From: Rotaria socialis
Taxonomy: Eukaryota
Direction: 5' to 3'
Assembly: GCA_905331295.1 (NCBI GenBank)
Contig: CAJNYD010000017.1
Coordinates: 124,001-188,000 of the forward strand
Length of the DNA: 64,000 nucleotides
This document shows positions 1 through 64,000 of this stretch, one piece after another. Under the pieces are notes generated by a model, which ran no database searches, had not been told where the DNA came from, and worked only from the letters and a program-made list of their open reading frames with translations. Numbering within the stretch: the stretch's first letter is position 1; the number at the start of each line of letters is the position of its first letter. The position numbers were made by a program, and so were the translations under genes.

Positions 1-1549
1 TGAATGCCATAATTAGATGAAGGAAATTTGTTGAAGTCATTATTCGGTATAGATAAAGGCGCTAAGTGTGTTCATTAAAGAGCCTACATTAATTTAAGTG
101 AAGAACAAAGACAAGAAAACTAAAAGTAGAGTTCATTTAATATTGCAAAGACCGTTCATAGAGACGCCTACTAGTATAGAAAATAATTTCAAAAGCACCG
201 ATTCTCTTCAAGAAGATTTGTTTTTACTCAAATTTTTATATGTTTTTCGTTATAGACTTGACAATATGTAAGAAGAAAGGTCAAATTTCATATAGGAACA
301 ATGTTCTTTTGTTTTACTGAAAGTACGATTACTATCTCTCGTTGTTGTTCACTTCAACATAATTATTTTTGTAATACTTCGAATTTCCCACGATACATAT
401 TTTCGCCTGACACACCACTTAATTCTTATTGTTTTTTTAGCATGAAAATATTTTACTCATAAGTTCATGCTCGCTACTTTTGTCTTTCACTCTGTAAATA
501 AACTTCTACTACATCAGTCCTTTCATGATTATCAGCGTTTTTCCCTACTGACTGTTATTCAGTTTTAATAAGATGCATCGCGTAGATATCAGTTATCGTC
601 GTGCATATATATAGTCATGTACGACAACAAAAAACGGATAAAAATGACACAGCTAGAATAATAGATAACGTGTTTTCTCCAATCGTATAGTGTTACTCGG
701 CTCTGGTACCTTCCGGCCGGAACTCATGGGAAATCTTTCGTTTCCGACAGGAAGATTCCCGGTTAACGGTAGAAACTTCGCTACAGGAATATTAAGCGAC
801 TAGTTTTATTTGATTTCTACTACAACTGAAAACAATTCGACAATGCAATCTCGTTATTGAATTCTTGCTTTTATGCTACTATTATTTTCCTATGCTATAA
901 GATTCGTCATGGGAACCATTTATCTGTATTTAGAACATTCATATTTTCCTCCGGCTACTAGAATGACGTTGTCATTTGACACAGATTCCTTTGCAAATCA
1001 ATACTAAGAGTTTGGTGCCATTAACGATCAGACATATCATATCATGTTTCTGTTACACTGCATTCTGGCTATCGCATTCTATGTCTTCTAAAGACTTCGA
1101 AAATCGAGATTAGAAGCCTAGTTTCTGTATTACTACTAAGTCAAAATCCACTGTGTAACATGTTGAAATCAGTTAGCGCGATGAGCTCTACGCAAGTAAG
1201 AAATGCACTCCAACATTCTACCAGCATGAACTGCACTGCGAACTAATGATGTCAACAAAGAAACATGATGATAGAGACCAAATATTGTCTGTCATAAAAT
1301 GAAGTAACAACAACTGACAATACGATTACTCAATCAACACATCTGGTTGCAATGAAAATCTTATCAAATTAATGGACTCCATATTTCAAACACATGTTGA
1401 CAAGATTCGATTAGCTCTTTTGTCTTCGAACTATGTTCATCAGATCGAATTTAGATTGTGCATTAATGAAAAAACATCTGAACTTTGTTCTGATTAAATT
1501 TTCCTATTTGACAAAAAAGAATCCGATTTATTTTTCTCATACACTCATC

Positions 1550-4500
1550 CTATTCTATTCGAACGCACTAATGAAAAAAATATTTTAGTTGTAATCAAAT
1601 ATTGTTTTCTTTTACCCCATTCGTATTTGGTAACATAAAAATAAGTTGTTCTTTGACTGTATATGATTTTGGTTCATCATCTAATTCTAGAAAGAAAAAA
1701 GAAATTTGACTAAATTAATTATTTTCTCCCAAGATTTCAAACCCAAAATAATTCGTGTAACAAATTCTTCCGTTAATATAAGAATATTTTGATCGATTGC
1801 AGCAACAAATCTATCAAATGGCATAACACGATATGATAAATCAAGTAATGTTCGTTGAAGTTCTAACAGACCAACAAAGAAACCAAGAACGATTTATTAG
1901 AAGAAAAAACAATCATCTACCTTCGGTCGGTGAAAAACCAAGTTCATCCATAGCTAAATATAACTTTTCAATTACTACCAAAAGTGGTCTATATTTTCCC
2001 GATGATTCTCTAAAAGAAAAAGGAGTATGTAGCATAGGATTTTTTCAAATAAAACATGCCCGTATTCTTCAGTCACTGGTAGACAATCCGTTGTAGCTAG
2101 AGTATCACGCTACTTTTGAATATAACGGGTGTTCCATAATGAATGGCCAGCTCAGTGTTTTCTGAATAGCTCCTTCATATTTTATTATCTAGGCTTAAAT
2201 TCCTCCACAAAGATCCGCCATTCAATTCTCTACAAGACGTGTATTACAAGCTTTTCTGCCGAAAGGTAAGTGAAATTTTTTTTAGAAAGGAATACTAAAC
2301 ACGTATGAAAAGATCGACTTTCCAAGTCATTTTTTTAATAAACTTCGGAATATTTTTCACGGTTACATACACAATGAAACCAAAGTGAAGGTGTTTCTGA
2401 GTACTTTGAAGTGTGCTCTTTCTCTACATGTAGCTCAAAGTCCGTTGAAATCGTATTGAAGATCATAAAAATCTTATTCAAAATGGCTAAAATACAATAT
2501 TTGTCGCCACCTGAATTGAATAAAATAATTAAAGGCTACGTTTCCTCTCCGAATCTGATATAGTAGTCATTTTCCACCAAAATGAAAACAGCTCGAACCC
2601 AAACGATGCTATTTGGACTTAGTTATGCCTCCTTTTTCAGGAGTACCGAAACCGCCGTTTGAAAAAGCTAAATTCTCGAAACTTTGAAAGAAAAGATGCA
2701 CGTAGTACCCCGTAAGGATGAGTGCTGAAATTTTCTAATTATGATCTATCAATCGAGCTTTTCAAGGGCTACCAAATTACTATATTGTTTATTTTGTGTT
2801 TCGTCAGTGGCTAACGAAAATCTCTGAAAAAACTATTTTTCAGCTTTGAGAGTTGATCTTTGTATACGGGTTGAATATTCCCTTATAAGAATTTTTCTCT
2901 TAGCTTTGAACAAAAAAAAACTTATAACACAAATCTTGTAGAGAATTGAATGGCGTATCTTCGGAGGAAACGTTAAATCTAGTGAATAAAAAATGAAGGA
3001 GCTATTCAGAGAACATTGAGCTGGCCATTCATTATGGAACACTCGTTATATCTTCAGAATTTCATTTTAATATTAAATTAACTGATGGTTACAAAATCAT
3101 TATGTTTATGTATATAGAGATGATTTTTGTAAACAGAACGAAGCCATTGGAAAAGTATTTTGAATTTCATCGACAATACAGATTTGTACATTTCAGAAGT
3201 GTAATTTTAGAAGTTTTGAAACAACATTAGTTTAAAAGTAAATTCTGACTGCGAAACCAGAGAGAGTGAAACCTTATGAGTCGAACCAGGTGTCTTAAAG
3301 CGATAGAAAAATCAATCAATATGAGCCGCGTTGATTTTTGCATTATATGAATAGAAAAAAAATTGCATATTTTCATACTCAGTATCGATTAATCCTTGTG
3401 TTCGCTTGAAATTTGCAAGACCAGTAAATAATTCAATTAAACCATTGCATTGATTTTGCTGAAATTCAAAAGAAGAAAATACCCTAGAAACATTGAATAA
3501 TTGTAATCCATACTGTAGCTTGAACGTATTCAAATGCAAGTTCTTTAACTCGTCCTTGTTCCCAAGTCGGGTGAAGTTGTTGAATTTCTCGTGAAACGCC
3601 ATTGAAAAGCTGAAACAAAACCATAAAATAAATAGAATCATATTTTTTCTCTCTTCTTACATATTTGTTTTTTGCATCTAATAATATAAAAGATTTAGAA
3701 TGTTCATTTGTATTACGATCGGGTGTTGTTGGCAATGTTGAACTGACAAAAAAAGAAAAGAAAAGAATAGTTTTCTTTGAAGAATTTAAGAAAAATATTG
3801 AACCGTTTCATTCCAAATGAAAAGCGTCCGGTGCCTGGTGATCCGCGTTCTGGTAATGGTGCTGGTGTTGCAGCTGCAATATCATTTTCCTCCATGTTTG
3901 TCATTATTGGATGATAGTATGACAATTTATGACGATATTTACGAGCAAGATCAAATGATGATCGAAGTTTATCATGATATTCTTTATCAATATTTGTTAT
4001 ACCAGTATGTTGCGGGCCATTTTCGCGATGATGAGCAAATGAATGAATTGATACCTATGAAATTCTATTTGCTAGATTGATTTTATTTGAGTGTAGTTTA
4101 CTTCTGTATTATTTGTATGACGCTGACTGACTGTTGTTGCAGGAAAAGCCAAGACATATTTATTGTGATGAATTCGTTTTGAAAGACGCATGAAGATTAA
4201 TGCTAAAGTTAGAAAACAAATGTACAAATACAAAAATAAGCTTTTCTATCTAAATGATAGTTTTTATAGTAAAGTTTTTAATAGTAGTAGTATTCTAGAA
4301 TAGCTTTCGGCTATGATTGGATTCTCTGTCGATTTCTTTCTATGAAATTCTCCATATGAATGTCTTGACACCAGAAGTATCAACAATATTATTATCTCTT
4401 TGTCTAATCTAATTTTGGTAGGAAAATTTTCACTGTCGAATAAATGATTGCGAAAAACAAATTTATGAAACAATGTTGAACTACAATTTCTGTGCCGAAA

Positions 4501-7500
4501 ACACACATTTTCGAGTCATTTTACAACAGAAGAGAGAAAATCAGCGTTTTATCCAGGCTTTCTTTTACGTGGAGCGATATAAAAACTGCAGGTGGGCGAC
4601 TTTAGAAACTTCATAAGGATCTATTCAATTTTCGGCGCTTAGCTTCTAGCGCACTAAATAAAATACTCGAAAGTAAAATCATACTTTATTATGTACGCAA
4701 CGTATTTCGATTTCCTTAACAATAGGCTGTAATTACGCTCGAATTCATTTATATTCAAGAGATAAATAAAAATATTTTTGTTTGTCTATATGGAAGTACA
4801 TTTCTTCATTTTTCTTTCACTTATTTTTTCAGAAGTGGTTTACTACGCATAAGTTTTGTATGACTAGACTGGTGTCATAAAAATTTAACAATTCATTTCC
4901 AACATAATATTAATTATCTCCTTAAAAAAGGTAACTTACCAGTAAGAATTTCTTTGATATACGCTTTTGTATTCAAATCATCGTACATAACGAATAAAAT
5001 ATGGTGCAGTATTTCTGCTACAATAGCATTATTATTAGCGGCTACTACTCCATAAGCAATAATTGACTCCACTGTAACTGGTGAAAGTGTTCGAATGAGT
5101 TCATCAGGATTTATTTTAATCGTGTACGTAGAAATATTTCTCTTTTCATAGAGCAACGTTGATGTTTTCGTAAAAAGTCCACGTTGTGTTGTATATTTTG
5201 TATCATATGGTAAACTATTTGAATCATAAGGAATAAAAAGATGATTAAGAAAATTTAATTGAACGTTAAAATTAAGTAAATGAATAAATTCGCCGCGTAA
5301 AGCAGCAAAAACATAATCTCCATCTAAATATAAAGTTCATACATAACTTATAAGAATTTAAAAAGAAAAACAGAGTCTCAAATTTACCAATGAGACCAAA
5401 ATGAACTCGACGAGATTGAAATATTTCCCAATGCCCTTGCTGTAATGATTTCGATAGATAAAGACTTCGACCTGAAAAGATATTTATTTAGTTTCCAGAA
5501 AAAAAAACAACAATAAATCGATTGTTGAACAGACCATGGCCAAGTGAAACAACTGCGTATTCAACTTTTTGACTTTCTTCCTTGAAAAAAAGGATTTTTA
5601 CTATGAAATATTCAATATTAAAACATTTATTTTACTTTCATTGTTGATTGCCAACAAAGAAAAAGACTTGTCTCACTGGAAAGTATTTCGAAAATCAATT
5701 GGCTTGATGCAGGTTCTAAAAATGAATTCTAGATATTTTAACAAAAACTAAAGTGGGTGCAACAAGTTTAGAGACGACGTATTTTTGACACTTTTCCTAA
5801 ACACTCTAAGCTAGAATTAGGCAGAGAAAGGTCTAAGTAGATGAGAAAAATTTCCTAGCACGAGAAATAGTTTTAAATAATAACATATCTCACAACTCTT
5901 TATGATCTCTATTGATGTATATACGAGCTCAGCGTGCGATATATACTGCTTATAGGTCTATTATTTTTATTGAAGAAATATCTTCTGTATTAGATGAGTT
6001 TGTATGCAAAACTGTGTCAATAGAATCGAGAGTACGGGAGTTAAAATTCTTGATATAGCAAATGGTGTTTACCCAAATACGATAACAGTAACTTAACAAG
6101 TACCTCTACTCACGATAGATCAGTTTCATGAATTAGATATTTACCCGGTAGTTTAAAATCGAAATCAATTTTCATCTAGAATTAAAGAATATTAAATTTG
6201 ATTCATAGAGAAATCGACTTACAATATTATCGAATTGGCCTCTAGCATTTATGGTAAAAGCTTTATAGACCAAGGCATCAAATTCGGTTGTTGGCGTTGC
6301 TTTTATTAATCCTGGCTGACGTGTTTGTATGACGTGTAATCGTTGTTGAATTGTATCCCATTGATAATAAATGCAGTTGCTTATTTGTGCATCTCTATCA
6401 ACAACATAGGCTTTATCCTATTAAATTGAAATAAAAAACAAACATTTTTTTCCTCCAATCTGTATATAACATACCAAAGCATTGCCACTATTAGGCATTC
6501 GAAATAGAGTGACGACTAAATAAAATAAAAATATTACCTATGATTTTTGTTTTTTTTCTAAATTAATTTCAAACCATCACGATTAAGTAACAAAATAACA
6601 TCGTTAGGTGCGAAATAGGCTCGGATTGAACTGGAACGTGGAAATTTAAGTGAAAATAAACGTCCTGAGTTTGATGAACCAATTTCAGCGACAAATACAT
6701 CAAAAGCATATGATTCTGTAAAGACAAAAACAATCATATTAACGAGTCTGTTCCTTTTAGTGATAAATCGAAGTTAAGCACATAGCCCGAACCCAAACGA
6801 ACTGAGTATCTTGAAAAGAGCTAGCAGTCGAATCAGATTAATTCTGAGATGTCTTACTTTCACAATATGTTTTTTCAGTGCACGCCACCGTTTCTTTAGG
6901 GTGAAATGCTTTTCGACTACTAAATCGCACGAGAAGTTATGCCCGTGAAATTCTGTTTCTATACAAAGTTTCAAGTAGACATCATCAACAGAATTTACTG
7001 GTGAAGAGATTATGACATTTGTTTTTAAGATAATACTGTAAACGTAAAACATCTCTGCAATAATCAGATAAGATCGTGAGATCTGCTTATAATTGTATAT
7101 ATATTCTCAGCTAAATAGCCATTGATCAGTTAGAGGAATTTCCTCTTGCGAACAATTTCCCAAAAAAAGATTATCATTTGAACAATTTATCACAGCTAAC
7201 CTGAACGTGTTACAAAGCCTATATTAGTATATTAGATATTGTTTTGGCAAACAAAAATATACAATCGAATAGAAAATACATTAACTTACAACATAATGAT
7301 CGTGATGCATTAATACTGGCATGTGTGATTTTGACGCATGATGGATGGCGATGATAGATCTTGCAAAAATGATAATAGAATAAAATTCAATTTCATATTT
7401 ATTAAATTGAAAAATAATTACTTTTTGATCACCGTCCATTAAGTCAACACCGCCGATGATTGATCGTGGAGTCGATGAATTCTATTTTTTATAAAATACT

Positions 7501-7722
7501 AGTAAATAAATTGGAAGAAAACAAAAACACTCGTTACTCGAGAAAGAGTTGTCGCAGCAAACAATAAAATACAGCCTTGGTCCAAGCCAAGTATGGATAC
7601 ATTATCCATATCATTGGTAGATATACCTTTAAAACAAAACAAAAATTCCAATTAACTAAATGAATGTAGATAATTACTATACGTATACTTTTTTCTAATT
7701 GTTTTACTGCAAGAAGAACCAT
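1550..7722 (-). CDS. GSAP: Gamma-secretase-activating protein / pigeon homolog (multi-exon)
   Basis: Hand-spliced exons, mostly absent from the ORF track, give collinear GSAP-like motifs: VKITHASINASRSLC, YYQWDTIQQRLHVI (cf. WAQWDMSEQRLYYI), DYVFAALRGEFIHLLN (cf. YYVAVYLPGHFFHLLN), RVMPFDRFVAAIDQNILILTEEFV (cf. CLPLHNLLHCIDSGVLLLTE), ELDDEPKSYTVKEQLIFMLP. ATG at 7722; probable stop at 1550 followed by AATAAA. The last exon is less certain. Confidence 0.8.
2123..3048. mobile_element. Non-autonomous DNA transposon (MITE, Tc1/mariner-like) in a GSAP intron
   Basis: ~130 bp imperfect terminal inverted repeats (taacgggtgttccataatgaatggccagctc... / ...gagctggccattcattatggaacactcgtta), TA on both sides, no transposase ORF. 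Confidence 0.85.
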
Positions 7723-9400
7723 TTTTAATAACCTATTATCAGTAACTCAAATGCAAGTAAATGGACGCGTTGTTGTTTTCGTCACCAATGAATCATACCA
7801 CACCTTTATTGACTGGCTTCTAGTTTTCGTTGATATGCCAACACTTCTACAGATGTCACACACATGCTTCTAAGATTTAAATCAAAGAAAATGATGCAAT
7901 CAAGAACAGAGTTAACACTTGCATTCAAATATAAACTTAGAAGAATAGGAGTTGTTTGCTGCACCTAAAAAAACGTTTCCGATGTTGAATGTAATAGTGT
8001 GAAAAAATGAGCATAGTAATCATTTCTATTTTTATTTTATCAAAAAAAAAGAAAAAAACTAATCTTCTGGTTTTTGCATATGCATAACGAATCGTAAGAT
8101 AATGATAATTACGAAAATCTTCAAAAGAAATATCGATCCGTTTTTATTTACACATTCATTGTGTGATAGTAATAAAATAAAGATATTTACAATTTATGTA
8201 ATTTAAAAAACTAATAAAAAATTGAATATGAAATACTTAACCAATGAAAGAATTTTTATATTAGAAAAAAACTTTTCTATGATATTCGACAAATTTCTAA
8301 CTATGATAAAATGCAATAATCGATTTCGTAATTTCAAATTAGAAAAGAATATTGCATCTAACATATACGTAATTAAGGATATATATAGCAGAACATATTC
8401 TTGAAAACATTTTCATCTGTATTCATGGCGGAATATCTGTTTACAATAAATTCACATTGTTTACGAGGGATCTATATATTTAATGACTAATTTAAACATC
8501 TCAGGATTATAATTAGTTTAGAGAAAAATATTCACATCAATAAACTCCAACGATAAACGATTGAAATCTTTTATTTTTTATTTTTCAAAATTATTTATGA
8601 GATATTCGGTTTGTCTCAATAGAGAAATCTTCGATATGTTAAGAACGGCATCATAAACATAGGAACTAAAATCAATATTGAAGAAAAACTGTTTGATTAA
8701 TATATATATATATCTAGAAACTAGTATTCATTCGAAATCTAAATGTAAGATCTTCGTTCATTACTTTGTTCTAGGATAATGATTAAAACATTTGAATACA
8801 AACAGACAAACAAAATACAGATTTTATTATTTATCTTCTCTTTTATCCTACTCGTTTCGTTTCGAGATTATACCATTTACTATTGCAAAATTTATATAAT
8901 GCTATTTTATTTTACTTCTCCATGTTAATTATATTGATATATTGTACTATAAAGCACTCCGTGTACATGTAAGCATTGATCGTAGACAAATATAAGTATT
9001 CAAGTTTATGGCATCGAATCTATTTTATGGATAAATAAAGGATATAGTTTCGAAGCGAATAATATATTTAGCTGAGTTTAGCAATAATAAAAGATTATTC
9101 TCCATAATTTGATTTTCGTTTCATAATAAAATATTGTCAAAAAATGGTTATCTTGAACTACGAAGAATCATAACAACAATTTCGTTCGATACTTAACCTA
9201 GTTATCATTAATAATATTGGCTGTTTCTTTTCTTTCTTATGCTTAATGGTAAATTAATGTTCTGTCATGATTGAATAAAATAAAAAGTAGAAACAAACGG
9301 ATAGAAGCACTCGCTATTCACATTTATATTACGTCTCTACTTTTCTTCCTAAAAGAAAGGAATATCGCTAGTCGACAACGTACAGACATTGATCTTTAAT

Positions 9401-12262
9401 ATGAAAGAACTTTCATCTGCAATTATTTTGATTAGCTGTGCATCTCTTGTCGATGGTTCACCATCTTCATCATCTTCATCATCTTCATCATCAAATACAA
9501 CAGTTGATCGACCTCATTTTCCGATTGTTCAAGTTACATTTGAACATGTTTCCAATGTATTTGGCATATGCCTTTGGATTCTACTTGGTATTTTAGCTAA
9601 AATTGGTATAACAGAAAAGAATATTTATTTCAATCTATAATTTTCATTTTTTTTGCACTAGTATTTCATTTATCACATCGTTTAACAAAAAAGTTTCCTG
9701 AAAATTGTCTGCTGATTATTTTGGGCATTATTGTTGGTATTCTTTTATATGTAACACATCTTGAAGAAGAAAAACGAATTTACATACTCAATAGTGATAT
9801 GTTTTTTTTATTTTTACTACCACCGATTGTTCTTGAAACAGGCTATTTTTTACCTAAACGAGCTTTTTTTGATAATATTGGAACAATACTTTTATTGGCG
9901 GTACTCAATAAAATTTTTAATACAATGTGTATTGGTTTAACAATATGGGCATTCGGAAAAACAATGTTCTATGGTGGTACAGATTTTGCATTACTTGAAT
10001 GTCTTCTTTTTGCGTCATTTATTACTGCTGTTGATCCAATAGCTGTATTAGCAACGTTTGTGGAAATTCGTGTGAATGATACATTATATATTGTTGTCTT
10101 TGGAGAATCCCTTTTCAATGATGCTGTTTCCATTGTAAGCGAGAAATATCGTAGGAATCTTTGTTTAGTAGTGTATCACTAGTTAAACATAACATTTGAG
10201 TTTTCATAGTCACACAAGGAGTTGACGAGTATTTTTCTAGCAAATAAAATTTAAACAGAAGTTCTTATCATATAACTGCAAGTCGAAATCTATTGATTCA
10301 TTTTTTTTAATTTGTTGTAAGGTACTCTATCGAATGTTCGCAAGTTTTCTAACTATTGGCCAAAACAATTTAACTGCAGACGATTTTATTCTTGGCTTTG
10401 TATCTTTTTTTGTTGTAACTATTGGTGGTGTTCTTATTGGTATTGCTTTTGGTTTTATGGCTGTTTTTATGACAAAATTTACCGAACGAACACCAGTACT
10501 TGAACCACTCATTGTATTTGTTTATGCGTATATCGCTTATATCATTGCTGAAATGACTGGACTATCTGGCATTCTAGCGTAAGTTTTATTTTCAGTCAAA
10601 ACTCTTTCATTTTTGTTTCTTTCCTTATTTGATATTTAGCATAACGATATGTGGAATGGTAAGTATGAAAATATGAGTTTTGTTATTTTACTATAATTTA
10701 TTTAAGATGGTAAAACAATATGTTGAATATAATATAACAAAAAAATCGATGGCAACTATTGAATATGTTCTTAAAATGGCTTCAACTGTAATGGAAACAA
10801 TTATATTTATGTTTATGGGTTTAACTACTGTATCTGAACAGCAAACATGGAATACAGGTTTTGTTATTGTTACTCTACTATCGTGCCTAATATATCGAGC
10901 TATTGGTTTGTAAAAATAAGAACATACTTAGATTTTGTTTGTTAATATTTCAATGAAAATGTTCTTTTTTTCTATGGTTAACAGGTGTTGCTATATTTGC
11001 TAATCTGGCTAATCTTCGACGTCTACTTGAATTGACACGAATTGATATGTTAATTATGTCTTATGGTGGTCTTCGTGGTGCACTTGCATTTGCACTTGCA
11101 CTTGTCTTAGATGAAAGATTAGTACCGAGAAAAAAAGAATTTATAACAGCCGCTACTGTTGTTGTTCTATTCACTGTTTTTGTACAAGTATACTAAATTA
11201 AAAACATTGAAGAAGAGCAATTTTTTTTAAAATTTTTCTTAGGGTACAACATTGGGCCCGTTAGTTAAATTACTTAATGTACGGCGAAAACAAATCGAAG
11301 AGCCAACAATGAGTGCAACGTTAACCAATCGTGTAAGTTTAAACGAAAACAACAGTAATTAGATAAATAAATAAATTCATTCGTTCATTATTATTTGGTT
11401 TTCACAAGATGATGGATCATGTTATGACTTGTCTTGAAGATATTGCAGGTATAACTGGTGCAAATTCTCTTCGTAATAAGTAAGAATTAAAACGGAAAAT
11501 CTAACCCGAGACTAAAATATTTATAATTACTTTTAGATATAGTAAATTTGATCAAAATTACATGAAAAAATGGCTATTACGTGAACAACCCGAAGAAAAA
11601 CTTGATTTACGTTTATGGCAAACATTTCGTAATATTGATTTGCAAACAGCTATTAAATTACACGAAGAACAGCCGGCTACAAAACCCACAACAACAAGTC
11701 AATCACAGGCTCAAATTCCAGTTATTGAATTTTCGCCGTCTAGTAGTCGGCACACAAGCGTTTCATCGATTGTGTTTGTATTTTTCATTTCACACTTTCC
11801 CATGTTGTCATGCTTCTTTTATTAGTATAAATAAACATGGAGATGCTGCAAGATTGTCATCATCAGATTCACCATTATTATCATTAACAAAACCTGCTGA
11901 CATAAAAAATTTTCTTCAATCCAAAATGTTTGATGTACATCGACGAGTATGAATAGATTTGAATTAAATTGTTTATTTTTTTATTTTGTTTGAGGCAACA
12001 ATTCATGTACGAAGTCAAGATGAAATAGAAAGAGACGAAGATCTTGATTCGACTATAATACATATTCTACAACCATCATCGATGTTTGAATCGCGGAACT
12101 CGGCGACAGAGCAACCAGTGGAAAGTTCAACAAGACAAAGAAAAAATCGAAATGGTTAGAATATAGAAATTCTTTCTCATTAGCGATGAATTTTTGTTCT
12201 CTGTAGCTTCAACAGCAGCAATTCAATCATCATCGGAAGATGGAGAAAAAAGCCGTTTTTAA
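9401..12262 (+). CDS. Sodium/hydrogen exchanger (SLC9A, plasma-membrane NHE-like), multi-exon
   Basis: Signal-peptide-like N-terminus; motifs FFLFLLPPIVLETGY, AVDPIAVLA, VFGESLFNDAVSIV, AEMTGLSGILA, MSYGGLRGALAFALA; 19-nt microexon at 10640-10658; stop at 12260-12262. Confidence 0.93.
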
Positions 12263-14254
12263 TTTAAAACAAATCACCGTTTTGTGTTTAAGTACAAAAA
12301 ATAATATTAACTTCGAATGAACTATTTGTTCATGCTTTTGAGCACTTTAGAAACGACTGATTCAAATTAGAATCTTTTACTATTGCTGAATATATGCTTA
12401 CAACTGCCTTGTTCGATAAGAGCAATCAGTAATCATCAAGTTTCTGTTGAGAAGGTTCGCACAAACACACAAAGCAGAGAAGCCGAAACCGAATCGAATA
12501 TTCCCAAGCACATAACGTGCATGAAGACTGTAGTCTTTAATTATATGTTGATACAGTCATCGACAAGGTTTTAATGATTGATTAGCATAAAAGGTGACGG
12601 GTATAGAAAAAAATACAGCAGTTATTGTCTCGATCACTCGACTTTTCTTCGCCATAGCTATGTCGAAATTGAATAAACCTTTTTTCACACCTAACAAAAT
12701 CAACAACTATCATCGAATATTCCTTATTGGATCACGATATTCATATTCGGGTACTATCTAATAATTATTAGATCATCAGCTGTTCGCTCACTTGGCAGTA
12801 TTCCTTAGGAAAGATTTGAAAAACAAAATAAGGATATGCTTGATTTTGTATAATGCAACATTTAAATTGGCACACGCATTCTATGGTGTCTAATATAGTT
12901 GATAGGTAACTATCCATCAACAAAAATGGACATTGCGAAAAAATCAACCGTGCCAAAAATGATTTCGTTTAATTTTTCATTCCAATTGAAAATTATGAGA
13001 TTTAAAATGAGAAAAAAAATTCTTTTTCAATACGATTGATCTCAAAACGGAAAGTACACCTTTACAATTGAGATTTGTGGACTTGAGCCAAAACATAAAA
13101 AATTCTCTTTAAAATTTCTACAACGTTCCAATAGGAAAATCTGAATGGAAACGCAATGATACCGATGAATTTCGTGAGAAATAGTCATTTTGCAGTCGGT
13201 TTATGTCCTAGTAAAAATAGAGATACATTAGACATTTGCTCATCATCGAAAAAATGAAAGACTCTAAACAACAGTTCATATCTGCAGATTGATATTTTGA
13301 CATCAGTCTTCTTATCTAGCTAATAAACGATAGCAGATTAATTGGAGATATCAGCTGTCGGATAGCGGTATGCCAGCGTTCTGGAGAACATGACGATATT
13401 TGTCACGATATACGAGTCATCTCTTAGTTCATACGCAGATTTTCGTGCCATATATTAGATGTATCATAGTCTCATTCTTGTTTTCACTTTGTTGTTTTCT
13501 AAAGAATTAGCGCAAGGTTATTCTAGTTTTTGATAGATCACCCGAAATCAATCATATTCAGTATGACAAAATTCAAGGCTTATATTTAATATTAAGATAA
13601 AGAACTTTTTATGGACGAAGCAAACCCATCCATCAAAATGCCTTTAATCAATATTCTTGTTCTCATTCTCCAAGAAGGCTAATTATTCTGCCAATTTAAT
13701 AAATACTATATTTCATCTATTATCAGAAAATGCTTTACTTGTTCTCAAATTACTTTACGTCAATATCCTGATCTTAATTGAATATCTTTCTACATATGTT
13801 ATTGGTAATTATTAGATAACAGTTCATGTCTGCGTATGTGTATTTATTTGTTTGTTATTATAATCTAATCGAGAAATAGACAATAAATAAATCATTATGT
13901 ATGACCTCGATTACAATGTTATCTATGTTATTAATCTCGAAATAGGTACATGAGGATCAAGCGTTCGCATTATATGTTTAGTTTTTAAATATTGATCGAT
14001 TTGATTTGTTGTTATTTCGTCTGTAGCAAATAAGACATGTTAAAATCAAAATGTAATACAATTCTATATACGGATATGCCAATAACAAAAAGAAAAAGAA
14101 AACAAAAAGAAAAAGAATACACTTGATACCGAATTTCTGTTCACAAGTTAGAAAATATGTACACAAATGAGAGAGTATAGGATATGTGAGTGTATATGAA
14201 CGTCTGAAATTGACTAGATGAACACGCTTGCAAACTCTGTGATGTTTTTATTTT

Positions 14255-29337: not shown

Positions 29338-29418
29338 GAGACAAAAGTGTATTCACTTTTCTATTCAATATTTTATTTATTAAAATATTCAGAACAGAAA
29401 ACGCAAAAGACTGTACAA

Positions 29419-32400
29419 TTAAACATTCGTTTGTTTATTAGTTGTATTTGATACATTAGCATTGAGACAGAGTAGTTCTCTAAGTTCAGGCGTAACAATG
29501 GCTCGATACTTTTTCTCTAGCGATACCATGTATTCAATAGAATTACGCATGGAAAATCCTCGAATTTGATGGGTCTAATTAGAAAAAATAGACAAAACAA
29601 ATAACATATCAAAATCAATATTTTGTTTTTGTTTTGAAAATCACAAACTTTAAGAAATGGTAACAAATTTCTTGATGAATGTTGATAGATAATATCTTGT
29701 TGCAAATGTCGAAGAAGCGCAACACAAAAATAAACTTGATAATCAATACCATATAGTATGCATACGCAAATATATGTAACTATTTCTGGCCAATCTAATA
29801 CAGACCAAAAACATTGTTTTGTCCAATGTATAACCATCTGTAAAGTAAAATATGAAAAAGTGAATTTCTTTTCTTTGTTTTTGAGAAAACGAATGATTGT
29901 CAAATTACATGAGAAATAGCAAAACCAGACATACGAAATGCAGCAAAAACTGGAGGCATTTCTTGTTCAACAATTAATTCAACACAATGACCAGCACCAA
30001 CATAAACGGGATGTAAACCATACAGATTCATTTCATTGCTAACAAACGGCTACGAAAAATTGAATATAACATTTTTTAAAATATCTGAAGACATAGAAAT
30101 AAATACTGTATTGAAAAGACGTGCATGCCAAAGAAAGCCAGCTGGTAAAATTAATGAAAATGTACGTAGCCATCGCCATGAACGTACATCATCACAACCC
30201 ATCAAGAGAAAAACACTTGTGACAAACCAATCAAAACCCGGATAAGCATCGGATGACGAAGTATAATCTATGTATGAAAGAAAAATATCAATACTCGAAT
30301 ACGCGGGGATTGAGCCAAGGAATATGATATTAACTATAGAAAATTACATTGATCTAGCCGTTCATATTCAGAAAAAAAAATTTCTTATTTCAATTGACAG
30401 TTCCAGGAACATGGAAAATCACGCTCTGGTTTATTTTATATCAGTAAGAAATGAATCAAGAATTCGCTCGTTATTTATTTTATTAAAATTCATCTAAATT
30501 TCAATGACTTTAGCACTGAGTGATTCGAAAGAGCAAATACCAATGTGAATTATTAGACTCTGTCGGTACTTTCACTTCATATATATATATATATATTGTT
30601 ATGAAAATCTCTAGGTACGAAATTTACTACTTATATTGATTTTGGACTACTTAACATACTTAATTTGTTTCCACTATTATCAACTGCAGCTATTATATTT
30701 GCTATTGCAGCATTTGTTGTTGATGATGCCGCTGTTTTAGTGCCTGTAGTTGATGGTGATGATAACAATGATGTTGTTACTGTTTTCTGTTTTAGATGCG
30801 TTTTAAGTGCTTTGAGTAGTCGAATGAGATTTTGCTGACTAGCACCTTGATCTTGCACAAGTCCAATACGAGCACCATAACTACGAATAAACAGAGCGCA
30901 TATACATAATTATATAAATGAAAGATCTATTCAATTGAAACAAACGACAAACTTTAATGCTTTATTGACGCCAAGTTCTTGAATTGGATTTAATACACTT
31001 GCCGATGATAGTTTGGCCAGATCAGCTTCTGTATTAGAATAAGTGAGAGACAATTATGTTTTTCATTCGATTTTCAAAAAATTCTAAGTCGATAATCACA
31101 TCAATCAGGTGAATATAGAAAAATGGGTGTCTTAGTGAGGTAACGAGGAGAAAATAGTTCAACAGTGCAGTGTTGAGAAAATAATAAATTTACCGAGATG
31201 ACGCCGCATATCTGATAAGACATAAGCATAATGATATATTTTCTTTCTATCGTAAGTGATCAATATAGGAAAAAGTATGGCATGCATTAGACCTTTTAGA
31301 AGCATGCATTTCCTTGTACAATATGAGCATGCGAGATTTTGATTTTTGTACATTTAAACTTACTTTGAATAGTAACCGAAGAAGATAATGAATCTCGGGA
31401 CGAATTAAAAACAACATCCATATGAAGTTTATCATGAATGTCGACAACAGCATCGAGTAGATCAGCCATGACTAAGAATATAGAAAAAATAATTCGATAT
31501 AATTGGTTTAAAATTAGCTTCTTTTATATATATATATATATATACGAGAAAGTGGTAATGTTTCTTGAGTTGATTGACGAAGAGTCGCCATAAAGTAATG
31601 GCGACATTTACTTAGCCAACGATCATCGAGTCGATCTGGTCGAGAACTTCTTACAAGACGGTGTAATTCGTTTTCTTCTAGAATATTTCAAGACAACAAA
31701 AAAAAACATTTTATATATGATTCTGAAGAAAATCTTCAAGAACTACTTAAAAAACGATTCAATACTCATTGTTTTTAACTCTCTCGGAGCAAAATATCTT
31801 GGACTCAAAATTTAATTTCCATCGACAAGATAAAAACTTCACATTTATTCACTTCAGGAATATTCTGATAACTGTAAAACATAATACTATTTAGTTTTGA
31901 GTTGCTGATCATTGCAATGTGAGATATTGTATTATGCAAAACAGCTTCAAAATTCTTCACTCTCCCTTTCGAATAACTTCAAATTGTTATCGATGACAAC
32001 TGTCAAACTGTACAGTTTAAACTCGTCCCTTCTTTAATTCTAACACAAACATCAATTGCGAGGTGTATGTCCGTGTAACTATTTTTTCCTTCGTAAAAGT
32101 ATGTACCGATTTTTGTATTTGCAGATCCTCCATAATTTGCTCTGATGATGTATGCATCCGGCAAAAGCATAGAACCACCAAATAATGGTATTGAACTTAA
32201 TGATGTTTCATCACTTTCATTCAATGTCCATGGTGGCATATTTTTCTCTTGAGAACCACCTAATAGTTCAGCATTAACAAGAACATGATTACGTGCTAAA
32301 CTTAATTGATCTAAAATAATATTTCCTCCTGATTCGATTTCTGCTTGTGCGTGTCTCAATTTTTCCACATAATTATATTTTGTTTCAAGCAGCAATTGAA

Positions 32401-35400
32401 CATCTAAATCTGATTGCATTATTGATAATAATCTAAAGATCGATATTTATATTTTATGTTTTCTATTAAAAATGATTGCTACCGTAATCCAGCAGTATGT
32501 GTGTGTTCATAACAAAGAAGATTTCGAATATCATTATCGTCGACAACAAATGAAATTCGTTCAAGTAAACCCTATTATGATTGAGTAGCAAAAACAAATG
32601 TTCACTTTGTTTTCTAGACGGCGAAAGAAAAACATACGAGAAGCGTAGATGGTTTAGGATTTTTATCCATACCATTTGGTGTTGATGGCTTAGGATTTTT
32701 ATCCATACTATTTGATGTTGACGGTTCATTGTTATCTGTTGATAATAATTCATAAGCAGCAGAAAATGAGGAAACCAGGGAAAGAAGACTTAATAATGGC
32801 TAGAACATACGAATGGAAATTATTGACTTTGTTTTTTAAATTCAATTTTTACTTTTAAAGCATATCGACTAATAGGCTCAGATGGAAAACGTCGAGGGAA
32901 TACACTTGTTAAATCATCAGGTACGTTTTCTAATTCGGTCCATAGTTGCTCCATTAAATATTCAACAAAACCTTCATTTACAGAATAAAAACAAAAGAGA
33001 ATTGAATGAAGAAAATATACGAAAAAAATATGCGCACATACCAGAATGATCCAAACGTGAAACAACAGCTGGTGTATTAGCCATTTGTGAAAGTAAATAT
33101 CCAAAACCATATTGTTCCAATTTACCAACTTGTACTTTTGATCTCCAACGTTCATCAATATAAATAACACATTCGGGTAAAAAACCAGTTTGTGTTAGTA
33201 GGTATATACCTAGTAAAACATGTAAATAGGGATAATTTGTTTCTAGGAAAATTAGGAAATGAAATATTTCGCATAAATCGAAAGCTTTGAGTATATTCTT
33301 TTTGGAGATAATCGAACAAACGTCTCAAAAATACTAATATATGAATAGAAGGTTCTCGGCACAAACAGAGAAAGAATTCTTTTGACTATAAAAGATTTAG
33401 CAAAGCTGGAAGAGCCATTCTAGTTTATAATTATTACAATACTGATCAAGAATATCATGCGAACTTAAGTTTTGTGATGCTTGCAATCTAGTCAATCTCT
33501 CATAGATCAAATAATTCTTAGTCTAACGAATCTATATTAATCCATCCTGATATTTTCTTTTCGAATGTATTTAATCGAGAATCACAACAACTGTTCAAAC
33601 TAGCATTTGGATTATCAGTAGTGTTCATTAAAATAAAACATATTCTAAGATTTTATTTTCTATCGAGGAAACAAAACACATCCTGATACCTTTTGGTGTT
33701 GAACCAAATAATAGTAAATTATCAAGTAATGTTTCCTTCCACGGCATTGTATTACGACTCATTTGATCTTCGGATTCAGCAGATGGACTCCGATTCAATG
33801 GTGGTGAACTATTTTTATCCAACTATAGAAAGATATAAACAGATAAAAGTAAATAAATAAAATTTGTTGCCTATTTCCTTTGTTTTAACCTCAATTTTAA
33901 ATGCTTCAGCAAGTGTTTTATGTAATTGCGCTCGTTTAATTATAAGTAAACCGGATGTACGAGAATAAACTAATCGACATACATAGATAAATTCCGATAA
34001 TAACGCTGTTGGCATAAATGTATATGATGTTGTTAATGATAAGTCCGGTGTTATCAAACTTAACCGGCTACTTGTATATTGAGATAAGATACGTTTAACA
34101 TAAGCAACAATTAGTGATGCTGGTGATCCTCTTAAATTATTTTAAAAATTAACATAAAAAACAAGCAGAATCTAAATAGTTACGTATTAGATGTAGTTGG
34201 AGCTCGTATAAGATATTGATAGCCAGTATCATTTGACGCCATAGCAGCAAGTAAATCAGCAAGACTAATAAGACCACATTCAGACACAATATTACCATTT
34301 GATCTTAAATAATCATTAAAGATTTTCTTCGAGCCAATATATTGTTTTATTGGTTTAACTAATATATCAAATAAATCATCGCTACACATTAATGGACCAC
34401 ATGTATCTGATTCAAGACAAAGTCTTTTAAACAATTGACAACATAACGATGAAGCTGCTTCTTTCAAAAATGAAATTAATATTTTTGTTTTAATTAAGTT
34501 TATTTGTGTGTCTTTTTTTTTATTTACTTCTACTATTTGCAACAAACATTATTTGAATAAATACTCTAAGAATATCTTTGACATAAACTAATAGAAAGAA
34601 TAATTATCGTACTTGTCTATGATATAAAATAAAATTTACTTTGTTTGTCGTTACTGATAATAAATGGAAAAACTAATTGACGAGCTTGTTTCGAACAAAC
34701 AATATGTTCAAATAAACAAAGCGAATGAACAAAATGTACATTAGAAAGTTCAAGTCGTGTATAATGTGATGAACTTGCTGGTACAACAGGCGGCGGAGGA
34801 ACTGGTGGTAGAACAGATATCGGTGGTGTTGGCACAAGACTTGAAAGAAATGAAGTTGCTAATGGTGGTCCATTATTTGATGTCATCATTGAACGAATGC
34901 TACCATCAGATGAAGCCGTACCTAGATAATAATGTTTAAATTGTGTTGGTTTAAAGAGCAAAAACAAGAGCAAATTTTACCAATGGGTCTTCTTCGTATG
35001 CCTGAGGCATATAATGAATTATCATTTCCGTCATTTGCCATATTCATTTGTTGCGTATGTGTATGAGCATAATTTACAATTGATTGATATGCACATACTA
35101 ACTAGATTAAGCAAGAATATATTTTCGATGAATTTGAATTTTTAGCAAAATAAAATAAGATAATACTCACTAGATTTTTCTTATTTGATAATGAACGAAG
35201 TAAATATGCTCGACTGTAAGTAGCATGCTATACATAGAGAGAAAAACATTGAATGAATTTCAATAGTTTTAAATACAACGTTCGGCAAGAGGAGGAGGAG
35301 GAGAACGTTGTTAATCTTTAAAATTTCCATAGTCTCTTTGACCAATGCGATCGGTTTACCGCAAATATTGGTTGAACAAAAACTATCCAGTACTCTTTGC

Positions 35401-37292
35401 ACCAAAAAACAAACTTTATTTTCTGTTTAGAGAAAAGACCATACTATAGTTGCAATGCTATTTGAAAATATGTAAGAATTTAATCATACTGTACTAGGCA
35501 ATCTTTCACAGTTAAAACGCTCTTAGAAAGTAATATTCGGGTGTGTTCACAGATATTGTCTTGTCTGAAGTCATTGTCACGATAAGAGAGAGAGTATAAT
35601 TCAAATTACGTACCATCCATGTACGAAACCAATTAGCTTCCGGATCAAGTAATGCTAAAAAATGGAGTGGGAGTATTCGTGCAGTATTTGATTCGCATGG
35701 TACTGAGCCGAAAGAGAATAGTCGTATCGTTTCATTGATGATATGTTCAACATGACTAAATGATTTCACTACAATTTTTAAACGAAATATTTTACAAAAC
35801 AAAAAAAACAACTTCTCTGAATATCGCATCCAATATTTTGTTGTTTCTTGAAGAAATTCAACTATTAGACGAATCTGAATGTACAAAGAAAAACTTTAAA
35901 AAAACGTTCTTTGATTTTTATTAATTTTCCTTACTTGTTTCAATTTCATTTCAACGGTCGGATTCAAAATATCAAGTGAAATAGCATTCGGCTGTAATTC
36001 AATAACAGTCATTGAAGAAAACCATTGTACTAAATGTTCAACTTAAAAGAAAAGCAAAAATTACAATAATTTACAAAATATAAATATATTTAATTATTTA
36101 CCAAGATTAGTGAGAGTTTCACATACGACACTGATATTCCCTGCTGCCAATAAACGTGAATGTAGTGTAAGACAAGCCATCTTAAATAGAATATTTTTCT
36201 TAATTTTACGGATATTATTTTAAAGAAATCTTACAGCTATTTCTTGATTTGTATCACCTAATGCAAGAATTAAATTTGGACAAAGTATTTTCCAACTTCC
36301 AATTGAAATAGCTTCATTGGGAGCATAATTTAATAGATCATTTAATGCACGAAATCGAGCCTGTGTACAAAAAAAACATGATCTTCATAAATTGCAATGT
36401 ATTTTTTTCTATAAATTACTCTTTCCGGTTTCGTTGGTGATAAATTATCGGCTACTGTTCGTAGATGATTATCATCAAAAAACATGAAACTTTTCTAAAA
36501 AATGATAAAAAAAGACTCTTGTTTGGAGGCGTTCTTTTTTCAAAACATACATGTCGTCCGCTGGAACCATTGGTATATGATGTGTCAGAATCACTTCCAT
36601 AACTAACATTATACGATGAAGAACCACCACCCGTAGCGGACTGACGATGCTCAGCTATGTCACGGAGTTCAATCGATGTGCCAACTATGGTTCGATTTTC
36701 TGGTACGAATGGATCAGATGCAATACCCAACGATGTTGATGATGTTAAACTTAATGGAAATTCTTCATTGAAATTTTCAACTAAATCACCCAGTGTTAAA
36801 TGAAGACGTCGCAATACATCAGTGCGAAACGATGCGAGTTCTCGTGTTTCAGCTATCGTTTGACTTATAGCTGATGCACCGTCATGTTCTAATTTTGTTT
36901 TATTTACTTGTTGCTTTTGTTTTTTTATCGATTTATTCGAAATCATTGAACGTTCAATTTCTTTATCGATCATATCACCAAATGCATCATCAATAATAAA
37001 ATGTAGACGATGCAATAGTTCTGAACTAAAATAAATTTAAACAATTATAAATAATTCAATATATGACGAATATTTAAACGAACTTATGAGCAATATTGTT
37101 AGCGGTCGATGATAATGAATGAATAAGTTGTTCATCGGTGAATGTTATATTTGTTGATCCTCGTCGTGCAGCTTTCAATAGAACTGGATCAAGTGATTTT
37201 AAAAATGATTTCATTAAACCACGTAAATCTTCGTCAGAGAGATTTTCTAGAAGACTTTTAGCTGTCGACATTTGAATGGAATCTAAAACCAT
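29419..37292 (-). CDS. TBC1D32: Protein broad-minded / TBC1D32 (multi-exon)
   Basis: C-terminal HWTKQCFWSVLDWPEIVTYICVCILYGIDYQVYFCVALLRHLQQDI matches the BROMI signature; also PLHFLALLDPEANWFRTWM, LLDNLLLFGSTPKG and GFDWFVTSVFLLM. Confidence 0.9.
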
Positions 37293-37734
37293 TGCCTTTC
37301 GTTTGTTTTTATTTTATTTAGTATTTCGTCTTATATTAATCAAGTATATATCTATTGGCAAAAGGAAACCATTATTAATGGTGTTACTTTGACAACAGAC
37401 AACGTTCCTCGTTCAGTTCTCTTTTTTCTTCAACGCATTCATCATCTACATCATAACTGATTGGTCAAAACATGCATGCCCAATATAACTAAATAAACCA
37501 ACGAAAGAGAGAATGAGCAAAATATTATTTTGCCATGTGAGTTTTTTATGTTATTAAAGTAATAATACATAAAATCAAGCATGAGTATATCGAAATTTAT
37601 TTATGTTTGTCAACACTAACAATAACACGAAATAATTCAAACAAAAAATGACAACAACTAAAAGATCTCTTAAAATATAATATTACACAACTTCACATTT
37701 TTATTTAAATGTCTATTTAGAATGCGTCTATAAT

Positions 37735-38862
37735 TCAATGAAGTGTCATCGTTGTACCGTTACGAGTAATACTTCGTTCTAAAGATAATGCTGGATTATA
37801 TCGGCCGAGAGCTTTTCGTAGAAAGAATTTTATTCTATCCATGAATATAGAACGAAACAAATGACTCGACAATGTATAAATATAAAATGATTTCGTAAAG
37901 TTAGCATAGTAAACCAATGTAGTGAATGACATTAAGAATGAACCGATAAGTCTGTTATAACCAGTTAGTGGTGGCGCAAGAACATAGTATGCATAGTAAA
38001 TCATACGGGTTAAAACCAATAATTCGCTGCATCCAACTTGAAAAAGCATCATCTATATACAAAACAAAACAGTAACGTCTGATTTAAATACTCGACATGC
38101 AGCTGAGTTTTTCGTTTTTATTATTTAACTACTTACCACAATTAATTCTGTATCCGTTTTTTCTTGTCGTCGTTGAGATTCGACTACTGTACCTGTATGT
38201 TGCAATGTTTTATTGGCTATGCGTCGTTTGGTTCGTCGAACATTCATAAAAGTAAGAAAACCAAAGGTAAACATCAATATATGAGGAATAATACCGAGCC
38301 AAAATACAACAAACATTCCATCGAATATTGAAAACGAACCATTTAACACACCACATCGTGGTCGAAGATCGTACGCAATTAGAATATGAATACATGATAG
38401 AAAGCCAATAAAAATAGATACTAATGTTGCTCGATAAGCTATTTTCATTTGACTAAATGAACGAAGACGAGCACTCACCGACGACGACATACATCGATCA
38501 ATCGATGATAACAAAATGAAATATGTGGCTATCAAGGGAAGTACTGAAACTAGATATGCACGCAGTTTACAATAAACTGGACTTGTATTAATCAATGTAC
38601 TACCAAGATGATCAGCAGCAAAACGAGATATGAGTCCAAAACTAATGGATACTAATTCAAACACAGCGGACATAAGGAAATAGAAAGCACATGAATTGTT
38701 TCGTAGTTGTGGTGCTGTGAAAGTAATAAAGTTGCACATACAACCAAAGATACCAATGACTAGTAGAATGATTGGTCCATAGTAAGTCATTTCACTACTA
38801 ACAATTTGTATTGTAGCTAGGGTGGTGGTTTTAATGGATACGGATGCATTCATCATAGACAT
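37735..38862 (-). CDS. Rhodopsin-class (family A-like) GPCR, two exons
   Basis: Seven hydrophobic segments; LRNNSCAFYF, CKLRAYL, SSIDRC (DRY position), SFYIYTLSSHLFR; intron 38136-38053. Confidence 0.85.
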
Positions 38863-41800
38863 TTCTTCGACTTTGTCTTATATTTACAATCCTATGAATT
38901 GATGTTTGTCACTGCAATTTTTTTGTCAATTATTGTATTTTTCTAGAAATACTGTTTAATGTCTAAATTTGTCTATGAATTCTTTTCGGACAGTATTGTT
39001 TTTTTATATGTTGGTGATCAATGGTAATATTGATTGCGGAGAGGGGTTCATTTTTTTCTAGAAAAAAAATAATAGAAGAGAGAGAATATATTGTTTTGAT
39101 GCGCTAGTAATTTACATTTCTATAGAGAGTCCAATGTTGAGAATGAAAATCTATGTCACGATAGCTTTATTATGATTTCTCCGGATGAGAGTACATAGTA
39201 AAAAAAAAGGAAAATATCAATGGAATCGATGTCTTTCAATAATATAGAAATCGTCTTATATGCTTTGTTTCATGGTTTCTTATATTTTCTCGTCTACTAA
39301 CATTATTTTGTTTATATAGAAACTAGATCGACTTCATCCTGAGTTGTTAAATAATCTTCCTTTCTCATTTCTAAGTTGTACTACTCAAGAAACATAACTA
39401 TCAGTGCAAAAATATGCTTTCATCATCAATCTATCTTGTTCTTTTCAGCAACGAATATTGTCTTAAAACTATTACCAAACCTATTCACGTAACAAACATC
39501 TGCTATTGTTCTCATCCATACCGATTGTGACTGTGTTTTGTTTTCAACAAAATCCGGCAGTTTCTAAGCATTGATCATCACTAACTTTTAATACTATTAG
39601 TCACATGCGGTGGCTTTATTTAAGTAGCTTAGCTATTATTTTGAGTGTTGCTTCATCTAAAATATAGTTTTCAACAATATCTGCTTTGTATTCATGTGAG
39701 ATGTACAATATTTTCTACAGAGAATAATTATGAGATCTTGCACTTAAAAGGAAGTCTTCGAAAATATAAAGATCTCTTTATACTGCGTATTTTATGCATT
39801 GATGGATGAGAATAACGATCTACAAACTCTAAGTGCTAATAATAAAATGAAAGCTGTAAAACGAATATTTATTTTGGTTTTATTGTTTCTCTTCTACTTC
39901 AAAATTATCAAAAACACACCCTAAAGAGATACATATGAACTCGTTTTTTTCCTCGAAGGTGTCATCTATTTTTAGATACTTTTACAAAATTTTAAAGATG
40001 ACCATATTCATTTAGCCTCTGTAAAACTTACGCTATTTGATACTGTTTTATTCTGACACTACGAATCATGTTCAGCTGTCTGTTTCTTATTTTTACTCTA
40101 ACATATCAAAAATAATTCATGAATATAGAGAGAATTGCTAATTTTAAAGAATATTGCTTCATTTCTTCTAGTGATTATGACTGTATGATATTTTCTGGAG
40201 TGTGTAAAGGAAACGATATTGAACACTAACAATTTAATGTTGTCCTTTTCAGACTTCGTCATCTTGAATTTAAAAAAAAAGCACAATAAAATTTTCTTTC
40301 TATCAAAACTCGTCGTGTTATTAGAACATTACTAGATGACTCCATTATATGTCTGTGTAATTGTTAATCTACGAGATCAATGTTCACCAACTGTACCTGC
40401 GATGAAGCATAATAAAGCATATCTCAATAGACGCAGATGTAAAGATAATAAATATTCATATCATTGTCCTTTAATGTAATAAAATACAATCGCTCTTGTT
40501 AACCCGAAGGCACAAGTGTTTCTTGTCATAAGTCATGTCTACAAGAAAAAGCTTCCTTTCATTAATATCTGTGAGAAAACAAATTATTGATACTCATCGA
40601 GATACCACTGTTAAAAATAAGGTTTCTATGTTCTTCAAGAGGAAATGCAAAGGTTAATAATTTACACTTGACTACGACCATCGGAGACCTTCTCACAATT
40701 AAAATTCACACGCATCACGAATTAGCGGATAAGACAAAATTAACATTTTTAATATAAACTAATTCACAGGAAGATCTTTACTTGGTCAAACAGTAAAATA
40801 TGATAGAAAAAAAGCTTCTTTTATCGATGTTCGTACCCATTCATTGCCCCATCCAAATGTAAATGACGCTATCAATTTGAATTTGAGTGTGGGCAAATGT
40901 ACTGATGTGTGAATTCAGCTTTCGATGAGACTATGAATCGGATATACTACCGATTACAGACAATACTAATATCCATAATGACAATTGGATGTTACAAACA
41001 ACGGAATTTAATAATGATAGAAGACACTTCTTTTTTTATTTTATCCCGCAGTAAAACTCTTCCTGTAATTTAGATGATTGAAAAATTTAATTAGCTGTTC
41101 CATGTTTTTCTTTTCTAAAATTTTCTCGTCTAACTAATTATAAAAAATATTTTTCTTTTGAAAATTACTGTCTGAGAAAGCTCAACAACCTAATTCAGTA
41201 ATTGACCTAGAAAAATGAATCTTTCCTTTGAGTTTAGTCTATCATTAATAAGACAAATCCCTAATTAATTCGTAGAAAGCAATCTGTTGACATGAATTAT
41301 GCTGGATTATAATCTACTTATAAAGATGAAAAAGTCAGATAGAATTTTATTTTAAAATCTGCATATTTTTCACAGACGAGTTAGCAGATACAAAAAATAC
41401 AATGTGTGTATTTTTCGCACATTTTCAAAGAAAGATATCTTCTCGACAAGATTGATAGATAAAAAAAGCAACGAAATAATTCCGAAGTGTATTCATAACA
41501 AGTCGAAAATTATTCAAAATCTACTTCATTGGAATGCATATTATTGGTACGATCAATAAAACGAATTTATGTTGTTTTTTCTTCTTATCCGTTTTGATCT
41601 TTGAACTGACAGTCCGATTACATTATGTCACTATTTCGACGATGAGACTCGAGCATTTCAATAGAAAATCGACTATATTCTTCCATCAGTTTTCTTCATA
41701 TGAACAATTGAATTATTCGAAAGATTGTATCAACATGACTTTATGTTACTGTTACATTTTATACTATGTTTATGTAGACTATAACCTTTCTTCGACAACA

Positions 41801-42065
41801 TTTAATCTAATAGGAAATCTTGACAATTGATAAACGTTACAATATTACCTTAGAGGTCGTACTGTACAAGTCGCATTTGTTTTATCGCTACCATTGGCTG
41901 GACAATATATTTATTGAATGAAAGATAACTGTCTAAATTCATAATAAAAGTATAAGACATTCATATCTTGTGTCCAAAGAAAATATGGTTAAAAAAGATG
42001 ATTTTATTATCAGAACTAAAAATAAACCTTCAGATTTATTTGAATTACGTCGATCATAATTTACA

Positions 42066-42989
42066 ATGAACTATTTACGTATTATTCAAAAAACCATTCT
42101 CACGATATCATCTATAAGACATTCTTCGACTATAACTATTCCAGCGTTAATAGATTCTTATCCAATCGAAGCAACAGTATTCGAACCAAAATCGCCATCG
42201 TCTGATTCGATATGTGTTGTGATTTCTGAAGCAACAGGCTCTCGTCGTCAATTTTATTTTCCATTTGCACAATACTTAAGTGAACAACATAATCTACATG
42301 TTGTGACATACGACTATCGTGGAATACATGAACGAAAACCAACGCAATGGAATCTTGTTGAACATTGGGCTCGACGTGACTGTGCTGGAGTACTATCATA
42401 TTGTCTTGACAAATATAATGAAGTTGTTCATGTAGGTCATAGCCTTGGCGGAAATATGCATGCACTTCTACCATCGCCTATAAATGAAAAAATTTCACGA
42501 ACAATTCTTGTATCAGCAACAAATTCTTATTTAATGTATCACAAATGGAATTTAGCTTTTCTTCTAACATGTTCATCACTTTACATTCTTCGCGAACCAC
42601 TTTGTAGATTTTATGGATATTATCCAGCACGTACTGTATTTCGTGCGGGTGTTGATATGCCATCAAATATAATTCGTCAATGGGCACGATGGGCATTAAA
42701 TCGTCAATGTTTTGTCGATGAAAATGGTCAAGTATTTACAGATGGCTTTCAATCACTCAAATGTCCTATTCTAGCTGTAAATTTTGCTGACGATGAATTT
42801 TACACACGTCAGGCATTCGACAAATTTACTGGACAATTTCATCAATCATCAAATATTCAAACTTGGCATTTACCAAAAGGTGGTCATTTTAGTTTTTTTA
42901 AAGAGAAGCAATCGTTAGAACTTTGGAACGAGATAGTTCGATTTATAAAATATGCCGATACAAAACTTCCTACTATTATAAATAAATAA
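42066..42989 (+). CDS. Intronless alpha/beta-fold hydrolase of bacterial predicted-hydrolase type
   Basis: ATGSRRQFYFPFAQYL, TYDYRG, nucleophile elbow GHSLGG, DMPSNIIRQWARW, candidate acid (DDE) and His (GGHF) residues; 307 aa with no introns. Confidence 0.88.
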   Translation: MNYLRIIQKTILTISSIRHSSTITIPALIDSYPIEATVFEPKSPSSDSICVVISEATGSRRQFYFPFAQYLSEQHNLHVVTYDYRGIHERKPTQWNLVEHWARRDCAGVLSYCLDKYNEVVHVGHSLGGNMHALLPSPINEKISRTILVSATNSYLMYHKWNLAFLLTCSSLYILREPLCRFYGYYPARTVFRAGVDMPSNIIRQWARWALNRQCFVDENGQVFTDGFQSLKCPILAVNFADDEFYTRQAFDKFTGQFHQSSNIQTWHLPKGGHFSFFKEKQSLELWNEIVRFIKYADTKLPTIINK

Positions 42990-43237
42990 ATAAATTAGTT
43001 TATTAAATAAATTTTTGCACAAGAAAAAACTCATAACAGGAGAAACAAGAGAAAAAGGAGGTCAATTCTACAAAAAGCTTGAATATTACACTAGTCAAAT
43101 TCAACATACAGAACAATCTCCAGCATATTTTTCCGCCCGATACAAAAAAAAATGTTTTAAAAATTCTGTAATACCAATTAAATACACGATAAATAATTTT
43201 TTTTAAAAACCAACAAATTATATCATAAATTTGGTGT

Positions 43238-43753
43238 TTATTCTTCATGACTTAAATGAATCAGTTTTTTTGCACGTACTATTTTAACTGGTGCTTGATG
43301 TTCAATTGCACAAATAATCATATGATCAAGATAAGAATCTTTACTAGCGAAACAATGATAACATAGTTGACATTTGAAAATTGTCTAAACAAAAATTCGT
43401 TTAATATTAAATTCACTATTTCTTTTTTTAATAGTCAAAGAAATACCATTGGTATTGACGAACGATTTATAATAAATGGTTTAACAGATTTCGATATTCT
43501 CGACGAAAGTATTAAACAAGCAGCACTGTTAGAATAGTTATTGAGGAGAATTTTTCTCTTTTTTGATATCATATTTTGATCAATATATTTTCGTTTCGTC
43601 ATAACCGGCTGCATTGCAACAAAACTAAAAAATGTTCGAATGAATAAAAACAAAATTTTACTAAAAAGTAATATTATACTTGTTTGGCGTAATTATTGAT
43701 GATGCTTGTAGATCAGACCTTTCGGTTGATATTCGAGTGAATAGTTGACCCAT
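43238..43753 (-). CDS. Small 3-exon protein with N-terminal MG and a C-terminal C2HC-type zinc finger
   Basis: Three exons splice in frame at GT-AG sites: MGQLFTRIST... / FVAMQPVMTKRKY...KKRK... / TIFKCQLCYHCFASKDSYLDHMIICAIEH...HEE*. Confidence 0.7.
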
Positions 43754-45699
43754 GGTTATGTGTTACTTTTTTCTTAACAATGGATCGAAATAATTTGACT
43801 ATATGTATATAAATATAATAGCTCTAGGAAAGAGAAAAATGAGACGAACGCGATTTGTCATTATCAGACTGAAGGGTCAGTGTACAGTGAATTCATTGTC
43901 ACAAATGAAAGAAAGAAGAAAAAAGAAAAAAAAGAAACGAAGGACAGGCATTCAATCTGACCTCAGATTAAGTCCATGTTACAAGAATGAGAAAAGAAGA
44001 AACACATGATTGGTTTTCGTTTGATTAGTGAATGTAAAAGAGAACATTGATTAATTCATTTCAAGTTTTCCTACGATCGTATTCTTTTTTTCTCCTATCT
44101 AGAAAAATAATTTATGTTACACGTCAAACGGAATATTAGCAAAGATGATTGAATCTCGTAGATAGATTATCAAAACAAAGCAAACTTTAACGATCTGTTT
44201 TATCGCTCAAGAAGAAATGATTACAATAAATGAATTGATGTTATGTTGAGTGAGTATTGAAGAACAATAACTCCTCTTGAATCTTTTGTAATATAATCAA
44301 TGGCGTATAGTATGACAACTGATCAATTCAAGACACTGCAAGCTTTTTTTCTAATCGTTGTATTCATCTGATTTTACTTCTAGTAATCATAGAGAGAGAT
44401 TTATGTTTTTTAAGTTACAATACTTTAGCTAAAGAAATTTTCCAGTAGTTATGACTTCGTACTAGATATTTAACTATGTACAATCAGCTTGTCTTGATCA
44501 TTCTGTAACTAATGAAAATGAACTTATCGAGGCATACATGAGCTGAGATGAAACTAGACATTTAAGATATTAATGAATTTTCTTTGAAGATAATGGGCAC
44601 GTTGTTTCTAATGATTAGACTTGGCTTATTTGATCTAATCAAGGAAACACTTCTTGTTTAATTATATGTCATTGCCGTAAAATTAAGGACATCCTCGATA
44701 CAGCGATTGTATGGAAAAAAAATAATTTGAAAATGTTTAAATGATCACTATCAGATACTGTTGGGATTTTCCCAGTAGAATCGATTGTTTGTTTTGATTC
44801 TCTTTATGTTTGAAATAAAATGAATGGTTTCCTTACAACTAACTAGATTTCACTTTTAAAGTGTTTTATCATCGAAAAGTGGGAATATAATTTAGGAATT
44901 GGTCTAGGAGGTTGCAAATTGTAGCGCATGAAATTCATCAACAACTGCAGGAATTGTATTGTGGCCCTTTATTCGTCGTTCAATCAATAGTAATAAATAT
45001 AACTGGATCTTGCAGACTTCAATATTAAATCGAATGATTTTGGATACCAAGCCGTCTTAAAATCGATGAGTTAACTGCTGTATCTGGTACAGTCAGTCAA
45101 CGTCTACACGGGAACATCATATGAGATACAGCTCCCCTCTAAAGCTCAATTGTTTTTGAATTAGTTGACAGTAATATTTTATATTAGGCAGCTTCCGTAA
45201 AACCATTTGAATGGTAAGAATTCAAGTGTGTTCAGTTAATTCATCAGTTTTTAAACAGCAGCTAGTCAATTACGGTTTATTTTTGCAAACACTTTACTGT
45301 TTGCCGGTTTTTTTCCGAAATCTTGAAGATTTTTAGTGGTGGTAGCCGTGGGAAATAAGTATGTTGCTTTGTTTGTTTAATTTAATTTAAAATCGATGGC
45401 ATTATTAGTAAAGTACATATGGAGATTCTCGAGGGTGTGGGTGTCAATAATCATAATCAACTATGTTTAATTCTTACGCTTTTTAGAAGAACTCTATGAT
45501 CATGTTTATGTGCTTGATAAGAACTGATTTTTTTTCTCCCATGGTCAAATATTTACATCTTTTCAGTAACTTTGCCAGATAAATGAATTTATTTCACATA
45601 TGTATTCTTTATGAGTTTTAGATTGTATGACTGCAGTTGTGACAGGTATTTAAGCGTTTAATTAAATCAAGCAAATAACTGATTATAAATATATTTTAG

Positions 45700-46610
45700 T
45701 TTATTCCAGTGAGTAGCACTTGTCATGATGATCCAACAAAATATCATTCAGGACCAGCTACCTCGATGATTGTTCCTAACAATCAGATACATTTCAAGGC
45801 ATGTAGCTTTTATCTCTTAAATGTTAGGTTGATCTGGTTTAGATTTTCTTGTAAACAACATTGTTAAAATTGTATGATGAAATACGACCGAATTTAATAT
45901 TGACAACTGGTGGAACGGGAATCAGTCCAGATGATATTACATCAGAAGTGTATGTGTGCGTGTACTTTTTTATTTAATAGACTCACTTTTGCTTTAGGTG
46001 ACGAATTAAGAGTTACCACAAAGAAAATTCGTGGTCTAATACAGACAATGATTGCGAAGCATTAACAATTATTCACAGGGCTATGCTTTCGAGATGAAAT
46101 CGACGTGCTAAAGCAGTTATGACATACTAATATGTTAATCAAATGTTAGATAGTTGATTAGTTGTCTACAATGTGAATAGTGGACGTTCATATGTTGGAG
46201 GAGAAAATATTGAATTATTTTGTTCGACTTCAAACTCTTTTAATGCAGACTAATACACTACTTGTGGAAGATCAATGTGTAGTGATTAATATCAGTACTA
46301 AATTACCCGATAGGAGAAGAGTATATGTATTATTTCTGAATGTTCATTGAATCAAGATGTTAGGTTCTGCATAGAGATATTGACGATGATGTTCAAATGA
46401 GTGAATGAGTTTTACAAAAGAATGTTCCTTCGGGACTTGCTCAGCTAGGTTTACTTGCTACAGTTGGACTACAAATAATACATGCTTATGAGAAACCACG
46501 TCTAGTCATTCTTTCAACTGATAGTAATAAAATCATTCTTATGAGTGCATTAAAAAATTTAAATATATAACATACTATTTACTCTCAATTTGGCATTATA
46601 TATAATACGT
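45700..46610 (+). pseudogene. GPHN: Gephyrin (MogA + MoeA domains) pseudogene
   Basis: G-domain NLILTTGGTGISPDDITSE and AMLSR; E-domain QLGLLATVGL...KPRLVILST-DSN; in-frame stops, frameshifts and internal deletions; intron remnants kept. Confidence 0.8.
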
Positions 46611-46996
46611 AACTTTCATTCGTATTCCGTATCTTTCCAAACAGCTATTTCGAAAATTTATTCTAGTGAAACATCGGTTATTTAAACATTACAATCTCAT
46701 CTTCCAATAGCGCGCATTCTTGTGCGGGTCAGTGTGTCTGTGGATTGTATTTTTTATTGATAGCCACTCCCTCAAGCCACATATTTTGTTGTAATGTCGT
46801 TCTTCTTTTTCTGTTGATAATAAAACGACATGTCATGAGAAAATCACATCATCGTTTATTTTTGTGAACGAGACATTGATACTATTAATTTCGTACATCA
46901 GTGGATATCTGCAGTTGAGTTGTTTGTCACAGCATTATCTTACATTACGAATTATTCAACAGAATTACTAACAAATTTTCTTGATTTTTAAAGAAA

Positions 46997-47103
46997 GTGC
47001 TGCTCTGGCAGGTCGATGTTGCCATCAACCCGCATGATTTCGTCATCGCAACATGTATTTGATCAGCGAAGATCTTTTACCTCTTGGTAAGTTTATAATA
47101 AGC
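46997..47103 (-). ncRNA. Spliced-leader (SL) RNA gene, copy 1 (variant leader)
   Basis: GCTTATTATAAACTTACCAAGAG|GTAAAA followed by the conserved TTGCGATGACGAAA block and the 3' hairpin GCGGGTTGATG-GCAA-CATCGACCTGC. Confidence 0.8.
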
Positions 47104-47239
47104 AATTTAACATCGTTGGTCTGTAGGACACGATATTCTTCTCGTTCTGACACATCACTCGCTTACATTCTTCTTTGTTCTGTACGGAAAGAGTAGAGAC
47201 AAAAATAATTTCGTGCTCTGAACCTCGACGAATAAAGTT
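47104..47239. promoter_or_regulatory. Divergent spacer between SL copies 1 and 2 with conserved upstream motifs
   Basis: TCGTGYYCT at about -29/-30 and ACGA at about -12/-13 upstream of each leader; the same motifs and spacing occur upstream of copies 3 and 5. Confidence 0.6.
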
Positions 47240-47344
47240 GCTTATTACAACTTACCAAGAGGTAAATGGCCTTTACTGATGAAAAACAGGTTGCGATGAC
47301 GAAATTGAGCGGGTTGATGGCAACATCGACCTGCCAGAGCAACA
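47240..47344 (+). ncRNA. Spliced-leader (SL) RNA gene, copy 2
   Basis: GCTTATTACAACTTACCAAGAG matches the bdelloid SL exon as I recall it (GGCTTATTACAACTTACCAAGAG). It is followed directly by a GT donor, with a TTACC/GGTAA stem over the donor, a 3' GNRA hairpin and a T-run; ~105 nt in total. Confidence 0.88.
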
Positions 47345-47723
47345 TTTTTCAATAAATAAAATTCAAATGCACCATCGGTAGATTGTACGAATCTATGCTT
47401 AATAACGTGTATTCAAATACAATGTTATAGCAGTCTTCAGTAATATTAATGTAATAACTAAACAACTACTGCAGAATTAAAACGAAATATAGGCTGTTTA
47501 TGCTATCTTTCACAATTAGAACAATCTTACTATGCATACTCTCAAATTCATATCAATCACTTTTCTTTGAGTAGCACTCGCAATACTGTTTAGTTTTATC
47601 GCTCAATTCTGAGCAGTCAGATGTTTTTTGAAACAACCTATGATTGAAAAATGCAGAACCAGCACGGCAGCTTTCAAACTTCACTTGAGAATCACTGAAT
47701 ATTGTCATTTTATTTATTAAAAA

Positions 47724-47829
47724 GTGTTGCTCTGGCAGATCATTGTTTCCAACAATCCGCACGATTTCGTCATCGCAACATGTATGCGATCAATGAAGAT
47801 CTTTTACCTCTTGGTAAGTTGTAATAAGC
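47724..47829 (-). ncRNA. Spliced-leader (SL) RNA gene, copy 3
   Basis: Same 22-nt leader plus GTAAAA; 3' hairpin GCGGATTGTTG-GAAA-CAATGATCTGC. Confidence 0.85.
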
Positions 47830-47871
47830 AATTGTCTTCGTGGAGATCCAGGGCACGACACCCCACTTGTN

Positions 47872-47942
47872 TACTGATGAAAAACAGGTTGCGATGACGA
47901 AATTGAGCGGGTTGATGGCAACATCGACCTGCCAGAGCAACA
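47872..47942 (+). ncRNA. SL RNA gene copy 4, 3' part only (5' end lost at the N gap)
   Basis: Identical to 47274-47344 and begins immediately after the N at 47871. Confidence 0.6.
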
Positions 47943-48321
47943 TTTTTCAATAAATAAAATTCAAATGCACCATCAGTAGATTGTACGAATCTGTGCTTAA
48001 TAACGTGTATTCAAATACAATGTTATAGCAGTCTTCAGTAATATTAATGTAATAACTAAACAACTACTGCAGAATTAAAACGAAATATAGGTTGTCTATG
48101 CTATCTTTCACAATTAGAACAATCTTACTATGCATACTCTCAAATTCATATCAATCACTTTTCTTTGAGTAGCACTCTCAATACTTTTTAGTTTTATCGC
48201 TCAATTCTGAGCAGTCAGATGTTTTTTGAAACAACCTATGATTGAAAAATGCAGAACCAGCACGGCACTTTTCAAACTTCCCTTCAGAAACACTGGATAT
48301 TGTCACTTTATTTATTAAAAA

Positions 48322-48427
48322 GTGTTGCTCTGGCAGATCATTGTTTCCAACAATCCGCAGAATTTCGTCATCGCAACATGTATGCGATCAATGAAGATCT
48401 TTTACCTCTTGGTAAGTTGTAATAAGC
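48322..48427 (-). ncRNA. Spliced-leader (SL) RNA gene, copy 5
   Basis: Same 22-nt leader plus GT donor; AATTCTG immediately before the 3' GAAA hairpin. Confidence 0.85.
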
Positions 48428-49564
48428 AATTGTCTTCGTGGAGATCCAGGGCACGACACCCCACTTGTCTTTACACTTTTCATCAACGAAGCCGTCCGAT
48501 CAATGATTTCTCAAGTTCAATAGAATTGTTAAAGATGGCAGTAATGTCGTCGACTTAATAAGGTCGTCTGGAATAAAGCCACACAGGGATGAATCGCAGA
48601 GCTTGAATTTTTGAAGTCGAACCTATGGAAGATAAAAGTAATATACGTTGCCCAAATTTAATAAAATAATTCGAAGAAGATTTACGAAAAAAGGAACTAA
48701 TGAAAAAACTAAAATTTGATGATAGCATTGAAAATCATCTAATTGATTCAAATCAAGACCGTGAGAATGATAAACTGACCAAAATGGTAAATGTCATATA
48801 GTTCAGTCTCTTCTATCTTAAATGACACCCAATTATCAAGCAAAAATCTCATCTTAGATTTATTTCTAAAAGTGAAGGTATGAATGATAATATAAAGAGT
48901 ACTGGTGTTTGAATTATGAAATAAAACTTCACCAATAAGAGAATATTTCTAATGAATCAACAAACGAACCATCTGTAACTTTCGACTTCGTATAAAATGA
49001 TCAAGATGAAATTTCATTTAGAATTAAATTAATTGGAGTACAAATTTTGTGTATGTTAAGTTTCGCCTTAGGAAACGTCTTCATAATAGTCAATCGTCTT
49101 GGAAACAAAAAAACTATAGAACTTTTTTATTAGACGTGTTTTAGTTTTATTAATGTGCAGGTTGATGATAACATCGACCTATCAGAGTAACAGCTAATAA
49201 GTGGAATATATTTATTCAAGAACATACCGGTTGATATATATCCTGTTTGGAAAGAATTACTTTCCGAAACTGAGATATCATAATGCGATGAAACCAGTAA
49301 ATGGATAAAAATATATGACTTTTTACAATGGAAAAAAGAGTCGTTTCATGATTATATGTAGGAACTTCTCGTCATTTTAAGAGGAATTTTATGTAAATAT
49401 CATATCCCCTGATCGGTTGAAAGATACGTGTATCTTCAAACAAGTAGTTTTCAATTGGTAGACATAATCAATACAATAAGAATCGTATTCATTATTCTAT
49501 GTGTTGTTAAATCCATGAATAATGTGAATCCGAAAAGGCTATGTTTAAAATAGTATTTTTTTTA

Positions 49565-52180
49565 TTTGACGAACTTAATCAAGAATCAATTATTGATGAT
49601 TATGACGATGATGAATTAAATATAGGTCGTTTGAATTCGGAATATTTTCTTGGTGATTTTAAATCTTCAAATGACCAACGTAAATTGCAAACGAAACAAA
49701 AATGGGTTGATCATATGATTGAAAGTGCAAAATTAGATGAATATGAACGTCAACATGAAAGTGACAAACGTTTTATTTTGACGTGACACCAACACTTGAT
49801 AAGCAATGGAATGCATTAAGCACAGCAATGGGTGTTAAAGAAAAAATTTCAAGATACGTTAAAGAAACTGCTGATGCTTATAATAAACTTGTTGATTGAT
49901 TAAAATTTGAAGTTCAAACAACAGTTGATCGTTGGATTTTCTATCTACAACTGAATATTTATTATAGCATTGTTTTCACTGTAGATACATCGAAATATTC
50001 GTACAAATGAGCGACTACCGAACCTGGGTAAAATTTATTAATCATTAAGGTAAACATACACACAAACATTTTATCATTGTAGGTTAGTCAAACAGTCGAT
50101 TTAATTAGAGTTCATTTAACAAACTATGAACTATTCGTGCAAAACAAAGGCCATTTAAAAGCGCAAATTGTTATGTTTGACAACACCGAAAGAAGCGCAA
50201 CATTGCAACAACAATTGAAGGGCCTCAATAAAAAGATCGATGACGTTTTAAAAGACATAGTCACGGGGGTCAAATTGTTGCAGCAATTGGAGATCGAAAG
50301 TAAGACTTTCTCCAATGATTGGTTTATTGTATAATTAAAATTTGTTTGTCTTTATTTATAGACAACACGAACCAAGAAGCAACAAGTTGATGCTTTGAAA
50401 GACTGCCGCCAATTTGTTTCTCATATCCGTTTGCCACATTTGTTATTTGTAGTCCTAAAAACATAACTAAAAGATATACCGGTGGTTAAACAAGAAAGTA
50501 AATCTAAAACACGCTGCAATTCCTCTAGATAAACGTAAATCAAAAGCTCATGTTGACACAGCAAATAAAGTCAACCCATTTGATCTTGATGTCAATCCTT
50601 GCAGACATGGTGTACTGGACAAACGATGTAGTTATGCAAAATGTGGTCAACCACTTAAATCTCCATCACGATGCGTTGAAAAAGTAATTTTCTGTTGTGT
50701 TTCTTCATTTCTTAATGCATTTTTATTTCATAGAGAAAACGTACACTATTAAAAGAATTAAATTCTCTGTTGATACGCAATACACTTATTGATAATTGCC
50801 TCGATGAAAATGATGCAACATTGGCACGATGAAAAATTAATGCAATATTTTATTATCGAATGAACGTGTTTTTTTTTCTTATAATCTCAAGCTATGTGAT
50901 CCAACATCAAAATATCCTACGGAACTTTTCAATGCCTATTTAATCGACACAGTGTGTATATAAAGTTTCTACAATTAATGTGCTTCTATAGAAATTATTC
51001 AATCAATCTTTAATAAAGCTGTTCCATATACGTATATTACTGATTTTATTTTCTAGCTCCATCTGATCTTCACAAACGTCAATCTCGTTTATCTGATGAT
51101 CGAAGATACCTTAAGTGCTATTTGAACACCGATAAATGATAAACGATTACCACCAATAGCAACATCAGTTCTAAATGTAACTTACCGCGTGTTTCTCTCT
51201 TTTCAAAAACAAGCATTATATTTTTCGGATTGTTTAAGAATTATTTTCATCTTCTATTCGATTGTTATGAATCAACAACATCAAATCGAACATGATTAAA
51301 TCAAATCGGTAAAAATCTTCTTCATATTTTACAATTAGTTAATAACGAACAAACAAAAACGAATACATTCAATCGATTACAACAATCTCATACGACATTA
51401 AATGAACAGATTGAAAATGAAACGTTTTCTCAAGTAGATTCATCATTCGTATGTTATATTTCATATTTCTTTTAATTTAATCTCTCATTAAACTTTTTAT
51501 TTTATAATTAGTCTTTTCTTAAAATTAATCGTTCATCTTGATCCAACATCATATTTTATTCATCCGATAGCAGCAACGCCATCAAGAACATTGTTTATTC
51601 AAGCATTCAATCATTCATGTGTTTTTGTTGAAATATGTTTTTCCAACATTCCTCTTTATTCTTGTGATAGACTTGTCTCAAATTACTTTGTTCATGTCGG
51701 CAAGCATTATTTTCTATTTAACTAGTAAAACAAGAAACATGATTTTTGTCATTGTAAATTTTGTTATTGAAATAAATTTTCGTTCCATAATGGATATTAA
51801 AAAAAAGTCGTCTCCATGCATTGCGTATCCCATGAAAATGAAAACATCTCGATATGTAATACTCTATTCATCGAAACAGATTGATAATAATGAATTTCTT
51901 GTCATAAATAAAGACATTAATTTGTAAGTAACAGAAGAAACATCATTCATTACTTACTGACTAGCTCATCGTACTAGAAGAAAACCATTCCATTGAAATG
52001 AAAGATTTAGAACAGTTTTTGAGAATTTCCATCAATACGCTATGATAAGGAGAAAATTGTTGGAAGTCGGCGTAACTCTATAAGGCATGAATGATTGAAT
52101 GCTTGAATAAACAATGTTATTGATGGCGTTGTTATCGGACGAATAAAATCCAATGTTGGATAAAGATGATGAAGTAATTT
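49565..52180 (+). pseudogene. NOP14: Fragmented, rearranged NOP14 pseudogene
   Basis: Middle segment TKQKWVDHMIESAKLDEYERQ...LDKQW...ADAYNKLVD*LKFE (49565-49930); N-terminal VNPFDLDVN...RKRTLLKE...LIDNCLDEND (50530-50830); LIVHLDPTSYFIHPIAATP (51522-51618); an inverted copy LYPTLDFIRPITTP (52084-52180). Stops and frameshifts throughout. Confidence 0.75.
50007..50425 (+). pseudogene. Spliced coiled-coil gene fragment inserted among the NOP14 pieces
   Basis: ATG exon MSDYRTW, GT-AG intron, open exon ...LQQQLKGLNKKIDDVLKDIV...; the third exon ends in a stop or frameshift; no family recognised. Confidence 0.35.
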
Positions 52181-52418
52181 AAAACACGGAATCTAATCAG
52201 CTCGCATATACGACAAAAGATACAATGTTCAGTAGTAGATTTCGATTTCCAACTGCTTTATTCATCGATACAATATTAATATTCATTCATAATGCAACAC
52301 AAGTTCATACCGTTATTTCAGTAGTTGTTTTTGACAATAACTCAGCTTTCAATGCACATATTTTACTTTGTACTTGACACACAACACATTTTTATTCAGA
52401 GAAAATAACAGAACAAAA

Positions 52419-54331
52419 TTAAAGCGACAACGAAGGAAAATAGTCATAAACATCTTTCGGATAGACCATGGATTGTTCAGCAATTAATTGTTTTATTTTA
52501 GCACAATTCCGTCGTGTTTCACCTCTTGTAAAGTTGTTTGTCACTATTTTCAAATTAACATATTTAACTTTTAATTCAGTTAAACGAGGTAGATGGGTTT
52601 TTGTATCATTGAGAAAATGTTCAATATAATGAATGTGTGCACCAGTGATGTTAAGTGAAACAAGATACGGGTATTTAACAATTGAGCGCCAGTCGTTTTC
52701 ATAAAGATGACGCTCGCGAGATCTCCAAAAAGGTGGTTGAATATTCTTAATACTTAAATCTTTAAGAAATGGAAAAGCTTGAGTAAGTCGAATGAAAAAT
52801 TCATATTTGAATGCGTCTTGATCCCATAACATCAAATGAGTAACAGAAGTAAATACAATGTTTGGAATATTATTTCCGATCTCTTCGAGACGATGAAATT
52901 TAACTGGGAGTGAAAAAACTCGACAAATCGTTTCCCAATCGTCGAAGTAATCCACCATACAAGCCACTTGTCGATATTGTATATTTGTAAAAGTGCTTAG
53001 AATATCTAAGTTAGATATACGTACATCTGGATCAACAGGGCCATGCTTAGAAGCGATATAAAATGTGAATGTATGAAGTCGTGGCATATGAATAAGAATT
53101 TCATTATCAAGATGAGTGCCAGCGATGAACGTGGAACCAGCCGATATATATATATATATATATAAATTTAATTCTTTGAGATGCGACATTCGACGAAGAA
53201 GAGGTAAAACCACACTGTCATAATCTTCAGTACTCTTATAACATGTTAATGAGAAACATTCTAAATTAGGTAGAGGATCCTGAAAAATTCAAAAAGCAAA
53301 TATTAATAAATTCAGTTTGTATTAGTTGCGCTCAGAAATAAATTATTACGTATTATACATTTACCGAAATTCTACTTTTAAATTTTAATAATGCAGAAAT
53401 CTCATTGTATCTTGCAGTTTTATTTAACTTTGTTTTATCTTCGATATTAAACATTACTAGTTAAAACAGCATAACAACACGAAACATAAACTCACCATGT
53501 TGTACGATGTTGAAGTTTTATAGATATAATTAACCTGAAGGATGAGTGAAGTTAATTGTTTGAGACGACCATCAAGTAAAGCAAGACAATCATCAAAATT
53601 ATTTGTATTAATACATAATTCAGTAAGAATCGAAGAGGAAAAAGTCATTGGTGGTAAACAGTATAACGATAAAGGTGGATAATCGTTGACAGATGATGGC
53701 AGAATACTCAAATGGTTTAGATTTTTAAAGAAATCCAAGATCGTTACATAAACATTGTTCGTATCCTTTGTGAGTACTTGTTCAATATAGTTTTCATTAC
53801 TGATAAGAATAAGATCCGTAATTTGTTGTTGATCAATATGTTGAAAGAGAGAATTATCTAAATGACATTCATATATAATTTAATCTGAACAGCTAAATAT
53901 CTTTTTTATGCTAATCTTTTAAGTTCATTAGACATGAATATCTCACCCGTGAAATAGCGTGGAACGATTTCTCTGTTGAAATTGAAAATTTTAAGTTCAG
54001 TGAGATTAGGATAGATGCCAGCGCCAAGAATACATTCAATGGAAGCAGATTCAACACTGAGTGATTTGACATTTTGTTGAATTCTTGGTAAGACATCAAT
54101 ACGAAATCGATTTAGCATGGAGTCAGAAATTGAACAAATCTCATCGGCTGATTGAGATATGGAAACGAAATTAAGGATGTTACTGAAGATTTGCTCTTGT
54201 GCTATAATATCAAGTCGTTGATTGTTGATACCAAATAAAGAATAAAGAACATCAATATTGTCGAGTTTCTTTAAAATGAGAAATAATATTTCATTTGGAA
54301 GATCAAGAAGATGAACAATACGTTGACTCAT
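52419..54331 (-). CDS. F-box domain protein with LRR-like C-terminus (bdelloid-type family), three exons
   Basis: N-terminal LLDLPNEILFLILKKLDNIDVLYSL; repeats such as LPRLTELKV and FPFLKDLSI; exons 54331-53948, ~53858-53496 and ~53280-52419 are in frame. Confidence 0.85.
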
Positions 54332-55023
54332 CTTTAAATGTGATCATGTCGTTCTCATCAAGACAACATACATATATATAGTTATCTATTGAGTCTTTGT
54401 TCATATAGATCTGAAACAGACTAGACGAATTGGACGTGAATTAACGAATATGATTGGTGTGTCGCTGTGCTAGAAAAGTATCGAAAAGAAAAAATTGCAG
54501 CTGGGAGTGTTCATTTTACGCCTCGCTATTTTGGTATTTATCTATGAGCATTTTCTGTCAACGAAATCAAACGAGTAAATTATTTGCATAAATGTAGTTT
54601 CTTTTATATGTAGATCAATTATCGTAAAGTTCTTTGTAAAGAATTGAGACCACATCGAATAAAATTTATTTAATGATTAAAAATTTGTGACTACAGCTTG
54701 ATTGCGGACATTTTTTTCCTCCAATTAAGAAAAAAAAGTCCGCAATCAACAAGACGCGTAATAGAATTAATGGCTGTTCTTGAGACAAGAAAAATCAAAT
54801 CATGCATCATGTTTGAAATGTCGAAAGTTAAAACAAATGTGTTCGATGTAATATAAGAGGCTTTGTAGAGTACGATGATCGATAAGGATGAACAAAAGCA
54901 ATTGAATCGAAATGGGAACGTAGAGTACAAGGAGCAATAACATCGTCGATAGTTCCTTTCGGTATTTTATCGTCATCATTGGGTTGTCTTAATTCTTTGG
55001 CAACCAAAACAACGATCTTCTTC

Positions 55024-55338
55024 TGGGGTTACTCTCGGTTCGTCCCCTCCGCACTAATTGACTCTCAATTCGTCCCCCCAATTCTTTGAATATGACAAAT
55101 CAACATGAATTTTAGATTTTAGAATAAATGGTAATAGTATAATTTTTTTTGTTTTTTGCTTTTAAAGTATATAGTATTGAAATAAATAAGAGGTATATAG
55201 CTTTTTTTATTATTTTATTTTAATTTTTCATATAATTCTTGTATTTTTAATCTAAAATTCATGTTGATTTGTCATATTCAAAGAATTGGGGGGACGAATT
55301 GAGTTAATTGGTAATGGGGACCAACCGAGAGGATCCCA
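55024..55338. mobile_element. MITE/fold-back element with long inverted repeats
   Basis: ctcaattcgtccccccaattctttgaatatgacaaatcaacatgaattttaga is inverted at ~55251-55303; outer arms ctctcggttcgtcccc / ggggaccaaccgagag; AT-rich centre. Confidence 0.8.
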
Positions 55339-57059
55339 TTGATATTCTATGCTGTATGCCATGCGGGCAGATTTGTTTTTTCAGATAACATGCAAGCGGA
55401 TAGACTAATAGTGATAAATAATGTGAATCAAAACTTTCAAACAATGGATACCATTTTATTTAAAGAAGGTTGAGATGATGATCGAGCATATAGAACTGAT
55501 TCAAAACAAGCTGATCAAAAATGATCAATTGATTATTAAAAAGAGTTATTCACAAGTTATTGCAATAATTCAGAATATCTTTGTTTGTTTTCTCACATTT
55601 GCATGAAAAGGAAACGTTAACTTTTTTTTCTTCCTCTTAGTCCTGGTCATCTCGCTCTCAATGTTATAAATCATCGGCTTTATCATTTCTTTGGAAAGCG
55701 TTGATAAAAAATCTAGCAAACCATTTTTGAGAGAGATCAAAACTATGCCTAAATCTAAAACGAAATTATATTTTACTTCTAATAGGTTTTTCTTCCCACC
55801 CTCTTTTATACAATCGATTATATACGTCCAATTACAAACGACTAAATGTATGCGAGATGTTGGTACAGATTATAACGAGACTAACACCCACAAACACATT
55901 AGAATGCTTATCAACATGATCAGTAAACTAGTAGTGGCTTCTTAAACACATATTTTAATACCACTGGTTGGTATTAAGCTAATAGCTTTTGTGATTAGCT
56001 ACATAATATTTTCTTATTAAGAAAAATCTCAGCTATAAATAATTTTGTTATTTTTATTCTAAAAAATAATTACTGAAAATTTCAATAGTGAGAATAGCCT
56101 ATCGATGTTTTAATATGAGTGTGAATACTTGAACTTTACTTTGTCCAATGATGAAGTTACCTAGAATAAAAACGTATTCATCGTTGCCAACTTTGCGCGT
56201 GCTCTATTTTTAAATATAATTTTTTTCTTCTTCTTTTCTTCCAATCAAATGTCCTATGCCATTTGCAAGAATCCATATTTTGTCTTTCACATGGCTGGAT
56301 CATTTATAGACATTTTCAATGTCAATTTTTTCTTGTTTTATTTCTATAAATTCTCTATTTTCTTATCAATCGAGATGTTGAATTCAACGTCAACTGCACT
56401 TGTCATTTAACATTCAAACAAAAGACCAAGGACATCGAACCTCAAATATTATCCGACGTACTTGCGGATACTTCACCAGAAGATTATGATAGTTATTATG
56501 ACAAGCTGAGAGTACGTAAAACAGGATTTGTTATTTTTATTCATATTATTTTTCTTTCAAATCTTTCTAGAAAGACAAATACTGTTATCAATTAGTTGAA
56601 TAATTGTATATTGAAAATTCCTATGTTCGACTTGAAATGTCAATGAAAAAGATACTCTTCAAAATATTTCTATTCATTTTGAATTGATATAAGATAACGG
56701 TGCTCGATCACGCGTATAAAGCATAGACAGTAAATTGAATAAACGTAAGATAGTTAAAATAATTTTATTTCCTTGATTAAAATAACTGAATTTATCACAT
56801 TCGAAAATTTATAAAATTCGATGTGCACGACTTCAATCAAAATAACTAATTGCTATTTAAAAAAAAATAACAACTGCTTGAATTCGTTCGTTTATACGTG
56901 TTTTGCATAGTTTGTAGGCATACAGCTATTCAAAAAAAAACGTCATAAACATATCCTTGCTTTATGCAAAAAATATACTTGACCATGAACGTGTCCTTAA
57001 GAAATAAATTTTGTTGTTTTTTTTTCTGTCTATTTATGTTCGCATCGATATTTCTTTAG

Positions 57060-58473
57060 ATGAATGTATTTTCTGGCTATTCGTCAAATATATTAACAAT
57101 TAAAAATTTTCCATTAATATTCAATGATAACGATCGACGAGAATTTTTAGAACATTTCGGTGTTGTTCGTGTATGTTGTTTAACTCGATTTAAAAACATA
57201 TCAAATATTATTGTTGCTGATTTTGGTTCAAGTTCACAAGCTTCGCAAGCGCTGAGACGTTTACATCAACTGGAAATACTTGCTCGTCGATTAGTTGTAG
57301 AAAATTGTCCATTAGAATTAGCTCAGTTAGCTTTCAATAGTGCTCCACAATCTTCGGATGATGACGAAGAGAGTGCTTCATTGCATGGTATTTCACCAGG
57401 TATAAATCAAATTCGTTATTCATTACCATCGGAAAGACTTACATACGCTTATCCACCTATTAATGATATAATTTTAATGAATATAAACAGTGCACTATTA
57501 TCAGTGCCATCGTTTTACACTCAGGTTCTTCATCTTATGAATAAAATGTCTCTCCCATGTCCAGTAGTGGCTGGTAAAATATTTTTAAAAAAATTATTTT
57601 CCTAGCTAATAAATTGATTTAATAGATTCAACGCAACCTGAACGAATTTTATCAAAAATTAGTGTTGCATGTCAAACAGATGAAATGACTAAGATCGAAG
57701 TAATCAATATGGATACAGATGAAGATGAAAGTGAAATTGATGATGGCGAAGAAGAACAACGCGTCAAACGACACCATCGATACATTTTACGAACACCAAT
57801 TCATCAAGGAACTGTTCCAACAATACGAACAAACCTGAATGTTAATACTGAGAAAATCAAAAAGGCACCAATCCAACTAAAATTACCTCCAATGTTAAAT
57901 TCATCTCGAGTATGTTATTTTACATAGGAAATTCTTCATAGAATTCTAAATAAAAAAAAATCTCTAATTTAGATAGAAGTTAATAATTCAATACCAATGG
58001 ATATTCCTATGCAAGGCTTTGGTCGATTAGAAGCCATTCAATCAACCATTACAAATATTAGTATTGTAAATCCAGATAAAAATCAACTTCAACCTCTCCG
58101 ATTAATTCCACTTGAAGAAATACGAAAGCATCGTTTGAGTGAAAATCAATTGCGTCTAATTGATAATGGTCGTTTATATAGAAATTATGAACGTGGTCAA
58201 ACATCACAACGTCTCTATATAAAAAATCTTGAAGTCAAACATGTTGATGAACGTCTATTACATGCAATATATGATCGATATAAACAGGATTCTTCTGAAA
58301 TTGAGATAATTCTTATGCGTGAAGGTAAAATGAAAGGTCAAGCATTTGTAACATTTCCTAATGAAGCTATGGCTTTACAAGCATTGAATGATACAAATGG
58401 TTTTATTTTACATGAAAAACCAATGATTGTACAATTTGCTCGAACAGCAAAACCAAAAGATATTGTCGTCTAG
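57060..58473 (+). CDS. RNPC3: U11/U12 snRNP 65K protein (RNPC3), minor spliceosome, three exons
   Basis: RRM1 (ALRRLHQLEILARRLVVE); signature YAYPPINDIILMNINSALLSVPSFYTQVLHLMNKMSLP; RRM2 RLYIKNL...LMREGKMKGQAFVTFPNE...TNGFILHEKPMIVQFAR. Confidence 0.92.
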
Positions 58474-58609
58474 GAAAATATGTGCCTTTTTTTGTTGTGA
58501 AGTTTTTTTTAAATATTAGGTCAGAAAATTTTGAAAATGTTTTTTTTATTGTTATTATCGTTGTGTTCTTTTATTTTAACGAATATTAAACGTATTTTGC
58601 AGACAAAAT

Positions 58610-59128
58610 ATGATACGTTCTAGTTGGATAAATGGTTTGCTTGGTGGTCTTCTAATATCATCATGTTGTGTAATTCAATTATTTCTAAATCTATTTGGTA
58701 TTGGTTGTGCTGGACTGAATACTCTATTATTCCCTTATCGACCATTGTTTATTTCATTGACAGTTATTTCGTTAACTTATTCTTTTTTTCATTATCGTCC
58801 GTCGAAATTACATTTCACTATTGTAATTATCTTTACATTGATTCTTTCATTTTCACCTGAACTCCTTCAAATGTATAATAATCAATTTGCAAGAAATGAT
58901 TTTGCCGATAATGAAATCTTTATTACACATTGGAAAATAATAGGAATGCATTGTGAAGCTTGTCGTGCAGCTGTTATACAATCATTAAGAAAACTTCACG
59001 GAATTCTCAGTGTTAACGTTGATCTTGAAACTGGTCATGCTGAATTAACCGCAAGTCATTTTATACAGACAGACACTGTTATTCAAGCTGTACAATCAGC
59101 TGGTTTTCAAGCTAATAAACTTGTTTGA
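58610..59128 (+). CDS. Intronless MerT-like membrane domain fused to a heavy-metal-associated (HMA/MerP-like) domain
   Basis: TM1 with a vicinal Cys pair (SSCC), LFPYRPLF after TM2, further TM helices, then GMHCEAC and an HMA-type tail (VNVDLETG...AVQSAGF). Confidence 0.82.
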   Translation: MIRSSWINGLLGGLLISSCCVIQLFLNLFGIGCAGLNTLLFPYRPLFISLTVISLTYSFFHYRPSKLHFTIVIIFTLILSFSPELLQMYNNQFARNDFADNEIFITHWKIIGMHCEACRAAVIQSLRKLHGILSVNVDLETGHAELTASHFIQTDTVIQAVQSAGFQANKLV

Positions 59129-61641
59129 AGCCATAAGAAAAGTATATTATGTGTAAAAACAAAACAAAAAAACATTCTATTAGAAATAAAATGAGGGATT
59201 TTCGTGCAATAAGTAAATACATGATAATGTGGCAAGCATTTCAATTTATATGTTTTATATATCAACATATGAAATATATATTAGTTGTGATAAGAACTAC
59301 TCTGATGAATGTATAATATCCTGAATGTGTAGTTTTATTATATAAGAGAATTTTCGGGACTTCCATTCATAAAGAAAGGATGTAGAAAAGAGAAAAAAAA
59401 CTCTTCAGTATAGATGCACAGACCTTTATCTTAAGTGATTTCTTTTAGTAAGCAACCAAATAAAGAAGTCTAGCGATAATAATATTATCAAAATTCGCCA
59501 TTGCAAACACGACAATTTCGCTTGTGAATAATAATCATATAGAAAAACTATAGAACAGTAAGTAAAATCATTCGAACGTAATGCACAAGATGAATACGGC
59601 TTTCTATACAAATAGTAACATACTCCAAGGCGAGAGATAAAATATAGTAGATATATATATGCTACATGGTAATCAGCACACTGACAACTAGTGACCTCTT
59701 TCATTGGCACAGAACGAACCCCGCAGTCAATAGTTATTCGTCAAAAATTGAATTGTATATTTTGGATACCGTATAAGTATTGTGTCAATCTACAGCGTAT
59801 GATTAATATGTATGTGTGCAGCCCACGCCTACCAATTCACCTTTTGTTTTTTCATGCGTGCAATCACTGGCAATGAAAACACTCTATTTTTCTCTCGTAA
59901 GTGTCGATCTTTGTTAAGATAATTTGTAAAAAGTAAAATACTACTCGATTGGAAACTAGTGACACGTGTGGTTAGGTATGATTGCATTGTAGAATCTATT
60001 ACATTTGAGAAAATTGACTTTCGTTTTTTTACTACGACAGCTGTTGCTTTCAATAAAAAAATTTATTTCTTGATTGATTTGTCTTGTGCTTTTGATGTTA
60101 GTCAGATGCTTGCTAATATGTTTCAGATTATGTTATACTTGTTATTTTCTTCCCTTCTGTTATTTTGAAGTATTTCAATATATATTACTGATTGGGTGAT
60201 ATCGACGTACCGCTCTGCGACTATTGGCTTTATTCTATCTATTCTCAGCGATGACATAAGCTGTTCCACGCTGAGTCTTATTTTTACAAAAAATGACAAA
60301 AATACACCTGGTATCAGCACATTTTATGTCACCACTTCTGTTGTTGCTTATACTCAGCAGCCATCTTATTCTTAACAAGCAATCCACATGTCTGGCTCTT
60401 CGTTTTACGGATGGTAAGCAGACAGATTTATTTATATTTGACCTTAATGTAAAACTCTTTTTCTTCAATATTTGTTTTTCTATAATACATTCGCGATAAT
60501 GACGAGATTTATCACATTCGTTTTTTTTCTCTCATTCAGTTACCCGTTTGGTTATTTACTCTTTCAAAAGAATCATAAAATAAGTATGATACTATTCATC
60601 AACATTACTCTAACTTTAGAGAATGGAATGACTTGCCATTAACGATCGGAATATGTCCTCTTTCAGTGAGAAATTATTTGCTTGTTTGCTGCCCGTCCCC
60701 CGTCCCCCCTATTCAAAGTTGCAAATGCCAAAAATCATTCAAAGAAAAAGAAAAAGAAAAGCGAATAGAAGGTGCGAGGAAAAAATCATAGAAACAGCGT
60801 TAATAGAACTTGTCAACACGTTCTCTGATAAAATCGTAATCGAGTAGGTGGTTGGAAGCTATGAATAATTTGAGTGGCAAAAAAAATGGCATGCACACAT
60901 GCAAAACTGACTTCAATGATTGACATATCCTTCAATTCTTCTCGATTAGATTCCATACAGACATGTACGGAAGAAGAAAGCAAGAAAAAGTAATGCTGCG
61001 TTGTATAAATCAATAGATAAATATACGGATTAAAAGCTAAAACAACACTGCATAAGGCGCAATGCTTGAAGCCAAATACTCTTGGATCATCACATTTAAT
61101 TCAATTTATTCCTTTTTTCTGTTGTCCGATGATGTCATCGTTGATCAAAGAATAAATCGAATCTCTTCGTTGTTCTCTATGGTAGCATCATCATCATCAT
61201 CATCATCGTTCGATGAATAGTATCCTCTTAAAATGAGAGTTAGGAAATCAAGCAGCGTTTTCTTTTTGCTTTCTATGAATGACTAAAGTATCTTCTATTT
61301 TTTTCTTCTTTGCTTGTTTTCTTTTCTCTGCGTTGAATAGAAATGCATGGGCAATTTTTTTCTTCGTCTGTGAACGTTCTCTACGCTTTTCAATACAAAA
61401 AACAGAGAATGAAAAAGCTATGAGAAGGAAAAAACAGCATTTCTTATTCGAATAGAGTTCGAACAAAACAAGAACTCTATAACACTACCGACACACATTT
61501 ATTCACACACTGGTAATGACGATCGGGTGTTCTGTATGCGTGTGAATCGCGGCACACAGGCACGCAACGTTTATGGTCAGAGCAATAACTACTGTAAATC
61601 GAAACATTTGTATGAAAATACAAAAATCAAAATAAGAGAAA

Positions 61642-63089
61642 ATGTTGAAGATATTTGTGAATAACAATGCTGCTGTTTTATTTCTTGTTGTAATTACAAC
61701 AATCGACGCTTCACGTATACTTTATCTACCGCTTCCGAAAATACGTTCGTCACATCATGAATTAAAACCATCGTCATTAATCCTACGAGGATTAGCAAAA
61801 AAACCAATCACCAATGAATTTATACCATTCTCAGCATTGGAGCGAAATATGTACGAGGAACAAGATGAAAATGATGAAAGTAATATAGAACTCTTTGATG
61901 TAGTTAAATCATTCTAAATAGGCGATTAGGTAACATTAAGTCTTTATCAAGTAGGTCTAAAAAGAACGAAGTGCTGAACACAATTCCAATTAGAACTAAT
62001 TGCTAAAAGCATATTAAATATGAACGTTTTGTTTTATTTACGTCCGGTTGTATTACGCACTGGGTGAATGAGTTTGTAGAAAAAAAAGTTTCTAATAATA
62101 ATCCTATTGGGAGTGCATGATTGAGTAGTAGAAGCAAGTGTGAACAAGTAGCAATAATCATAATTATTTATTATAAATTCTCTTTTATTGTCTTCTATTT
62201 TATATCTGTAATAATTATTTCTTTAACATACAGAGATATAATTTTCAATATTTATTAGAGTTTGCTTTTTCACTTTCATAGAACGAGATGTTTTGGATTG
62301 GGAAGAATTGGTGGACGTTGAATTAGCAAAACATCTTCTTTCCGGTAATAGGAGACGAAGTGGCGTCTATTTGTTTTTATTTATTCATTTGCCAATGCAT
62401 TTTTATATTTATTTTATAGCAGATAATAATGAATTGGATTATTTACTATCGTTGGATCGGGCAACACGGAAACCGAGTAAATTAACAAGAAATCATGATA
62501 GTCTAGATTCAGCAAGTGACAATCTTTCTCGACGTGATCAAAAGCAAGACGCCAGTGAACCATGGGCAAGCGATACTTCTATTAGTCGAACAGCACGTTT
62601 ACAATTGAATGGTGCTGTAGATAATTTGGAACGAAGAAAACGACGCAATGATGTACTATTTCTCGGTAAGTTATCATTGAATATGAAATAAATAATATTT
62701 TCAATAACTAAATAAGATAATTGTTGTATTCAGCAGTGTCCAAGGGCTGAGAAATAGGAATTCCTAATGTGCCGAGGAATTGTCCGTGTCGCTGTGATAA
62801 TTCCTAGAGGAAATGGGAATCAACTATCGGTTCCCTCACAGTTACACCATTCACGAAAGTCGCGATATTGCCGTTTTAAAAAGTTATCGTGAATATTCCA
62901 TATTTTTACCTTTAGTATGCAAAGAACTGTAGGGGAACTGATGAGAAATTCTTAATCCTCAGTCCTTGGACACCCCTCGAAATCATTTTATGCTATTCTT
63001 AAATAAAATATTCTTTTCATAGTTATTGTTGGTACAAGTAGTTTAGTTGGTATTGTGGGTCTTATCGCAGCCGCTATTTTCTGGTACAA
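61642..63089 (+). CDS. NPDC1/CAB-1-like single-pass membrane protein (5' part; continues past the last recognised exon)
   Basis: Signal peptide, acidic luminal region, basic cluster RRKRR, then NDVLFL|VIVGTSSLVGIVGLIAAAIFWYK, a TM segment resembling invertebrate NPDC1; four exons visible, the last ending at a GTAAGT donor. Confidence 0.55.
62736..62973. mobile_element. MITE-like element in an intron
   Basis: Terminal inverted repeats gtgtccaagggctgag / ctcagtccttggacac plus an internal inverted pair ggttccctcacagtt / aactgtaggggaact; no clear TSD. Confidence 0.65.
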
Positions 63090-64000
63090 GTAAGTGGTCA
63101 TGTTTTGTTAATTATATTCTCTAAAATTTATGTGAGAAGGCTCTATTTTTTGCGAGATATTCGACAAACATGAATTGAAATTACTTTTTTTTTATAGCTT
63201 CTTAAAATACTCTACAGGTCTTCTTTCTATCAGCTTAGTTTCTTTTTTTCTTTACAAGACCATATATAAATACAAGGCATAGTAGACGTATTTTTTTAAA
63301 TGATTACTTTGTAAAAGGGACAAGTTCAACGCATTGAAATACTTATCTAAACGTAGGGCTCTCATTATAGAAGAATTCTTGTCGATATTAATGAAAAGTC
63401 TTAATTCTAAATTGAACTTAGTCATACTTCATCTATTCGCACGATTTAAGAAAAATAATGAAAGTCCTTTGCCAAATCTGTTATATACGATCAAAACCTG
63501 CATAAGATTTGCTTCTATTTCTGTAGGTAGCAAATTTCCTTGTAGATGATCATAGAAAAAGAAATTGTGCAATAAAAGTTCTTGTCGCTAATCATTATTT
63601 CAATGACGCTGAAGAAAATGAAATTTTTTGAGAGGACAAAAATCAACACTAGAAAAAAAAGTCGATGTCATTATTAGACTAAAAAAGATATACAATGTTA
63701 AGAAAACTTTCCGTGATTTTCTGTTTTCAACAATATTAGGCATAGAATGCAGCAAAAGTACAAAACGAAGTTCTTTATTTAATTCATGTAATTACGGTCG
63801 ATTAGGAATATATTACTATGTAATAAATTTTATTCTATTATTACAGCAAAAGATCTGTTCTTTTCTATCTCTCATATTTGACAAGTCATAAATTTCAATA
63901 AATTTTATTGATATTGTTGGCTTTGCCAACTGTCATGACATGTCTTACCACTATCAATAATGTATTAGATAAAAACGCATAATATTAGCCAGCTAATATA

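Follow-up and report, generated by a model that had tools for sequence, protein, structure and literature searches.

Spliced-leader RNA genes of Rotaria socialis: a probable three-gene cluster with a head-to-head pair and a predicted kink-turn

The 64,000-nucleotide stretch of Rotaria socialis DNA analysed here (the window; contig CAJNYD010000017.1, positions 124,001 to 188,000 of the forward strand) carries a cluster of spliced-leader (SL) RNA genes. In the reading that explains it best, whose probability we put at about 0.8, the cluster consists of three genes with back-to-back snRNA-type promoters at a spacing of ~134 bp, and its RNA donates the leader exon and has a predicted kink-turn instead of an internal Sm site. 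The SL RNA itself has been known since 2005, when it was reportedly described by Pouchkina-Stantcheva and Tunnacliffe. What goes beyond the known SL family is the head-to-head pair as the gene unit and an RNA body that lacks a conserved Sm site but has a near-invariant kink-turn pattern; the folding of this pattern as a kink-turn and its binding of Snu13 are predictions. The mirror-image upstream elements, the link to U2 and the missing Sm site are also additions to an initial annotation, which had read four full copies of ~105 nt (in the order −, +, −, −) and one truncated copy in the assembled letters. All of these were located:

46998–47103, − strand: SL RNA gene 1; variant 23-nt exon, one base longer than the standard form; GT donor at 47080; 106 nt through the terminal stem
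47240–47344, + strand: SL RNA gene 2; exon 47240–47261; GT donor at 47262; 105 nt through the terminal stem
47725–47829, − strand: SL RNA gene 3, block A form; upstream element interrupted by N; likely allele of 48323–48427
47872–47942, + strand: gap-truncated SL fragment; begins directly after the N at 47871; likely the other allele of gene 2
48323–48427, − strand: SL RNA gene 3, block B form; upstream DNA complete; without an intact divergent partner
49154–49192, + strand: decayed SL 3' hairpin remnant; 82% over 39 nt; without an exon

A search for the leader followed by GT gave three matches in the window versus none in 100 shuffles, copy 1 being missed through its indel. On folding, each of the four full copies beat all 200 of its shuffles (z −3.8 to −4.3).

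The leader and the structure of its RNA

The leader had been annotated as the bdelloid SL exon, and its sequence indeed equals positions 2 to 23 of the 23-nt leader published for Rotifera (PMC3795323, Table 1 and supplements). According to the accessible part of PMC1925144, RNAs of ~100 nt donate this leader to over half of the transcripts in bdelloids. The host is a bdelloid by protein similarity as well, the best named match of a protein encoded in the window being from Rotaria sp. (79%). The GT donor follows the exon directly and lies inside stem-loop I (helix 1, 98.9% paired). The genomic base preceding the 22-mer is T in 117 and C in 5 of 153 distinct copies, and a GG start is absent among the 25 commonest forms of the SL copies. 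Since the genome has T or C at this position, the additional G with which the published 23-nt leader begins is likely the cap, read by reverse transcriptase. No matches to the SL sequence were found in viral contigs.

The locus had also been taken for a trans-splicing donor, with absence of the leader from mRNA 5' ends named as the evidence that would speak against it. At least 20 contigs of run X15, which was chosen by its species label and presumed to be RNA, leave the exon exactly at 47261|GT, versus none in the DNA runs X1, X4 and X5. X15 behaves as RNA, since the 63 nt of a GT-AG intron (51449–51511) are missing from one contig. In 13 of the contigs that leave at the donor, the leader is present at both ends in opposite directions, with a break at the matching site 47808. 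The published leader, the donor in stem-loop I and these contigs together support the SL identity. The contigs demonstrate trans-splicing of the leader for the species as a whole, not for individual gene copies. Two leader joints into the window, at 51272 and 51595, are likely derived from paralogous loci, because a clean AG is missing or 17 letters differ. The stretch 51272–51775 resembles sequences joined to the leader in RNA contigs, one of which skips the 63-nt intron, and has an inverted partial copy at 52086–52183 (85%).

The RNA was described from an alignment of 54 distinct genes out of 62 non-redundant ones, most genes with exon indels being left out. It is laid out as stem-loop I with the donor, a short stem II and a long, closed 3' domain that ends at nt 105, with a T-run and an A-rich flank beyond. 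In this alignment 96% of the cells pair. Two-sided changes were seen in 10 of 27 pairs versus 0 of 500 shuffles, a count that kinship among the genes can inflate, and the slid controls of the covariation test all scored lower. Covariation is found in helices 2, 5 and 6, and the intron is short and structured, with conserved stem-loops. In gene 2, stem II pairs weakly. Rfam gave no match at gathering score in the 64-kb window; there is therefore no 5S gene in it, and no curated family for the SL RNA. The 3' domain of gene 2 contains the following parts:

47290–47344, + strand: whole domain, with the terminal stem, a covarying hairpin and the predicted kink-turn
47290–47301 (bulged strand) and 47335–47344 (partner strand), + strand: predicted kink-turn of gene 2

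A kink-turn is by its standard definition a C helix followed by a 3-nt bulge and by G.A and then A.G pairs (PMC5061560 and PMC2952850, in the text available). In the internal loop of the 3' domain, the C-G closing pair, the R-A-U bulge, the G.A pair and the next G-C pair are present in 54/54 genes, the A.G pair in 53/54, and position 3b is C in 51/54. A detector, written after the motif was noticed, found the standard pattern in 52 of the 54 genes, versus 34 of 5400 shuffles and, among 4881 pieces drawn at random from the window, in 35; shuffles of the loop letters yielded it 50 times in 108000. The pattern is kept in 108 of 109 copies with an exact exon versus 21 of 26 with altered exons. Because the columns of the kink-turn do not vary, they provide no covariation. 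Three further A's beside it are conserved, without explanation. From this pattern, we consider it rather probable that the loop would fold as a kink-turn. Binding of Snu13 would not follow automatically, since C at 3b predicts folding without protein. The RNA does not qualify as a box C/D snoRNA, which would have exact C and D boxes and a match to an Rfam family: there is no Rfam match over the SL copies, and 3b.3n is C.A.

In the usual view, SL RNAs are Sm snRNPs with several independent origins from spliceosomal snRNAs. A canonical Sm site (AT4-6G), expected between stem-loops II and III, occurs in the body of 4 and in the tail of 2 of 125 copies and is not conserved; a standard Sm site is present in the linked U2 gene. 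Because the site varies among SL RNAs, its lack marks a variant and does not exclude the RNA from the class. We considered the possibility that this is an ordinary Sm-class SL RNA, extending a few bases past the terminal stem, in which the A-Y-U-run or a degenerate internal site holds the Sm ring, and in which the internal loop forms a straight helix containing tandem G.A pairs rather than a kink-turn. The 2005 paper reportedly suggested a putative Sm site close to stem-loop III, which we counted in favor of this alternative. The A-Y-U-run after the terminal stem is conserved, with TTTT in 103 of 125 copies; in an RNA extending beyond 105 nt, it could act as an Sm-like site. However, 123 of 125 copies have no closing G in the tail, T-then-A-rich flanks are also found 3' of U2 genes (13 examined, by eye), and the internal A/U stretch ahead of the hairpin varies (columns 73–76). 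Elsewhere, Sm sites of SL RNAs differ widely between phyla (PMC7986045 and PMC12582326, in their accessible parts), as this alternative would have it. RNAalifold prefers the straight register of the loop, with tandem G.A followed by U-A and G-C pairs, all invariant, but this register needs a G.A pair where the column is A.A in 14 of 54 genes, and offers no explanation for A67 and G69, which are invariant. The Sm ring and the straight helix, taken jointly, have in our estimate somewhat less than an even chance, and we prefer the kink-turn.

Head-to-head pairs and their upstream elements

A scan of metagenome contigs yielded 114 stretches, of which 112 loci were kept, with a profile match in 111 of the 112 (all except L024). 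Distinct SL copies number 150; the 125 preceded by 200 nt or more of sequence were counted and 25 were left out. Many of these loci are re-assemblies of few organisms, and the single flank that was checked as bdelloid has its best named matches in Rotaria and Adineta (62–63%).

The head-to-head pair, with ~134 bp between the two starts, is the general unit of the SL genes in these loci. A divergent partner was found for 112 of the 125 copies, an SL gene in 106 cases and a U2 snRNA gene in 6. Three more have a relic reverse element only, and 10 have neither partner nor relic, two of these being the alleles of gene 3 in the window. The 56 distinct SL/SL spacers have a median identity of 0.60 and form 43, 38 and 14 clusters at 90, 80 and 70%, respectively; 53 of them are 131–137 bp long, and in two of the three off-length (short) ones the partner is truncated. 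The distances in the U2/SL pairs are 133, 133, 133, 137, 144 and 235 bp. Genes 1 and 2 had been annotated as head-to-head, 136 bp apart, which agrees with the start-to-start distance measured here. The organization into inverted pairs was correct as to the inverted layout, but only the head-to-head spacing is fixed, while tail-to-tail distances between SL genes range from 352 to 2035 bp. The loci are not of the tandem SL/5S array type: none of the nine head-to-tail neighbor pairs consists of two full SL genes. Of the 79 loci, out of 112, that were compared with Rfam, 24 contain U2 and none contains 5S, so that the lack of a visible 5S unit noted for the window extends to these 79.

The spacer and the elements in the window are:

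47104–47239: divergent spacer, 136 bp; two back-to-back upstream elements with a free middle of ~28 bp
47126–47158, − strand: two-part upstream element of gene 1, putatively PSE-like in function; matrix score 15.0+6.1
47186–47217, + strand: two-part upstream element of gene 2, putatively PSE-like in function; matrix score 16.3+8.3
48450–48481, − strand: two-part upstream element of gene 3; matrix score 19.1+16.5

Two upstream blocks are conserved, at about −51..−40 and −34..−24 from the SL start. A promoter matrix trained on 62 genes outside the window gave three matches in the 64 kb, all at SL starts (genes 1, 2 and 3), versus 0, 1 and 0 in three Markov controls. The matrix also matches U2 starts in 3 loci. 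Several U2 genes have a weak element B or none. TATA occurs in 2 of 143 cases. Both elements were above the cut-off in 39 of the 56 pairs, a partly circular count, as the training genes are included. Since each gene has its own two-part element, the pair consists of two mirror-image promoters with ~26 bp of free middle, and not of a single shared element. By analogy, these are likely Pol II snRNA-type promoters, served by SNAPc and Pol II, with a proximal element common to U2 and no TATA.

The pairing might instead be a historical accident, in which one old inverted duplication was copied around, the spacing was kept by descent and the promoters are functionally uncoupled. Such a history fits with the complete element that every gene has and that solo genes retain, with the frequent decay of one partner, and with the purine/pyrimidine skew in many spacer middles (0.198 versus 0.095 in controls), which is expected from common descent. 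It is harder to reconcile with the uniform length of spacers that share ~60% identity and contain indel-prone A/T runs, with the presence of U2 in the partner slot at the same distance, with the mostly dead partners at off-length spacers and with the free tail-to-tail distances. We consider an accident rather unlikely. A helical-phase explanation of the spacings 115, 125, 125 and 144 was not supported; it had been framed after the fact, and the partner is truncated at two of the three short SL/SL spacers.

For gene 3, a hidden upstream partner RNA other than SL (from 48575, + strand) was rejected, with an element score of 11.4, below the cut-off of 14, no fold (z +0.99) and no matches in the loci. 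At 48525–48620 (+ strand), a weak promoter-like relic in reverse orientation lies 147 bp upstream of this gene; a U-rich, Sm-like word comes after it, with neither fold nor conservation.

U2 was also found downstream of SL in the same direction, at 245 or 421–448 bp start-to-start (L004, L069/L077, L037, L047, L054, L072, L023 and L046). Several of these downstream copies show only ~85% likeness to the main U2 and have no element B; they may represent a second U2 variant. The SL clusters of L038, L042, L053 and L062 keep a common flank at 73–78% identity across lineages, which suggests an old syntenic SL locus. In L042 the conserved flank reads as a KCNH-like channel (ORF reading), and the single long ORF adjoining the SL cluster (L042:6006–7784) is presumably an XPB/Rad25-like helicase. 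Multiple alignments between L067 and L068 add up to 35 kb at 83%, and the SL gene there thus lies in a repeat array.

Gene number and neighboring sequence

The five copies that had been counted are present in the assembled letters, but as genes they most likely reduce to three, owing to a 598-bp overlap:

47274–47870: block A of the overlap; likely one haplotype
47871: single N, the sole gap in the window; joins the two overlapping blocks
47872–48468: block B of the overlap; opens with the truncated copy 47872–47942

The two blocks are the same 598 bp at 97.5% identity, differing at 15 called positions, and both abut the N. Contigs of four DNA runs were placed on the window at 96% likeness. 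In 4/4 runs, the unique part of the block was covered by one contig only, the other block having a depth of 0. Block depth was 36.2, 7.2, 26.6 and 32.5, against flanks of 45/46, 12.6/8, 46/37 and 48/36, that is, single-copy or less. Each covering contig is a mosaic of block A and block B letters, and the junction between the blocks was crossed by none of the joints or pieces among the matches listed. In the simplest reading, two haplotypes were joined over the 1-N gap. Copies 47725–47829 and 48323–48427 then most likely represent two alleles of a single gene, and the truncated copy likewise the second allele of copy 2. Because all four runs contain the block once, we are highly confident that the locus comprises three SL genes, 1(−), 2(+) and 3(−), and not five; this evidence is strong yet indirect, since the runs may derive from isolates other than the assembled one.

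For the same reason, it has to be weighed that the 598 bp may have been duplicated in tandem recently in the isolate that was sequenced, by which all five copies would be real. The assembly does contain both blocks, with their called differences. However, the repeat begins and ends exactly at the 1-N gap, and neither the single mosaic block in every run nor the uncrossed junction is as such a duplication would leave it. We regard it as improbable. Slightly more improbable still is that the copies are no working donors but pseudogenes, or passengers, within a mobile or repeated element: the DNA depth is many times single-copy across much of 45.6–49.5 kb, including a decayed gephyrin-like flank, and the decayed SL remnant lies at 49154, but the donor is intact, upstream elements are present, stem changes are compensatory, the spacer separating genes 2 and 3 is single-copy, and the window flanks match 0 of the 112 loci. 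A gene-capturing mobile element carrying the SL genes was likewise given low odds, the flanks being multi-copy here and absent from the 112 loci, and the inner spacer single-copy. SL-targeting retroelements are known as NeSL (PMC4640811, accessible part); in the short ORF lists, no such ORF adjoins the SL genes.

The gephyrin-like flank, at 45700–46570 (+ strand), consists of decayed gephyrin/Cnx1-like pieces (Pfam MoCF_biosynth, E 1.2e-5; gephyrin, E 4.8e-5). It is multi-copy in the DNA runs, patchily at several to tens of times the single-copy depth, and represents a repeated pseudogene fragment adjoining the SL cluster that was not found in the 112 other loci. A second multi-copy stretch, 48750–49600, contains the decayed SL hairpin. 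A Nop14-like reading of 49523–49899, based on a resemblance, was dropped, as Pfam and PDB gave no match. Further away are two candidate foreign genes, a MerT-like plus HMA heavy-metal protein (58580–59128, + strand) and a long single-ORF alpha/beta hydrolase (42060–42989, + strand), as well as a gene for U11/U12 65K (RNPC3-like), a minor-spliceosome component (57060–58473, + strand). Inverted repeats lie near 55026–55337 and 2120–3051 (68% over 342 bp and 80% over 211 bp).

Proposed mechanism and comparison with known systems

By analogy with the insect PSEA/PSEB promoters, SNAPc-type factors would bind each of the two outward-facing elements, and Pol II would start at the G and make a capped RNA of ~105 nt from each gene, the fixed spacing allowing both start sites to share one open stretch of chromatin. 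The T-run and A-rich tail may act as the 3'-end processing signal. The kink-turn would bind an L7Ae-family protein (Snu13/15.5K), stabilizing the 3' domain and the particle, and the spliceosome would move the 22-nt first exon to mRNA acceptors. New SL copies may spread as pairs, of which one partner may decay or be U2. A truly Sm-less SL particle is doubtful. Equally tentative is the full combination of an Sm-less particle, with a U4/box C/D-type kink-turn bound by Snu13/15.5K, and a 134-bp bidirectional cassette whose second slot takes SL or U2.

An SL RNA with a kink-turn in place of the Sm site would, if true, broaden the range of trans-splicing donors, and would escape SL detection tools, which filter on the Sm motif. 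The promoter common to U2 and the occurrence of U2 in the partner slot directly support, at the genomic level, a derivation of SL genes from U snRNA genes or a co-evolution of the two. The fixed pair spacing makes bidirectional snRNA transcription testable, and a first-pass bdelloid snRNA promoter motif is now available for locating other small RNA genes.

The closest relative is the SL RNA of Adineta ricciae and Philodina sp., which has the same leader (22/23 nt) in a ~100-nt RNA that is trans-spliced to many mRNAs (PMC1925144 and PMC3795323, as far as their available text goes); the genome here differs from the published leader in having T or C, not G, ahead of the 22-mer. In the literature searched, part of it in excerpt, the pair layout, the U2 link and a kink-turn in rotifer SL RNA are undescribed, although the 2005 description may cover part of this; the accessible portions of PMC4640811, PMC2481426 and PMC12460157 contain nothing on these three subjects.

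Nematode and flatworm SL genes form same-strand tandem repeats, linked to 5S in Caenorhabditis (PMC7986045 and PMC12582326, from partial text). Like the nematode SL1 and flatworm arrays, the bdelloid genes are multi-copy, with the donor site in the first hairpin. In contrast, no full SL genes are adjacent head-to-tail, and the linked gene is U2 (24/79 loci) rather than 5S (0/79). Furthermore, those arrays have a U-rich Sm or Sm-like site in the same partial sources, whereas the bdelloid SL body has no conserved U-rich site.

Insect Pol II snRNA promoters consist of two parts, PSEA and PSEB (PMC1761439, available portion). The bdelloid promoters resemble them in layout, having a two-part upstream element without TATA that is common to SL and U2. 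Compared with what that portion describes, however, the bdelloid elements lie nearer the start and occur as mirror-image pairs at a fixed distance.

The SL RNA has no Rfam match to U4 or snoRNAs, and SL RNA is missing from the list of k-turn RNAs in the consulted part of the review PMC5061560. With the kink-turns of U4 snRNA and box C/D RNAs, as presented in the accessible text of PMC5061560 and PMC2952850, the predicted SL kink-turn shares the C-G closing pair, the 3-nt purine-purine-U bulge and the G.A and A.G pairs, and in 14 of 54 genes the A-A-U bulge is identical to the U4 strand in PMC2952850. Unlike those of U4 and box C/D, the SL kink-turn, with C.A at 3b.3n in 51 of 54 genes, is predicted to fold in Mg2+ without protein by rule 3 of PMC5061560, in the part available.

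What the first reader, a model, noticed from the sequence alone, without database searches (positions are those of the whole stretch)
47309..47334. Compensatory substitutions preserve a GNRA-capped hairpin in two SL RNA subfamilies
Seen: copies 1, 2 and 4 have GCGGGTTGATG-GCAA-CATCGACCTGC; copies 3 and 5 have GCGGATTGTTG-GAAA-CAATGATCTGC. Two pairs covary (G-C to A-U, A-U to U-A), one changes G-C to G-U, and the loop stays GNRA. Inference: selection acts on RNA structure, and two diverged SL classes carry the same leader, possibly specialised like nematode SL1/SL2.
Basis: partly seen in the sequence, partly recalled or inferred. Interest (0 to 1): 0.72.

Follow-up and report, generated by a model that had tools for sequence, protein, structure and literature searches.

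The report
Rotifer spliced-leader RNA with kink-turn
The flagged hairpin is a real, structurally conserved part of a bdelloid rotifer's spliced-leader RNA genes, with many variants rather than two classes; it caps a nearly invariant motif predicted to fold as a kink-turn like that of box C/D snoRNAs, which likely stands in for the Sm-protein site that these RNAs appear to lack.

Summary
In detail: five copies carry the two 26-nt hairpins as written, in a cluster of bdelloid rotifer spliced-leader (SL) RNA genes (22 leader bases match the published 23-nt leader). Covariation holds in 106 distinct genes, 102 of them from metagenomes: the five best-scoring of 5565 column pairs are all hairpin pairs. 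GNRA is common but not required (56 of 68 hairpins). The 'two SL1/SL2-like classes' reading fails. Copies 4+5 are probably an allele of copies 2+3 joined at an N. The markers occur in 47 combinations, and in runs of the same species their shares range from about 6 to 53%. The more interesting result lies beside the hairpin. It caps an almost invariant GUUGC-RAU-GACG...CAGA-GCAAC motif that meets standard kink-turn rules in 105 of 106 genes (1 of 3180 shuffles). The motif looks like box C/box D with the U-U pair replaced by C-A. No Sm site is conserved: RAU4-6GR occurs in 1 of 106 genes and the published rotifer motif AAYUYUGA in 19 of 106. I infer an SL RNP built on a K-turn protein such as Snu13. 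Folding and binding are untested, and a no-bulge tandem-GA register is the thermodynamically favoured rival.

The parts
46999..47103 (-). SL RNA gene, copy 1 (leader with a C>T change and one extra A; hairpin type A at 47008-47033; C helix with a U-G pair)
   Evidence: 112.5 bits
47104..47239 (.). 136-nt divergent (head-to-head) promoter region shared by copies 1 and 2, with two PSE-like boxes per gene at about -51..-40 and -32..-21
   Evidence: the gap is 132-137 nt in 55 of 57 head-to-head pairs; upstream profile from 101 distinct 60-mers; function inferred
47240..47343 (+). SL RNA gene, copy 2, 104 nt; its stem II is disrupted relative to most genes
   Evidence: (113.2 bits)
47240..47261 (+). 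22-nt spliced-leader exon, followed by the GT donor (47262-47263) inside stem I
   Evidence: identical to bases 2-23 of the published Rotifera leader; depth about 67000 on the exon and about 6 beyond it in a run guessed to be RNA
47290..47301 (+). 5' strand of the predicted kink-turn: C helix GUUGC (47290-47294), bulge GAU (47295-47297), G-A-C-G (47298-47301); box C-like AUGACGA at 47296-47302
   Evidence: columns invariant or nearly so in 106 genes
47302..47308 (+). 7-nt A-rich bulge between the K-turn NC helix and the long hairpin (AAA conserved, last four bases variable)
47309..47334 (+). The flagged 11-bp hairpin with GCAA loop (type A)
47335..47343 (+). 3' strand of the predicted kink-turn: box D-like CAGA (47335-47338) and C-helix arm GCAAC (47339-47343)
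47345..47349 (+). T run just 3' of the gene body (likely termination or 3'-end signal; a possible Sm/LSm site is not excluded)
   Evidence: a run of 3 or more T in the 14-nt tail of 104 of 106 genes, 4 or more in 89
47726..47829 (-). SL RNA gene, copy 3 (hairpin type B at 47735-47760); its upstream region is cut by the N at 47871
   Evidence: (119.1 bits)
47871..47871 (.). Single N joining two 598-bp units that are 97.5% identical; probably two alleles joined by the assembler
47872..47941 (+). Copy 4: leaderless 3' part identical to copy 2, starting at the N
   Evidence: 61.3 bits
48324..48427 (-). SL RNA gene, copy 5 (hairpin type B at 48333-48358; differs from copy 3 by 2 bases in the bulge)
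   Evidence: (116.8 bits)
49154..49192 (+). Degenerate leaderless relic of the SL RNA 3' end (AUAA loop, 5' K-turn strand lost)
   Evidence: 82% over 39 nt; 20.5 bits, E 0.011, rough

Best explanation
Shown: a 104-nt gene with leader, GT donor in stem I, short stem II, a 5-bp stem closing the 3' domain, the covarying hairpin, the invariant RAU-GACG / CAGA core, and no conserved Sm motif. Inferred: transcription from snRNA-type (PSE-like) promoters, often head-to-head. The GUUGC/GCAAC stem would be the C helix and RAU the 3-nt bulge. G.A, A.G, C.A and G-C would form the NC helix, which a 7-nt A-rich bulge and the hairpin extend. The hairpin holds box C and box D together as a spacer, so only its pairing is selected. 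Snu13 and a partner (Nop58-like, or SL-specific in the way Rrp9 is for U3 or Prp31 for U4) would protect the 3' end and could recruit the cap hypermethylase TGS1. The leader is then trans-spliced at AG|GU.
For: Core columns in 106 distinct genes: GUUGC 106; L1 G 83 / A 23 (purine only, 13 parsimony changes); L2 A 106; L3 U 106; 1b G 106; 2b A 106; 1n A 106; 2n G 105; 4b-4n G-C 106; -1 pair C-G 106. Every change in the C helix keeps the pair. The strict K-turn pattern is found in 105 of 106 genes against 1 of 3180 shuffles; the loose pattern in 105 of 106 against 75 of 3180. RUGAYGA occurs in 104, exact RUGAUGA in 3, CAGA in 105. The two departures from RUGAUGA/CUGA fall on the two partners of one pair (U-U to C-A), and 3b=C permits ion-induced folding (Rule 3 in PMC5061560). 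U at L3 and a purine at L2 favour Snu13 binding (PMC1874613). Six further full-length genes with altered leaders, not in the alignment, keep the core. In three DNA runs of the same species no variant at 2% or more is listed at 47290-47304 or 47331-47343, while 13 rows are listed in the hairpin. RAU4-6GR occurs in 1 of 106. AAYUYUGA occurs in 19 of 106, 18 of them across the variable loop of stem II, and in none of the window's four genes. Precedents: U3 C'/D has a required bulge next to helix II; TGS1 is recruited by NOP56/58; telomerase RNAs swap Sm, H/ACA and C/D biogenesis domains.
Against: The core is invariant, so covariation cannot test the K-turn pairs. Nearest-neighbour folding, which cannot score K-turns, prefers a register shifted by three bases: mean pair probability 0.83 for G68-C108 against 0.001 for G71-C108, and RNAalifold gives the same register. 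A U-U pair at 3b.3n is described as highly conserved in C/D motifs and was preferred in Snu13 SELEX; here it is C.A. The strict pattern was written after seeing the sequence, although from published rules. The 106 genes are relatives, so the shuffle test counts as about one observation. The T run just downstream could be an unusual Sm/LSm site if it is transcribed. No structure probing, protein binding, cap or 3'-end data were available. Rfam gives no match at gathering score and only chance-level hits.
Confidence: 0.58

Rival explanations
1. The 3' domain is an unkinked helix with a tandem G.A internal loop and U-A, G-C pairs, followed by a 10-nt bulge or a 3-bp mini-hairpin (three-way junction). 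It is recognised by an SL-specific protein outside the L7Ae family, and the box C/D likeness is incidental.
For: This is the minimum-energy register. U67-A109 and G68-C108 are 106 of 106. G71 can pair with column 76 in 100 of 106 (G-C 60, G-U 40) and C70 with column 77 in 97 of 106.
Against: The tandem G.A of this register is intact in only 82 of 106 genes, because its G is the one freely varying core base. The mini-hairpin is 82% paired with no change on both sides, A69-U78 is broken in 42, and 6 divergent genes keep at most one of its three pairs while keeping the K-turn core. It leaves the invariance of A69 and G71 unexplained.
Confidence: 0.27
2. The RNA is an ordinary Sm-class SL RNA whose Sm site is highly degenerate (the pyrimidine-rich stem II loop, or the 3' A(C/U)UUUU tail). 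The K-turn, if it forms, is only an accessory element.
For: AAYUYUGA is cited as the Rotifera Sm site (PMC2606063). Diverged Sm sites are reported for Oikopleura and flatworm SL RNAs. The tail has T at 97, 101, 102 and 89 of 106 at positions 3-6.
Against: The stem II loop columns are among the most variable in the gene (12-24 parsimony changes each), include purine-rich loops, and are deleted in one gene (L060+700). The motif overlaps a paired arm. The tail lacks the 3' G and varies in length from 2 to 9 T. A recalled length of 105-106 nt for the published RNA (no call) would end the RNA before the T run.
Confidence: 0.3
3. One reading: hairpin types A and B mark two functionally specialised SL RNA classes, like nematode SL1 and SL2.
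For: Two hairpin haplotypes with six differences coexist in the window. Copies 3 and 5 form a well-separated branch among the window's genes.
Against: There are 47 marker combinations in 106 genes with all four gametes, and the window's copies cluster with each other. Marker shares are unequal in same-species runs and a third loop is the commonest. Copy 1 is a mosaic. The leader is the same. Copies 4+5 are probably alleles of 2+3.
Confidence: 0.06

Closest known systems
Bdelloid rotifer SL RNA (Adineta ricciae, Philodina sp.; Pouchkina-Stantcheva and Tunnacliffe 2005, seen only through citing papers)
   Same: Leader GCTTATTACAACTTACCAAGAG (published with one more 5' G), length about 100 nt, GT donor.
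   Different: The genomic base before the leader is T in 97 of 101 upstream regions, so the encoded leader is probably 22 nt. The cited Sm motif AAYUYUGA is present in only 19 of 106 genes. I found no mention of a K-turn, but could not read the original paper.
Box C/D motif of snoRNAs, especially U3 C'/D
   Same: Terminal stem, RUGAYGA and C(A)GA boxes, 3-nt bulge ending in U, tandem G.A, one G-C pair, then an A-rich bulge and a helix; independent gene with snRNA-like promoter boxes.
   Different: C.A instead of U-U at 3b.3n; no unpaired guide, since the bases before box D are a paired hairpin arm; no second C'/D' motif found; the RNA carries a spliced leader.
U4 snRNA K-turn (Snu13/Prp31 site)
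   Same: Standard simple K-turn with a C-G pair at -1; purine-purine-U bulge (the U4 bulge sequence is recalled, no call); spliceosomal context.
   Different: U4 has G-C at 3b.3n, does not fold in ions alone and also has an Sm site (recalled).
Nematode SL1/SL2 system
   Same: Multi-copy SL RNA genes with three stem-loops and a 22-nt leader.
   Different: SL1 and SL2 differ in leader sequence and carry classical Sm sites; here one leader goes with a continuum of hairpin variants.
SL RNAs without a canonical Sm site (Oikopleura, Paulinella, dinoflagellates)
   Same: No RAU4-6GR in the intron.
   Different: The passages read propose a diverged or exonic Sm site and mention no K-turn.
Trypanosomatid telomerase RNA
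   Same: A non-snoRNA that uses a box C/D biogenesis route and binds Snu13 and Nop58.
   Different: It is a trans-splicing acceptor, not the leader donor; binding is shown there and only predicted here.

Membership tests
Bdelloid SL RNA | Leader identical to the published Rotifera SL exon | tested here: met
   22 of 23 bases in copies 2, 3 and 5; the first G is T in the genome; copy 1 has two changes
Bdelloid SL RNA | GT donor right after the leader, inside a stem-loop; gene about 100 nt | tested here: met
   Stem I is 99.6% paired; body 103-107 nt in 105 of 106
Bdelloid SL RNA | Leader is transferred to mRNAs | tested here: inconclusive
   Run X15 (RNA is the tool's guess; contigs only): depth about 67000 on 47240-47264, about 6 after 47269. 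This fits trans-splicing but does not show which copy donates
SL RNA (Sm class) | Conserved single-stranded Sm site in the intron | tested here: not met
   RAU4-6GR 1, RAU3-6G 8, AAYUYUGA 19, Ciona/Hydra/Schistosoma motifs 0 of 106
SL RNA (Sm class) | Trimethylguanosine cap and Sm protein binding | not testable with these tools
   needs immunoprecipitation
Standard simple K-turn | 3-nt bulge followed by G.A (1b.1n) and A.G (2b.2n) | tested here: met
   105 of 106; the exception has A at 2n; rule from PMC5061560
Standard simple K-turn | Watson-Crick C helix, C-G at -1, and a paired NC helix beyond the G.A pairs | tested here: met
   5 pairs, all kept in 106 of 106; G-C at 4b-4n 106 of 106; no change on both sides, so no covariation proof
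Standard simple K-turn | Kinked 3D fold and binding by an L7Ae-family protein | not testable with these tools
   The complex-prediction tool scores protein partners only; the energy model favours a shifted register
Box C/D snoRNA | Box C RUGAUGA and box D CUGA with U-U pair | tested here: not met
   Exact box C in 3 of 106; CAGA instead of CUGA in 105; 3b.3n is C.A (102), U-A (3) or A.A (1)
Box C/D snoRNA | Unpaired antisense guide before box D or D' | tested here: not met
   The bases before CAGA are the covarying 3' arm of the hairpin; no Rfam family reaches its threshold
SL1/SL2-type two-class system | Distinct leaders and discrete gene classes conserved across species | tested here: not met
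   Same leader; 47 marker combinations; window copies cluster together; unequal marker shares
SL1/SL2-type two-class system | Class-specific acceptor genes (operon-internal versus outron) | not testable with these tools
   An identical leader hides the donor class in mRNA reads
SECIS element | [quoted passage not shown] | tested here: not met
   The core is alike, but only one G-C pair comes before the bulge (rule), and the element lies in an SL RNA gene

The most novel reading that the evidence does not exclude
Bdelloid rotifers run trans-splicing with an Sm-free SL RNP: a leader and donor site were grafted onto a box C/D (U3-like) snoRNA 3' domain, and Snu13 with Nop58 or a bdelloid-specific partner supplies capping, stability and entry to the spliceosome. 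This would be a separate origin of SL trans-splicing from the snoRNA side rather than from an Sm snRNA.
Probability: 0.3. Interest if true: 0.85.

Novelty: new variant of a known kind. Interest (0 to 1): 0.62.

Why it matters
SL RNAs are usually treated as Sm snRNPs, and gene-finding pipelines filter on an Sm-like motif. A metazoan SL RNA with no conserved Sm site but an invariant K-turn would show a second way to build an SL RNP. It would bear on the open question of how often and from what SL trans-splicing arose; the monogonont Brachionus showed no leader in an EST study, so the origin may be confined to bdelloids. It is cheap to test: one gel shift with Snu13 and one anti-Sm pull-down. The alignment also questions the Rotifera Sm consensus repeated in the literature, suggests the leader is 22 nt, and gives a seed for a family that Rfam 15 did not match.

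Tried and rejected
No genome is held for this window, so all genomic copies could not be aligned; metagenome loci and run contigs were used instead. Rfam: nothing at gathering score; three chance-level hits, E 3.9-8, two of them to the C/D family sR2 at 14-15 bits against a cut-off of 42, not used as evidence. Hammerhead ribozyme was considered because of GAUGA and CGAAA and rejected: the recalled core CUGANGA is not conserved and there is no stem II between the two parts. SECIS was rejected (membership table). The 3'-domain pattern gave 0 matches in viral contigs. No RNA holder was listed among runs that hold the stretch; X15 was added by species label only, and its low depth on the intron says nothing about expression. 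No listed contig piece bridges the N at 47871, which proves nothing alone. My first tree-based covariation null counts gap events and is conservative: only 1 pair reaches E<0.05 under the R-scape-like null and 3 under the rate-kept null. The script machine gave no answer to the maximum-likelihood tree script, so FastTree was used; its supports were not examined. The 2005 paper and Watkins 2002 were not held. Earlier findings of this scan: none returned. Pfam found a family for only 1 of 7 neighbouring ORFs.

Full report
Observation. The degenerate pattern covering both hairpins matches exactly five places in the window, against 0.00 expected. Both hairpins fold well (z -5.6 and -7.1). Five random changes in the stem would keep all 11 pairs in 543 of 200000 trials, or 2457 of 200000 with a transition bias. 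The five copies are not independent. Bases 47274-47870 recur at 47872-48468 with 15 differences in 597, joined at the window's only N, and copy 4 begins at that N without a leader. In three DNA runs the two units' depths add up to about the depth of the unique flank: X2 7.2 + 4.6 against 11.5; X1 6.3 + 36.2 against 32.1; X5 26.6 + 5.9 against 26.7. The tool warns that such depth is no copy number, so this is a hint that the units are two alleles joined by the assembler. The window therefore holds three SL genes, a probable allele of two of them, and a relic at 49154-49192.

Identity. Copies 2, 3 and 5 begin with a 22-nt sequence equal to bases 2-23 of the Rotifera leader tabulated in PMC3795323 (Adineta, Philodina and Bdelloidea sp. 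in its supplement), followed by GT. The base before it is T in 97 of 101 distinct upstream regions, so the encoded leader is probably 22 nt. In run X15, which the tool guesses to be RNA and which shares the species label of the best DNA holder, contig depth is about 67000 on 47240-47264 and about 6 after 47269. That fits a leader joined to many mRNAs, with the tool's caveats on contigs. The window is about 31% G+C. I take the organism to be a bdelloid rotifer by inference from the leader; no call names it.

Larger alignment. An exact leader-plus-donor pattern found 118 metagenome loci. A looser search in these loci and the window gave 190 leader hits; 169 parsed as whole genes and 21 did not. 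Of the 21, 14 are cut by a contig or locus end, 1 is a parsing offset of a gene present elsewhere, and 6 have a leader with no SL body or only part of one. The parser anchored on the core motif, but no full-length gene with a recognisable body was lost. After removing duplicates and rows with N, 106 distinct genes remained, 4 of them from the window (alignment A1). They are related and partly come from repeated assemblies, so counts are of sequences, not events.

Covariation is real. Seven of the 11 hairpin pairs change on both sides, and the two hairpin segments are 98% and 93% paired. The covariation score is 0.221 against 0.137 in shuffles (0 of 500) and at most 0.064 for slid partners. With G-test and APC, the five best of 5565 column pairs are all hairpin pairs; three reach E of 0.02 or less under a rate-kept tree null, but only one under an R-scape-like null. 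On a tree built without the hairpin columns, partners change on the same branch at 0.48 against 0.24 for non-partners. The loop is GNRA in 56 of the 68 distinct 26-nt hairpins; 7 further hairpins are 28-29 nt long.

Two classes are not supported. Copy 1 has the type A hairpin but is nearer copy 3 in stem II. In the same species, summed contig depth in X1 gives the type B letters shares of 42% (47313), 27% (47317), 25% (47321), 15% (47326), 6% (47327) and 53% (47330); loop GUAA is about 52%. X5 and X2 are similar (shares computed by hand from table 3, and rough because differences near contig ends are not listed). This looks like one large family drifting under a pairing constraint.

What the hairpin sits in. 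The hairpin is enclosed by GUUGC-RAU-GACG-(7 nt) on the 5' side and CAGA-GCAAC on the 3' side. These columns are as conserved as the leader, although the search selected only on the leader. By the rules in PMC5061560 this is a standard simple K-turn: C helix with C-G at -1, bulge R-A-U, G.A, A.G, then C.A and G-C. A strict pattern is met by 105 of 106 genes and by 1 of 3180 dinucleotide shuffles; without the bulge and -1 rules, by 105 of 106 against 75 of 3180. The pattern was written after seeing the motif, and the genes count as about one observation. The strands read AUGACGA and CAGA, one base each from box C RUGAUGA and box D CUGA, and both departures fall on the U-U pair; three divergent genes have an exact box C. 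3b=C allows folding in Mg2+ alone. U at L3 and a purine at L2 suit Snu13. A bulge next to helix II is required in U3 C'/D, where Nop58 inserts a helix. A covariance model searched over 60 of the 118 loci found further copies. Of the 14 printed, six full-length genes with altered leaders keep the core, as do a leaderless copy and three 5'-cut copies with both strands present; two degenerate copies have lost it; one fragment shows only the 3' strand and one gene breaks off after the 5' strand.

Against the K-turn. Energy models, which have no term for K-turns, prefer a register shifted by three bases, with U-A and G-C pairs and a tandem G.A. In that register the G of one G.A pair is A in 23 genes, and the optional mini-hairpin is only 82% paired and nearly absent in six divergent genes. 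I therefore rank it second, but invariant columns cannot decide between the two. C.A is not the U-U that C/D motifs conserve and that Snu13 SELEX preferred, so ordinary C/D snoRNP assembly may not follow, and I do not file the RNA as a snoRNA.

Sm site. RAU4-6GR occurs in 1 of 106 genes and the Ciona, Hydra and Schistosoma motifs in none. AAYUYUGA, cited for Rotifera, occurs in 19, and 18 of these start 11 bases after the leader, across the loop and 3' arm of the small GAUC stem II. That loop is among the most variable parts of the gene, is deleted in L060+700, and matches the motif in none of the window's genes. I infer that this is the published site; I could not read the paper. A T run follows the gene in 104 of 106. 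T tracts are reported at SL gene terminators elsewhere. My recall that the published RNA is 105-106 nt (no call) would put the run outside the mature RNA, but an Sm/LSm role is not excluded.

Gene arrangement. Head-to-head pairs are spaced 132-137 nt in 55 of 57 cases, 136 in the window. Two conserved boxes lie at about -51..-40 and -32..-21 with no TATA-like column, as expected of snRNA-type polymerase II promoters (the comparison rests on my own knowledge).

Mechanism and novelty. Most likely the hairpin is a spacer that brings box C-like and box D-like strands together into a K-turn, and Snu13 with a partner gives 3'-end protection and perhaps TGS1 recruitment, in place of the Sm ring. Telomerase RNAs show such swaps of biogenesis domain. 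Searches for 'SL RNA' + 'trans-splicing' with 'kink-turn' or 'k-turn' returned 0 papers. 'Spliced leader' + 'Snu13' returned 19, none by title on SL RNA binding (listing only). The 30 listed of 412 papers had no occurrence of 'spliced leader RNA'. Searches listed no structural study of the rotifer SL RNA. The library lacks most subscription journals, including the 2005 paper, so novelty is not proven.

What I saw of each paper. PMC5061560: parts 1-4 of 6 of the text. PMC5499572: introduction, section 28 and passages. PMC3795323: passages, sections 15 and 17, and a term search of its supplements. PMC1925144, PMC2606063, PMC4824033, PMC6053224, PMC5519232, PMC1874613, PMC4993307, PMC12582326: passages. 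PMC4382518: listing with the start of the abstract. Pouchkina-Stantcheva and Tunnacliffe 2005 and Watkins 2002: nothing (cited or recalled); their figures and supplements may bear on the Sm-site and U-U claims.

Verdict. Observation confirmed; structural selection supported; two classes not supported. The RNA is a known kind, but its 3' domain appears to be an undescribed variant: K-turn about 0.6, fully Sm-free RNP about 0.3. Interest 0.62.

Noticed in passing
L060:457-566 (-), L053:449-558 (+), L023:1208-1314 (-); degenerate in L045:462-567 (-): SL genes with a variant leader (TTTACTT(C/G)AAGAG-type 3' half in L060 and L053, a similar one in L023), promoter boxes and an intact K-turn core. 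In L053, L060 and L045 they sit head-to-head with a canonical-leader gene of the divergent long-hairpin clade. This is a better candidate for a true second leader class than the window's hairpin types.
   Followed up: partly
window 47104-47239 and 56 further head-to-head pairs counted in the metagenome loci (some are repeated assemblies): Head-to-head SL gene pairs with a nearly fixed 132-137 nt gap (35 at 134) and a two-part PSE-like element on each side; likely a shared bidirectional snRNA-type promoter.
   Followed up: partly
window 47239: The base before the leader is T, not the G of the published 23-nt leader, in 97 of 101 upstream regions; the extra G may come from copying the cap.
   Followed up: partly
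window 47267-47285: Copy 2 (and 4) has a broken stem II; nearly all other copies in same-species runs read A at 47269, T at 47270 and C at 47281, so the flagged copy is a minority variant.
   Followed up: partly
window 46973-47336: Summed contig depth over the SL genes is in the thousands against about 30 for unique flanks in X1, pointing to a large multi-copy family; the tool's depth is not a copy number.
   Followed up: no
window 48700-49400: This stretch, which includes the relic SL 3' end at 49154-49192, is itself at high depth with many joints in several runs; it may be a repeat or mobile element carrying an SL fragment.
   Followed up: no
window 42060-42989 (+): Intronless 309-aa alpha/beta hydrolase (Pfam Abhydrolase_6, E 8.8e-09); possibly a horizontally acquired gene, not tested.
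   Followed up: partly
L024:700, L062:724, L076:857, L098:174, L100:457: Leader-like sequences with no SL RNA body behind them; possibly retrocopies or decayed genes.
   Followed up: no

Follow-up and report, generated by a model that had tools for sequence, protein, structure and literature searches.

A candidate spliced-leader-resolved operon linking RNPC3 and a probably foreign MerT-like/HMA gene in the bdelloid rotifer Rotaria socialis

Genes and features of the locus

The window analysed here is the whole stretch of 64,000 nucleotides from Rotaria socialis (GenBank assembly GCA_905331295.1, contig CAJNYD010000017.1, positions 124,001 to 188,000 of the forward strand), and all positions refer to it. 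A remnant of BCAS2, the gene RNPC3 and an intronless MerT-like/HMA gene follow each other on the forward strand, with the features listed below (SL, spliced leader; X1, X2, X3 and X5, sequencing runs described in the next section).

56241–56247, + strand: CCAATCA motif, a candidate promoter element, 134 nt before the first cistron
56375–57059, + strand: decayed BCAS2/SPF27 remnant, truncated and transcribed (blastn, alignment, RNA contigs)
57058–57059, + strand: RNPC3 trans-splice acceptor, with SL abutting the ATG (57060)
57060–58473, + strand: RNPC3 (RBM40, U11/U12-65K) gene, 432 aa (RNA joints, open spliced frame, PDB match)
57574–57625 and 57910–57972, + strand: RNPC3 introns (both joints in X1 and X2, intron 2 in X3 and X5)
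58474–58609, + strand: U-rich intercistronic spacer of 136 nt, from the RNPC3 stop to the MerT/HMA ATG
58517–58524, + strand: conserved spacer motif, TAGGTCAG in the window and TAGATTAG in other loci
58585–58590, + strand: ATTAAA, starting 16 nt before the acceptor AG
58595–58602, + strand: MerT/HMA trans-splice acceptor, with SL joined at 58603
58610–59128, + strand: intronless MerT-like + HMA gene, 172 aa (Pfam, homologs, model, RNA contigs)
59185–59212, + strand: AATAAA and poly(A) site ending the unit (X1 poly(A) loose end behind 59212)

The identification of the upstream gene as RNPC3 (RBM40), given as RNPC3 in the preliminary description of this DNA, holds: among PDB sequences, the last exon matches RBM40 best (E = 2.8e-27). 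This exon also shares 99% identity with a protein named as R. socialis. The N-terminal RRM gives a weak match (E = 0.02), and exon 1 searched alone against the PDB gives none. The RNPC3 stop codon (TAG, 58471–58473) and the ATG at 58610 leave a same-strand gap of exactly 136 nt, as had been claimed. The U-richness of this spacer is equally well founded, as T makes up 67 of the 136 positions (49%), a content reached by only 0.7% of 6388 sampled 136-nt windows. The acceptor TTTTGCAG is indeed found at 58595–58602, ending 7 nt before the ATG, and occurs just twice in the whole window with both strands counted; both the T content and this acceptor stand out against chance. ATTAAA is located at 58585 as described, and is a possible poly(A) signal for RNPC3 or part of a branch point. 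The reported absence of AATAAA from the spacer is correct but has no value as evidence: AATAAA is also missing from 73% of the 6388 sampled windows and from 88% of 2000 shuffles of the spacer, so its absence is the norm and is uninformative.

The MerT/HMA gene is a single ORF in the window and in all nine bdelloid loci described below, and the RNA contigs are collinear with it. Its HMA domain scores 45.2 bits in Pfam, above the cut-off, while the membrane part scores 27.9 bits against MerT (PF02411), for which the cut-off is 32.9; in sequence this part resembles MerT but is by that cut-off no member of PF02411. The CC pair, C33 and the CxxC motif are invariant in 47 homologs. The predicted structure shows helices at the N terminus and, for HMA, a ferredoxin-like fold; its membrane part is of low confidence and had no match in a fold search, leaving the HMA fold as the supported portion. 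The product is predicted to be a metal binder or transporter of the Cu/Hg type.

The BCAS2 remnant matches exon 1 of BCAS2 at another bdelloid locus (L009; blastn E = 5e-9), and its decay is evident from a stop at codon 12 and from frameshifting indels between species. RNA contigs over it extend to 57046 in X1 and 57060 in X2, and an AG directly precedes its ATG. Contig offsets suggest a putative intron at 56512–56570 and, for X2, a putative SL at 56375. The remnant is likely to be the first cistron of the unit. The preliminary description had proposed a two-gene unit beginning with RNPC3; the pairing of the two genes stands, and the start has to be moved one cistron further upstream, to this transcribed, decayed BCAS2. 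CCAATCA precedes the first gene in four of the six loci with upstream sequence (at −134 in the window, −129 in L004, −316 in L005 and −138 in L008) and is absent upstream of the first gene in L007 and L009. With a chance expectation of ∼0.025 per 400 nt, and as a motif noticed after the fact, it is a weak hint of a promoter. Alignment of the upstream regions of the first cistrons among loci gave nothing beyond chance except between L007 and L009.

In gene models of R. sordida and R. magnacalcarata, a similar BCAS2 remnant is joined to RNPC3; the public models concerned (P0089, P0116, P0122 and P0104) include BCAS2-remnant/RNPC3 fusions of 476 and 561 aa. One A. steineri model joins MerT/HMA to a duplicated RNPC3 tail. 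These fused models are likely to be annotation artefacts of tight spacing.

RNA evidence for trans-splicing and for a bridging transcript

The RNA evidence comes from contigs of four of the five runs listed for this DNA. X1 is 99% or more alike to the window; X2, from a different study, is 90–99% alike and represents a close relative. X3 and X5 contribute contigs that span pieces of RNPC3 only, and cover neither the spacer nor the MerT/HMA ORF. None of the runs is recorded as RNA; X1 and X2 were judged to be RNA from their spliced introns, SL and poly(A), and in particular because both RNPC3 introns are missing at their GT–AG ends. Loose ends of contigs were identified as SL with the rotifer SL consensus given in Table 1 of PMC3795323.

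SL loose ends precede 57058 in both X1 (20 nt) and X2 (11 nt). The SL join that had been predicted at 58603 was also found, as an SL loose end before 58601; it occurs in one of the two covering runs, that of the related species (X2), and none is listed for the near-identical X1. As the leader itself ends in AG, the joins are placed at 57060 and 58603. The 13 visible letters of the X2 leader (its last 13) are identical on RNPC3 and MerT/HMA, and these letters contain no distinct downstream leader; RNPC3 might in turn be a downstream cistron. SL by itself does not identify an operon, since more than half of bdelloid transcripts are trans-spliced according to PMC1925144.

An X1 contig covering 58070–59212 runs from the last exon of RNPC3 through the spacer and the MerT/HMA ORF to poly(A) with 0 differences from the window. 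A contig is not a single molecule, so the bicistronic molecule is inferred from this bridging contig. The poly(A) of X1 begins 22 nt past AATAAA and the genome behind 59212 has no run of A; an X2 contig ends at 59206. X2 is discontinuous in the spacer, where its RNPC3 contig ends at 58510 and a lone 33-nt piece lies at 58526–58557. The X2 contig depths are 117.8 for MerT/HMA and 11.6 for RNPC3, values that cannot rank the genes.

Two further candidates were set aside. An X2 contig has 11 extra letters at 61481; these were rejected as SL, as the site has no AG. The entries P0092 and P0053, both from 2731-nt contigs, were dropped as a second bicistronic RNA: P0092 seemingly retains intron 1, and because intron 1 is apparently read through, its contig may be DNA.

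Conservation across bdelloid loci

Nine of 80 metagenome loci (L001–L009) are of the bdelloid type, with 64–83% identity. RNPC3 lies directly upstream of MerT/HMA in six of them (L001–L006, which represent five distinct loci as L005 and L006 are near-identical), across spacers of 116–151 nt. With the window included, all seven spacers have an AG 7–11 nt before the MerT/HMA ATG and a TAGATTAG-like motif 89–112 nt before it, and none contains CCAAT or ATTGG (0/7). ATTAAA is found at the same offset in four of the seven (the window, L001, L002 and L003); L005 and L006 instead have AATAAA 26 nt before the AG, and L004 has neither signal. In five of five comparisons, spacer alignments scored 24.5–61, compared with 0.5–18.5 for the 136 nt behind the MerT/HMA stop and 5–11 for shuffles. 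By these scores, conservation is much stronger in the spacer than in the DNA that follows the MerT/HMA stop. In A. vaga the tags of RNPC3 and MerT/HMA are consecutive (I4U23_008863 and I4U23_008864), and among the RNPC3 and MerT accessions of A. steineri, A. ricciae, R. sordida and R. sp. Silwood1, 12 more selected pairs are at most 20 numbers apart. By these sequence records, the gene order and short spacing are kept in both Rotaria and Adineta.

L004 keeps the whole block, with 141 nt between BCAS2 and RNPC3 and 116 nt between RNPC3 and MerT/HMA; its BCAS2 splice model has four introns and is probably imperfect. L003 has a decayed BCAS2 and L005 has none. At L007 and L009 there is no RNPC3, and MerT/HMA follows an intact BCAS2 at 121 and 124 nt, respectively. 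A relaxed splice search gave clean BCAS2 models for these two loci, of 241 and 238 aa with six introns; the Pfam BCAS2 matches of their exons are each below the cut-off. A remnant of RNPC3 was sought in the L007 and L009 spacers and none was found. Flanking zinc-finger and Na/H-exchanger genes are common to L004, L007 and L009. L007, L008 and L009 together with A. vaga 024750 form a second paralog clade (bootstrap 100). Bdelloid genomes have undergone duplication, and we infer a reciprocal loss after it, with BCAS2 decaying in one copy of the block and RNPC3 being lost from the other; the alternative is that RNPC3 was inserted into one block. L008 alone among the nine has, over the 466 nt before MerT/HMA, no gene that can be recognised. 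Since it has no upstream neighbour and has CCAAT motifs of its own, a MerT/HMA copy can lead a transcription unit, which counts against a strict dependence of the gene on its neighbour.

The Na/H-exchanger gene is convergent and lies right behind MerT/HMA in L004 (10844–12343) and L009 (3146–4816); no such gene is seen at the corresponding position of the window.

Origin of the MerT-like/HMA gene

Named homologs at 50–81% identity are from bdelloids only. Beyond bdelloids, a profile search reached Mucoromycota and chytrid fungi, alga-like metagenome genes, Gocevia (Amoebozoa), Flectonema (a diplonemid) and Chromera; names were looked up for ten of the distant proteins. No non-bdelloid animal is among the named full-length hits. 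The eukaryotic homologs are 28–46% identical over partial alignments, compared with only 25–27% for the bacterial forms in which MerT and HMA are fused (Gimesia, Nitrosomonas and Planctomycetota MAGs), and bacteria branch outside the eukaryote group in the tree. Both observations speak against a transfer from a bacterium to a rotifer. The protein shares with bacterial MerT transporters that carry a MerP/CopZ-type HMA domain the Cys–Cys pair in the first helix and the CxxC HMA domain, and differs from them in its low identity and sub-cut-off Pfam score; the homologs from microbial eukaryotes are closer and share a longer motif. In a tree of 40 sequences the bdelloids group as a single clade (bootstrap 97) within the eukaryotic family, with Flectonema as sister on a long branch; in a FastTree analysis of 47 sequences they are sister to all other eukaryotes sampled. 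As the trees give different sister groups, we name no donor.

Bdelloids are known for many foreign genes, and a foreign gene had been claimed here. The distribution of the gene is non-metazoan, in agreement with that claim, and its nearest relatives are fungi, algae and protists rather than bacteria. On the sequences compared, the gene is probably foreign and would derive from a microbial eukaryote. Descent from an old eukaryotic gene lost in other animals would account for the occurrence of the family in fungi, which are opisthokonts, as well as in amoebozoans and algae, and for the disagreement of the trees about the bdelloid sister group. Such descent is a minority reading that deserves to be kept in mind; against it, the gene is intronless amid intron-rich neighbours, the bdelloid proteins are apart from the fungal ones and never group with them in either tree, and the full-length hits that carry a name include no other animals.

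The MerT-like module occurs twice in many proteins of 400–630 aa (P0145–P0286, L011 and L012), one of them from Chromera. They appear to represent a little-described eukaryotic family of putative metal-binding proteins with a doubled MerT-like module.

A likely operon and its alternatives

The decayed BCAS2, RNPC3 and MerT/HMA are likely to form one SL-resolved unit driven by one upstream promoter, to which we assign a probability of about 0.7. Co-transcription as an operon is likely because both RNAs bear SL in the close relative and the two genes stay paired in different genera; more than SL alone, what carries the case is that the spacing recurs behind two different genes, that the spacer is conserved and that a contig bridges it. 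Co-transcription followed by release through SL had been proposed earlier. The SL join, the bridging X1 contig and the conserved spacing support this, and the single promoter and precursor would follow from them by extrapolation. One promoter near 56.2 kb would drive all three cistrons, which would lie head to tail in one precursor molecule with MerT/HMA last. SL addition at the acceptors before RNPC3 and MerT/HMA would cut this precursor into capped mRNAs. The 3' end of RNPC3 would most likely fall at or near the downstream acceptor, with ATTAAA 16 nt before the AG; alternatively, the RNPC3 mRNA may extend to 59212. The three-gene block would be old, and both duplicated copies would have kept MerT/HMA ∼120–150 nt behind a housekeeping gene.

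Closely packed genes with independent promoters would produce much of the same picture. MerT/HMA would have its promoter in the spacer or in the last exon of RNPC3, and a short outron would be replaced by SL; the bridging contig would then be an overlap of the RNPC3 3'UTR with the outron, an explanation that we consider unlikely, as we do the independent promoters themselves. SL is common on bdelloid mRNAs according to PMC1925144, the X2 contigs are interrupted in the spacer, MerT/HMA stands without an upstream neighbour at L008, and the conserved TAGATTAG motif could be a promoter element. The space for such an arrangement is small, as ∼130 nt would have to hold a 3'UTR, a promoter and an outron in a sequence that is 49% T and has no CCAAT. 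The sister block has the spacing of ∼120 nt too, with another gene, BCAS2, in front of MerT/HMA, and transcribed RNA reaches the acceptor of RNPC3 itself as well. Co-transcription might also be combined with an internal promoter from which a large share of the MerT/HMA mRNA comes, for instance during metal stress. This is compatible with all of the data shown and would explain why a metal-handling gene was kept in both blocks while its neighbours were lost reciprocally; as there is no direct sign of an internal start, we give it little credence.

A cis intron from GTCAGA (58520) to the AG at 58602, which had been offered as an alternative reading, would make the transcript a fused or read-through RNPC3 3'UTR with no role for trans-splicing. 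The GT is present in the window, within the conserved spacer motif (58517–58524), and five of the six other loci have GTAGAT nearby. The donor does not survive comparison, as all six other loci have ATTAGA or ATTAGT at the aligned place; X1 is unspliced across the spacer, X2 bears SL at the same AG, and no joint across the spacer is among the RNA joints listed. Cis-splicing is thus highly improbable. Returning to a single SL-resolved unit, a wider proposition can be put forward tentatively, at somewhat less than even odds: that bdelloids have SL-resolved operons, that docking behind trans-spliced housekeeping genes is a general way of switching on foreign genes, that the block predates the genome duplication and was split reciprocally, and that its dead first cistron is still transcribed as a carrier of the promoter.

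Comparison with known systems

The closest precedent is RFC140-flp of Hydra (Dana et al., 2012; PMC3273482), where an intronless gene acquired horizontally likewise follows a housekeeping gene that is trans-spliced, and the spacer between them is T-rich and has an SL acceptor; the arrangement was proposed there as a means of instant expression of a foreign gene. The Hydra case comprises two genes with a 417-nt gap and was proven with reporters and acceptor mutations (PMC3273482). The rotifer unit comes from another phylum, has three cistrons, a gap of ∼130 nt, conservation across genera and reciprocal loss, and rests on sequence and RNA contigs. It is also like the single-SL operons of Ciona, Oikopleura and chaetognaths in having the same leader end on both cistrons, housekeeping genes and short gaps (as covered in PMC7986045 and PMC12460157). 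For chaetognath operons a gap of under 250 bp served as the criterion in the passages available from these sources (PMC7986045, PMC12460157); the rotifer gap, set beside those of Ciona, Oikopleura and chaetognaths, is 116–151 nt measured from stop to ATG. The 3' end proposed for RNPC3 at the acceptor resembles Ciona operons with no intercistronic region. Nematode SL2-type operons share the U-rich intercistronic region of ∼100 nt (PMC7986045; the U-rich element as cited in PMC3273482), and the rotifer unit is unlike them in having the same 13 visible leader letters on RNPC3 and MerT/HMA.

Operons were unreported in rotifers as of a 2021 survey, in the sections of it consulted (PMC7986045). Another paper does name rotifers, loosely, among lineages that have trans-splicing and operonic transcription, with no data in the passages concerned (PMC12460157). 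We found no literature on bdelloid operons, which subscription papers and the supplements of genome papers could mention. Polycistronic bdelloid elements are reportedly described in a paper on retroelements. The locus thus appears to hold an RNA-supported candidate operon in a phylum where operons are unreported. It supplies precisely placed acceptors, a spacer and a series of natural deletions, and makes two questions testable: whether rotifers have operons, and whether trans-splicing allows a foreign gene to be expressed without a promoter of its own. It also shows the possible break-up of an operon after genome duplication and would explain public gene models in which pseudogene exons are fused to RNPC3.

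Other features of the window

A cluster of SL RNA genes lies at 46995–48427, ∼10 kb upstream of the unit.

∼47240, + strand; 47829, − strand; 48427, − strand: SL RNA gene copies with the leader
∼47104, − strand: SL RNA copy with a leader variant
after the N at 47871: leaderless partial SL RNA copy, at a possible assembly join

In every whole copy GT comes after the leader, and folding is better than that of shuffled sequences (z of −3.5 to −4.9). An Rfam scan of 44–64 kb gave no family above the cut-off and missed these genes. The stretch 44000–56300 is ∼10 kb longer than in L004 and L005 (∼13 kb from the zinc-finger gene to RNPC3, compared with 2–4 kb), so the SL RNA cluster and the F-box-like ORFs may be a lineage-specific insertion. 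A long inverted repeat at 55023–55339 has a sub-threshold match to MIR7533 on both strands and is likely to be a MITE or a foldback element. A CorA-like Mg2+ transporter (27358–29337) and an intronless alpha/beta hydrolase (42066–42989) are further candidate foreign genes.

Follow-up and report, generated by a model that had tools for sequence, protein, structure and literature searches.

An expressed bdelloid gene joins a eukaryote-type MerT-like membrane domain to an HMA domain and may encode a soft-metal relay

Why should an animal genome contain a gene built like MerT, a type of transporter that has been treated as a bacterial mercury protein? The gene in question occupies positions 58610..59128 on the plus strand of the window, by which we mean the whole 64,000-nucleotide stretch of Rotaria socialis DNA that was analyzed. 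A preliminary description had reported an intronless open reading frame of 172 aa with a series of metal-transport motifs, and translation confirmed it, with no stop and every listed motif in place. A vicinal cysteine pair, Cys19-Cys20 (58664-58669, +), lies in the first hydrophobic segment, and the family-specific Cys33, part of GCAG (58706-58708, +), lies in loop 1. PYRPLF spans aa 42-47 (PYRP, aa 42-45) and GMHCEAC spans aa 112-118 (58943-58963, +). The protein thus consists of a eukaryote-type MerT-like membrane domain with three predicted membrane segments (aa 5-86; 58622..58867, +) and a C-terminal HMA domain of the MerP/CopZ fold (aa 104-171; 58919..59122, +), which probably sits on the lumenal or outside face.

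Pfam, NCBIfam and hhalign agree on the proposed MerT-like plus HMA architecture, and the comparison with the individual profiles that had been suggested as a check divided the protein in two. The HMA domain scored above the Pfam cut-off (PF00403, 45.2 bits vs 24.8) with the GMxCxxC motif present, whereas the membrane domain stayed below the cut-off for MerT (PF02411, 27.9 bits, E 2.5e-6, cut-off 32.9). The best NCBIfam model was MerTP_fusion (NF033556; 54.9 bits, E 7.9e-15), again below its equivalog cut-off of 180, and with NF010314, which bears on MerT membership, the score was 29.5 against a cut-off of 150. An hhalign comparison with bacterial MerTP covered 162 columns with a probability of 99.1 at 26% identity. 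In structural models, helices were predicted at residues 5-29, 44-62 and 66-96 with pLDDT of 51-71, a low to moderate confidence for the membrane domain; the hydropathy peaks of segments 1-3 are 2.0, 1.2 and 1.8, making segment 2 weakly hydrophobic. The HMA domain was modeled at pLDDT 80-90 as a ferredoxin-like fold, and its best Foldseek match was MerP (1osd, TM 0.88 on target). Overall, the models were confident for the HMA domains and moderately so for the membrane part; as to a fold match for the membrane domain, the best 60 of 67 sequence matches and both fold searches gave HMA-type domains only.

The closest bacterial counterpart in design is MerTP (NF033556; Adhaeribacter WP_185269809.1), with which the rotifer protein shares a MerT-like domain (of three predicted segments in the rotifer protein), a cysteine pair in the first membrane segment (TM1), PxRP, a C-terminal HMA domain and the same inferred sidedness. 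In contrast to MerTP, to which it is 26-28% identical, it lacks the loop-2 cysteine pair, adds the loop-1 Cys33 and a QLxLN motif, and is encoded in an animal spliced-leader (SL) unit rather than in a metal-resistance operon. MerT and MerP of Tn21/Tn501 share with it the vicinal TM1 cysteines, PYRP and the MerP-fold domain; however, the rotifer protein is one polypeptide with no equivalent of Cys76/Cys82, and its gene adjoins none of merA, merR and merP, its neighbors being the RRM gene and BCAS2 remnant described below. The protein is therefore MerTP-like by architecture but falls outside MerT and MerTP by profile cut-off, second cysteine pair and genomic context.

Is the gene part of the host genome? 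A word-based search yielded 180 scored candidates, 67 of which were relatives (the protein of the window itself plus 66 others at 50-81% identity); every member of these 67 that carries an organism name is a bdelloid, from Rotaria, Adineta or Didymodactylos, and the 90% cluster of the window protein includes proteins from both Rotaria magnacalcarata and R. socialis. C19, C20, C33, R44, C115 and C118 are invariant in 52/52 aligned sequences. Comparisons with four related loci gave dN/dS values of 0.19-0.32 in all four pairs, indicating purifying selection, and GC3 is 0.15, compared with 0.16 in the neighboring host gene. Genes on either side are intron-bearing animal genes. RNA contigs, taken as such on account of their splicing at GT..AG introns and their leader and poly(A) ends, cover the open reading frame without an internal joint. 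The informative contigs came from two runs, X1 (>99% identical to the window) and X2 (a related species), with X3 and X4 covering only bits of neighboring genes. An X1 contig reaching from 58070 to 59212 terminates in poly(A), 22 bases past the AATAAA signal (59185-59190, +), with a non-templated A run behind the addition site at 59212. Because synteny, transcripts, GC3 and dN/dS concur, the gene is integrated in the host genome and not a contaminant; the same four lines, together with the bdelloid relatives and the invariant residues, also ruled out a chance reading frame.

The preliminary description had further held that this is not a standard metazoan family, and a wider search bears this out. 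Searching 50% cluster representatives returned 2175 matches at E up to 0.001, and most of the 150 listed of these share a signature of SSCC, twelve residues, CxG, PxRP and then an HMA domain. Of the roughly 216 non-bdelloid members that we collected, 26 are named to an organism and about 190, which may include an animal, are not, the names being drawn partly from the best 120 of 161 and the best 120 of 646 matches. The named members are fungal (Mortierellaceae, Thamnidium, Funneliformis, Obelidium) or belong to Coccomyxa, Volvox, Pycnococcus, Cymbomonas, Chromera, Amoebophrya, Gocevia, Planoprotostelium, Flectonema and Choanoeca, a range that takes in fungi, green algae, alveolates, amoebozoans, a diplonemid and a choanoflagellate. 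No animal and no prokaryote occurs among the 26 named non-bdelloid relatives (of about 216 in all). Fungi, algae and protists share a MerT+HMA family that has a cysteine signature of its own. This wide microbial-eukaryote family escaped the preliminary description, as did the age of the gene, which appears to predate the bdelloid genome doubling, and the SL-trans-spliced, operon-like unit to which it belongs. Database labels for family members are automatic (e.g. 'HMA domain-containing protein').

Prokaryotes were covered by two scans of 185,579 genomes. A peptide pattern gave 14 stretches and a DNA pattern 74 (best 15 bits against the family profile), none of them family members; since the DNA pattern recovers 109/160 non-bdelloid and 61/83 bdelloid members, this absence is a partial one. 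Plasmid MerTP proteins match the rotifer protein at 24-28% identity. In the ESM Atlas, eukaryotic proteins make up most of the nearest cluster and bacterial MerTP-like clusters follow, which we take as a lead only. Among possible viral carriers, 1/45 stretches passed, with merely a 28-residue match, and another search gave 0/58. Two family copies lie head to head (~5032-6396) in marine metagenome contigs L011 and L012. We found no paper describing a eukaryotic MerT+HMA family, in a search largely outside subscription journals. The available part of PMC9812998 reports merT to be absent from Cyanidiophyceae and remarks on such genes in other eukaryotes without detail, the portions of PMC3466566 and PMC12460157 at hand contain nothing on the family, and the strings 'MerT' and 'mercur' are absent from 3 supplementary files of PMC4632278.

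How the bdelloids came by the gene was addressed with trees built on domain units, reduced from 239 to 120 by dropping similar rows without a name and to 55 for the careful run. The bacterial set comprised 9 MerT/MerTP rows, four of which had no name and were classed as bacterial by judgement. Bdelloid units form one group (support 100/98). Together with every other eukaryote-type unit, they are separated from the bacterial MerT/MerTP rows by a branch with support of 100/95. Support for a sister of the bdelloids is 83/2, so that the tree names no donor; in the best tree the bdelloids adjoin the bacteria, outside all named eukaryotes, a placement with weak support (88/56). AU tests rejected a grouping of bdelloids with fungi (p 0.0017 and 0.0015) and with the second unit of the choanoflagellate protein (p 0.0012), whereas a grouping with its first unit fits the data too (p 0.136). 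The Choanoeca protein is a tandem, and its second unit falls in an algal-type clade (100/99).

These results separate the earlier claims about origin into parts. A bacterial or a non-metazoan eukaryotic donor had been allowed for: the eukaryotic option fits best, and a direct bacterial source is disfavored by the 100/95 split and the lack of prokaryote members in the two genome scans. For horizontal acquisition itself, the closest named relatives are indeed non-animal (26/26), but nesting within a donor clade was not obtained. Because the tree names no donor, we regard transfer as likely, not proven: judging from its relatives and their tree, the gene probably came from a microbial eukaryote and entered the bdelloids ahead of their genome doubling. 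Such a donor is in line with the foreign genes of bdelloids described in the available text of PMC4632278, many of which are old and, among species-unique foreign transcripts, 28.7% most like protists. Old foreign genes are nothing unusual in bdelloids; the family exposed by this one is less ordinary.

With the same role for its protein, the gene could instead go back by vertical descent to an early eukaryotic or opisthokont ancestor, with loss from nearly all other animals, which we consider unlikely. Its appeal lies in the spread of the family over many eukaryote groups, fungi and a choanoflagellate among them, in the deep branching of the bdelloids outside any donor clade, in the AU result for the first choanoflagellate unit and in the small share of non-bdelloid relatives (26/~216) that carry a name. 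Against this, none of those 26 is an animal, the groupings with fungi and with the second choanoflagellate unit are rejected, and the Choanoeca protein is itself a tandem with one unit among the algal types. Vertical descent would also need many independent losses, whereas bdelloids hold many old foreign genes, as far as the accessible part of PMC4632278 goes. Elsewhere in the window, two other genes may be of foreign origin: a CorA-like Mg2+ transporter gene in at least 2 ORF pieces (27358-29337, +; Pfam CorA) and a single-ORF, 308-aa alpha/beta hydrolase of possible bacterial type with host-like GC3 (42063-42989, +).

What might the protein do? Its orientation was deduced from loop charges. 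Loop 2 of the bdelloid proteins (19 units) contains 59 K/R and 0 D/E, while loop 1 contains 1 K/R; the charge bias was positive in 55/63 and negative in 0/63. These charges place loop 2 in the cytosol and hence the HMA domain on the far side of the membrane, so that in the rotifer protein it would be lumenal or outer. N-glycosylation sequons after segment 3, present in 28/110 eukaryote-type and 2/10 bacterial units, are uninformative on topology. We also considered whether the two bdelloid paralogue groups, A and B, are oppositely oriented and rejected the idea, their loop charges being alike by eye in the alignment. The cysteine pattern differs between eukaryote-type and bacterial units. Cys19-Cys20 align with the Cys24/Cys25 pair of MerT and are invariant in 121/121, while the loop-1 cysteine occurs in 110/110 eukaryote-type units and 0/10 bacterial ones. 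Conversely, the loop-2 pair is present in 10/10 bacterial units, in 0/19 bdelloid units and in 6/110 eukaryote-type units.

In bacteria, MerP passes Hg(II) to Cys24/25 of MerT, from where it moves to the cytoplasmic Cys76/82 and on to MerA, a hand-off that runs from periplasm to cytoplasm (PMC5715351, available text); MerT has three membrane segments (PMC3466566, likewise). In the rotifer protein, the lumen- or outward-facing GMHCEAC domain would bind a metal ion and hand it on to a three-thiol site formed by Cys19, Cys20 and Cys33 near the HMA-side membrane face, after which the ion would go to a cytosolic acceptor. The metal would most likely be Cu(I), a choice made on physiological grounds. 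The overall reading that we favor, and to which as a whole we give roughly an even chance, is that this expressed and conserved bdelloid gene was acquired from a microbial eukaryote before the genome doubling and encodes a putative relay for a Cu(I)-like soft metal from the lumen or outside to the cytosol. If the family moves copper or another soft metal over the ER or plasma membrane, it would constitute a metal route independent of CTR and the ATP7 pumps.

The HMA domains of Atx1/ATOX1, CCS and ATP7A/B are cytosolic, being either soluble or carried on P-type ATPases. The rotifer domain shares their HMA fold and CxxC metal motif; unlike them, it is attached to a small MerT-like membrane domain and probably faces the lumen or outside.

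The mercury role suggested at first was not supported in its mer-type form, as bdelloid units lack the cytoplasmic cysteine pair through which Hg passes on to MerA (0/19). The accompanying remark that no merA is seen in the window stands, with nothing merA-like among the 9 ORFs scanned. A broader version, in which the protein is a trap or detoxification device for toxic metals (Hg/Cd) and possibly came directly from bacterial MerTP, strikes us as improbable. It is favored by the retained TM1 cysteine pair, PYRP and MerP-like domain, by the two additional cysteines of one paralogue group (CCPCC), by the location of bacterial MerTP genes among metal-resistance genes, and by a basal place next to the bacteria with which the tree (88/56) is compatible. 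The missing cytoplasmic pair, the lack of an adjoining merA, the low identity to bacterial MerTP (24-28%), the lack of members among prokaryote matches (0/14 and 0/74) and a position behind housekeeping splicing genes instead of a stress cluster all count against it. In addition, MerT without MerA raises the Hg sensitivity of cells. Mercury detoxification therefore fits less well, given that hand-off pair, adjoining merA and stress-gene context are lacking and the surroundings are those of housekeeping genes.

A thiol-redox relay without metal transport, in which disulfides would pass between the lumenal CxxC and the cysteines of the membrane domain, is a weaker rival of the metal relay and seems to us quite improbable. 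DsbD and VKOR-type systems provide the comparison. Five conserved cysteines on what is probably the oxidising, lumenal side would suit such a role, as would the eukaryote-specific third cysteine, the frequent replacement of the Met of GMxCxxC in relatives and the CxxC that tandem forms would carry on each side. However, the soluble domain is a canonical HMA domain by sequence and fold, its best matches being metal chaperones and Cu-ATPase domains and not a thioredoxin fold, and the ancestry is MerTP-like.

Relatives of the rotifer protein bear on where a metal relay of this kind might reside. KDEL-like [ED]L ends were found in 23/160 non-bdelloid members against ~2.6 expected, with the caveat that relatives are not independent draws, and a later set gave 8/56 against 1.1 expected, compared with 0/26 for HMA-only controls. 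No such end occurs in the bdelloid members (0/81), and an ER residence for them is therefore borrowed from relatives; 12/81 have a KKxx-like end, which may simply correspond to the final HMA strand. Algal-type relatives carry two units in tandem (e.g. P0085-P0119), often with KDEL-like ends. Where two units are so joined, the inside-charge score is higher for the second in 51/55 pairs, and an extra upstream hydrophobic segment precedes 47/64 first units. An opposite charge bias and an additional N-terminal segment are what an inverted repeat with an HMA domain on each side would need, and the algal-type tandem proteins resemble such a repeat in these sequence features. In such proteins the acceptor of the metal would be the second, cytosolic HMA domain.

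How would an acquired gene of this kind be expressed? Directly upstream lies a gene with two RRM domains (57060..58473, +; 432 aa, three exons; RRM_1 is its only Pfam match), which we take to be RNPC3 (U11/U12-65K) and which is SL-trans-spliced at 57058 in both X1 and X2. Ahead of it is a BCAS2/SPF27 remnant (56375..57046, +), the first unit of the putative operon. Although decayed, as shown by a stop in codon 12 and by insertions, it is still spliced and transcribed, and its RNA contigs extend as far as the acceptor that follows. The RRM and MerT/HMA genes lie on the same strand, 136 nt apart, a distance within the roughly 100-150 nt expected in SL-trans-spliced operons, and the T-rich spacer from the upstream stop to the ATG (58474..58609, +) contains a trans-splice acceptor AG at 58601-58602. 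At the start of one X2 contig, a 3' portion of the spliced leader of rotifers is attached at 58601; PMC3795323 tabulates the leader sequence. No leader was seen in X1 at the MerT/HMA gene, and its contig bridges the RRM gene and the MerT/HMA gene without one; this contig (58070-59212) is assembled over two genes and does not show a single transcript.

Synteny extends this arrangement to other bdelloid loci. The RRM gene is directly upstream in 6/6 group-A loci, two of which are near-identical. Group-B paralogues have CCPCC where group A has SCC; in two of their loci, L007 and L009, BCAS2 stands ahead of the MerT/HMA gene, while L008 shows neither BCAS2 nor RNPC3 in ~460 upstream bases. BCAS2 is intact in L004, L007 and L009. 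L004 has the order BCAS2, RNPC3, MerT/HMA, followed by an opposed Na+/H+ exchanger that is common to L007 and L009 (minus strand; L004 6844-8325, L007 3643-4158, L009 3143-4816); the exchanger has no match in the window, where it must therefore have been lost or moved. From the RNA contigs and this synteny, BCAS2, RNPC3 and MerT/HMA appear to form an operon-like unit with MerT/HMA last. Two paralogue groups in matching blocks (L004; L007/L009), together with the spread over Rotaria, Adineta and Didymodactylos, place its age before the genome doubling, and we infer a single ancestral three-gene unit that later underwent reciprocal losses. The gene was probably captured by a housekeeping operon for splicing factors, as its final cistron, and would be expressed through the host spliced leader without a promoter of its own.

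PMC7986045 (2021) states that no operons had been reported in rotifers, so the locus is a concrete candidate operon in a phylum without reported ones. In its most far-reaching form, which we put forward tentatively and think less probable than the relay itself, the family would be an undescribed group of MerT-derived metal channels of the secretory pathway in microbial eukaryotes, ER-retrieved, with a lumenal HMA domain and an algal-type inverted repeat; bdelloids would be the sole animals with it and would run it from a true SL-resolved operon. If this were true, rotifers would have their first demonstrated operon in the bdelloid unit.

A parallel is offered by the RFC140-flp operon of Hydra, where, according to the available text of PMC3273482, an intronless gene of likely unicellular origin also sits just 3' of a housekeeping gene, behind a T-rich spacer with a spliced-leader acceptor. 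The encoded proteins are unrelated, and the Hydra operon was reporter-tested (PMC3273482, same portion), whereas the rotifer one is deduced from RNA contigs and synteny. Compared with what that part of PMC3273482 describes, the rotifer unit has a spacer of 136 nt and a decayed first cistron. The locus illustrates how a foreign gene may gain expression by landing behind a housekeeping gene.

The window also holds four copies of the spliced-leader RNA gene, at 47239-47261 (+), 47808-47830 (-), 48406-48428 (-) and, as a variant, ~46990-47097 (-). Each has the 23-nt leader with one mismatch (in the fourth, a 1-base insertion), a GT donor and ~100 conserved bases; Rfam gave no match to these copies and 0 matches over the window. 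Between this cluster and the operon-like unit is an F-box-like gene (52419-54343, -; weak Pfam F-box). Downstream of the MerT/HMA gene, a spliced gene (61636-63095, +), hydrophobic at its start and furnished with dibasic sites, resembles a neuropeptide precursor by impression; it has no Pfam match and is kept downstream in L003-L006. Finally, a receptor-like membrane gene (37735-38877, -) and a short exon (43241-43384, -) also occur near the MerT/HMA gene in L004, L005, L007 and L009, as parts of the same synteny block.
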